64,000 nucleotides of DNA, taken from NCBI GenBank assembly GCA_028826165.1, contig JAPDFW010000079.1, positions 1-64,000 on the forward strand, given 5' to 3'. Origin of the DNA: Anaeramoeba ignava BMAN. Its lineage: Eukaryota > Protista > Anaeramoebae. The translations under genes and the position numbers were made by a program. The notes beneath the pieces are model-generated. The model worked only from the letters and a program-made list of their open reading frames with translations, was not told the origin of the DNA and ran no database searches. Of the stretch, positions 1-64,000 are shown in pieces; position 1 is the first letter of the stretch; each line of letters begins with the position of its first letter.

Positions 1-530
1 AAACAAAATTTCTTTTGATCATGAAGTTGAATTAATTGTTAATGAATTTGGAAATTAAAAGAAATGATAGAGAAGTTAAAATTCTTGATAATTTAAATGA
101 AAAATTTCAAAAAATTTACTGAAAAACAATTTCCTGTTATGATTGAAGATGGAGATAAATATTGTTAGTTCAAAAGAATGTAAATTATTTTCAATTAAAT
201 TTTCTTATTAAATTATTTTCAATTATTTTCAATTAAATTTAGTTCAAGAATCAGTTAAAAAAGTTCAACTTCTTGAGAATTCTCAATTAAAGATATGTAA
301 AATATTTTATTTTCTTTGTAAATATTTTATTTTCTTTATTAAATTTTAAATTTAAAATTTTAATTCAAAAAGATTGAAAAAGAAAATTCTTTTAATAAAT
401 CTTTAAAAAAGAAAAAAATGAAAAATTTGAAAAACTTAAACGAAACTTTAAAGAAAAGACTAAAACAAAAACTTGAACAAGAAAAAGATAAACCGCAAAA
501 TTTGAAAATTAACTTACAAAAAATTTTAAT
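1..530 (+). CDS. Possible 3' fragment of an intron-containing gene, garbled or low quality, product unknown
   Basis: Coding-like segments (e.g. ...FPVMIEDGDKY..., QESVKKVQLLENSQLK) separated by an apparent GTAAAT...TTTAG intron at ~180-242; frames are broken. Confidence 0.25.
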
Positions 531-539
531 AAAAAAAAA

Positions 540-3500
540 AAGTAGGAACAAAATATTTTAATTTTTAAGAATTTATTTTTAATTTTAAATAATAATAAAA
601 TTATTTCTAATTATTATTTTAATTTAAAATATTTAATTATTTATTATTAATTTATATTTAATTTTATTTTAATATTTTAATAAAAATAAAATAAAATATT
701 TTTAATTAATTTTATTTAAAATTTAAAATTTATTTTAAATATTAAATAATAATAAGGGCTATTTTTAAATATTAAATATTTTTAATTTAAAATATTTAAT
801 TATTTATTATTAATTTATTAATTTATTTTTATTTAAATATTTAAAAAGTAATGGAAATATTTTTAATTAATTTTTATTTTAAATTTAAATTTATTTTTGA
901 TTTTTAAATAATAATAAAATTATTTTTAAAAATATTATTTTTAATTTAAAATATTTAATTATTTATTATTAATTTATATTTATTTTATTTAAATATTTTT
1001 AATAAAAAAAAGTGGAATAAAATATTTTTAATTAATTTTTATTTAAATTTAAATTTATTTTTAATATTAAATACTAATAAAGGTATTTTTAAATATTAAT
1101 TTTAATTTAAAATATTTAATTATTTATTATTAATTTATATTTAATTTTATTTAAAAATATTTTTATTAATTTTTAATTAATTTTATTTTAATTGAAATTT
1201 ATTTTTAATTTTAAATAATAATAAAATTATTTCTAAATATTATTTTTAATTTAAAATATTTAATTATTTATTATTAATTTATATTTATTTTATTTGCGTA
1301 TTTTTAATAAAAAAAAAGTAGAATAAAATATTTTTAATTAATTTTATTTAAATTTATTTTTAATTTTAAATAATAATAAATTATTTTTAAATATTATTTT
1401 TAATTTAAAATATTTAATTATTTATTATTAATTTATATTTAAATTTATTTTAATATTTTTAATAAAAAAAAGTAGAATAAAATATTTTAATTAATTTTTA
1501 TTTAAATTTAAATTTATTTTTAATTTTAAATAATAATAAAATTATTTTTAAATATTATTTTTAATTAAAATAATTAATTATTTTTAAATTTAATTTATTT
1601 TATTTTTTATTTTTAATAAAAAAAAGTGGAACAAAATATTTTTAAATTTATTTTTAATTAATTTTAAATAATAATAAAATTATTTTAAATATTATTTTTA
1701 ATTTAAAATATTTGATTATTTATTATTAATTTATATTTAATTTTATTTAAATATTTTTAATAAAAAAAAGTGGAATAAAAATATTTTTAATTAATTTTTA
1801 TTTAAATTTAAATTTATTTTTAATTTTAAATAATAATAAAATTATTTTTAAAATATTATTTTAATTTAAAATATTTATTAATTTATATTAATTTATATTT
1901 AATTTTATTTAAATATTTTTAAAAAGTGGAATAAAATATTTTTAATTAATTTTTATTTAAATTTAAATTTATTTTTAATTTTAAAATAATAAAATTATTT
2001 TAAATATTATTTTTAATTTAAAATATTTAATTAATTTATTATTAATTTATATTTAATTTATTTAAATATTTTTAATAAAAAAAAAGTGGAATAAAAATAT
2101 TTTTAATTTATTTTTATTTAAATTTAAATTTATTTTTAATTTTAAATAATAATAAAATTATTTTAAATATTATTTTTAATTTAAAATATTTAATTATTTA
2201 TTATTAATTTATATTTAATTTTATTTAAATATTTTTAATAAAAAAAAAGTAGAATAAAATATTTTTAATTAATTTTTATTTAAATTGAAATTTATTTTTA
2301 ATTTTAAATAATAATAAAATTATTTCTAAATATTATTTTTAATTTAAAATATTAATTATTTATTATTAATTTATATTTAATTTATTTTAATATTTTTAAT
2401 AAAAAAAAAGTGGAATAAAATATTTTTAATTTAATTTTTATTTAAATTGAATTTATTTTTAATTTTAAATAATAATAAAATTATTTTTAAATATTATTTT
2501 AAATTTAAAATATTTAATTATTTATTATTAATTTATATTTAATTTTATTTTAAATATTTTTAATAAAAAAAGTGGAACAAAATATTTTTAATTAATTTTT
2601 ATTTAAATTTAAATTTTTAATTTTAAATAATAATAAAAATTATTTTTAAATATTATTTTTAATTTAAAATATTTAATTATTTATTATTAATTTATATTTA
2701 ATTTTATTTAAATATTTTTAATAAAAAAAAAAGTGGAATAAAATATTTTTAATTTAATTTTTATTTAAATTGAAATTTATTTTTAATTTTAAATAATAAT
2801 AAAATTATTTTAAATATTATTTTTAATTTAAAATATTTATTATTTATATTAATTTATATTTAATTTTATTTAAATATTTTTAATAAAAAAAAAGTGGAAT
2901 AAAATATTTTTAATTAATTTTTATTTAAATTGAAATTTATTTTTAATTTTAAATAATAATAAAATTATTTCTAAATATTATTTTTAATTTAAAATAATTA
3001 ATTATTTATTATTAATTTATATTTAATTTATTTTAAATATTTTTAATAAAAAAAAGTGGAATAAAATATTTTTAATTAATTTTTATTTTAAATTTAAATT
3101 TATTTTTAATTTTAAATAATAATAAAATTATTTTTAAATATTATTTTTAATTTAAAATAATTAATTATTTATTATTAATTTATATTTAATTTTATTTTAA
3201 ATATTTTTAATAAAAAAAAAGTGGAATAAAATATTTTAATTAATTTTTATTTAAATTTAAATTTATTTTTAATTTTAAATAATAATAAAATTATTTTTAA
3301 ATATTATTTTTAATTTAAAATATTTAATTATTTATTATTAATTTATATTTAATTTTATTTTAATATTTTTAATAAAAAAAAGTGGAATAAAATATTTTTA
3401 ATTAATTTTTATTTAAATTTAAATTTATTTTAAATTTTAAAATAATAATAAAATTATTTTTAAATATTATTTTTAATTTAAAAATATTTAATTATTTATT

Positions 3501-3870
3501 ATTAATTTATATTTAATTTTATTTTAAATATTTTTAATAAAAAAAAGTGGAATAAAATATTTTTAATTAATTTTTATTTAAATTTAAATTTATTTTAAAT
3601 TTTAAATAATAATAAAATTATTTTTAAATATTATTTTTAATTTAAAATATTTAATTATTTATTATTAATTTATATTTAATTTTATTTAAATATTTTTAAT
3701 ATGGAATAAAATATTTTTAATTAATTTTTATTTAAATTTAAATTTATTTTTAATTTTAAATAATAATAAAATTATTTCTAAATATTATTTTTAATTTAAA
3801 ATATTTATTAATTTATATTTAATTTTATTTTAATATTTTTTATTAATTTTTATTTAAATTTATTATTAAA
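540..3870. repeat. AT-rich tandem satellite, ~162 bp unit, ~20 copies
   Basis: AAAAAAGTGGAATAAAATATTTTTAATTAA recurs at ~1925, 2086, 2248, 2409, 2571, 2732, 2893, 3055, 3220, 3381, 3546; the unit is almost all A/T; the first copies are more degenerate. Confidence 0.95.
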
Positions 3871-3880
3871 ATTTTGAAAA

Positions 3881-6783
3881 TTAATCATCCCATTCAAAAT
3901 CTTCAATTATATTCTTTAAATTCTCTTTTGGTTCTTCTTCATATAAACTAATAACTTCAGACCATTTTTTTAAAACAAAATCATCATTAATTTCTTCTTC
4001 TTCTTTTTTCTCAATCATTTCATTTTCAACTTTCTCAGGAGCTTGACTTAAAGGAATCATATCATCAGGTTTTAAAGAAATCAAAACAGGATTTGAATTT
4101 AAACCTTTAAAATAATCTTGAGAATTTAAAGTTGAAATTTGATTAGAAGGAAAAAGTGGAAAAAGATCATCTTGAAAATATTCTTTTCTGGTTCTAAAAA
4201 CATGAGCTTTAATAAATTCAATAGAATCATTTGAAACAGTTAAGAAACGATCAATTTCAACTTCTTTGAAATCACAAATTGTTTTTGGAAGTTGATTTAT
4301 TGAATAAAATTGAATTGGTGATTGATATTCAGAAATAAAATGTAAAAATTCAGAATCAGAAACAATTTCATAATATCGAATAACAGATCCAATTTCTGCT
4401 AAAAAAATTAAATTTGTTGCTTGATCAAAAAATGGTAAAATCATTGTGATTACTTGAAAAACTCCCTTTTTAATTGGAATTTCAAATTTTCTTAAATCAA
4501 ATAATAAAATTCTTGTCCTATTAATTTTTGACATGTTTGTAATTAGAATTTGATCTGAATTCCCAAGCCAACAAATTCTTGCTACTTCTCTCTTTTCATT
4601 ATAATTTGTATTTTGTGATATTTCTGATGATCTTGGATCAAAAATTTGGATTATTCCATTTTTTGAAATTGTTGAAATTAAAGATCCATTGCAATTAAAT
4701 TCAAAATCTAATAAATCTCCTTTATCCTCTCCAGCATCAAATTGCAATTTAGGAAAACTTTCAGAAACATCCCAAAGCTTAATATTGTGATTTAGATATC
4801 CAGAAGCAAATACATCTTGAGCTAAAGGATGAAATTTAATTAAAACAATATTTTCTTGATTTTTTGGATCATAAATCATTTCAGAATTAACATTTGAAAA
4901 AGGATTTTCTGATAATGAAGATATTTTCCAAAGTTTAATTTCTTGTGATTGAGAAGATGATGTTAATAATAAAGAAGGGTTTGTTTTTGATAAATTAAAA
5001 TCTGTAATTGAAAAATCATGAGCATTAATTGTTGAAAAAATTTTGTTATTTTCTGAATTTTCTCCAAATTTATTAATATTAAATATTCGAAGATTCCCTT
5101 CTTGATTTGAATCATGAGTTACAAAATATTCTGAATTTGAAGTTAAATGATTGCTTTGATTAATTTCTTTTTTCAAAGTTTCAAATCCAAAAAAACTTTG
5201 CATTTGAGATGATCTTGTTAAAAATGTATGTTTAACTTTTGATTGATATTGATTTAATTTTGGTTGTTTTTTTTTTGATTCTTTAATTTTTGGAATATTT
5301 TCCTTTTGTTTATCTTGAATTTTTTGTAAATCTTCTTCTCTTTTTATTTGATAAACATTTTTTGTTAAATTTTCATTTTCATTAAAAAATTCAATAAAAT
5401 TTGGATCTTTATTTAATCCTTTTAACCAATCTTCTTTTGATATTGAAGGTTTATTATTTGAAAATTTTGAATAATATTCTTTTTTCTTATTTGGATCAAA
5501 TAAAAAATTCTTAATTTATTATTATGAAAAAATTTGAAAAAAAAAAAGTGGAATAAAAAATTTAGAATTAATTTTTTTGTTTAATAAATTTTTTTCTTTT
5601 AGAAAAGTTACTTTTGAAGGAATTTGAAAAGATATTGAAGAAACTTTTTCTTGTGAAAGTTGAAGAAAACGAACAATTTCAAATTGAGAAATATTAACAA
5701 TTTTTTTAGGTAATAAAGTTAATCCAATTTGATGTTGAAAAAAATCATTAAAATTTGGAAGTTGAATTGTAAAAGGAAAAGAATTTTGTAAATGAAAAAC
5801 TGAAATCAATTTTTCATCCATTGGAGCAATAAAAATCAAACCAGAATCTTGATCAAAAAGGAAGAATAAGATTATTTTTTTTGAGATTCAATAATTTCAA
5901 AAGATTGAATTGGTTGATTTTCAAGTTTTCGAGAATCATAAATGGAAAAACTTAAAAAATCATTTTGTTTTCCTGTAATTAAAAACATTTCAGAATTTCC
6001 AAGCCAACAAATTCTTGAAGGAATATAATATAATTCATGAATAAAATCTGGGAAATTTTTTTTCTTGGATCAAATAATCCAAAAAAATTATTTTCAAAAA
6101 TTGAAATAATTTGTGAACCATTAAAATTCCAAACAAAATTTAATAATGAATTTTCAAGAGAATTTATATCTAAAACTGTTTCTTGTTGATTTAAATCCCA
6201 AATTTTAAAAGAATTATCAAAAGAAGAAGAAGCAAATAAATTGGAACAAGAAGGATGAAAAGAAAATGAAGTAATTTCTTTATTATGAGCATTTAGATCA
6301 AAAATTGGATAAATTTTTTTTGATCTATTAAATGGTTTTGATTGATTTTTTGGATTAATTTTCCAACCCTTTTTAGATTAAAAATAAATTTTTAAAAAGC
6401 AAAAATTTTTGTTTTTACTTTTATTTTAGATTCATTTGATGTTATTAAAAATTGATCATCCCAATTTGAAAAACACATATCTGTAAATTTATTTTGATTT
6501 GAATTTATTATTGATATTTCTTGATTTTTTTGAATATCAAAAACAGAAATTTCTTTATTCTTTATTTTTTATTTTTTATTTTGATTAATTTTTTAATTAT
6601 AATTTTGATTTTTTGATTAATTTTTTAATTTACATTTCTTTTTATTGAATAAAAATTTTCATTTGAAATTATTAAATTTTTTGAATTTATTAATAATTGA
6701 TTAGAAGAAATTTCATAAGAAAGATTTTTTTGAAATTTAAAATTTGGAAATAAAGAATTAAATTTATTTGAATTTAAAAACAT
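3881..6783 (-). CDS. CORO7: Tandem (double) coronin, coronin-7/POD-1-like; 3 introns plus homopolymer frameshifts
   Basis: Two WD40 coronin units (FHP...FASG, FDPRS, RICWLGNS, PFFDQ...LIFL, EIDRFL, RKEYFQDDLFP) and an acidic-Trp C-terminus EDFEWDD typical of coronin-7. ATG at 6783; GT-AG introns at ~6560-6633, ~6370-6418 and ~5510-5611. Confidence 0.8.
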
Positions 6784-6843
6784 TTTTTCTTTTTAAAAAG
6801 GAAGAGAAAAAATGAAAAAATTTAAATTTAAAAATTTTATTTT

Positions 6844-7420
6844 CTATTTTTTTAAAATTGCAACTTTTCTTTTTTCTTTTGATTGATTTTCATGACAAAT
6901 CATTTCAGAATCAGAATAAGGAAATAAAAAAAAACCATCAGAATTAATTGACAAAATAACACCTAAATCATCTTTAGCAGTTGATAAATAATAACTAAAA
7001 GATCTACTTTCTCCAAGAGAAATGACTTCAGCCAAAAATAACATCATTAGGTTTAAAACAATTTTCAACTTTAATTTTATCAATTTCTGTAGATTTTATA
7101 TCATGAGTTAAAATTATTCCAAAAATGGTTCATTCAATTGTTTTTCTTCAACACAATAAATATGAACCTTAATTAATCGTGGATTTATCTTAATAACTTT
7201 GCATGTAACTTTATCCCCAATTTTGGGTATTTTTGAAATTGCTGTTTCTTGTTTATTTTCAATCTCAATTATTTTTTTCCCTGTTTGTTTGCTTTCTATT
7301 TTAATTTTCCCTAATTGTGATGAATATATGTAATTGTTGTTAATATAAGTTCCTTTTCCTGATTCATATTCACTTGCTTTTCCAATTCTTTTCTCCTGGA
7401 ATTATTATTTTTTTATTCAT
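6844..7420 (-). CDS. CSL4: Exosome complex component CSL4 (EXOSC1); homopolymer frameshifts
   Basis: Frame-corrected protein: MNKKIIIPGERIG...GKGTYI...IPKIGDKVTCKVIKINPR...CFKPNDVILAEVISLG...YYLSTAKDDLGVI...EMIC...KEKRKVA, matching the CSL4 S1 and C-terminal motifs. Confidence 0.9.
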
Positions 7421-7429
7421 TATTTTTGA

Positions 7430-7490
7430 AAAAAATGAAAAATGAAAAATAAAAAAATGAAAAAAATAAAAATGAAAAATGAAAAAATTA
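7430..7490 (-). promoter_or_regulatory. Tandem TCATTT initiator-like array upstream of CSL4 (example of a window-wide motif)
   Basis: Forward AAAATGAAAAATG... repeats read as sense TCATTTTT; similar arrays lie upstream of most ATGs in gene orientation. Confidence 0.6.
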
Positions 7491-7500
7491 TTGATTAAAA

Positions 7501-10500
7501 TTAATTTTTGAAAAGATTTGGAATAATAATCAATTAAATAAGATCCTAAAATTGATTTTTGATTTAATTGATAAAAATCTTTTAAATCAGTAAATTCTTC
7601 AATATTTTCTTTGGTTATTTTTGTTTCATCAATTTTATCATTATAAAAAAAATGAATTAATTGATTAATTGTTTCAAATGATTTTTCTGAATAATCATGA
7701 ACTTGATTTGATAAATCATTAACACTTAAAAACATTCCTTTAAATAATTCACTTCTTATTTGTAATATTAATTTATGAACTTTAATTTCTTTTTCTTCAA
7801 CAATTATTGTAAAATCTTTAGTTTCATTTTGTTGATAAAATTTTTCAAAATCTTTTAATATTCCTTTTATTCCTTCTTTTTCTTTAATCCATTTTAAATC
7901 AAATCCTGTTTGTTCAAATAAATCATAAATTAATCCTTTTTAAATTTTTCATTTTGATTTTCAATTTGATTTAAAATTAATTCTTGTTCTTTTTTTTGTA
8001 TTTTTCAATTTTATTTGAAAATAAAAATTGATAATTTGAATTTGAATCATTTGTTTCATTTTGATTAAATTTTTGATTAAATTTTTCAATAAATTTATCA
8101 AAATCAATAAATCCTGTATAAAGAAAATTTAATGAAAATTGAATAATTTCTTTTGATTTTCTTCTGCAAATATTAATAAATCTTGTTAAAATTGTTTGAT
8201 TATTATTAAATCTAATTAATAAAATTTGTTTATGAGCTTTGATTATTTCACCATCATTACTTTTAATTTCAATATCTTTAAATTCATTTGATTTCAAAAA
8301 ATTGTTTAAATCATCATTAAATGAATAAATTTTTGGAAATAAATCAATTATTTCTTGATTAATTTCATTTCTTTTCAATTCAAAAATATTCAAATCTCTC
8401 ATTAATAAAATTTGGATTTCATTTGGATATTTATTTCTCAAAGCAATATGTAAAGGTATTTCATTTTCATTATTTTTTGAATTAATATCAGAACCTTTGG
8501 AAATTAATAATTCAATAATTTCTTTTGGATATTTATTTTCAAAGCAATATGTAAAGGTATTTCTTTTCCATCTATTTTTGAATTAATATCAGATCCTTTG
8601 GAAATTAATAATTCAATAATTTCTTTTGGATATTCATTTTTCAAAGCAAAATGTAAAGGTATTTCTTTTCCATCTATTTTTGAATTAATATCAGAACCTT
8701 TGGAAATTAATAATTCAATAATTTCTTTTGGATATTTATTTCAAAGCAAAATGTAAAGGTATTTCTTTTCCATCTATTTTTGAATTAATATCAGAACCTT
8801 TGGAAATTAATAATTCAATAATTTCTTTTGGATATTCATTTTTCAAAGCAAAATGTAAAGGTATTTCTTTTCCATCTATTTTTGAATTAATATCAGAACC
8901 TTTGGAAATTAATAATTCAATAATTTCTTTTGGATATTCATTTTTCAAAGCAAAATGTAAAGGTATTTCTTTTCCATCTATTTTTGAATTAATATCAGAA
9001 CCTTTGGAAATTAATAATTTAATAATTTTTTTTGGATATTTATTTTTCAAAGCAATATGTAAAGGTATTTCATTTTCATTATTTTTTGAATTAATATCAG
9101 AACCTTTGGAAATTAATAATTCAATAATTTCATTTGGATATTTATTTTTCAAAGCAATATGTAAAGGTATTTCATTCCAATAATTTTTTGAATTAATATC
9201 AGAACCTTTGGAAATTAATAATTCAATAATTTCTTTTGGATTTTGGTTTCTCAAAGCAAAATGTAAAGGTATTTCATTCCATTTATTTTTTGAATTAATA
9301 TCAGAACCTTTGGAAATTAATAATTCAATAATTTCATTTGGATATTTATTTTTCAAAGCAATATGTAAAGGTATTTCATTCCAATCATTTTTTGAATTAA
9401 TATCAGAACCTTTGGAAATTAATAATTCAATAATTTCATTTGAATTTTGGTATTTCAAAGCAATATGTAAAGGAATTTCATTTTCATTATTTTTGGAATT
9501 AATATTAGATTCTTTGGAAATTAATAATTCAATAATTTCATTTGGATATTTATTTTCCAAAGCAATATGTAAAGGTATTTCATTCCATTTATTTTTTGAA
9601 TTAATATCAGAACCTTTGGAAATTAATAATTCAATAATTTCATTTGGATTTTGGTTTCTCAAAGCAATATGTAAAGGTATTTCATTCCAATTATTTTTTG
9701 AATTAATATCAGAACCTTTGGAAATTAATAATTCAATAATTTCTTTTGGATATTTATTTTCCAAAGCAATATGTAAAGGTATTTCATTTTGATTATTTTT
9801 TGAATTAATATCAGAACCTTTGGAAATTAATAATTCAATAATTTCATTTTGGATATTTATTTTTCAAAGCAATATGTAAAGGTATTTCATTTTCATTATT
9901 TTTGAATTAATATCAGAACCTTTGGAAATTAATAATTCAATAATTTCATTTGGATATTTATTTTTCAAAGCAAAATGTAAAGGTATTTCATTTTGATTAT
10001 TTTTTGAATTAATATCAGAACCTTTGGAAATTAATAATTCAATAATTTCATTTGGATATTTATTTTTCAAAGCAATATGTAAAGGTATTTCATTTCGATT
10101 ATTTTTTGAATTAATATCAGAACCTTTGGAAATTAATAATTCAATAATTTTTTTTGGATAATTATTTCTCAAAGCAATATGTAAAGGTATTTCATTTTGA
10201 TTATTTTTTGAATTAATATTAGATCCTTTGGAAATTAATAATTCAATAATTTTTTTTGGATAATTATTTCTCAAAGCAATATGTAAAGGTATTTCGTTCC
10301 CATCTATTTTTGAATTAATATCAGAACCTTTGGAAATTAATAATTCAATAATTTCATTTGGATATTTATTTTTCAAAGCAATATGTAAAGGTATTTCATT
10401 CCAATCATTTTTTGAATTAATATCAGAACCTTTGGAAATTAATAATTCAATAATTTCATTTGGATATTTATTTTCCAAAGCAATATGTAAAGGTATTTCA

Positions 10501-13500
10501 TTCCATTTATTTTTTGAATTAATATCAGAACCTTTGGAAATTAATAATTCAATAATTTCTTTTGGATATTTATTTTTCAAAGCAATATGTAAAGGTATTT
10601 CATTTTCATTATTTTTTGAATTAATACCAGAACCTTTGGAAATTAATAATTTAATAATTTCTTTTGGATATTTATTTTCTAAAGTAATATGTAAAGGATT
10701 ATTTTGATATTTATCAACCCAATTTAAGTTAATTTCTTTTTCAATAAGTTTTTGAATAATTTCTTTTTTTGATTTATTTTCAAAAGCAAATTTTAGAAAA
10801 GGTTCATTTTCTTTTTCAAATTGTTCTGTTGTTTTCAAAGTTGAAATTGAATCAAAAAATTGAATATTATTTGTTTTAATTGCTTTATAAATTTGTTTTA
10901 ATTGATTTATGTTTTGAATTTGATATTGAATTTGATTTTGATTTTGATTTGATTTTGATTCTGATTCTGAATCTGAATCTGAATTTGATTTTGATTTTGA
11001 TTTTGATTTTGATTTTGATTTTGATTTTGATTTTGATTTTGATTTTGATTTTGATTTTGATTTTGATTCTGATTTTGATTTTGATTTTGATTTTGATTCT
11101 GATTCTGATTTTGATTTTGATTTTGATTTTGATTCTGATTCTGATTCTGATTTTGATGTACTAAATGGATCTGAATCTGATTTTGATTTTGATTTTGATT
11201 TTGATTTTGATTCTGAATCTGAATCTGATTTTGATGTACTAAATAGATCTGAATCTGAATCTGGTTCTGATTTTGATTTTGATTTTGATTTTGATTTTGA
11301 TTTTGATTTTGATTTTGATTTTGATTTTGATTTTGATTCTGAATCTGAATCTGATTTTGATGTACTAAATAGATCTGAATCTGAATCTGATTCTGATTTT
11401 GATTTTGAATTTGAATTTGATTTTGATTTTGATTTTGATTTTGATTTTGATTTTGATTTTGATTTTGATTTTGATTTTGATTTTGATTTTGATTTTGATT
11501 TTGATTTTGATTCTGATTTTGATTTTAATTTTGATTTTGATTTTGATTTTGATTCTGATTCTGATTTTGATTTTGATTTTGATTTTGATTCTGAATCTGA
11601 TTTTGATTTTTGATTTTGATTCTGATTCTGATTTTGATTTTGATTTTGATTTTGATTTTGATTTTGATTCTGATTCTGATTTTGATGTACTAAATGGATC
11701 TGAATCTGATTTTGATTTTGATTTTGATTTTGATTTTGATTCTGAATCTGAATCTGATTTTGATGTACTAAATAGATCTGAATCTGAATCTGGTTCTGAT
11801 TTTGATTTTGATTTTGATTTTGATTTTGATTCTGATTTTGATTTTGATTTTTGATTTTGATTTGATTCTGAATCTGAATCTGATTTTTGGATGTACTAAA
11901 TAGATCTGAATCTGAATCTGATTCTGATTTTGATTTTGATTTTGATTTTGAATTTGAATTTTGATTTTGATTTTGATTTTGATTTTGATTTTGATTCACA
12001 ATTCTGATTTTGATTTTGATTTTGATTTTGATTTTGATTTTGATTTTGATTTTGATTCAAATTTTGATTCTGATTTAGATTCTGATTCTGATTTTGATTT
12101 TGATTTTGATTTTGATTCTGAATCTGAATCTGATTTTGATGTATTAAATGGTTCTGAATCTGATTTTGATTCTGATTTTGATTTTGATTTTGATTTTGAT
12201 TTTGATTTTGATTTTGATTTTGATTTTGATTTTGATTTTGATTTTGATTTTGATTTTGATTTTGATTCTGATTCTGATTTTGATGTACTAAATAGATCTG
12301 AATCTGATTTTGATTTTGATTTTGATTCTGATTCTGATTTTGATTTTGATTTTGATTTTGATTTTGATTTTGATTTTGATTTTGATTTTGATTTTGATTT
12401 TGATTTTGATTTTGATTTTGATTTTGATTTTGATTTTGATTTTGATTTTGATTTTGATTTTGAATTTTGATTTTGATTTTGATTTTGATTTTGATTTTGA
12501 TTTTGATTTTGATTTTGATTTTGATTTTGATTTTGATTTTGATTTTGATTTTGATTTTGGTTCTGATTTTGATTTTGATTTTGATTTTGATTTTGATTCT
12601 GATTTTGATTTTGATTTTGATTTTGATTTTGATTCTGAATCTGAATCTGATTTTGATGTACTAAATAGATCTGAATCTGAATCTGATTCTGATTTTGATT
12701 TTGATATTGAATTTGATTTTGATTTTGATTTTGATTTTGATTTTGATTTTGATTTTGATTTTGATTTTGATTTTGATTTTGATTTTGATTTTGATTTTGA
12801 TTTTGATTTTGATTTTGATTCTGATTTAGATTCTGATTCTGATTTTGATTTTGATTTTGATTTTGATTCTGAATCTGAATCTGATTTTGATGTATTAAAT
12901 GGTTCTGAATCTGATTTTGATTCTGATTTTGATTTTGATTTTGATTTTGATTTTGATTTTGATTTTGATGTATTAAATGGTTCTGAATCTGATTTTGATT
13001 TTGATTTTGATTTTGATTTTGATTTTGATTCTGATTTTGATTTTGATTTTGATTTTAATTTTGATTTTGATTTTGATTTTGATTTTGATTTTGATTTTGA
13101 TTTAGATTTTGATTCTGATGTATTAAATGGTTCTGAATCTGATTTTGATTCTGATTCTGAATTTGATTTTGAATTTGATTTTGAATTTGATTTTGATTTA
13201 CTAAATGGATCTGAATCTGATTTTGATTCTGATTCTGATTTTGATTTTGATGTATTAAATGATTCTGATTTTGATTTTGATTTTGATTTTGATTTTGATT
13301 TTGATTTTGATTTTGATTTTGATTTTGATTTTGATTTTGATTCTGAATCTGATTTTGATTTTGATTTTGATTTTGATTTTGATTCTGATTCTGAATCTGA
13401 TTTTGATTTTGATTTTGATTCTGATGTATTAAATGGTTCTGAATCTGATTTTGATTCTGATTCTGATTTTGATGTATTAAATGGTTCTGAATCTGATTTT

Positions 13501-14153
13501 GATTTTGATTTTGATTTTGATTTTGATGTATTAAATGGTTCTGAATCTGATTTTGATTTTGATTTTGATTCTGAATCTGATTTTGATTTTGATTTTGATT
13601 TTGATTTTGATTTTGATTTTGATTTTGATTTTGATTTTAATTTTGATTTTGATTTTGATTTTGATTTTGATTTTGATTCTGATTTAGATTCTGATGTATT
13701 AAATGGATCTGAATCTGATTTTGATTCTGATTCTGAATTTGATTTTGAATTTGATTTTGAATTTGATTTTGATTTACTAAATGGATCTGAATCTGATTTT
13801 GATTCTGATTCTGATTTTGATTTTGATTTTGATTTTGATTTTGATTTTGATTTTGATTTTGATTTTGATTTTGATTCTGGTGTATTAAATGGTTCTGAAT
13901 CTGATTTTGATTCTGATTCTGATTTTGATGTATTAAATGGTTCTGAATCTGATTTTGATTTTGATTCTGATTCTGATTTTGATGTATTAAATGATTCTGA
14001 ATCTGATTTTGATTTTGATTTTGATTTTGATTTTGATTTTGATTCTGATTTTGATGTACTAAATGGATCTGAATCTGATTTTGATTTTGATTTTGATTCT
14101 GATTTTGATTTTGATTTTGATTTTGATTCTGAATTTAAATTTTTTTGATTCAT
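7501..14153 (-). CDS. SK-rich low-complexity N-terminus + 23 ankyrin repeats + tandem BTB/POZ protein, paralog A (several frameshifts)
   Basis: Starts MNQKNLNS; ~3.2 kb of (TCAAAA)n read as SK; 99-bp ankyrin units EIPLHIAL...EIIELLISKGSDINSK; BTB motifs IKAHKQIL and KVHKLILQIRSELFKGMF. ORF-track pieces 12288-14153, 9864-11999, 8736-9764, 7977-8441, 7370-7735. Confidence 0.85.
8420..10705 (-). repeat. Coding ankyrin array, 99 bp x 23 (paralog A)
   Basis: 33-aa periodic repeat visible in both DNA and protein. Confidence 0.95.
10930..14135 (-). repeat. (TCAAAA)n hexamer array encoding (SK)n with interspersed SDSDPFSTS/SDSEPFNTS/SDSDLFSTS units
   Basis: Forward strand (GATTTT)n with recurring gatgtactaaatggatctgaatct and gatgtattaaatggttctgaatct. 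Confidence 0.95.
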
Positions 14154-14260
14154 TTTTTTTTATATTAAATTTAAATTTGATTTATTAAAAAAATGGAAAA
14201 ATGAAAAATGAAAAAATGAAAAAATAAAAAAAATGAAAAAATGAAAATTATTGATTAAAA

Positions 14261-17200
14261 TTAATTTTTTGAAAAAGATTTGGAATAAAAATCAAGTAAA
14301 TAAGATCCTAAAATTGATTTTTGATTTAATTGATAAAAATCTTTTAAATCAATAAATTCTTCAATATTTTCTTGTGTTATTTTTGTTTCATCAATTTTAT
14401 CATTATAAAGAAAATAAATTAATTGATTAATTGTTTCAAATGATTTTTCTGAATAATCATGAACTTGATTTGATAAATCATTAACATTTAATAAAAACAT
14501 TCCTTTAAATAATTCACTTCTTATTTGTAATATTAATTTATGAACTTTAATTTCTTTTTCTTCAACAATTATTGTAAAATCTTTAGTTTCATTTTGTTGA
14601 TAAAATTGTTCAAAATCTTTTAATATTCCTTTTATTCCTTCTTTTTCTTTAATCCATTTTAAATCAAATCCTATTTGTTCAAATAAATCATAAATTAATC
14701 CTGTTTTAAATTTTTCATTTTGATTTTCAATTTGATTTAAAATTAATTCTTGTTCTTTTTTTTGTTTTTCAATTTCAATTTTATTTGAAAATAAAAATTG
14801 ATAATTTGAATTTGAATCATTTGTTTCATTTTGATTAAATTTTTGATTAAATTTTTCAATAAATTTATCAAAATCAATAAATCCTGTATAAAGAAAATTT
14901 AATGAAAATTGAATAATTTCTTTTGATTTTCTTCTGCAAATATTAATAAATTTTGTTAAAATTGTTTGATTATTATTAAATCTAATTAATAAAATTTGTT
15001 TATGAGCTTTAATTATTTCACCATCATTACTTTTAATTTCAATATCTTTAAATTCATTTGATTTCAAAAAATTGTTTAAATCATCATTAAATGTATAAAT
15101 TTTTGGAAATAAATCAATTATTTCTTGATTAATTTCATTTTCTTTCAATTCAAAAATATTCAAATCTCTCATTAATAAAATTTGGATTTCATTTGGATAT
15201 TTATTTTTCAAAGCAATATGTAAAGGTATTTCATTTAGATTATTTTTGGAATTAATATCAGAAACTTTGGAAATTAATAATTCAATAATTTCATTTGGAT
15301 ACTGATTTTCTAAAGCAATATGTAAAGGTATTTCATTCCATTTATTTTTTGAATTAATATCAGAACCTTTGGGAATTAATAACTTAATAATTTCATTTGG
15401 ATTTTGGTTTCTCAAAGCAATATGTAAAGGTATTTCATTCCAATTATTTTTGGAATTAATATCAGAACATTTGGAAATTAATAATTCAATAATTTCATTT
15501 AGATTTTGATTTTCTAAAGCAATATGTAAAGGTATTTCATTCCAATAATTTTTTGAATTAATATTAGATTCTTTGGAAATTAATAATTCAATAATTTCAT
15601 TTGGATATTTATTTTTCAAAGCAATATGTAAAGGTATTTCATTCCATTTATTTTTTAAATTAATATCAGAACCTTTGGAAATTAATAATTTAATAATTTC
15701 TTTTGGATTTTTATTTTTCAAAGCAATATGTAAAGGTATTTCATTTCGATAACTTTTTGAATTAATATCAGATTCTTTGGAAATTAATAATTCAATAATT
15801 TCTTTTGGATTTTTATTTTTCAAAGCAATATGTAAAGGTATTTCATTCCAATAATTTTTTAAATTAATATTAGAACCTTTGGAAATTAATAATTTAATAA
15901 TTTCTTTTGGATATTGATTCCTCAAAGCAATATGTAAAGGTATTTCATTTTGATTATTTTTTGAATTAATATCAGAACCTTTGGAAATTAATAATTTAAT
16001 AATTTCTTTTGGATTTTTATTTTTCAAAGCAATATGTAAAGGTATTTCATTTTGTTTATTTTTGGAATTAATATTAGAACCTTTGAAAATTAATAATTTA
16101 ATAATTTCATTTGGATATTGGTTTTTCAAAGCAAAATGTAAAGGTATTTCATTTTGATTATTTTTTGAATTAATATCAGAACCTTTGGAAATTAATAATT
16201 TAATAATTTCATTTGGATATTGATTCCTCAAAGCAATATGTAAAGGTATTTCGTTCCCATCTATTTTTGAATTAATATCAGAACCTTTGGAAATTAATAA
16301 TTTAATAATTTCTTTTGGATTTTTATTTTCGAAAGCAATATGTAAAGGTATTTTATTTTGATTATTTTTGGAATTAATATCAGATCCTTTGGAAATTAAT
16401 AATTTAATAATTTCATTTGGATATTTATTTTCGAAAGCAATATGTAAAGGAATTTCATTTTGATTATTTTTTAAATTAATATTAGAACCTTTGGAAATTA
16501 ATAATTCAATAATTTCATTTGGATATTGATTTTTCAAAGCAAAATGTAAAGGTATTTTATTTTGATTATTTTTTGAATTAATATCAGAACCTTTGGAAAT
16601 TAATAATTCAATAATTTCATTTGGATATTTATTTTCGAAAGCAATATGTAAAGGTATTTCATTTTCATTATTTTTTGAATTAATATCAGAACCTTTGGAA
16701 ATTAATAATTCAATAATTTCATTTGGATTTTTGTATCTCAAAGCAATATGTAAAGGTATTTCATTCCAATAATTTTTTGAATTAATATTAGAACCTTTGG
16801 AAATTAATAATTCAATAATTTCTTTTGGATATTGATTCCTCAAAGCAAAATGTAAAGGTATTTCGTTCCCATCTATTTTTGAATTAATATCGGATCCTTT
16901 GGAAATTAATAATTTAATAATTTCTTTTGGATATTTATTTTCGAAAGCAATATGTAAAGGTATTTCATTCCAATAATTTTTTGAATTAATATCAGAACCT
17001 TTGGAAATTAATAATTCAATAATTTCATTTGGATATTTATTTTCCAAAGCAATATGTAAAGGTATTTCATTCAGTTTATTTTTTGAATTAATATTAGATT
17101 CTTTGGAAATTAATTCAATAATTTCATTTGGATATTTATTTTTCAAAGCAATATGTAAAGGTATTTCATTTTCATTATTTTTTGAATTAATATTAGATCC

Positions 17201-19124
17201 TTTGGAAATTAATAATTCAATAATTTCTTTTGGATTTTGATTTTCCAAAGCAAAATGTAAAGGTATTTCATTCCATTTATTTTTTGAATTAATATCAGAA
17301 CCTTTGGAAATTAATAATTCAATAATTTCATTTGGATATTTATTTTTCAAAGCAATATGTAAAGGTATTTCATTTTGTTTATTTTTGGAATTAATATCAG
17401 AACCTTTGGAAATTAATAATTCAATAATTTCTTTTGGATATTCATTTTCTAAAGCAATATGTAAAGGATTATTTTGATATTTATCAACCCAATTTAAATT
17501 AGTTTCTTTTTCAATAAGTTTTTGAATAATTTCGTTTTTTGATTTATTTTCAAAAGCAAATTTTAGAAAAGGTTCATTTTCTTTTTCAAATTGTTCTGTT
17601 GTTTTTAAAGTTGAAATTGAATCAAAAAATTGAATATTATTTGTTTTAATTGCTTTATAAATTTGTTTTAATTGATTTATGTTTTGAATTTGATATTGAA
17701 TTTGATATTGAATTTGATTTGATTTTGATTTTGATTTTGATTTTGATTTTGATTTTGATTTTGATTTTGATTTTGATTTTGATTCTGATTTTGATGTATT
17801 AAATGGATCTGAATCTGATTTTGATGTACTAAATAGATCTGAATCTGAATCTGGTTCTGATTTTGATTTTGATTCTGATTTTGATTTTGATTTTGATTTT
17901 GAATTTGATTTTGATTTTGATTTTGATTTACTAAATGGATCTGAATCTGGTTCTGATTTTGATTTTGATTTTGATTTTGATTTTGATTTTGATTTTGATT
18001 CTGATTTTGATTTTGATTTTGATTTTGATTTTGATTTTGATTCTGATTTTGATTTTGATTTTGATTTTGATTTTGATTTTGATTTTGATTTTGATGTATT
18101 AAATGGATCTGAATCTGGTTCTGATTTTGATTTTGATTTTGATTTTGATTTTGATTTTGATTTTGATTCTGATTTTGATTTTGATTTTGATTTTGATTTT
18201 GATTTTGATTTTGATTCTGATTTTGATTTTGATTTTGATTCTGATTTTGATTTTGATTTTGATTCTGATTTTGATTTTGATTTTGATTTTGATTCTGATT
18301 TTGATGTACTAAATGGATCTGAATCTGATTTTTGATTTTGATTTTGATTCTGATTTTGATTCTGATGTATTAAATGGTTCTGAATCTGATTTTGATTTTG
18401 ATTTTGATTTTGATTTTGATTTTGATTTTGATTTTGATTTTGATTTTGATTTTGATTTTGATTTTGATTTTGATTTTGATTTTGATTTTGATTTTGATTT
18501 TGATTTTGATTCTGATTTTGATTTTGATTTTGATTTTGATTCTGATTTTGATTTTGATTTTGATTTTGATTCTGATTTTGATGTACTAAATGGATTTGAA
18601 TCTGATTTTGATTTTGATTTTGATTCTGATTTTGATTCTGATGTATTAAATGGTTCTGAATCTGATTTTGATTCTGATTCTGATTTTGATTTTGATTTTG
18701 ATTTTGAATTTGATTTTGATTTAATAAATGGATCTGAATCTGATTTTGATTTTGATTTTGATTTTGAATTTGATTTTGATTCTGATTTTGATTTTGATTC
18801 TGATTTTGATTCTGATTTTGATTTTGAATTTGATTTTGATTTTGATTTTGATTTTGATTTTGATTTTGATTTTGATTCTGATTTTGAATTTGATTTTGAA
18901 TTTGATTTTGATTTTGATTCTGATTTTGATGTACTAAATGGATCTGAATCTGATTTTGATTTTGATTTTGATTCTGATTTTGATGTACTAAATGGATCTG
19001 AATCTGATTTTGATTTTGATTTTGATTTTGATTCTGATTTTGATTTTGATTTTGATTTTGATTTTGATTTTGATTTTGATTTTGATTTTGATTTTGATTT
19101 TGAATTTAAATTTTTTTGATTCAT
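14261..19124 (-). CDS. SK-rich N-terminus + 23 ankyrin repeats + tandem BTB/POZ protein, paralog B
   Basis: ORFs 18309-19124 and 14261-17350; same MNQKNLNS start, same linker (QLKQIYKAIKTNNIQFFDS) and a near-identical BTB-BTB C-terminus as paralog A. Confidence 0.9.
15190..17480 (-). repeat. Coding ankyrin array, 99 bp x 23 (paralog B)
   Basis: 33-aa periodic repeat. Confidence 0.95.
17715..19105 (-). repeat. (TCAAAA)n coding array of paralog B (~1.4 kb)
   Basis: (GATTTT)n with SDSDPF/SDSEPF units. Confidence 0.95.
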
Positions 19125-19220
19125 TTTTTTTTATATTAAATTTAAATTTGATTTATTAATTAAAATGAAAAAAATGAAAAAAATGAAAAAATATTTTTAT
19201 TATTTTTTTTCTTTTCAAAA

Positions 19221-21128
19221 ATGAATGATTGTTTATTTTTTGGACAAAATTATTCTCCAAAACTTATCAAAAATGAACAAGATTCAATAACAAAACCAAT
19301 TCAATTTAAATTTGAAAATGAAAATGAAAATGAAAATGAAAATGAAAAACAAATTAAACAAATTTCATCAGGAAGTTTTTCAACAATTTTCCTTTTTAAA
19401 AATGGAAAAGCAATAGAATATTTAAATGAAAATAATTCAAAACAAAATCCTGAAAAAATCCAAATTGAAGAAAATATTCAAAAAGTAACTGTTGGTTCTC
19501 GAAATGAAGCTATTTTAACAATAGAAGGAAATGTATTTGCAAAAGGAAAATATATTGATCCAAAAGAATTTACCAATATTTCATCATTAATTGAAGATAA
19601 AAATGATAGAATAATTGAAGATATTGTTTCTGGATATAGTTCAATTTACTTATTAACTTCAAATCAAAATGTTTATGGAATTGGTTCAAATCAATATTAT
19701 CAACTTGGTTTTGATTCTGAAAAACTTAATAAAACAGAAAAACCAATTTTAATGATGAAAAATGTTTCTAAAATATTTTCAGGAAATACTTCAAATCATG
19801 TTTTTCTTTTAAATTCAAATCAAGAATTATTTGGATGTGGGAATAATGAATATCATCAAGTTGGGTTAGGAAATTTTCAAATAAGAAGAAGAATTCCAAA
19901 ATTAACCAAAATCCAAAATATTCCAAAAGGTAAAATAATTAATATTCAATGTGGATATTATCATTCAATAATGTTGATTGAAAATGAAGATCTAAAAAGA
20001 AAACTTTATTCATGTGGAAGATATGAATATAATGGAGTTGTCAAAAATCGGGAATATACTTATAAATTTACTGAAATCAAATCATCTTTATTTGAAAATG
20101 ATTATATTATTGATTTTTCTGTTGGAAATGGTCATAGTTTGATTTTAACATCAAGTAAGGAACTTTTTGTTTTTGGGAGAAATAATTTAGGTCAATTAGG
20201 AACGAGAGGTTCAACAAATCGTTTAGATCCTATTCAAACTGATATTCCCAAATTAAGATTTAATAAAGATATTTTCAATTATCATATTTCTTGTGGATAT
20301 AATAATTCATTTCTTTATTATTCTCCTTTTCTTTCTTCTTTTTCCAATCTTGAAGAAGATTTGATAAAATTATTTCAAAGAAAAGAATTTTGTGATATTT
20401 CATTTAAAACCGAAAATGGAGAAATAATTGAAGCTCATAAATTAATATTGAAATATAGATTAAATCAAAATCAAAATCAAAATGAAAATGAAAAACTTCA
20501 AGAAATTATTTCAAAAAAATCAATTAAAGAATCAAATCAAATATTTGAAATGATTTATTCAAACAGAATAATAAATCCAAAATTATATTCTGAAATTAAA
20601 GAAATTATAAATTCAAATGAAAAAATTGAAGAAACAATGAAAAGAATTTATTTAAATGAAAATGAAAAAGATTTTATAATTGAAAGAAAAGAAAAACAAT
20701 ATAAATTTCCAAAATTAATATTAATAATGAGAAGTGAATTATATCGAGGAATGTTTTTATCTGTTACAGAAGATAAATCTAATAAAGTTACAGATTATAG
20801 TGAATTAAGTAATAAATCATTTCAAATATTTGAATATTGGATTTATTCAAATCAAATTAAAAAAGAAGAAATTGAAATTACAATAACAAATAAAGAAATA
20901 ATTCAAATTAATGAAGAAAATGAAAATGAAAATGAAAATGAAAATGAAAATGAAGATTTCCAAATTTTAGAATATTCTTTTAAGAAAAAACAAATTAAAA
21001 AAGAAACTAAAATTACAAAAGAAATAATTGAAGAAATTAAAAAAGGAATTGATTATTTTCAATTAAATCAAACACATCCAAATTTATTTGATTTATTAAT
21101 CCAAAAATTTAATTATCAAAATTATTAA
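19221..21128 (+). CDS. RCC1-like beta-propeller + tandem BTB protein
   Basis: RCC1 motifs (GSNQYYQLG, CGYYHS, GNGHSLIL, GRNNLGQLG); BTB motifs (FCDISF...EAHKLIL; PKLILIMRSELYRGMFLSV). Confidence 0.9.
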   Translation: MNDCLFFGQNYSPKLIKNEQDSITKPIQFKFENENENENENEKQIKQISSGSFSTIFLFKNGKAIEYLNENNSKQNPEKIQIEENIQKVTVGSRNEAILTIEGNVFAKGKYIDPKEFTNISSLIEDKNDRIIEDIVSGYSSIYLLTSNQNVYGIGSNQYYQLGFDSEKLNKTEKPILMMKNVSKIFSGNTSNHVFLLNSNQELFGCGNNEYHQVGLGNFQIRRRIPKLTKIQNIPKGKIINIQCGYYHSIMLIENEDLKRKLYSCGRYEYNGVVKNREYTYKFTEIKSSLFENDYIIDFSVGNGHSLILTSSKELFVFGRNNLGQLGTRGSTNRLDPIQTDIPKLRFNKDIFNYHISCGYNNSFLYYSPFLSSFSNLEEDLIKLFQRKEFCDISFKTENGEIIEAHKLILKYRLNQNQNQNENEKLQEIISKKSIKESNQIFEMIYSNRIINPKLYSEIKEIINSNEKIEETMKRIYLNENEKDFIIERKEKQYKFPKLILIMRSELYRGMFLSVTEDKSNKVTDYSELSNKSFQIFEYWIYSNQIKKEEIEITITNKEIIQINEENENENENENENEDFQILEYSFKKKQIKKETKITKEIIEEIKKGIDYFQLNQTHPNLFDLLIQKFNYQNY

Positions 21129-21165
21129 AAAAAATTATTGAAAAAAATTTATTTTAATTTTAATT

Positions 21166-22998
21166 TCATCTAATATTAAAATCTTGAATTAATCCTCTTT
21201 TCTTTTGAATAATTTTTGAATTATTCAAATTTCCTTTTGAAAGAGAAAACAAAGAAGAATTTGATTTAAGAGATTCATTTGAAGCAAAAATCTTCCAAAA
21301 TCTCAAAGTTTCATCACCAGCAACAGAACAAACAGTTGATCCATCAGGAGATAAAGCTAATTGAAGAACTCTAGAAGTATGACCTTTTAAATCAGTTATT
21401 TTAGTCAAAGAAGGATATTTCCAAACAGATAATTGGAATTGAGAAAAACCATGAGAAGAAACAATTTCACGATGAGTATTTGACCATTTCAAAGCACAAA
21501 CTTGAGAACCTGAATCAATTGAATTCAAACAAATTCCATTTTGAGTATTCCAAAACCTAATTTTTCCATCAGCAGTTCCGCCTCCAGAAGCGAGTAAATA
21601 CCTTTGCCAAGGACACCAATCAATTGCTTTGACTGCTGCGGTGTGTTCTCTTAAAGTGAAATCTGGATTATCATATGAGTTGATTTTCCAAATATTTAAA
21701 ATATTATCATTTCCTCCACTTGCTAATTGATTTCCATCATGTGACCATTTAAGCCCACAAACTTCTTGAGAATGAGCTTTTAAAACGGCAGTTTGGTGCT
21801 GAGAAATCCTGACATCATGATTGAATATCATTGTATCTTTTGAACCACTTGATAAAATATGTGAATTCCAACTCAGTGAAGATACTCTTGATAAATGACC
21901 TTTCATTGATCTAATTTGAAATAATTTTTCTGTATCCCAAAGTTGAACATCACCATCATCTCTTCCAATAGCAAGGATGTTCCCATTCTGTATCCATGAA
22001 ACAGATGTTATAATGTTCTCATCTTCATCGTTTTGTGGGAATAGTTCTGTGATATCCCCACTGATTGAGTTCCACAAATAAACACTTGAACTCAAAGCAA
22101 TAGCAAGTATTGAAGTTGGACTCCAATCCAGAAGGTTCAAATAGTAGTCATCTATAAAATCGGGTGCATCCAAGATTTTTTCTGGAACTTGAGGGATTGA
22201 TCTGTTGTTTTTTTTCTTAATTTTTGCATCAAATTTATTTTGAGAATAAAGTGAATTGACTTGATTTTGTAATGGTTTATTTGGAATTGGAGCTTTTTCT
22301 TTAAATGTTAATATTTTATAATCTTTTTTGCTTGAATTTGGTTTGTTTAATAAAAAGAAATTTTCATTTTCATTTGAATCGATTGAAGTATTTGATTTTA
22401 TTGAGTTATTTGAATCATTTTGGATTGAGTTTATATTTTGATTTAATAAAAGACTATTTGCTAATGTATTTTTGTATTCAGTTTTATTTGGAGTATCATC
22501 ATCTTTGATTTGAAGGATATTATTTTGATTAGTTAAATGGTAGTTTGTTAAATCAAGATCAGAAGAACGGGAAGGAATAAATCTATCATAACGAGGAGAT
22601 TTAGAACGAGATTTTGAATTTGATTTTTTATTTGATTTATTAATAAATTTTGATTTTGAATTTGATTCAAAAATTGGTGTTGATTTTGTTCTAATTAATC
22701 TTGATTGTTTTGGTGTTTTTATTTTTGAATTTGAATTTGATTTTGATTTTGAATTTGATTTAGAATTTGATTTTAAATTTGATTTTGAATTTGATTTAGA
22801 ATTTGATTTAGAATTTGATTTTGAATTTGATTTTGAATTTGATTTTGAATTTGATTTTGAATTTGATTTTAAATTTGATTTAGAATTTGATATTTTATTA
22901 TTTAATTCATTTTGTTTTCTTTTCCATCTTGGAATAATATTTGAATTTAAAGGTGTATCAAATCTAAATAATTCATCAAAAGTTGATTGATTTGACAT
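21166..22998 (-). CDS. CDC20: APC/C co-activator CDC20/Fizzy
   Basis: C-box DRFIPSR, KILT (KILR-like), PEKILDAP..DDYYLNLLDW, 7 WD40 repeats (HSQEVCGLKW, LASGGNDN, AAVKA..WCPWQ..LLASGGGTAD) and a C-terminal IR tail. Confidence 0.95.
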   Translation of the reverse strand: MSNQSTFDELFRFDTPLNSNIIPRWKRKQNELNNKISNSKSNLKSNSKSNSKSNSKSNSKSNSKSNSKSNSKSNLKSNSKSNSKSKSNSNSKIKTPKQSRLIRTKSTPIFESNSKSKFINKSNKKSNSKSRSKSPRYDRFIPSRSSDLDLTNYHLTNQNNILQIKDDDTPNKTEYKNTLANSLLLNQNINSIQNDSNNSIKSNTSIDSNENENFFLLNKPNSSKKDYKILTFKEKAPIPNKPLQNQVNSLYSQNKFDAKIKKKNNRSIPQVPEKILDAPDFIDDYYLNLLDWSPTSILAIALSSSVYLWNSISGDITELFPQNDEDENIITSVSWIQNGNILAIGRDDGDVQLWDTEKLFQIRSMKGHLSRVSSLSWNSHILSSGSKDTMIFNHDVRISQHQTAVLKAHSQEVCGLKWSHDGNQLASGGNDNILNIWKINSYDNPDFTLREHTAAVKAIDWCPWQRYLLASGGGTADGKIRFWNTQNGICLNSIDSGSQVCALKWSNTHREIVSSHGFSQFQLSVWKYPSLTKITDLKGHTSRVLQLALSPDGSTVCSVAGDETLRFWKIFASNESLKSNSSLFSLSKGNLNNSKIIQKKRGLIQDFNIR

Positions 22999-23156
22999 TT
23001 TTTATTAGTTTAAAATTAAATTTTTAAATTAAAAAAAAAGGAGAAAAAAAAATTAAAAAATAAAAAAGTGGAATAAAATATTTTTTAATTTTAATTTTAA
23101 TTTTATTTTAATTTTAAATTTAATTTTAATTTTTAATTTTAATTTTAATTTTAAAT

Positions 23157-23247
23157 TTAACGATTAATATTATTCGTTAAAATTAAATAAAAAATAAAAA
23201 AATTCGTTAAAAAAAAATAATTAAATTTTTTAATTAAAAACCGTTAA
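23157..23247. promoter_or_regulatory. Cluster of four CGTTAA/TTAACG Myb-like sites in the CDC20/BRCT divergent promoter
   Basis: TTAACG at 23157; CGTTAA at 23175, 23205 and 23242 (AACCGTTA), in an intergenic region with no other CpG. Confidence 0.55.
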
Positions 23248-23373
23248 TTTAATTTAAAAGAATTTAATAGAAAAAAAAAAATAAAAAAAATTCATTTTTC
23301 ATTTTTGAAAAAAAAAAAACTCTTTTTTATTATTTTTTAAAAAAAAAAACTTTAAATTCTAAACAAAGAAAAA

Positions 23374-24102
23374 ATGTCTAAAAAACAAAAAAAAGGAACA
23401 ATCTTTGAAGGTTTAACATTTGTTTTATCAACAAACACAAGAAAAATACGATATCCAATTGAAATATACAGTGGAAAAGTATTAACAAGAATCACAAAAA
23501 AAATCAACTACTTAATCATGAAAGAAGAAGAAGCAAGAAATTTAAAATCAAGAATCAAAACAGCATTAAAATATAATGCAAAAATAATCTCAAAAGAATT
23601 TGTTCGTGAATGTATTAAAGAAGGAAAAATTGTGGATACTAAAGATTTTGAAATCAAGTATGATTTAACAAGTGATTCTGAATCTGAATCAAGTGAATCA
23701 GAATCAGTTAGTAAATCAAGTGGAGATGAAAAGAAGAAAAAAGAAACAAAAAAAGAAACAAAAAAAGAAGATAAAAAAAAATCCAAATCAAAATCAAAAT
23801 CTGAAGAAAAGAAAAAATCCAAATCAAAATCTGAATCAAAATCTGAATCAAAATCAGAAGATGAAACTCCAAAAGAAACTGTTAAAGGAAAAACTATTTG
23901 TTTAACTGGTCCTTTTAAGAAAGACAGAAAAGAAATTGAAACTGAAATTACTGATAAAGGTGGAAAGATTTCTAATAAAGTTACTAAATCTACTGATTTT
24001 CTTGTTGCTACTATTCAAACTACCCCTAAATATCAAGAAGCTAAGAAATTGAATGTTAAAATTATTGATGAAGCTGGTATTCTTGAAATTCTTAAGAATT
24101 AA
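23374..24102 (+). CDS. Two-BRCT-domain protein with acidic/lysine-rich linker
   Basis: N-terminal BRCT (FEGLTFVLS...SGKV...ITKKINYLI...IISKEFVRECIKEGK) and C-terminal LigA/RFC1-type BRCT (KGKTICLTG...GGKISNKVTKSTDFLV...KYQEAKKLNVKIIDE). Confidence 0.85.
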   Translation: MSKKQKKGTIFEGLTFVLSTNTRKIRYPIEIYSGKVLTRITKKINYLIMKEEEARNLKSRIKTALKYNAKIISKEFVRECIKEGKIVDTKDFEIKYDLTSDSESESSESESVSKSSGDEKKKKETKKETKKEDKKKSKSKSKSEEKKKSKSKSESKSESKSEDETPKETVKGKTICLTGPFKKDRKEIETEITDKGGKISNKVTKSTDFLVATIQTTPKYQEAKKLNVKIIDEAGILEILKN

Positions 24103-24304
24103 TTAATTAATTTTTTTTTTTTTTTTGTTTTCACTTTTTTTTTAATTCTTTTCTTTTTCAAAAACAAAACAAAAATATTTTCTTTTTTTTTCAATATCCA
24201 AAATCAATAACAACAAAACAAAAATTAATTTCTGTTTCGTTTCTTAATAATAATAAAAAAATCAATTAATTTCAAATTTAAAATATTTTTCTTGTTCCAC
24301 TTTT

Positions 24305-24572
24305 TTATTTTAATTTTAATTTTAATTTTAATTTTAATTTTAATTTTAATTTTAATTTTAATTTTAATTTTAATTTTAATTTTAATTTTAATTTTAATTT
24401 TAATTTTAATTTTAATTTTAATTTTAATTTTAATTTTAATTTTAATTTTAATTTTAATTTTAATTTTAATTTTAATTTTAATTTTAATTTTAATTTTAAT
24501 TTTAATTTTAATTTTAATTTATATTTTAATTTTAATTTTAATTTTAATTTTAATTTTAATTTTAATTTTAAT
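24305..24572. repeat. (TTTTAA)n microsatellite between convergent genes
   Basis: Near-perfect hexamer run. Confidence 0.95.
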
Positions 24573-24580
24573 TGAGGAAG

Positions 24581-26345
24581 TTATTTAAAATAAATTTCAA
24601 ATTCTTGCTTTCCACCTTCAGAAAAGAATGTTTTTGAATCTTTCAAATTTTTCTTTTTATTGCCACCATAAGTAAAACCAGGAGGAAGTTGATAATTTAT
24701 TCCAAAATCTGAATATACATGATTCCAAGTAGAATTGAATAAAAGATCAGCTTTCAAATTTCCTTGATGAACGAAACCTGAACTTTCCAAACTTAATCCA
24801 AAAGCAAAACTTCCATAGCTATAATTACAAGAGTAAATAGCATATGGGAAATCTTTTTTTTGAAGAGGAAATTTTGAAGGAGGAAAATTATAAGGATTTT
24901 TCAAAGTGAAAAGAAAACTGAAATTATCCGGATAGGAAAAATATTGATAGGGATAATCCATCACAGATTTTGACAATGAAAAATGTTTAAATCCAACTGA
25001 AGTATAACCTCCAAAAACAAATCCTTTTTCTGTTTTGATTAAAACTAATGTTTCTCCTTTATCATCTGATTTTTGATGGAAGTCATTAGTGTTAAAACCA
25101 TCATTTTTTGTTGAAAATCCCAATTTACATAATTTGAAAAAATTTTGATTTGGAATCCATTTTTGAAGATTTATCAAATATTCTTCATTTAAAATTGTTG
25201 ATTCTTTTAATAATTTAATTTTCTGTTTTTTTGGAATTGATTCGATAATTGGTTTTTGTTTTTGGATTTGAGTTTGTTTTTGATTTTGATTTTGGTTTTG
25301 AATTTGAGTTTTTAATCTTTCATTTTCTTTCAATAAAAAATCCAAATGATTTTGTTTATCTTTCAATTCATGTTCTTGTTTTAATATCATTTCATTTCTT
25401 TTATTAATTGCTTCACTATCCTTTTGAATTTGTTTATCTTTTTTTTGATTTTCTTTTTTCATTTTTTGATTTTCTTTTTTCATTTTTTGATTTTCACTTT
25501 TTTTATTTTTCAAATTGGTTTGTTTAATGTTTTCTTTGAATATTCGATCTTTTTCTTGTTTAAAAGAAATTTTGATTGAAACCGATTTTAGATTGAAGTT
25601 GATAAAATTCTTTTTCATTTAATAAATTTATTGGAAGAATTTTGAAAAAAGGTTTGATAATTTTTTTCATTAAAATTATTTTTGCTTTTTTATCAAATTT
25701 TGGATTTTTTGGAAGAATTTTTTGTTGAATTAATTCAGCCCAATTTGTTAATTCATTTAATAATGAAAATATTTGCAAATTTTGATTATTAATAAATGAT
25801 TTTTCAACAATTTCTTTCATTTGTTCTTCTGATAATTTTGATTTGGAAATGAAAGGAATTAATTTTTCAAAATTTTGAATAATAAAATCAAATGATTGAT
25901 GATTTAATTTTGAATTTGATTTTGATTTTCTGAAAATTTTAAAAACATTTGATAATTGAATATTTGATTCTAAATAAGTTTGAATTGAATTTGATAAATC
26001 ATTTAATTCAAATTTTTGAGAAATATTCCAAATTTTAAAAACATTTCTTTCATTAAAATCAATTTCTCCTTTATAAATGTAATCTAAAATAAGATTCATA
26101 ATTGTTTCGTTAATTTCTGGAAAAGAAATTTCATTTAAAGAAGGATTTTGTTTAAAAATTTGATAAAAATAAGAAGATCTACAACTTAAAATTAATTTAT
26201 GAGAATAAATTTTAATTAAATTTTTTCCAGTTAAAATTGTAAAATTTTGGAAACTATTTGAAGAATTTCTTAAAGAATAAATTGAATTAATTAATTGAAA
26301 ATGATGTTTAATTTTATTTAAATTGTTTAAATTATTTAAATTCAT
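24581..26345 (-). CDS. BTB + coiled-coil + TLDc protein (one frameshift at ~25560)
   Basis: BTB (SHKLILSCRSSYF...ILDYIYKGEI); TLDc (GFSTKNDGFNTNDFHQKSDDKGETLVLIKTEKGFVFGGYT...SFLFTLKN...EFEIYF). Confidence 0.85.
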
Positions 26346-26446
26346 ATTTTTTTTAAAAATGAAAAAAAATGAAAAAAAATTTTTTGCTTTTTTCCTTTTT
26401 TTTTAATTAAATTTTTTTTAATTAATTTTTTCTATTTTATTCTAAT

Positions 26447-29400
26447 TTAATTTTTCTTTTTTCCTTTATTAATTTTTGTTCTTCCAAAATGTTTATGATT
26501 TAAAAAATCATTTGAATCATCAATTTTAGTTTGATTTTTTTTCCAAATTTTTTGAAAAGAAATTTTAAAACTTTTGGATTGTTGATAATTTTTATAAAAT
26601 TCCAAAGTAATTTTATAATTAAGACCAGCAATAACAGAAATAGCCAATAAAAGAAGGAAAAATAAAGAAATAAAAGGAGAATAACTTGAAGAATTAAATT
26701 GAGAATTATCCAAATTTTTTGGGTAAAAATCAAATTGAATTAAATCATTTAAACTTAAATTTCCAAATAATTTTTCATTTTCATTTTCATTAATAATAAT
26801 TTCAATTTGAGGATTTTTATCAAATGTGTATTCATTTCTTGAGAGATCAGTATTTAAAATAACGGAATAATTACCATAAAGAACATTTGGAAAGTAGAAA
26901 AATGATTGATTTAATGATAAAGGAATTGGATGAACTTTCATTGGGAAATTCTTTTTCTCCATTTCTTTCTTAATAGAATCTAATTTAGGTACAAGTTCAA
27001 TTGTGATATTATTGATGTAACTTGAATTGACAATTCCTATAATTTGAGACAAATTGTTCTTGTTATCGAATCCGATAAAATTCAAATTTGAAACATCACT
27101 TTGATCAATATGAACTGAAATTTGATTTGGAATAATTTTCTGAGAAGAAGATTTTTTCATAACGGAAATTAAATAATTAACATTTGGTTTCAATCCTCTA
27201 ATTCTGTAATTGCCGTTTGAATTTGATTGGGTTTCTTCCTGATGTATTTCTTTGAGATTTTGGGATTCTGCTCTTATTGTCAATCCAGTTATTGGTTTAT
27301 TATTTAAAGTTGTAATTGATCCAAATAAACTAAAAGCAACTTTAAAAGCTTCAATAGAAAAATCAACATCTTTTCCTTCTTCAACTTTGATTAATCCTGA
27401 TGAAGGAGTGAAGTCGTATTCCTTCAACATTACAGAAAGATAATATTCTCCTGGTTCCAAATTCTGATATAAAAATGTTCCATCTACTCCAACTATATTA
27501 TTACTTCCGATAGCCTGAACTACTTGATAATGATAGAAGTACGTTTGAAACTGGTTTGTTTCCTTCTTTTTTGTCTTCAATTTTGATTTTGATACTCCCA
27601 AGTTTTCGGAATCTAAACATCCCTTTTTCTGCTTCTTCTGTAAATACATATCCTGCTTTTATTGCTGAAATTTGATATTTTCCAGGATCTTCAACTGGTC
27701 CATATTTATATTTTCCTTTTGAATCTGTTTTTGTTTCATATTCTTCTTTTTCTGCTTCGTTTTTGATTATGATTCTAACGTCTTCTAATGCTGGTGTTAT
27801 TTTTCCTGTGATAAATTTACCTTTTTTGCCTTCAAATATTCTCAATTTTATTGGGCATTCTTGACCATTTAAATTTTCAATTTCTTGATTTTTTGGATAA
27901 AATAAAAGTGATTTTGATTTTGGAATATAAATTGTTTTTGAATCAATTTTTGCGTAATGAGTGAATTGATAAGAAGATGGTTTTGAAGAGGATTGTGCTT
28001 GAGCAAAAATGGTTTGAGTTTTTGTATCAGTAATTTCTCCTTCATCAGAAGTTTTTGTTTTGATGGTTTTTATATCAATTTGAATTTCATTTAAATTTTC
28101 TTCTTTTTCTTCAATTTCAAGAATTCCTTCAACTTTAATATGTGTTAATTTGAAATCAATAACTTCATTTCTTGATTTTTGATAATTATAAAAATACTCT
28201 TCCTTCTCAAATAAGAAACAATCATCTGGTTTAATTCTATATAATCCCCATTTTTCCAAACAAATTAAATTTAAACCTTGATTAAATTGAATAGGAATTT
28301 TTGCGATAGTTTCTGAATCTTGAGTAAATGATAAAATTTCACATTCTGCAATAAAAGAATTTGAAGATTGAGCCTTTAATAAGAATCCTTTTTGTTGAAA
28401 TACAATGTTTGCTATATTTTCTGTTTCAATTTGAACCGGATATTCTTCATTTTCCCAACAAAAAGTTTCTTCATCAACTCTAATTTTATAATTTCCTGGA
28501 ATCACATTATCAATTACAAAAGAACCATCTTTATTGATAAAAGTTTCTTGTGAAATTTGCTTTGAATTTTCTTTAAGAATAACTTTGATTTTTAAATCAA
28601 AACAATTGGATAAAATGCAATTAATTTTCCCACTTATACTTAAAATTGTTTGAATAAAATCGATATTAAAAATTGGTTCATTTTGAACTTGAATAGGAAA
28701 AACAGTGATTGAATTGAGTGAAAATCCATTTTCAATTTCTTTCTGTGTAAGAATAGGTTGAATTATATATTCTTCACCTGAAATTACTTTGAAACAATAT
28801 TCTCCCTTATTATCTGTTATTTGTGTAAATTTTCTTTCATGTGAATCAATCATTTGCAAATTAATTTTTCTTTTTAATTCTTGATTGTTTTGTAATTTAA
28901 TTGTTCCGCATAAATCATATCCTACTGCAATTATATCTTGTATTTGATAATTAGATGGTGAAAGAATTATATTTTTTGTAAGTTCATTATCAAAATAGAA
29001 ATGATTTTTTTGAGCTTTTATTTGAAAATTTCCTTTTTGAAGATTTCCGAATTTGAATTGACTATTTTTTTTTTAAAATTTTATAAATGAATTTTAATTT
29101 TATAAATGAATTTTAATTTTAATTTTATAAATGAATTTTAATTTTAATTTAATTTTATAAATGAATTTTAATTTTAATTTTATAAATGAATTTTAATTTT
29201 ATTTTATAAATGAATTTTAATTTAATAAATGAATTTTAATTTTATAAATTTTTTTACCCTTCTTCATTTGTAATTGCAGTTTCTTTATCATTAATTGTAA
29301 TTAATACATTTGAAATAGGAGAACCACCTTTATTTTTAACATAACCAACAGCAGTAAAACCAAGAACTTTAAAATTTCCAGCATCAAAAACATTATTAAC

Positions 29401-31124
29401 AACTGAAATTTTTTTAAAATTAGGTTCTAATTGAAAAGGAATTGAAACAGGAATAATAACATAATCTCCACATGGAATTTCTGAAAAAGTAAATAATCCA
29501 TTTAAATCTGATTCAGTTGTTAATATTGGAAAATATTCAATTTCTTCTTCTTTTATTGTTTTAATTTCATTTTCAATTTTAAATCCATTTTTTTCTATCA
29601 TTTCTTTTGTTGTAAATAAAATAAATTTTGCATTTGCTATTTTATTATTTTCTAAATTTTGTTCTGAATCTAAAACTTTTCCTTCAATTGAAAATCTTTT
29701 AATTGTTAATGGTTTATTAACATTATGATTTATGAAATCAATTTGATAATCTTTAATCATCTAAATTTTTAAATTTTTAAATTTTAATTTTAATTTTAAA
29801 TTTTAATTTTAATTTTAATTTTAATTTTAATTTTAATTTTAATTTTAATTTTAATTTTAAATTTTAATTTTAATTTTAATTTTAATTTTAATTTTAATTT
29901 TAATTTTAATTTTAATTTTAATTTTAATTTTAATTTTAATTTTAATTTTAATTTTAATTTTAATTTTAATTTTAATTTTAATTTTAAATTTTAAATTTTA
30001 ATTTTAATTTTAATTTTTACATCAATATCAAAAATCCAAGAATTTGGAAAAGTTGATTTATCAATTTCAAATGAATATTTATCTGGAAGAAGATTTTTAA
30101 AAGTATAAATTCCTTTTTCATTTGTTTTTGAAGTTCTAATTATTCTTTCATTTTGAATTAAATTAACATTAATTCCTTTAACACCTTTTTCACAATTATC
30201 ACAAGTTGATTCAACCTTTAAAAATAAAAATAAAAATAAATTTATTTTGAATTTTTTAATTTTGAATTTTTTAATTTTGAATTTTTTAATTTTGAATTTT
30301 TTAATTTTGAATTTTTTAATTTTGAATTTTTTAATTTTGAATTTTTTAATTTTGAATTTTTAATTTTGAATTTTTAATTTGATTTTTAATTTTGTAATTT
30401 AAATTTTTGAATTTTTATTTTTAAAATAGAAATAAGAAAATTAATCATAAAAATGTTTTTTTGAATTTAAAATATTATTTTATTTTCATCTGAAATTCAG
30501 GTCCTTTAACTTTAAATTCATTTGGAACTTATTTTTAAAATAGAAAAAATTAAATTTTTCAAAAAAATGTTTTTTAATTTAAAATTTTAATTTTTTATTT
30601 TAATTTTAAAAGACCAATTTTAAGGTCCTTTAAATTTTAAAATAAAAATTTTAATTTTAATTGCTTCATAAATTGGAATAAAATAATATCCTTTTAAATT
30701 TTAATTTTAATTTTAATTTTAATTTTAATTTTAAATTTTGATTTTAATTTTAATTTTAATTTTAATTTTAATTTTAATTAATTTTAATTTTAATTTTAAT
30801 TTTAATTTAAATTTTAATTTTAATTTTTTATTTATAAAAAAAACCATTTGGTGCACAATTTTGTTTTTCTTTTAAGAAATTTGTATCAGTATTATAAAGT
30901 TCAATTGAAATTTCTGTTAAATCTATTGTTTTTATTAAACTAAATAATTTTTTTAAAATGAAAAAAAAATTTTTTTTAATTTTTTAATTATTTTTTTTGT
31001 TTTTAAAATACTTTTTAAGTTCATTTGATATTTTTATAAAACCTCCACATCCTTTAATTGAATCTTGAGAATTAATTAAAAATATTAAAAAGAAAGAAAG
31101 AAAAAGGATTTGAATAATTTTCAT
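26447..31124 (-). CDS. NOMO: Nodal modulator (NOMO) homolog, ER type-I membrane protein; multi-intron
   Basis: Signal peptide then GCGGFIK; CAPN|GYYFIPIYE; repeated carboxypeptidase-regulatory/Cna-B-like folds (GKYKYGP, LEPGEYYL..MLKEYDFTP, GNYRIRGLKPN); C-terminal TM. The 30240-30660 segment is garbled. Confidence 0.85.
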
Positions 31125-31200
31125 TTTTGATTTATTTTTAGAAAAATGAAAAATGAAAAATGAAATTAAATAAAGAAAAATTAAATAAATAAAAATTAAG

Positions 31201-31850
31201 AAATACATTTAAAATTAATTTTATTTTATATATTCCATTAACTTTTCTTTACTTAAAATAATATAAAATTATTCTCATTAATTAAATAAATTTAATAAAA
31301 TATTTTAATTAATTTATTTCAAAAATTAAATAAAGAATAATTAATAAATACATTTAAAATTAATTTTATTTTATATATTTTATTAACTTTTCTTGATTTA
31401 AAATAATATAAAATTATTCTCATTAATTAAATAAATTTAATAAAATATTTTAATTAATTTATTTCAAAAATTAAATAAAGAATAATTAATAAATACATTT
31501 AAAATTAATTCTATTTTATATATTTTATTAACTTTTCTTTTATTTAAAATAATATAAAATTATTCCCATTAATTAAATAAATTTAATAAAATATTTTAAT
31601 TAATTTATTTCAAAAATTAAATAAAGAATAATTAATAAATACATTTAAAATTAATTTTATTTTTATATATTTTATTAACTTTCTTTACTTAAAATAATAT
31701 AAAATTATTCTCATTAATTAAATAAATTTAATAAAATATTTTAATTAATTTATTTCAAAAATTAAATAAAGAATAATTAATAAATACATTTAAAATTAAT
31801 TCTATTTTATATATTTTATTAACTTTTCTTTTACTTAAAATAATATAAAT
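31201..31850. repeat. AT-rich tandem repeat, ~145 bp x ~4.5
   Basis: AAATACATTTAAAATTAATT recurs at ~31201, 31346, 31491, 31637, 31782. Confidence 0.9.
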
Positions 31851-32140
31851 CTATTCTCATTTTTTATATTTATATGTTAAATATTTCAATAATAAAATAT
31901 TTAAATCTAAAACATTAAATTATTATTTTAATAATAAAATTAAATATTAAATTATATTTTTAAATTAATTTCTAAATTAAATATTAAATTAAATCTATTC
32001 TCATTTTTTATATTTATATGTTAAATATTTAAATAATAAAATATTTAAATCTAAAACATTAAATTATTATTTTAAACATAAAATTAAATATTAAATTATA
32101 TTTTTAAATTAATTTCTAAATTAAATATTAAATTAAATTT
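31851..32140. repeat. AT-rich tandem repeat, ~144 bp x 2
   Basis: CTATTCTCATTTTTTATATTTATATGTTAAAT at ~31851 and ~31995. Confidence 0.85.
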
Positions 32141-32275
32141 ATTTTTATTTTTTATTTATTGATGTTCTTCTCTTTTTTCCATCATTATTAACGGAAATAA
32201 ATAATTCTCAATTTCCACTTTTTTTTTTTAAATTTTTTGCTTTTTTCATTTTTTTTCTTTTCTCAATTTAATAAA

Positions 32276-33746
32276 ATGGAAACTTATTCAAATTTAGAAA
32301 AACTTTCAAAAGATTTAAAAAATTTATTTCAAAATCAAAATCAAAATGAAAATGAAAATGAAAGTTATTTTGATTTTGAAATAATTTGTGAACAAAATAA
32401 AACTTCATTTAAAACTCATAAATCAATTCTTTCTTCAAGAAGTCAATATTTTAAATCTCTTTTAAAATCTAAAATGAAAGAATATCAAGAAAATAAATTA
32501 ATTTTAAAAGATGTTTCAAGTTCAATTCTATCTTCAATTTTAAATTATTTTTATTCAGGAAAAATTGAAATTAATTCAGAAAATGTTATTGAAATTTTAA
32601 TTTTTTCATCAAAATATTTAATTGATGAATTAATTGAAACTTGTTCAAAATTTATTAAAAAGAATTTTAAATTTGAAATTGCTGTTGGTGTTCTTAAATT
32701 ATCTGAATCAATAAAATTAAATGAATTATTGGATTTTTCTTATCAATTTATTTTGGATAGATTTGAAGAATTTATTAAAACTCCTTTTTTTCTTGAACTT
32801 GAAGAAAATCATTTAAATTTTATTTTATCCAAAGATGAAATTTCAATGAATGATTTTGATATTTTTCAATCAATAATGAAATGGGGAAAACATAAATCAA
32901 ATATTATTCAAGAAAAAGAAAAATTACAAAAACAAATTTCAAATATTATTGATAAAATCAGATTTATTGATTTTTCAAAACAAGAACTTGAAGATACTTT
33001 AAAAGAAGATTTAATTCCAAATGAAATTTCAGAAAAATTAATTCAATTCCAAAAACTTCAAAATCAAAACAATGAAAAAAAATTAAATCAATTTATTGAA
33101 AAAGAAAATCAAAATCAAAATTCATTCATTTTCAAATCAAGATTTAAATCATCATCAATTATTAAAGAAAAAGAATATTTCAATAAGTTAAAAGAATGGA
33201 TAAATGATGACGAATTCTTTTTCCAAAATGAAGAAAGGATTTTCAGCCAAAAGAGATGGATTTGATTCCTATGAATTTCATAAAAAAGCTGATGAAAAAG
33301 GGAAAACATTAGTTATTATCAAAACAAAAGATAATTTTATCTTTGGAGGATTTACAAAAGTAGGATTTACAGGAGATAGAAAAAAATGGAATCAACATAC
33401 TATTCGACATGGAGGAGGAATTGATTATGATTCAGGTGATATTGTTGATCCAGATGCATTTATTTTTACATTAAGAAATGATAAGAATGATAGAAAACCA
33501 GAGAAATTTACAGTTAAAAAGGGGAAAGAAAATGTTGCTGTTCATTTTGAATATTCTTGGCATCCACAATTTGGAGCTGGTCGTGATATTTGTTTAATGT
33601 CTGATTTAAAAACTGGTTTTTCATATTTTGGGAAAACTTATAATTTACCAAATGGAATTCAAGAAGGAACAAAAGAAGCATATAGTTATTTAACTGGAAC
33701 TACTAATAAATTTGTTGTTGAAGAGATTGAAGCTTATTTCATTTAA
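32276..33746 (+). CDS. BTB-BACK + TLDc protein (frameshift in a T-run at ~33220)
   Basis: BTB (THKSILSSRSQYFKSLL...MKE...ILNYFYSGKI), BACK-like region, TLDc (GFSAKRDGFDSYEFHKKADEKGKTLVIIKTKDNFIFGGFT...VEEIEAYFI). Confidence 0.9.
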
Positions 33747-33747
33747 A

Positions 33748-34110
33748 ATCAAAATTAAAATTAAAATTAAAATTAAAAATTAAAATCAAAATCAAAATCA
33801 AAATTAAAATCAAAATTAAAATTAAAATTAAAATTAAAATTAAAATTAAAATTAAAATCAAAATTAAAATTTAAAATTAAATTAAAATTAAAATTAAAAT
33901 TAAAATTAAAATCAAAATTAAAATTAAAATTAAAATTAAAATTAAAATTAAAATTAAAATTAAAATTAAAATTAAAATCAAAATTAAAATTAAAATTAAA
34001 ATTAAAATTAAAATTAAAATTAAAATTAAAATCAAAATTAAAATTAAAATTAAAATTAAAATTAAAATTAAAATTAAAATTAAAATTAAAAATTAAAATC
34101 AAAAATTAAA
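33748..34110. repeat. (AAAATT/AAAATC)n hexamer microsatellite
   Basis: Direct inspection. Confidence 0.95.
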
Positions 34111-34135
34111 TTTTCATTTTTCATTTTTCATTGTT
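34111..34135 (+). promoter_or_regulatory. Tandem TCATTT initiator-like array upstream of ACTR10
   Basis: TTTTCATTTTTCATTTTTCATT about 25-45 bp before the ATG. Confidence 0.6.
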
Positions 34136-34156
34136 TTAAAAGAAAATATTTAAGAA

Positions 34157-35696
34157 ATGACAGATAGATTAAAATTAGGTTTATTAAGTGAAAAAACAAT
34201 TATTGTTATTGAATTTGGTTCATATTTTATTAAATGTGGATTTGCTGGTGATTCTTCTCCAAGATATTTTATAAAATTAAATTCAATAAATCCAGAAACA
34301 AAAGAAAAAGTTTTTATTATATTTTTTATTTAAAAATTTTATTGATTTATTAATTTAATTTAAAAAAAATTTTTTCAATAAAGTTATTTCCTTTAAAAAA
34401 AACAAATCAAATTACTGAACAATCTTGGATTCATTTAGTTAACAAAGGTTTAAATTTAGTATTTTTAAAGTAAATAAAAAATTTAAAATAAAAAAATAAA
34501 AATTTTTTAATTAAAATTTATATTAATAATTTTCATTTAAAGATATTTACAAGTTAATACAAAAGATATTGTTGTAATTATTTGTGATGATGTTTTATGT
34601 CCAACTCCATTAAAAAAGGAAATTATAAAACAATTATTTGAAAAATATCAAGTTCCATTTGTTTTATTTGCTCCAAATCCTTTTCTTACTTTAATTCCTT
34701 ATAAAAAGAAAGATGGATTAATAATAGATTGTGGAAGAAGTGAAACTCGAATTATTCCAATATCCTTTTAATTAAAAATATTTTTATATTTTATTAAAAA
34801 AATTATTATTTACAAATTTCATGTTAAAAGAAAAAATTTTATTAAAAAGTTTTTTTTTTCTTTGATATTATTATTATTTTTATTTTCATTTTTACGTTTA
34901 TGAAGGTGTTCCATTATATTCTAATTTATATTATACAGAGCTTGGAATGATTGATATTATTCAAAATTTAAGAGAATTGCTAATTTTAAATTTAGAAGAA
35001 AAATCTCAAATTACAAAAGAAATGATCCAAGAAATTGATGATGAAACTTTGGAAGATATAATTTCAAAAATTGTTTTTATTCGAGGAAAATATGAGAAAA
35101 TTAATCCAAATCAAAAAATTAACAAAAAACAAAATGAATTGATAAAAAAACTTCAAATTGAAAAAAAACCAAAAGAAAATCAAAAAGAAATGAAAAAACT
35201 AGAAATTGAAGATATTAAAATCCCAATAAGAATCAAAGAAAAGAATTACAATTTAATAATAAAAGGCAAAATAAGAGGGAAAATAAGTGATATTTTATTT
35301 GAAGGAAAAGAAGAAAATGAATTTGAATCAATTATTGATATTTTTATTGAATGTTTAAAAAGTTGTAATTGTGATGTTAGAGCTTCTGTTTCACAGAATA
35401 TTATTTTATGTGGAGGAACTTCAATGATTCCTGGATTTCTTTCAAGATTAAGAGAAGAAGTTGATTTCAAATTGGATAATGATGAATATTTTAAAGATGT
35501 TCAATTTTTAAAAGGAAAATTACATTTTAATCATAATAAAAAAAATGCTAATTATATTTCTTGGATTGGAGGTTCTGTTATTGGTTCTTTAAATGATATT
35601 GTTGATAGATCTTTAAAAAGAGAAGTTTATTTAGAAAAAGGATCTAAAAGTTTTCAAGATTGGTCTAATTTTTTTGGTTATATTCAAGATTTTTAA
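34157..35696 (+). CDS. ACTR10: Actin-related protein 10 (dynactin Arp11); exons 34157-34309, 34384-34469, 34543-34759, 34896-35696
   Basis: The spliced frame is open throughout: EKTIIVIEFGSYFIKCGFAGDSSPR...YLQVNTKD.VVIICDDVLCP...LFEKYQVP...IDCGRSETRIIP|VYEGVP...NIILCGGTSMIPGFLSRL...NYISWIGGS...DWS, which are Arp10/11 hallmarks. Confidence 0.9.
34760..34895 (+). other. U12-type AT-AC spliceosomal intron (136 nt, phase 0) in ACTR10
   Basis: 5' site ATATCCTTTT, 3' site TTTTTAC, candidate branch TTCTTTGAT at 34858-34866; removal joins CCA|GTT in frame. Confidence 0.85.
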
Positions 35697-35873
35697 TTTA
35701 ACAAAAAGAACAAAAACAAAAATATTTTTTTTTTCTTTTCGGGATTTTTTTTGAATTCAAAAGAGAAAAAAGAAGAAAAAAGAAGAAAAAGTGAAAAATT
35801 TTTCTTTTTGAAATGAAATCAAATCAAATAAAAGCAAAAAAAAAGAAAAAGAAAAAGAAAATTAATTGAAAAT

Positions 35874-38800
35874 TCATTTCTTTTGTAAAAGTGGAGTAAC
35901 TGGTTGATTATCAAGAGTTTCATCTTTATTACTTTTATTATCTTCTGAATCACTATCTTCCAAATTATTATTATTATTGTTATTATTATTGTTATTATTG
36001 TTATTATTGTTATTATTATTTTCATCTTCAATTGAATCATCAACTTTTTTCTTTTCAGGAGGAATAGGAATCATTTTAACAATAAAAACCCAAACAGAAC
36101 AAATTGAATTATGATAAGTTTTAACATAAGCACCAACAGAAAAACAAACATCTTTATTAGTTTCTTTATGGAAATCATAATGTTCCAAAACATAATTTCT
36201 AATTCGAGAAGGATCAATATAAGAAAAATTAATAGGAACACCTTGAAATGAATAACCTGGAGGTGTAACTTGTGTTAATTTTCCTTTCCAAAGGAAATAT
36301 TCCTTTTTATCTTTTTCATCAATTTTTCCTAATGCTAATTTCTCAAAAAATTCTAATCCACTTTCAATTACTGGAACCATTTTTTGGATTTTTGGTGTTT
36401 TTAAATGTTCTCCATGTCTCCAATTAGTAAATCCTGAAAAAACTTCTTCTCTTATTTGTATTTGAATTGAACGAGCTCTTCCATCTGTTAATCTTTTAAA
36501 AAATTAAAAATTTAAATTAAAATTTCAAATTTCATGTTTTTGGAAAATTTTTTATAAAAATATTTTATAATAATTTACTTAGGTCCAATTCTCTTATGTT
36601 CATAATAAGGTTTAACATCAATAGTAAAATCTTTATCAACAAAAGGATTCCATAAATCATCATTTTCAAAATCATAAGTAATTTTAGCAGGATCTAAAGA
36701 AGGTTGAATATTAGCCCATAAATTTTTATGATTTGCAACAATATGTAATTGAGAATAAGGAAGAGAAATTCTATCACTTGAAAAATGAACAATATTAAAT
36801 AATTGGAATTCTTTTTCTGCTTTTGGAGTTTCTTTTGGAATTTGGTTTTTGTTTTGATCCTTTTCATCTTCAATACTTAAATCACTATCTAAAAGAGCTT
36901 CTTTATTATCATTTTTAATTTCCTCTTTATCTTCAACTTTTTTTTTTAAAAAACAAAATTTATTATTATTATTTATAAAAATTATTTTTTTAATATTCTT
37001 TTTAAATACTTTGATTTTTTCTATCAAAATCAAGACTTAATTCTCCTTTTGTTTCTCCTTTCCATTTTGAAGGAATATGATATTCTTTAGATGTTGAAGT
37101 TTCATAAAATGTTATTGATGAATCAGGTTCTCTAACAAGAACCCATGAATGACCTTCTCCTGCTTTTGTTTTTCCATAACAAAAATAAGCATCAATATTA
37201 AGTGATAAAAACATATTGACTTGAAGCATTGCATGTTCTTCTTGTGATCCTTTTCTCATTTCTAAAAAGAAATTTGGAGTGCACCAAACATCTTGTCTAT
37301 TTTATTAATTTTGATTTATTAATTTTGATTTATTAATTTTGATTTATTAATTTTCATTTATTAATTTTGATTTATTAATTTTCATTTGATTTATTAATTT
37401 TGATTTATTAATTTTGATTTATTAATTTTCATTTATTAATTTTGATTTATTAATTTTGATTTATTAATTTTGATTTATTAATTTTTGATTTATTAATTTT
37501 GATTTATTAATTTTGATTTATTAATTTTGATTTATTAATTTTTGATTTATTAATTTTGATTTATTAATTTTGATTTATTAATTTTTAATTTATTAATTTA
37601 TTTTTAATTTTAATTTATTTTTAATTTATTAATTTTGATTTATTAATTTTGATTTATTAATTTTGATTTTATTATTAATTTTCATTTTGATTTATTAATT
37701 TTCATTTATTAATTTTGATTTATTAATTTTGATTTATTAATTTTGATTTATTAATTTTGATTTATTAATTTTGATTTATTAATTTTCATTTATTAATTTT
37801 GATTTATTAATTTTGATTTATTAATTTTGATTTATTAATTTTGATTTATTAATTTTGATTTATTAATTTTGATTTATTAATTTTGATTTATTAATTTTAA
37901 TTTATTAATTTTGATTTATTAATTTTGATTTATTAATTTTAAATTTAAATTTTAATTTATTAATTTTCATTAATTTTGATTTATTAATTTTAATTTACTA
38001 ATTTAAATTTTAATTTTAATTTACCTTCCTCCAAAAGTTGTTTCATCATTTTCAAAAGTAATGCATTTAATCATTCTCGTAATTTCTCTTCTTTCTCTTA
38101 AGTTTGAAGGTAAAGTAAGAGGTGTCATGTAAGCAGGAATAAAATGTTCAGAATAATTTTCATCAGCACCTAAAATTAAGAAATCTCCTTTTTCTAAATG
38201 TTCTTGAGGTATTTTTTTCTTCCATTGTTTTTCTCTTTCAATATATTCAGGTTCAATTGGTTTTTTTAATTGGAAATTTTCAGTATTTTCTAGTTTAAAC
38301 TCAGATGGAAGATCTGGATGAAACCAAGCTCTAAGTTCAAGTTCTTGATCAGTTTCTTCACCATTATAAATTAATTTAGTACTTCTGTTAAACATTCTCG
38401 ATGAGAATTGTTTTAAACTTTGTTCATTTTTATCTATTTTTATAATTTTAATAATTTTTATTTTTATAAAATTTATTTTGAATTTAAAAATTAAAAAATA
38501 CCTTTAACATCAATATCAACTTCATAATTTTGATGAGCACCTTTCATAATTTCACTAAGAGAAACAACAGCAAACCCCAAAAAATCATCACCAGCAGCAT
38601 CTTCATCAAACATTAAAATCTTAATATTCCCAGTTTTAGCAACATTCACTTCATTTTAAAACAGGAACTCTAACTGAAAAATACAAAACTTCATCAAAAA
38701 CAGGATCAAGACATCTTTTAACAACTTTAGTTCTTTGTTTGCAACCATTCCATTCAACAATACAATATCCATCAGTTAGTCCATTTGCATCTGTAGCTCT

Positions 38801-40916
38801 TAAATTACGAGCTCTGACAATTTCAAGACCAAGATATTGTTTTCCTGGTTTTAATCTAATAACATCTCCATATTGAGTGCAAAATGGGAATTCTTCAATT
38901 TCTACTAATCCTTCAATATATCCTACTTGACTTGTTGATTTGATTTTGTTTGAATCTTGTTTTGTTATACTTATTGGTGATTGTAATACACCATAATCAA
39001 GAAAACCTCTAAGATCAATTTCACATTCTCCAATTAAATCCGAAGTTTTGATTTGACTATTTAAAAAAAGAAAAAAATTTTTTTTAACATGAAATGAAAT
39101 AAATTTAAATTAATTTAATTTACTTCCAATCATAAACTTTAGCAGTTAAATCTTCATTTTCTAAATCACTTCTAATTCCTGTATATTTAATATGACCAAC
39201 ATTTTCCCAAAAAGGATTTAAATTATTCATAACAGTAATAGATTTGCATTTAGAACTAGAAGAAAAAGGATTAAAAGAAGAACCAATTTGTAATTCAATA
39301 AAAGGATCAGCTGTTTCTTTATTTTCAGGTGCAATTAAATTTTTTGCAGACCAAGAATGAAAATGCATATTAAATGTAAAAATTTCTTGGAAATAAAAAA
39401 GAAATGATATTTCTGCTGTTTTTTGATGTTTTCCCATTAAATTTGATTTTAATCCTCCTCCTTTATGAATTTCTGTTGTTACTGTTTGTTTAATACTTCC
39501 ATTTGCTAATTCTGTAAGTAATATTTTAACTTCTCCTTGTTGAATTTTTTTTGCTCCCATACAACTTTTTTGTAAAAGCTTTTTTATAAAACAATTCAAA
39601 ACAATTTTTTAAAACAATTTAATAAATATTTTTTATAACAATTTAATAAATATTTTTTATAACAATTTCATTTATATTTTTTATAAATTTTTAATAAATA
39701 TTTTTTATAACAATTTAATTAATATTTTTATAACAATTTAATAAATATTTTTTATAACAATTTCATAAATATTTTTTATAAATTTTTAAATTTCATGTTT
39801 TTGGACAATTTTTTTATAACAATTTCATTTATATTTTTTATAAATTTTAATAAATATTTTTGGACAATTTTTAAAACAATTTAAAACAATTTCATTTATA
39901 TTTTTATAAATTTTTATTTCATATTTTTATAACAATTTCATTTATATTTTTTATAAATTTAATAAATATTTTTATAACAATTTAAAACTATTTTTATAAC
40001 AATTTCATTAATATTTTTATAAATTTTAATAAATATTTTTATAACAATTTTTAAAACAATTTTTATAACAATTTCATTAAATATTTTTTAAATTTCTAAA
40101 TTTCATATTTTTTATAACAATTTCATTTATATTTTTTTATAAATTTTTAATAAATATTTTTTATAACAATTTCATTTATATTTTTTTATATATTTCATAT
40201 TTCATATTTTTATAACAATTTCATTTATATTTTTTTATATTTCATATTTTTTCATATTTACTTCAACTGTTAAAAATTGTGTATCAAGATCGGATAATTT
40301 AAATTTTTTTGTTCCAGTAAATTTATTAGAAAATCTTCCATTTCCACCAGTAGAAAAATCATTAAGAACTCCAGTGGTAAATTGTTTTCCTTTTTTTCCA
40401 ACAGTTTCAATTTTTCCACCTAAATGTCTATTATCAACAGTTTTAAAATTACCACCAACAGTAAATCTAATACAAGGTTTTTCAATAGAACAATTCATAA
40501 CCTTTTTTATTATTTTTATTATTATTATTATTATTAAATATAATAAAAATTTATTTTTATTTTTTAATTTAATTTTTACATGAATATCTTTGATTATAAT
40601 TTTAAATTTTCTTGGAATATCTCCCTCTTTTAAAGAAGGTACTTCTTCTGAACCTTTTTTTTCTTGTGGAATTTCTCCTTCATTTTGTTTTTCTTTTTTA
40701 TTTTCTCCATCTTTTTCAATTTGTTCTTGATTATCAATTGGTTTTAATTCATTTGAATTTTTATCATTATCATTTTCATTTTGATTTCTTCTGTCATCTT
40801 CTGAATCAGAAAGTTCAAGTAAATCATCATCTTATTATTATTATTAAAAAATAAAAACAAAAATTAAAATTTAAATTTAAAAATAAAATTTAAAATAATA
40901 AAAAACCTGAAGACAT
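35874..40916 (-). CDS. Multi-C2-domain protein with CEP76/CC2D2A-type transglutaminase-like and C-terminal domains; ~8 introns
   Basis: C2 motifs (SAKNLIAP...ADPFIEL...NNLNPFWE; RARNLRATDANGLTDGYCIVEW...LDPVFDE...FDEDAAGDDFLG); DVWCTPNFFLEMRKGSQEEHA...GHSWVL; NLWANIQ; GVPINF...FSVGAYVKTY...SVWVFI. All introns GT-AG. Confidence 0.75.
37301..38020. repeat. Intronic 14-mer minisatellite (TTTTGATTTATTAA)n
   Basis: Fills intron 37297-38024. Confidence 0.9.
39600..40250. repeat. Intronic mosaic minisatellite (TTTTTATAACAATTTCATTTATA-type)
   Basis: Fills one intron of the C2 gene. Confidence 0.8.
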
Positions 40917-41054
40917 TTTGAAATAAAATTGAAATAAAAAAAAAATGAAAAAATGATTTTGATAAATTTATTTTTTTTTTTAAAAACAAAATAAATCCAT
41001 TTTTTTGTTTTTAATTTTTTGCTTTTAATTTGAAATTTTTAAATTTTTTTGCTT

Positions 41055-42101
41055 TTACAATCTTTTCAAATTTCTTTTTTTATTTTTATTTGTTTTTTGA
41101 TTTGTTTTTTTTATTTGATTTGATTTTGATTTTGATTTTGATTTTGAATTTGTTTTTGAATTTGTTTGAATATTTGAATCAGTTTTTTTAATAGCATGAA
41201 TTTGAGTCATTAATTTTGCATATTTTGAAAATTCTTCATAATTTTCAAGTATTAATTTTCCTGCTTCTTCATTTAAAGCTGATTCTGGATTTGGATTAAT
41301 AAGTAAGCATTTAATTACTAAAAATATATGTTTAATTCCTAAATTTGGTGACCAATCTCTTTTAATTGTATTTACACAAATTTCTCCAGTTTTTGAAACA
41401 TTTGGATGAAATATTTTTGTAATAAAATATCCTTTTAATTTTAATTTTAATTTTAATTTTGATTTTAATTTTATAAATGAATTTTAATTTTAATTTTAAT
41501 TTTAATTTTAATTTTAATTTTAATTTTAATTTTAATTTTAATTTTAATTTTAATTTTAATTTTAATTTTAATTTTAATTTTAATTTTAATTTTAATTTTA
41601 ATTTTAATTTTAATTTTAATTTTAATTTTAATTTTGATTTTGTTTTTGATTTTGAATTTTATTTAATAAATGAATTTAAATTTATTTTACCTTTTGGTGC
41701 TGAATGAGGAAAATCACTTGAAAGAACAAGTTTCATTGTAAAATTTCCACCTTCATATGGAGTTTTTTCTAAATTATTTTGTTGTTGTTTTTTTTAAATA
41801 AAAATAAATTCTTTTAAAAATTTATTAAATATTATTATTATTATTATAATTAAAATATAAATTACCAGGTCCTTGAATTATTGCATGAATTTCTGAAATA
41901 TTATCTTCTTCAAAAATTATTTTAATTCCATCTAATGGTGTTTTATTTAATTCTGCTAATTCTTTCATAACTCTTTTTAAAACCATTGGTGAAATATTTT
42001 CATTTGACTTTTTATTTTATTTTTTATTAATAAATTAAAAGAAATAATTTTAATTTTGTTTTTAGAATTAAAATTAAAAAAATAATATAAATAAAAACCA
42101 T
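41055..42101 (-). CDS. UBE2S: Ubiquitin-conjugating enzyme E2 S (APC/C K11-chain E2); 4 exons, the first coding only the ATG
   Basis: Spliced: M|[17 protein letters not shown]...PLDGIKI...IQGP|EKTPYEGG...DFPHSAPK|[65 protein letters not shown]...KKRNLKRL*. Missed by the ORF track. Confidence 0.95.
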
Positions 42102-42146
42102 TTTATTTTAAATTGAAAAGAAAAGAAAAAAAATGAAAAAAAAAAT

Positions 42147-42184
42147 CGTTAAAAAAAAAATAATTTAAAAAAAAAAATCGTTAA
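42147..42184. promoter_or_regulatory. Two CGTTAA Myb-like sites upstream of UBE2S
   Basis: AATCGTTAAAA at 42147 and 42179, just upstream of a TCATTT element on the minus strand (~42131). Confidence 0.5.
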
Positions 42185-42199
42185 AAATCTTCTTTTCCT

Positions 42200-43915
42200 T
42201 TATTAAAATAATTTTTAATTTAATATTTAATTTAGAATTAAATTTAAAATTATAATTTATTAATAAATTTATTATTAAATTTATATTTTTTAATTCTATT
42301 TTATTTAATTTTAATTATTAAATATTTCTTTATTTAATTTTATTCCACTTTTTATTTTAATTTTTAAAATAATTTTTGATTTATTATTTAATTTAGAATT
42401 AAATTTGAAATTATATTTTTATTAATATTTTTATTATTAAATTTATATTTTCAATTCAATTTTATTTAATTTTAATTATTAATTATTTCTTTATTTAATT
42501 TTATTCCACTTTTTATTCCATTTTTAAAATAATTTTTAATTTAATATTTAATTTAGAATTAAATTTAAAATTATAATTTATTAATAAATTTATTATTAAA
42601 TTAATACTTTTTAATTCTATTTTATTTAATTTTAATTATTAAATATTTTTATTTATTTTTATTCCACTTTTTATTTTAATTTTTAAAATAATTTTTAATT
42701 TAATATTTAATTTAGAATTAAATTTAAAATTATATTTTATTAATATTTTTATTATTAAATTTATACTTTTTAATTCAATTTTATTTAATTTTAATTATTA
42801 AATATTTCTTTATTCAATTTTAATTCCACTTTTTTATTCCATTTTTAAAATAGTTTCAATTTAATATTTAATTAAAAATTAAATTTAAAATTATATTTTA
42901 TTAATAAATTTATTATTAAATTTATACTTTTTAATTCTATTTTTTATTTAATTTTAATTATTAAATATTTCTTTATTTAATTTTATTCCACTTTTTATTT
43001 TTAATTTTTAAAATAATTTTTAATTTATTATTTAATTTAAAATTAAATTTTAAAATTATATTTTATTAATAAATTTATTATTAAATTAATATTTTTTAAT
43101 TCTATTTTATTTAATTTTAATTATTAATTATTTTTTTATTTAATTTTATTCCACTTTTTATTTTAATTTTTATTCCATTTTTAAAATAGTTTCAATTTAA
43201 TATTTAATTTAGAATTAAATTTAAAATTATATTTTATTAATAAATTTATTATTAAATTTATACTTTTTAATTCTATTTTATTTAATTTTAATTATTAATT
43301 ATTTCTTTTATTTAATTTTATTCCACTTTTTTTTATTCCATTTTTAAAATAATTTTAATTTAATATTTAATTTAGAATTAAATTTAAAATTATAATTTAT
43401 TAATATTTTTATTATTAAATTTATACTTTTTAATTCAATTTTATTTAATTTTAATTATTAATTATTTCTTTATTTAATTTTATTCCACTTTTTTTTATTT
43501 TAATTTTTAAAATAATTTTTAATTTAATATTTAATTTAGAATTAAATTAAAATTATATTTTATTAATATTTTTATTATTAAATTTATATTTTTAATTCTA
43601 TTTTATTTAATTTTTAATTATTAAATATTTTTATTCAATTTTATTCCACTTTTTATTTTAATTTATTAAAATAGTTTTGATTATTATTTAATTTAGAATT
43701 AAATTTAAAATTATAATTTATTAATAAATTTATTATTAAAATAATAATTTTTAATTCAATTTTATTTAATTTTAATTATTAAATATTTCTTTATTTAATT
43801 TTATTCCACTTTTTTTTATTCCATTTTTTAAAATAATTTTGATTTATTATTTAATTTAGAATTAAATTTAAAATTATATTTTATTAATAAATTTATTATT
43901 AAATTAATACTTTTT
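42200..43915. repeat. AT-rich tandem satellite, ~160 bp unit, ~10-11 copies
   Basis: TTTTATTCCACTTTT recurs at ~42342, 42503, 42661, 42823, 42986, 43148, 43320, 43482, 43643, 43803. Confidence 0.95.
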
Positions 43916-44359
43916 AATTGGAAAATATCGATATTTTCTTTTCTTCAATTTTCTAAAAGGAAATGAATTGTATTGAGAACATTTTTTTTGTTAAATTAAT
44001 TTAATTCAATTTAAGGATAAGAGATCCCCAAAATTTAAAAAAATTTTTTTAACTTGTTTTTGAATTCAAAAGAATTGAAAAGAAACTTGCTTTGTTTTGG
44101 TTTCTTTTCTAAATTAAAAAGAAAGATCAGTTTTAATTAAATTTATTTTAATTCATTTGGGCAAATATATTTTATTAAATCTAAAAAGAAATAAAAGAAA
44201 ACAAAAAAATTTTTTTTCAATTCATTTCTCTTTTCATTTTAAAATGTAAATCTTTCTTTTGTTTTTTTGTTATTTTTTTTGCCAGATGAAAAACAAATTA
44301 TTTATTCAATTAACCAATTATTTTTGTTTTATTTTTAAATAGTTTTAAAACACAAAAGA

Positions 44360-47300
44360 ATGATAAATTCAAAACAGTTCTTATTCATTTTTGCTTTGAT
44401 TCTCTTCTTATTTGGATTAACTCAAACTCATCAAGCTTATTCATCATCATCAAATGTCTTGAAAGATTCTTATTCTTGGGAATTAGCACAAACTATTACA
44501 TCTCCTGATTCTTCTACAACTTTTGGATTTAGTGTTTCTCTTTCTCCAACTATTTCTGTTATTGGTGATCCAAGTAAAGCAAAAGTATTGATTTATCAAC
44601 TTGAAGATGGAAATTGGAATTATTTTCAAACTTTAATAGAATCTGGTTATCCAAGTTATGGTTGGAGTGTTGCAGTTTCTCAAGATGGATTGACTACAGC
44701 TACTGGATCTCCAGATAACACATGCTTTTTTCCTTATTATTATGATGGCAGTAATTATGTATATGGTTGGCTCCCTGAAGAAGATTCTGATCCAGAAATT
44801 ATATCAGAGGGATTAAAAGGAGCTTTTACATTTGGATCAAATATGGCTATTTCAACTTATGTGAAAACTCAGTTTGTAGGAGCATCTGATTTCAATTTCA
44901 TACGTATAGTATTTGGACCATATGAATATTTTGATTTAAATGGAGCATCAGGAGAAGGTTTAGGATGGGCAGTTGATATTTCGGAAAATCCTTTTGTTGC
45001 TGTTGCTTCTTGTCTTTCAGTTAAAAAAGTATATATTTACTCAGTTTCTCGCTCAACTGGATTTACATATATTTCTGATATTACATCAACTTTGGATGGA
45101 TTTGGGAATGATGTTGCAATTTCAAATGATGGGAATGTTGTTGTTGTTGCTGCAATGGAATCAAATACAGTTGTGATTTACAGAAGATCTGGAAATAATT
45201 GGAATGAAGAAAAAGTTCTTTCAGTTGATTCTTCAAATTTTGGATCTTCAGTTTCAATTTCAGAAGATGGAAATAGAGTTGTTGTTGGAGCTAATTTAAC
45301 AGATGAAGTATATATCTATAGTTATTCTGAATCAGATTGGAATGAAGAATATGTACTTTCAGGTGCAACTAGTTTTGGAACTGATGTTTCAATTTCAGGA
45401 GATATTCTTCTTGTTTCAGCTCCTCAATCAGGAGAAGTTTCCTATTTTAATAAAACATATATCCCTCCTACTCCTCCTTTTGTTGAATTAATAGATTGTA
45501 GTTCTGGATATTCAGAATTTGAATGCTATTGGAATCAACCTGAAAATAATGTTTCTCTTTATTTCCAAATTGGTTATGGAAGTGGTTGCATTCAAATTAT
45601 AAATCCTGTTTTTGATTCATCAGAAAATGTTTTCTATCAAGAATTTAATTCTTCAATTTATCCAGGAATTTATGGAAATAAAGAATATTCAATTCAACTT
45701 CAAGCTTGCAATTTAACAGAAGATGAATGTGGAAGTCCTTCAGAATCAATAACTTTGAAAACAATGATTGATGGTGTTGAAGATTTTGAATTAATTGGAT
45801 TATCAGATTCTATTAATGTTTCATGGAACCCACCTAATGTAGAAATTATTGAAGATGTTCCTCATCTTGATCATTACGTAATAGGTTACTTTTGTGAAAA
45901 TATGGAAATTCCTGAATATTTGGATGTTGATAATACTTTAACTTCTTATCAAATTACTGGATTAGAATCTGGAAATGAATGTGAAGTTGCGATGTGGGGT
46001 TGTAGAACACCTTCATGTTCTGGAGATGATGAAGGAGAAAGTGTTGGTGATATAGTTCAAGTTGGATTTGGGACCTGTTTTAAATCTTAAATGCTTAGTT
46101 TCAAATGTTTTAGATATTGATTGTTCTTGGCTTGCTCCTGAAGGTTCTCAATCACCTTCTTATTATAATATCACTTATAAATCATATTCATTTGAAGATG
46201 AAGAAGAATATCAAACAACTCAATTATATCAAAATTTTACAGTTAAACTTCCAAATCAATATTATCAAATTAATGTTTCTGCTTGTTCTTCAAATGGAGT
46301 ATGTGGAATTATTTCATCAAAAACAATAAGAATTGCAGAGATTCCTCATCCTAATATTATCGAATCAATTTCTGAAATTGAACAAATCAAATTAAATTTC
46401 TCACAAGTATCTCAAGCAAAATCATATTTAGTTTCAATTGATAATCATTTAACTTGGATAAATTTCACAACATTAATTCCAAATGAAAATGAAATGATTG
46501 GAACAATAAATGAATTATCTGGAAATGTTGATTATTATATTTCAGTTAGAGGATGTACTGATACAAGTTGTGAACCTCAATATTTAGGAGATCAAAGTTC
46601 AACAATTACAATCAAACCTAAATTAGGGAATATAACAGGATTAAATTGTAATCCAACAATTTGTGGATTTGAATGTGAATGGAATGGATTAGAATTATCA
46701 AGTGGATTAGAAAAATATTCATTTACTTATAATTCTGAATCAATTTGTTTGGATAAATCATTAACAAGTTATTCAATTTCAGATTTACTTGGAGGAGAAA
46801 ATTATGAAATTTCAATATTTGCATCTGCTGATTTAAATTGTTCATTTAATGAATATTCAGGATTATCTTCATCAACTTCAGTTACAACTGATGAATTACC
46901 TGCTCCTTCAAATGTTCAATCTTATTCTGAAATTGAACAAATCAAATTAACTTTCTCACAAGTATCTCAAGCAAAATCATATTTAGTTTCAATTGATAAT
47001 CAATTAACTTGGATAAATTTCACAACATTAATTTCAAATGGAAATGAAATGATTGGAACAATAAATGAATTATCTGGAAATGTTGATTATTATATTTCAG
47101 TTAGAGGATGTACTGATACAAGTTGTGAACCTCAATATTTAGGAATGAAAGTTCAACAATTACAAATAAACCTAAATTAGGGAATATAACAGGATTAAAT
47201 TGTAATCCAACAATTTGTGGATTTGAATGTGAATGGAATGGATTAGAATTATCAAATGGATTAAGAGGATATTCATTATCTTATAATTCTGAATCAATTT

Positions 47301-48190
47301 GTTTGGATAAATCATTAACAAGTTACTCAGTTCCAGATTTAATTGGAGGAGAAAATTATGAAATTTCAATATTTGCATCTGCTGATTTAAATTGTTCATT
47401 TAATGAATATTCAGGATTATCTTCATCAACTTCAGTTACAACTAATATGTTACCTGCTCCTTCAAATGTTCAATCTTATTCTGAAATTGAACAAATCAAA
47501 TTAACTTTCTCACAAGTATCTGAAGCAAAATCATATTTAGTTTCAATTGATGGAAAAATGAGTTGGATAAATTTCACAACATTAATTTCAAATGGAAATG
47601 AAATGATTGGAACAATAAATGAATTATCTGGAAATGTTGATTATTATATTTCAGTTAGAGGATGCATTGATACAAGTTGTACAGTTGAATATGCAGGATA
47701 TCCAAGTTCAACAATTACAAACAAACCTAAATTAGGGAATATAACAGGATTAAATTGTAATCCAACAATTTGTGGATTTGAATGTGAATGGAATGGATTA
47801 GAATTATCAAATGGATTAAGAGGATATTCGTTATCTTATAATTCTGAATCAATTTGTTTGGCGAAATCATTAACAAAATTTTCAATTTTCAATTTAATTG
47901 GAGGAGAAAATTATGAAATTTCAATATTTGCATCTGCTGATTGGAGATGTGAAACAAATCAATATTCAGGATTATCTTCATCAACTTCAATTACAACTAT
48001 TCCTTCACCAACAGAAGAAGCTAATGATAGTTCAACAGATACAAAAGTAGTTATTCCAGCAGTTCTTGTTCCTATTATTGTTGTTGCTATTATCATTGTT
48101 GTTATCATTTGGTTAAGAAAACGTTCAAAAAAATCAAAGAATAAAAATCAAAATCAAAATAAAGAAATTGAACTTTCAGATGATGTTTAA
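44360..48190 (+). CDS. Type-I membrane protein: signal peptide, ~7-bladed FG-GAP beta-propeller, multiple FN3 domains, TM, short tail (two frameshifts)
   Basis: Blades FGFSVSLS, YGWSVAVS, FGSNMAIS, LGWAVDIS, FGNDVAIS, FGSSVSIS, FGTDVSIS; FN3 motifs (VSWNPP, YQITGLESG, LSGNVDYYISVRG, LIGGENYEISIFA); TM VVIPAVLVPIIVVAIIIVVIIWL followed by RKRSKK. Confidence 0.85.
46371..48000 (+). repeat. Internal ~555 bp coding triplication (2 FN3 per unit)
   Basis: TCTGAAATTGAACAAATCAAATTAA at ~46371, 46927, 47480. Confidence 0.9.
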
Positions 48191-48437
48191 TTCAATCAAA
48201 AAAACAAAAACAAGCAATAACAATAACAACAAAAAGGAACAAATTTTCTTTTCTTTTCTTTTCCTTTTTTTCAATTCTTTTTTAATTCTTTTTTCAATTC
48301 TTTTTTTTACCCTTTTTTCAATTCAAAAATTAAGAAAAGAAAATAAAAAACAAAAAACAAAAATTTCATTCCACTTTTTTATTCTTTATTAATTGTTTTT
48401 TGTTTTGTTTTTGTTTTGTTTTTTGTTTTGTTTTGTT

Positions 48438-48468
<31 letters not shown>

Positions 48469-48487
48469 TTGTTTTGTTTTAATTGTT

Positions 48488-51400
48488 TTAAAATTCTTTT
48501 AAACGGTTATAAAAAGGAGTAAATGGACTTAATTGATAAAAATCTTCAGTATCTTTTAATTCTTGAATAATTTTAGTTGAATCTCCTTTTAGATTTAAAT
48601 CAAATTCTCCAAAATAAAAGAAATAAATGAGTTGTTCAAGACTTTCTTTACTTTTCTCACTATAATCATTAACAGAATTTGAATCATCTTTTACACTCAA
48701 AAACATTCCTCGAAATAAATTTGATCTTGCAATTAAGATTAATTTATGAACTTTGATTTCTGAAGAGTCATTGCAAACTATTCCAAAATCTTTTTTCTCA
48801 ATCTTTTCCAAATAGAGATTGAGAAGATCATTTTTGATTCCTGCTTCTTCTTTCTTGTTTTGAATCCAATTCTGATCAAATCCTAATTCTTGTAAAATGA
48901 CTTGAATTTTGTTCAAATTTTGGAGATGAACAAAATCATCTGAACTTTCCAAATATTTTTGGAAGAATTCTTGAGAATCAGAATCTTCAAAATTAAATTG
49001 ATTTTGTTTCCAATAAAATGAAAAAAATGGATGGTTTTCTTCAATGAAATTCCATTCATCTTTTTGGAATTGATTCAAATCAAGTGAAGTGCTTGGGTCA
49101 ATCATACCAGTATAAATAAAAATCAAGAAGGGAATGACTTGTTTCTTTGTTTTTGTTGATAGAACTTCTTGAATTTTTTCTAGAATGAATTGATCGTTAT
49201 CAAATCTCATGAGCAAAATGAGTTTGTGAACTTGAATATTTCCATCAGAATAATTTATTGTGAAATCACAGAATTCTTGTCTCAAAAACAGATTAAATAA
49301 GTCAGTTTGTAAGTTATTGGAAACATTTCGGGATTCTATTGGAAAAGATTCGCTTTTAATAAGAGGAGAAAGTCCATTTTCTCTTGAATATATGATCCTG
49401 AAATCTTGGGTAATATCTGTTTCTTGGAGGAAATTAGTTTCCCAATTCAGAAATACCCGAAGATATTGATCCAACATTACAAATAGAAATGGAATTGGCA
49501 ATCGGAATGATTCTTGATTCTTTGGTGGTTACTACCGTGATTTTATCGTTTTCTAAAGGAGTGAAAATAGATGGAAGACTCCATACTGCTTGTATTTTAT
49601 CTCCAACACTTATTCTTTTGTTCAAAATCTTGATTCCAACAAAATCAGTTGGCTCAATTATGATTGGAGACTGGCAAGCCATAAACCCATAACGAGAATA
49701 ATATCCAATAATAAACTCTTCCTCAAAAAGTCCGTCTCCAAATGTTACTTTGATTTCTGTTTTCCCAGTTTTCTCGCTTTTCTCATTTTGGTAAATGATT
49801 TGGTATTTTTTTGGTATTTCTTCGTCTTTGGATTGGAACTGTGACTTAAAGAAAATCAAGTGATCGTTTTGGTTCGGTTCGTAATTATTTGGTAATTGCC
49901 AAGAAATAGTTATTTTATCGCCTAGTTTTGCCTTTTCTGAAGATATGTTGATTTCCCCTCCTTCTAACGGGATGACTTTAATTTCATCACTTTTTCCTAA
50001 TGATCTGTATTGGTTGTTTGGAAGATACCGAAACTCAAACACTTGGTCCTTATTAGTGATGTAGTCTCCAATATTAAAGGTGAGACTACCTTTCCTTGTT
50101 ACACTTGAGTTATATTGCCAAGTCAAAAAGGAGTTATTTGGAGATCCTTTCAAATAAAGTCCAATCCAATCTGCATAAGTCGGGTTATAGGATTCAGGGA
50201 ATTCCCACTCAACAGTAATTGAGTCTCCAAAACAAACAGGGTTTTTTGAAACCAATAACTTGAAATCTTTGATTTCCACTTCATTCACTGTAATTTCCTC
50301 ACTTTTCGCGATTGATGAGTATTTGTTGTTTGGAAGATACCGAAACTCAAACACTTGGTCCTTATCAGTGATGTAGTCTCCAATATTGAAGGTGAGACTA
50401 CCTTTCCTTGTTGCAATTGAGTTATATTGCCAAGTCAAAAAAGAGTCGTTTGTAGATTCTTTCAAATAAAGTCCAATCCAATCTGTAGTAGTTGGATTGT
50501 AGAAGTCAGGCAATTCCCAATTAACATCAACTGTGTCTCCATGCAAAACTTTATTTTTGGAAACCGACAAATTTAGGTCTTTCAATTCAACAACTTCGAA
50601 ACGAGAAGAAGTTATCAAGACTTTTTTTTCTTCCGAATTTTTGGGATGGGATATATATTTGACGATAAAGAATTGAGATGGATTTTCATTTTCATTTTCA
50701 TTTTGATTCTCATTTTCATTTTCATTTTGATTCTCATTTTGATTTTGATTTTCCTCTTTCTTCTTTTTCCAATTAGAATCCAATGAGAATTCCACGACAT
50801 CTAATCTTGATAATCTATCGTTGAATTTTTCTGCCAACGGTTTTTGTGTTGTGTCATTCAAATCTGTTCCAGAATCATAATCAAAAAGGCAAATTGAGTC
50901 TCGGATATTTGGTTTGTATCCATCGGGAAGCTTGAATTGCACATGAATAGGAAATCCAAATGAAGGTTTTTTGGATATGATTTGAATCCCATCATTTTCA
51001 AAAAACTGGATTTGAAACGGTTTGCTGATACTTTGGATCAAGTAACTGTTGAAAAAGTATCTAAACTGGAAATTATCGAGAAAGTTGATTTTTTGGAAAT
51101 CTTTCATCTCAAAAGTCATTGATCCTTTTTTGCTTAATAACGACATGTATTTGAATTCAATGTACTGTCTGTTGGCCGAATTTTCGTAGTATAAACCGAT
51201 CCAACTTGAGGTTGTGGGCATGTCAAACTCTTCGGGAAATTCCCAAAAAACCTCAATCGGCTCACCAAAACCATATTTATCTTTCGAGACGATAAGGTTT
51301 GTTTCTGGGATTTCGGATTTGACTGAAAAAGGCTCACTCTCACCGATTGATTGATAACCGTTATTTGGGAGATATCTGAATACAAGCTCTTGATCAATGT

Positions 51401-51932
51401 TACTCTCCAAATTCAAAAGGGAAAACTCAAATGATCCGTTTTGTAAATAATCTGAATTGTATTTCCACGTCAAAAAATCGTTATTTGACGAACCCTTCAA
51501 AAATAATCCGATCCAATCATAATAATCAGGAGTATACTCATACGGCAAATCCCATCTCACTTTCACTTGCTTTTCGTTAATTTCATCCACATACATTTTT
51601 GCTTGTTGAAAAGGAACCACTTCGAAAACATCAGAAACAAGAATGGATTTGTATTTGGAATCCGGCAAATATCGGATTTGCAGTTTTTTGTTGTTTACTT
51701 GATAGCTTTCAACTGACATTACTATTGACCCTTCAAGTTCCGAATTTGAGTTGTATGCATAAGTGATGTAATTGTTGTTTGTGTTTGTGGAAACATAAAG
51801 TGCTATCCAATCTGTGTCTTTTGGCTGGAAATTTTCTGGGAGTTTCCATTCAATTTCAAGTGTATTTTCGTTTGTTACTTGAGCTTTATTGTTTTCGCAA
51901 TTTTTAACCCTAATAAAATATTTCTTTTCCAT
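48488..51932 (-). CDS. ~8 SKICH-like Ig-fold domains + tandem BTB (frameshift in a G-run at ~49441)
   Basis: Repeated V.W.LP....P...DWIGLY......N..(F/Y)..W.Y...G...F.......FRY; C-terminal FCDFTI...VHKLIL and KVHKLILIARSNLFRGMFLSV. Confidence 0.8.
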
Positions 51933-52080
51933 TTAAAAAAAATGTAAATGAAAAAATGAAAATGAAAAAATGATTTTTAGAACTTTTTTATTTTAAAATA
52001 ATTAGGGAAAAAAAGAAAAGGAGAAAAATTTGATTTTAATTTTTTTTTTTTCATTTTCATTTTTTTCTTCTTTTTTAAAT

Positions 52081-53502
52081 ATGAAAAAAATAAATGAAAA
52101 AATTAAAAATGATATTTGGAGTTTTGGAAATAACAAAATTACAAAATTATTAACAAAAGAAACAAATGAAAACATAGAAAAAAAGCAAATCAACATTTTT
52201 CCAACAAATATTCCATTAAAAAGCATTTCACAAAATGATTTTGGAATAGTTTTTTTATATCACAATGGAGATTCAATAAAATATTCAATTGATTTAGAAA
52301 ATGAATTGGAAATCAAAATTCCGAATATTGAGAAAATATTAATGATTGGAATGAATCATGATTTAGTTCTGAGAAAAAACGGTGAATTTTATCTTCATCA
52401 ACAATATAAAAAGGGAAAATATTCAAGTCTCTCATTTAAAATTGTGCCTTTTATTGATGATGAAAAAGATCAATTCGTTTCAGATATTGTTTGTACTCCT
52501 GATTTGATATATTTATTGACTCAAAAAAACAACGTTTATCGAATTGATTTGGATCAACAATTTCATTTCCATTTTTCGAATGCACAAAATGTGCAAAAAT
52601 TGGTTCTTCTTAAATCAAATGTGGAAAAAATATTCACAAGTCATCATTCGTCTTCAGGATTTTTTTTGGATTTGGATGGCAAATTATTTGCGTTTGGAGC
52701 GAATGATTTTGGACAGCTTGGAGTGGGGTATTGTTGTTCAAATCAAGAAATCAAAGAGATTGAAAACATCCCAAAAGACAAAATAATTGATATTCAATTG
52801 GGAAAAGAGCACACAATTATTTTGGTTGAAGAAAATCTCCAAGGAAGAAAAATTGGGAGTGTTTATTCATCTGGAAATGCAAAATATAACGGATTTGGCA
52901 AGAACGAGGATGTTTATCAATTTTCCAAACTTGATTCGCCACTTCTTGACAACGAGAATATCATCCAAATTGGTGTCGGTTGTTTTCATTCAATTCTGCT
53001 CAGTTCATCAGGTAAAATTTTTGGATTTGGGAACAATCAAAATGGACAACTTGGAATTCCTAATTCAACTCTCCAAATGGTTCCAATTCAGATTGAACTA
53101 CCAGATCTCCTCTTTGATATCAGTTATTATAAAATATCCTGCGGATCTTCAAATACCTTCATTTATTCTTCTTTCTCTGATGGAATTGATGATGAAATGA
53201 TTTTTTTATTCAAAAGAAATGATGAAAATGTTGTTTTTGCAACTGTTGATAATCAAAAGATTTATGTTCCTAAAAAAATGTTGGATTATCGGTTAAAAAA
53301 TAAGGAATCAATTGAAAAAATACGAGAGATCATTTCCAAAAGAAGTTACAAACAAAGTATTGAAATTATTGAAATGATAATGTATGGAAAGGAAGAAATT
53401 GAAGATTTGGAATTGAAAAAAGAAATTCAGAAAATGTTAGTTGAAGAATCAATTATTGAAACAATATCAAGAATTAAAATATTAGAATCCAATAAAAAAT
53501 AA
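52081..53502 (+). CDS. RCC1-like repeat protein with a degenerate, truncated BTB-like tail
   Basis: FGANDFGQLG, QLGKEHT, GVGCFHSILL, FGNNQNGQLG, ISCGS; paralogous to 19221-21128. Confidence 0.85.
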   Translation: MKKINEKIKNDIWSFGNNKITKLLTKETNENIEKKQINIFPTNIPLKSISQNDFGIVFLYHNGDSIKYSIDLENELEIKIPNIEKILMIGMNHDLVLRKNGEFYLHQQYKKGKYSSLSFKIVPFIDDEKDQFVSDIVCTPDLIYLLTQKNNVYRIDLDQQFHFHFSNAQNVQKLVLLKSNVEKIFTSHHSSSGFFLDLDGKLFAFGANDFGQLGVGYCCSNQEIKEIENIPKDKIIDIQLGKEHTIILVEENLQGRKIGSVYSSGNAKYNGFGKNEDVYQFSKLDSPLLDNENIIQIGVGCFHSILLSSSGKIFGFGNNQNGQLGIPNSTLQMVPIQIELPDLLFDISYYKISCGSSNTFIYSSFSDGIDDEMIFLFKRNDENVVFATVDNQKIYVPKKMLDYRLKNKESIEKIREIISKRSYKQSIEIIEMIMYGKEEIEDLELKKEIQKMLVEESIIETISRIKILESNKK

Positions 53503-53639
53503 AATTAATTTATTTTTGGAATTAGGGAAAAAAATTTTTTTTATTGATTTTTGCTAGTTCAAATTTTGTTTTAATTTGAGTAAAAAAAAAAGTAAAATTT
53601 GTTTCTTTTCTTTCTGAAGAAGAAAAAAAAAAAAAAAAC

Positions 53640-54281
53640 TCAATCAATTTTCATATTCTCATTTACTTCATCAGAATCAGAAAGAATAGTTTTTTTGAGT
53701 TTTCTTTCGAAAGGGATTTTATGAATGCCATCTTTATCGATGATTTTAATAACAAAACCAATAGAACCGATAATGAATCTTCTATCCAATTCATCAATAC
53801 AACGAATAATAAGTTCGATAGCTTGGTCCTGATTAAGATCAGGTTTATAAAATTTGTCTAGAATACTTGAGACAAAATACGCAGCATAACCATGAGCGCC
53901 GTATTTGATTTCCTGAAGACTACCCAAGTAATCCAAGTAGTATAAAAAGCCTTTATCAGTATCAAAACCGCCCAAAAGGGAGTTAACAAAATAAGGATCT
54001 GAACGGATTCCATTTGCAAGTTCTTTTCGGATTAAATGAGCTGTTTCATCTGTTGTTAATTCAATATCGTGATTGAATTTATAAAGTGATACATAACGTG
54101 ATATTAATTCGCAAAATTGATCTCCATCTCCGATTTCTCCTCCTCGTGCCATTATTTTGTGCCCGTCTAATTCAACTAGTTTGTCGAAATCATCTTTCAT
54201 TCGCATTATTGATCGTCCTGTATTAGTGTCACTTGCCATAATAACAAAATCTTGTCCAACAATTCCTATTAATGAATCCAT
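53640..54281 (-). CDS. PSMB2: 20S proteasome subunit beta-4 (PSMB2/Pre1)
   Basis: MDSLIGIVGQDFVIMASD...GEIGDGDQFCELI...AHLIRKELA..IRSDPYFVNSLLGGFD...LYYLDYLGSL...AHGYAAYF...CIDELDRRF...VIKIIDKDGI. Confidence 0.95.
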   Translation of the reverse strand: MDSLIGIVGQDFVIMASDTNTGRSIMRMKDDFDKLVELDGHKIMARGGEIGDGDQFCELISRYVSLYKFNHDIELTTDETAHLIRKELANGIRSDPYFVNSLLGGFDTDKGFLYYLDYLGSLQEIKYGAHGYAAYFVSSILDKFYKPDLNQDQAIELIIRCIDELDRRFIIGSIGFVIKIIDKDGIHKIPFERKLKKTILSDSDEVNENMKID

Positions 54282-55842
54282 CTATTTTTAATTTTGATTT
54301 TTTTAAATTTAAATTTTGATTTTTATTTTTTTAAATTTAATTTTTAATTTAAATTTTGATTTATTTATTTTTTTAAATTTAAATTTTTTTTTTAATTTAA
54401 ATTTTGATTTAAAATTTTTTGATTTTTAAATTGAATTTTAATTTAAATTTTGATTTTTAAATTGAATTTGATTTATAAATTGAAATTGATTTATAAATTG
54501 AAATTGATTTATAAATTGAAATTGATTTTGAAATTGAAATTGAAATTGATTTATAAATTGAAATTGATTTTGAAATTGAAATTGAAATTGATTTATAAAT
54601 TGAAATTGAAATTGATTTATAAATTGAAATTGATTTATAAATTTGAAATAGATTTATAAATTGAAATTGATTTTGATTTATAAATTGAAATTGATTTTGA
54701 TTTATAAATTTAAATTGATTTATAAATTGAAATTGAAATTGATTTATAAATTGAAATATAAATTGATTTATAAATTGAAATTGATTTATAAATTTAAATT
54801 GATTTTGAAATTGATTTATAAATTGAAATTGATTTATAAATTGATTTATAAATTGAAATTGAAATTGATTTATAAATTTAAATTGATTTTGATTTATAAA
54901 TTGAAATTGATTTTGATTTATAAATTTAAATTGATTTATAAATTGAAATTGATTTATAAATTGATTTATAATTTGATTTATAAATTGAAATAGATTTATA
55001 AATTGATTTTGAAATTGATTTTGATTTATAAATTGATTTTAAATTGAAATTGATTTATAAATTGAAATTGAAATTGATTTATAAATTGAAATTGAAATTT
55101 ATAAATTGAAATTGATTTATAAATTGATTTGAAATTGATTTTGATTTATAAATTGATTTATAAATTGAAATTTATTTAAATTGATTTATAAATTGAAATT
55201 GATTTATAAATTGAAATTGATTTATAAATTGAAATTTAAATTGATTTATAAATTGAAATAGATTTATAAATTGAAATTGATTTATAAATTGAAATTGATT
55301 TATAAATTGAAATAGATTTATAAATTGAAATAGATTTATAAATTGAAATTGATTTATAAATTGAAATTGATTTTGATTTATAAATTGAAATTGATTTATA
55401 AATTGAAATTGATTTATAAATTGAAATTGATTTATAAATTGAAATTGATTTATAAATTGAAATTGATTTATAAATTGAAATTGATTTATAAATTGAATTT
55501 GATTTATAAATTGAAATTGATTTATAAATTGAATTTGATTTATAAATTGAAATTGATTTATAAATTGATTTTGAATTTGATTTTAAATTGAAATTGATTT
55601 TTTGAAATGAATTTTTTCTAAATTGAAATTGATTTTAAATTGAAATTGTAAATTGATTTTTGAATTTTGATTAATAAATTGATTTTGATTTATAAATTGA
55701 TTTTGATTTATAAATTGATTTTGATGTTTTTGAATAAAATTTAAATTGATTTTTGAAATTTTTTTAATTTAAGAATTTTGAAAAAAATTGGTTTGAATTT
55801 TTTTAATAATAAAAATATTAAATTGATTTTGAATAAAATAAC
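54282..55842 (-). other. Predicted 5'-UTR intron of PSMB2 filled with an 18-mer-type repeat (ATAAATTGAAATTGATTT)n
   Basis: Acceptor AATAG directly before the ATG; donor AG|GTTATT at 55842; TCATTT array on the minus strand at 55897-55914. Confidence 0.6.
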
Positions 55843-56064
55843 CTTTTTATGTTTTTAAAAGAAAAAGGAAAAATGTATTTAAGAAAATTGGAAAAAATGA
55901 AAAATGAAAAATGAAAAAAAAAATTAAAAAAAAATTTTGTTTAACTGAGAACATGAGTTAATTTTTTAAAATAATTACTAATTAATATTTTTTATTTTTT
56001 TTTTTTTTTTATTTTTTCATTTTTCATTTTTCATTTTTTTCAATTTAAATTTTAAATTTTAAAA

Positions 56065-56301
56065 ATGAATCAACAAAACCAAATTCAAAATAAAGAAGAT
56101 TTACAAGAATTTTCTAATTATTTTAATACTCAATTCCAAAAATATTTTGAAAATGAAAAAAAAAAATTAAATCAAAAAATTGAAAATTTAATAAAAAAAA
56201 AAAATCAAATACAAAAAATTGAAAATGAAATTGAAGATCAAAAACAAAAACTAGAAAATGAAACAACAATTTTTTTACAATTTTTTAATAAATTGAAATA
56301 A
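56065..56301 (+). CDS. Small coiled-coil protein (78 aa), unknown function
   Basis: ATG in AAAAATG context, preceded by a sense-strand TTTTCATTTTTCATTTTTCATT array; heptad-like E/K/Q/N-rich sequence. Confidence 0.5.
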   Translation: MNQQNQIQNKEDLQEFSNYFNTQFQKYFENEKKKLNQKIENLIKKKNQIQKIENEIEDQKQKLENETTIFLQFFNKLK

Positions 56302-56417
56302 ATATAAAATGAATATGAAAATGAATATTAAATGAATTTTGTTTTATTTATTGATTTTTTTTTGATTAAATTGAAATTGAAAAAAAAAATTGTTTTGTTT
56401 TGTTTTGTTTTGTTTTT

Positions 56418-59400
56418 TTAAAAAACTTTGAAATAAAGAACCAAAATAAGAATTAAGCAAGCGCAACAACTTAAACAACAACAATAAACTTTCCATTTAT
56501 GTTTTTTCCAACCAAATTTCATCATTTTATCAAGTCTCCATGGTGCAATACTTGATAAAGGACGATCCTAAATTCAAAATATAAAATATTTTAATTTAAA
56601 TTTATAAATTGATTTAGATTTATATTTAGATTTAGATTTAGATTTTGATTTATATTTAGATTTAGATTTAGATTTATATTTTGATTTTGATTTAAATTTT
56701 GATTTATATTTTGATTTTGATTTTGATTTATATTTATATTTATATTTAGATTTAGATTTTGATTTAAATTTATATTTATATTTATATTTAGATTTAAATT
56801 TAGATTTATATTTATATTTTGATTTATATTTTGATTTTGATTTTGATTTATATTTAGATTTAGATTTAGATTTAGATTTAGATTTAGATTTAGATTTAGA
56901 TTTATATTTAGATTTAGATTTAGATTTAAATTTATATTTAGATTTAGATTTAAATTTAGATTTAGATTTAGATTTAAATTTAGATTTAGATTTAGATTTA
57001 TATTTAGATTTTGATTTAAATTTAGATTTATATTTATATTTATATTTAGATTTTGATTTTGATTTATATTTATATTTATATTTATATTTATATTTTGATT
57101 TTAATTCTTACAGGCTTAGATAAAAATGGATACTGATTTGGATCTTTTCTTCCTTTCCCAACAGGTTTAGCAATAGCTTCAGCTTCAGTCAAAAGTGAAA
57201 TGGATAATTCCAAACTTCCTTGTTTGCCAGTAAAATTTGGATGAAGCATATCAATCCATTGTTTTTTAATATTTTGTTCAGTTTTTTGACGATAAGCTCT
57301 CTTACAAAAAGATTGCAAATCCAAAACGGATTCAGCAATACTATCATTTGCATTAAGAATATCTTTATCCCACAATTGGAACTTGAGCCTAGAAAACTTA
57401 GAAGGGATCTGGACAGGAAACACAAACCTCCAATTGAAAGAACCCTTCCCATCAGTGCTTCTCCAATGAATATCACTTTTCTGTCTTTCGCCGTTGTTGA
57501 ATTGGCAGGTAATAAAAATATCGCTCATTTTCTTGTCTTTGAACACAACATCCTTTGTATTCCAGGCAACTGCTCGAATTTCGAAATTTTCCTTTTGTGG
57601 AGGAAATAAAGGTAAAGGTGGATTTTCAAGTGCTTCTTTTTCTGTCATGATATCAAGCCACATCTCAATTTTCCCCTGTGGATTTGTCGAGCTTGAATTC
57701 CACAATGCTCGATACTCAATCGGTTTAGGTTGCATTTGTTTCCATTCGCTTGAAAACAAACGTGACTCAAGATCAATCACTGTTTTCCCAATTAATTCAT
57801 CTGATGTAATTGTGTCGTAATCATATACTGCTATTTCTAGACTAGAATTCCCAGGCACAATTGCAGGGATTTCATAGCATTTATAGAAATCAGGTCGTAA
57901 AGTTTTTTTTTGATAATTCTCTCGATCTGATTTTATAAACTCTTTCGTTTTTCCTGTTGACATGACAATGTATGGATCACTACTTCCGTTTGTGTCTTTT
58001 GGAACAAGATTCATCCCTCGTAAAATATATGCTCTCACAATATATTTCTGAGGCTGGAACATCTCAGCAAGTTTAGGTGGTGGGAGAATTCTTGATTTGT
58101 CTGTTGTGTCAAATATTTTGAAATTTCCTTTGAATTTTCCAACAACTCTTTTTGTGTTTGGATTCTGTGATTTTGAACGGAATTTCTTTTCAAAAGATGA
58201 TATTCCTCTCACTCTTCCTCGTGTCAAATCAAAATCAAAAAATGGGATATCGCGAAGATCATGTTCAAGTTCATATAGAATCTTCCCTCTCCCCATTCGA
58301 GGATCCTTATATTCCACAACTTCCTTCTCTTTTGCTTCATCTTCATCTTCATTATCATCATTCTTTTCTTCAATATCAAGTTCCTTTTCTTCAACATCGG
58401 GAAGTGTTCTAACTCCTAGAATCTCAGTTTCAATATCTGAAGTTTCTTCATTTTCAAAAGTTATTAACTTGTGGAAAACTTGGTTTGCTTCCTCAATAGA
58501 ATTTGGCAATGCATCACACATCAAAATCCTGTTTCTTTCCTCTCGATCTTTCTCTTCATCAACTTCCTCAACCTCTTCATCAATAGGTTCTCCTTCTTTA
58601 GTTGCCCCCGGTATCTTATCAACAATAGGGGGCAAGTTAGGATTTTTGAAAGGTATATTTGCCCATGGTATTAATGCTTCTAAAGAAACTGCTCCTGTTG
58701 CGATTAAAGAACTTCCGAGACCTTTTTGATCGAAAATCCTCAGCATAACAGAAGAGGCAAAAATGTGGTTCAGAGGAATCTCCACAGGCATTCGGAAAAC
58801 CTCAAGAAAATTTGGATTTGTTCCTGTGGGCAAAGATTGTGCACTTGTTTTCACGATGTATTTGCTTCGTTCTTTCTTCGTTTTAACTGTTCCTTGTGAG
58901 CAATCAAATTCAATAAAAGGTTTCTTGATTCGACTCATTTTATGCGGAAGTAAATCCCGCAATCCAATCGCAGAAATCTGCAGAAGACTTGATTTGAACT
59001 CAGGAATAATTGATTCGGGAAGAGGGAAACTTGAGACTTGGGAAATGGGGATTAACTGGAAAGAAGCCAAAATCTCTCCAAAACACAATTCTGGATCATT
59101 AACCCATAATTTATACCATTTCGGAATACCTGGGAACTTTTTGCCAATCTCATTGGTTTTGACATAAAAACGACCCAAAAAATCATCAGAACTGATCTTA
59201 TCCCAATCATAACACATGACAACAATGTCAGGCGCTAAATTAAGAGGCTCAGGAAGCTCAGTCTCAAAGGTTACTGTTTCGTACCAAGTCGGATATAATG
59301 TCTCCTCTTTTCGAGTTGTCTTAACAGACGATCCACCGAGCTTAACAATACAATAGGGATCTGAAAATCCTGTATCATCTGCTGGAGGAAGATCTTTTCC

Positions 59401-61375
59401 CTGATATATATGTGCTCTGACTTGATACTTCTTCATTGGCGGGCGCACAAGTTTACTTCTTGGAACAACTGAAATATCTTTTGCAACACCAGCATCCATT
59501 TTGTAAAGCAGAAATCCGGGTACATTGTCTAATTTTCCCACAGCTGAGTTGTGATCTGGCTCAAGCATCTGCCATTTGGGTTTTTGTGAGATGCCAAGTG
59601 CCTCAGAAAATGGGATTCGAAGATATCCTAATCTCGCCTTTCCAAGAACACGATTCTTGAGATACACATTTATGAAAATGTCAGGAATTTGAGAGTGATC
59701 TTTCGGATACTCAAAAGTGAGATCTTTAAAAGATTCGTACCAAGTGGCAATATTTTTTTTAGGGGATACTATTTTACTTCTTAATTTCAATGGCCCTATT
59801 GATAACTCAACAAAACATTTTTCCAATAGATTTGCAGGGAATTCTGCTCCTTCAAAAAGATCAAATCTCACAGTGTAATTCTCACTCGGAATAACTTTGG
59901 AAAAAACAGGGATTGTGTTTTTATCAGGTTTAGCATTAGGATCAACAACACTTTCCAATCCTAATAATATTCTGCCTTTATATTCAGAATTTTCAACAAC
60001 TTTTTTTTTAAATTTGGTTCTTAAGGAATTTTTGGGGGGACCATAAAGATTAATCCATTTAGGACCAATAGGACCATTTTCCAACTGAGAGAATTTGAAA
60101 AAAGTAGTTGCTATTAAATCATTACTTTTGGAATTTCTTTCCCAGTCGAAAACATTCAAGGATATCATTTCGGCAAGGGTTGGTTTTGAAACTGCAAGGA
60201 CTATTTCTTGGTTCCAAATGGGATTCAATGTTTTCTTTTTGACTTCAGTTCTTATTATTGGATTTGCTGCAAAGGAGACTTCAACAAATGGATCTGCGCT
60301 TCCAAACGTATCCATTTTGGGGAGATCTTCTGCTTTGTAGCAGTAGATTTTCAATTTATATCTTACTGTGTCGATAGAAGGTGGAGTCAAAATCATTGAT
60401 TTTAGATCTTCTTCTTCTTGTTTATCTTCATCATCTTCATCTTCTTCATTGTGAATTGGTGATTCTTCTCTTGGTCCTAATACTATACTTGAAAATTTCA
60501 AAAATCCTTTTATTCCTGGTTCGTTTGGATTTGTTAATACTGTCCATTTTCGCCAAATTTCATGACCTTTTTCTGAGTAAACTGTAAATATATCCATTGG
60601 GAATTGACCCTTTTTTTTATATAAAATTTTAATTTTATAAATGAATTTTAAATTTTATAAATGAATTTTGATTTTAATTTTAATTTTAATTTTGTAAATG
60701 AATTTTAATTATAATATTAATTCTAATTTTATAAATGAATTTTAATTTAATTTTATAAATGAATTTTAATTTTATAAATGAATTTAATTTTAATTTTATA
60801 AATGAATTTTAATATTATTTTTATAAATGAATTTTAATTTTATTTTTATAAATGAATTTTATTTTAATTTAATTTTGTAAATGAATTTTAATTTTAATTT
60901 ATAAATGAATTTTAATTTTAATTTATAAATGAATTTAATTTTAATTTTATAAATTAATTTTGATTTTAATTCTAATTCGATTTTTTACAATTAAAACATT
61001 TCTTCTAATTGTATTTGAATCATAAACTTGTATAGAAATATTTTTTAATTTAGCATCTTGAGGTTTCCATTTAAATTCAAAAAACATTAAATGGTCAAAA
61101 ACACAAGAAAGTGTATTTTTAAAAACTTGTGTTGTTTCTTTTTTATTATCAACAGTAACATAAACAACTGGATCACAAATTCCATTTGAAGCTCTTTAAT
61201 TAATTTAAAATTAATTTAATTCAAAATTAAATAAAAAAATTTTTTAATTGATTTTTTTTAATTGATTTTTTTTTTACTTTGCTTTTAATTCTCTACATTC
61301 AATTAAATGTATTCTCACTTGAAAATCTGCTCTTCCTTTTGAATCTAATAATTTCGGATTAAATTGAAAAGACAT
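56418..61375 (-). CDS. Ferlin (multi-C2, tail-anchored; no evident DysF domain, otoferlin/type-II-like); 4 exons
   Basis: Exon 1 MSFQFNP...FQVRIHLIECRELKA; exon 2 CDPVVYV...QVYDS; large exon with FerI-like RKWTVL...GFLK and C2 domains (AEDLPKMD..ADPFVEV; YQGKDLPPADDTGFSDPY; RAYILRG.NL.PKD.NG.SDPY; SDIHWRSTDGKGSFNWRF); last exon DRP...WKKHKWKVYCCCLSCCACLILILVLYFKVF*. Confidence 0.9.
56610..57100. repeat. Intronic (GATTTA/TATTTA/GATTTT)n hexamer array
   Basis: Fills the last ferlin intron. Confidence 0.9.
60620..60970. repeat. Intronic minisatellite (ATAAATGAATTTTAATTTT)n
   Basis: Fills ferlin intron 2; the same unit occurs in a NOMO intron at 29080-29250. Confidence 0.85.
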
Positions 61376-61861
61376 TTTTATTATTTATTTCTTATCTCTT
61401 CTTATTTATTATTTATTATTTTTAAAAAAGAAAAAAAATGAAAATTAAAAAAATTAAAAAAAAATATTTTCTTATAAAAAAAAAAAGCAAAATAAAAAGA
61501 AATAAAGAAAAAGCAAAAAAAGTGGAACAAAAATTAAAAATCTTTTTTAAAATCTTTTTTAAAAATCTTTATTAACAATAAATAAAAAAAAAGTATTTGA
61601 AAAAAAAAATTTTTTTTATTGATTTTTTTTTATTCTCCTTTTTCAAAAAAATAAAAGCAATAAATTTCTTCAATTTCTAAAAAAATTAAATTCTTCTTTC
61701 TTCTTTGATTTCTTCTTTGATTTCTTTTCCGTTCAATTTTTTTAATTCTAAAAAAAATAATTTTAATTTAAAACAAAAATAGAAATGAATTTGTTTTTTT
61801 TTTTGAAAACTTACAAAAAAAAAAAGAAAAGATATGAATAAATTTCCAATTTTTCATTTTG

Positions 61862-63770
61862 TTAATTATTATCATCAGAATCGCCATCAAAATCCAGAAT
61901 TTCATTTTCATAATCATTTTGAAAATTAAAAGTTGAATTTTCATTTTGATTTTTTTCATTTTGATTTTTTTCATTTAAATTTTTCATTTTGATTTTTCAT
62001 TTTGATTTTTTAAATTTTGATTTTCATTTTCATTTTGATTTTGATTTTGATTTAAATTTTCATTTTGATTTTGATTTTGATTTTCATTTAAATTTTCATT
62101 TTGATTTTTTTCAGAAACCCAACTTAATTTTAATTCATGAACATCTTTAAATAATCCTGGTTCATTAAATGCTAATTCAGCTACTCTTCTATTTGAAAAA
62201 TGAAGAATAAATTCATTTTCATTTGAAATTTCAATTTTTAATTTTGGATCAAAATAAATAAAATGAGCCAAAATTTCTTGTTTTAATTGCTCTCTATTAT
62301 TTTCCTTTTCAAAATCGCCAATATTTTCAATCAATAAAGGATTTGGGTCTGTTATCAACACTGAGTAATTCTTTTCTGTTTATAAAATTTCTTTGAGATT
62401 CTGTTTGTGAGAATTTTCTTCTTTGAATTGTTGATTTTTGAAAATAATTCAAAAGTTTTTGGAAAATTATCAATTGATTTTGGAAATAAATTAAATTTTG
62501 TTCTTCTTTTGGTTCTTCATTTTTTGCTGTTATTTTTTGCTCATTTTGAGGGTTTTATTTGCTTTTTTTGTCCAGTTTCATTTCCATCATCTTCCAAAAT
62601 GGGTTTTATAAATTGAATAATTAAATTCAAGTTTTTTTTCAACTTTAATTTTTGTTGGATTTTTTCTTCTGAAATATTTTGGAGTTGAGCTAATAATAAT
62701 TGGTATTTTTTAAGATATTTCTGAACAAATTTAATTTTTTCCATGCGAATTAAAAAGAATCTTTTTTCTGATTCAATTGAATTTTCTTCATTTTCATTTT
62801 CATTTTCATTTTGATTTAAATTTTCATTTTGATTTTGATTTTGATTTTCATTTTCATTTTGATTTGGATTTTCAGAAGAAATATTAGAAGAATTCCAAAA
62901 TAACTTGATAAATCGATTTCCTCCAATTGCTTTTTCAGAATGAAAAGCTTTTTCTGCTTCTTGACGAGTCGAGAACTCAACAAGAGCCGAATCGTCTTCT
63001 TGGTGAATTTGAATACTCTCTATTTTTCCAAATTGAATAAAATGTTTCTGAAGAAAATGTTGATTATTAATTTTCTTTCTGATATTTTTCACCAACAAGC
63101 ATTTAATGGTTGGATCAAATTTTGGGTTCTTTTTTGATTTATAACTTCGATGTAAATTGTTTGTTGAAGAAAACCCAACGGGGAAAGGTTGGTTGTTACT
63201 ATTTTCAAATTTGTTATTTTTTTTATTCGTTTTATTTTGATTTATGTTTTTTTCCTCCTTATTTTTTTTTTGATTGGAAAATTCGCCGTTAGGATTGACA
63301 TTTGGAAACTGAAGATTAAATAAAGATGGTGGATACATTGGGAGATGTTCTTGTGGCGGGATCATTTTGTTATATGGGAATGGTGGCATTGGAGGAATAA
63401 AAGGAGGTATGCTTTGATTTTGTGAAACTTGAAATTGGCCTATTTTGGGATCAATAAAATTCGGGAATTGTAACGGAAAAGGAAATGGATTTTGCACCCG
63501 ATTTTTTTGTCTTCTTGACTTAGTTGTGTTGAGATGCCCCGCAATATCATCATTGTCCTTCTTGTGCTTTCTGTGTCTGCTAGAGTGAGTTGAATACTCG
63601 TTATAATTGCTTTTTGATTCTTGTTTTTTTGATTTTGTTTCATTTGTTAAGTGCTTTCTATCTCTGTCTTGTAATCTGAGATCTGCTTCATTATCTGAGG
63701 ATCCTTCAGATTCTATTATTTCAGTTTCTGAATTTGAAGTTATAATTTTTGATGAATTTTTTTGATTCAT
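61862..63770 (-). CDS. RBM26/RBM27-like RNA-binding protein (two RRMs), frameshifted
   Basis: RRM1 LLVKNI...INN..FL.KHF.QFGKI......SALVEFSTRQEAEKAFHSEKAIGGNRFIKLFW; RRM2 EILAHF...ILHFSNRRVAELAF.....FKDVHELKLSW; Pro-rich region; acidic end. Confidence 0.75.
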
Positions 63771-64000
63771 TTTATTTTTTTAAAAATGAAAAAAATGAAA
63801 AAAATGAAAAAAAAAATTTTTTAATTAATTTTTTTTTTTTAATTAATTAATTTGAATTGATCAACATTTTTTATTCCACTTTTCAATTTTGAAATAAATT
63901 TATAAAAATTTTCTTTTCTTGTTTCTTTTCAATTTTGAAATAATTTATAAAAAATTTCCTTTCTTGTTTTCTTTTCAATTTTGAAATAAATAATTTATAG

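Follow-up and report, generated by a model that had tools for sequence, protein, structure and literature searches.

The ACTR10 gene of animals carries a U12-type intron, with the ends AT-AG in human, GT-AG in mouse and GA-AG in zebrafish according to three papers (PMC1557818, PMC2831892, PMC3564746). For Anaeramoeba ignava, too, U12 introns have been published, and a minor spliceosome has been inferred from them. In Supplementary Note 1 of the genome paper (PMC11550330, Jerlstrom-Hultqvist et al. 2024), 33 AT-AC introns were reported for A. ignava BMAN; 32 introns start with (G/A)TATCCTTT, and 27 of these are AT-AC. Two A. flamelloides strains have 8 and 10 GT-AG introns with the motif and none that is AT-AC. 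A minor spliceosome was considered "strongly suggested" in Anaeramoeba, and no conserved branch point was reported. The claim for Anaeramoeba so far consists of this one supplementary note, which uses the 5' motif only (PMC11550330). A literature search found no main text joining Anaeramoeba or metamonads with minor introns. According to the supplement of a protein-based survey (2023; PMC9887622), Metamonada and Discoba have lost the minor spliceosome, and no minor snRNAs turned up in the excavates sampled for a survey of snRNAs (PMC11347168). The present analysis adds snRNA genes for U11 and U6atac, three proteins, a branch motif and an intron position shared with animals.

Analysis of the window, a stretch of 64,000 nucleotides from A. 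ignava BMAN (contig C80), revealed an actin-family gene with the following features.

34157-35696, plus strand: ACTR10/Arp10 gene, actin family, four exons, 418 codons
34157..34309, plus strand: exon 1, 51 codons, Pfam Actin 3-31, supported by a frame check
34310..34383, plus strand: intron 1, GT-AG, phase 0, ordinary major type, at a site common to Lingula and Xenopus
34384..34469, plus strand: exon 2, the sole splice combination with an open frame, in agreement with NCBI protein P0001
34470..34542, plus strand: intron 2, GT-AG, phase 2, at a site common to animals and chytrids
34543..34759, plus strand: exon 3, ending ...ETRIIP, Pfam Actin 88-158
34760..34895, plus strand: predicted U12-type AT-AC intron, 136 nt, phase 0
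34760..34768, plus strand: U12 5' splice site ATATCCTTT, which meets RTATCCTTT; positions +4..+9 are complementary, 6/6, to the start of the U11 candidate and to the U6atac box
34858..34866, plus strand: putative U12 branch site TTCTTTGAT, presumed branch A at 34865 (-31)
34896..35696, plus strand: exon 4, starting VYEGVP, 266 codons plus stop, Pfam Actin 159-403
34731 and 34740 (donors) to 34905 (acceptor), plus strand: two in-frame GT-AG alternatives, which would delete 13 or 10 conserved residues

Only one choice of introns (34310-34383, 34470-34542 and 34760-34895) gives the open frame of 418 codons, and exon 4 is about 100% identical to the NCBI A. ignava protein P0001. Comparison of P0001 with solved structures gave 140 bits for dynactin Arp10/Arp11 and 52 bits for actin, Arp1 and Arp2, and ACTR10 was among the top named relatives. 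These scores agree with the identity proposed in an earlier reading of the sequence alone (here, the sequence-only reading); the predicted product is ACTR10/Arp10, nearest to dynactin Arp10/Arp11 among actin-fold proteins. The assembly contains a second copy on contig C64 (C64:621700-623100, corresponding to 34390-35800 of the window), which is identical to the C80 copy at 1397 of 1401 positions over the compared part; four substitutions and a few indels of one base separate the two. They are either haplotypes or the result of a recent duplication. P0001, the NCBI model for the C64 copy, lacks 18 residues of exon 3, probably owing to an intron falsely called around a one-base indel close to 34611. 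Upstream of ACTR10 (32237-33746), one ORF is followed by another in a different frame; from a reading of the translation by eye we take them to be BTB-domain-like and TLDc-like, and an assembly indel may have divided a single gene into these two ORFs.

The intron at 34760-34895 starts with ATATCCTTTT and ends with TTTTTAC. It lies between Pro and Val (...RIIP | VYEG...), and the exon that follows is in frame with the 249-aa ORF at 34947. Retention of the intron would lead to a stop after four codons. The coordinates, ends, reading frame and U12-type 5' site given in the sequence-only reading were all correct, and the branch-like sequence that it placed about 30 nt before the AC corresponds to TTCTTTGAT, a form of a motif enriched in AT-AC introns (see below). 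TTCTTTGAT differs from TTCCTTRAY by one change, which is compatible with G-U wobble, and lies farther from the 3' end than usual.

The nonamer ATATCCTTT was found 3 times in the window, with about 2 occurrences expected. The sites at 30686 and 41427 were rejected as U12 donors and look like minus-strand AAAG|GATAT acceptors. The nonamer alone is therefore not rare here; the ACTR10 intron stands above chance because the Pfam Actin match runs on across the junction, with exon 3 covering 88-158 and exon 4 beginning at 159 in an exon-by-exon search. An intron at this site is also present in five distant species. NCBI protein P0001 reads ...ETRIIPVYEGVP... across the junction. The AT-AC junction is therefore already used in public annotation, contrary to the earlier expectation that automated annotation could hide the intron. 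Because this junction is also the one in NCBI's model for the C64 copy, the ACTR10 intron is very probably one of those counted in PMC11550330. Judged by its sequence, it appears to be a real U12-type (minor-class) AT-AC intron.

For comparison of intron positions, the introns of six non-human ACTR10 genes were placed on a protein alignment. Five of the six carry an intron at the same column and in the same phase as the A. ignava AT-AC intron. The Lingula intron (L101:2092-2318) is a U12-type AT-AC intron with ATATCCTTT and TTCCTTAAC, the Xenopus intron (L103:6828-8178) is a U12-type GT-AG intron with GTATCCTTT and TTCTTAAC, and those of Clonorchis and two chytrids are major-type GT-AG introns; the mite gene has no intron at this site. 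The two further A. ignava ACTR10 introns likewise occupy shared sites. Since the site is common to five species, the intron would be older than the metamonad/opisthokont split. The simplest history would be a U12-type intron at the origin and later conversions to the major type. The suggestion of an ancestral position in the sequence-only reading thus finds an identical site in Lingula and Xenopus, and the literature, which describes a minor intron and a twintron, bears out its statement that vertebrate ACTR10 is a minor-intron gene. In the Clonorchis gene (L102), 8 of 10 introns measure only 32-44 nt, and the now major-type intron at the U12 site is one of these short ones.

Further AT-AC intron candidates (L053, L054, L058, L062, L051, L066/L070 and L068) were located in genes for a DHHC palmitoyltransferase, a Per1/PGAP3-like protein, an apyrase and a KTI12-family protein and in three unidentified genes. 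The flanking exons are contiguous on the Pfam model for the apyrase (226/227) and about contiguous for KTI12; for the DHHC and Per1 candidates, the family match covers the downstream exon only. About half of the 25 genome matches to the U12 5' site were rejected as U12 donors. At L060 (C75:334464, minus strand), ATATCCTTT is followed by TTCTTTGACTGAC, and the upstream sequence looks non-coding; this is perhaps a 65-nt AT-AC intron beside a microexon or in a UTR.

The last 50 nt of AT-AC candidates chosen by the 5' site, an AT-rich body and coding flanks only (n = 8) were inspected for a branch motif. The motif (CC/CT/TC)TTGAY, here YYTTGAY, occurred in 5 of 8 AT-AC introns and in none of 46 GT-AG introns (Fisher p 2e-5), a count made in the same small set from which the motif was read off and against GT-AG introns called heuristically. 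The remaining three candidates have TTGA in a weaker context. About a dozen intron-like genome matches with YYTTGAY were obtained in a search that required the motif. The distance from branch site to AC is about 12-42 nt in the A. ignava AT-AC introns. In animals and plants, this distance is usually 10-20 nt, a narrower range. The wide spread may have hidden the motif from the authors of the genome paper. YYTTGAY differs from TTCCTTRAY by one or two changes that are compatible with wobble, and therefore the statement that there is no conserved branch point (PMC11550330) is probably too strong.

The genome (42,843,398 bases, 147 contigs) was searched with Rfam profiles, and pattern searches were added for U12 and U4atac. 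A U6atac gene was found at C71:58882 (29.9 bits, E 3e-4, RF00619; below the gathering cut-off of 33) with a AAGGAGAGA box, an AGC triad and a closed internal stem-loop. The major U6 is encoded at a separate locus (C70:323239, 88 bits). Three weaker U6atac matches (L002-L004) look like coding or chance sequence and were rejected. A U11 gene was found at C1:50977 (26 bits, E 0.2, RF00548; below the gathering cut-off of 39), and its fold shows a four-way junction, an AUCAA loop, an Sm site and a 3' hairpin (z -3.6). Its 5' AAAGGA pairs 6/6 with positions +4..+9 of the ACTR10 intron. The sole U4 locus, a major U4 on C95 (L006:1509-1648), scored 39.7 as U4 and 35.2 as U4atac. This U4 carries UGCUUUUUC at stem I where UGCUAAUU is usual, which would need a bulge to pair with standard U6.

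U11, U6atac and U4 are each preceded, at a distance of 68-72 nt, by the sequence TCCATAAT (L005:1431, L001:1433, L006:1441), which is followed by nearly pure A/T. Among the loci examined, this arrangement was seen only at U11, U6atac, U4 and one simple repeat. TCCATAAT looks like a shared snRNA promoter element, with which further small RNA genes could be located in this genome. It also forms the start of a dispersed AT-rich repeat (e.g., L007-L011, among them C1:800569, C1:946776 and C2:265716), which is at least 80 nt long and seemingly exists in about 100 near-identical copies on many contigs.

The search for minor snRNAs and proteins proposed in the sequence-only reading thus yielded U11, U6atac and SNRNP25, but not the 48K zinc finger, a confident U12 or U4atac. 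Rfam gave no U12 match in the genome. Of the pattern searches for U12, one of which used a short U12 consensus, all five (5' motifs, promoter plus 5' end, promoter plus branch-recognition site) were negative apart from one candidate, and the search for promoter plus 5' end was swamped by the dispersed repeat. Candidates L044, L039 and L040 were rejected on reading the sequence. In the remaining candidate, a U12 5' end at C89:37058-37083(-), TGC, AACTA and GAGTAAGGAA follow one another as expected, and AACTA is complementary to helix Ia of U6atac; a post hoc estimate gives about 0.02 such matches by chance. No exact copy of the promoter motif was found where it usually lies. The Rfam match to U4atac is the major U4, and pattern searches of the genome for U4atac brought up no convincing candidate. 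C66:211242, the sequence that best complements U6atac, has no promoter and no stem I within the tested ranges and was rejected. Among the proteins, PDCD7 (E 7e-12), the SNRNP25 ubiquitin-like domain (Ubiquitin_4, E 6e-14) and CENATAC (E 4e-8) were all detected above the Pfam cut-offs. The domains zf-U11-48K and zf-SCNM1 were not detected in the genome; at 25-27 residues, they make this a weak test. The expectation that this metamonad host keeps a minor spliceosome, which PMC11550330 had already inferred, is supported by U11, U6atac, PDCD7, SNRNP25 and CENATAC.

We consider it highly probable (about 0.9) that this is an ancient U12-type intron removed by a conventional minor spliceosome. The sequence signals, the conserved position, the U11 and U6atac genes and the three minor-specific proteins are observed and would act together as follows. 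The 5' AAAGGA of U11 would pair with intron positions +4..+9. U12, which we infer, would pair with the degenerate branch site YYTTGAY and leave a presumed branch A bulged. U6atac, with U4atac as an inferred component, would then displace U11 through its AAGGAGAGA box, and catalysis would involve the AGC triad and the internal stem-loop. The predicted splicing would join the exon at the AC, 30 nt beyond the branch.

Another possibility is that the minor spliceosome is a hybrid, with U11 and U6atac kept and U12 and/or U4atac lost and replaced by U2 or U4. U12 and U4atac were not found confidently, while U11, U6atac, U4 and U6 were, and the sole U4 locus scores nearly as high with the U4atac profile as with its own. 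The shift of the branch consensus to TTGAY and the loose branch distance would also be explained, because major-spliceosome RNAs would then have replaced U12 or U4atac. However, out of thousands of candidates, the snRNA search scored only about 45, and even U11 was barely detected (E 0.2). In addition, C89 carries a U12-like 5' end whose elements are correctly ordered, and CENATAC is present. The branch motif is absent from major introns and allows C or T at two places where the GG of U12 would wobble. U4 in double duty for U4atac was rejected, as U4-U6atac pairing was no better than in shuffled sequences (p 0.13-0.7). The hybrid is without positive support, and we regard it as improbable.

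The conventional minor spliceosome must also be weighed against a reading in which the major spliceosome removes the AT-AC intron, as has been described in Giardia, and the U12-like signals are relics. U2-dependent AT-AC introns are described in PMC1557818 and in a Giardia paper, and the major introns of A. ignava have weak signals. This explanation is nevertheless very improbable: the full ATATCCTTT 5' site is kept in 27 AT-AC introns in a genome whose introns have 8% GC (PMC11550330), and U11, U6atac and minor-specific proteins are intact. Finally, the main transcript might use a GT-AG pair, or the locus might work as a twintron like vertebrate ACTR10, where U2-type alternatives surround the U12 intron. 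The sequence-only reading had pointed out the in-frame pair 34740-34905; it is present, as is a second at 34731-34905, and both remove conserved residues. Their use is unlikely, and as the main route or as part of a twintron it is the least probable of the explanations considered here: the conserved ETRIIP|VYEG strand would be lost, the donors GTGGAA/GTGAAA do not resemble those of the local major introns (GTAAAA, GTAAAT and GTTTTT), and the vertebrate U2 variants are frame-shifting (219 aa) and differ from the in-frame pairs found here.

The published suggestion of a minor spliceosome becomes good evidence once U11 and U6atac, the three proteins and the intron position common to animals are added. 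Loss of the minor spliceosome would accordingly have happened inside Metamonada, and the ACTR10 U12 intron would be at least as old as the ancestor that metamonads share with opisthokonts. This is a useful correction for intron evolution, although the system confirmed is a known one that had already been proposed for this lineage. A. ignava, with 27 AT-AC introns, and A. flamelloides, with 8-10 GT-AG introns and no AT-AC ones, offer a test case for subtype switching and decay.

Among the known systems that come close is the animal ACTR10 U12 intron. The gene is the same, the codon boundary and phase are the same in Xenopus and Lingula, and the Lingula intron is likewise AT-AC. The branch site differs, with TTCTTTGAT at -31 in A. 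ignava and TTCCTTAAC/TTCTTAAC near -12 in animal ACTR10. The snRNAs resemble Rfam U11 (RF00548) and U6atac (RF00619) in the 5'-site pairing boxes, in the four-way junction, AUCAA loop and Sm site of U11, and in the AGC triad and internal stem-loop of U6atac, but both are very AT-rich, with 26 and 29.9 bits against cut-offs of 39 and 33, and stem-loop II of the A. ignava U11 is pure A/U, unlike that of Rfam U11. The supplementary note in PMC11550330 names no genes and gives no snRNAs or proteins, whereas U11, U6atac, three proteins and YYTTGAY are described here. Giardia, also a metamonad, has non-canonical AT-AC ends too (PMC6679479 and a reference therein). Giardia reportedly has one kind of snRNAs with mixed features, in contrast to A. 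ignava with its separate U6 and U6atac genes and its minor-specific proteins (PMC6679479).
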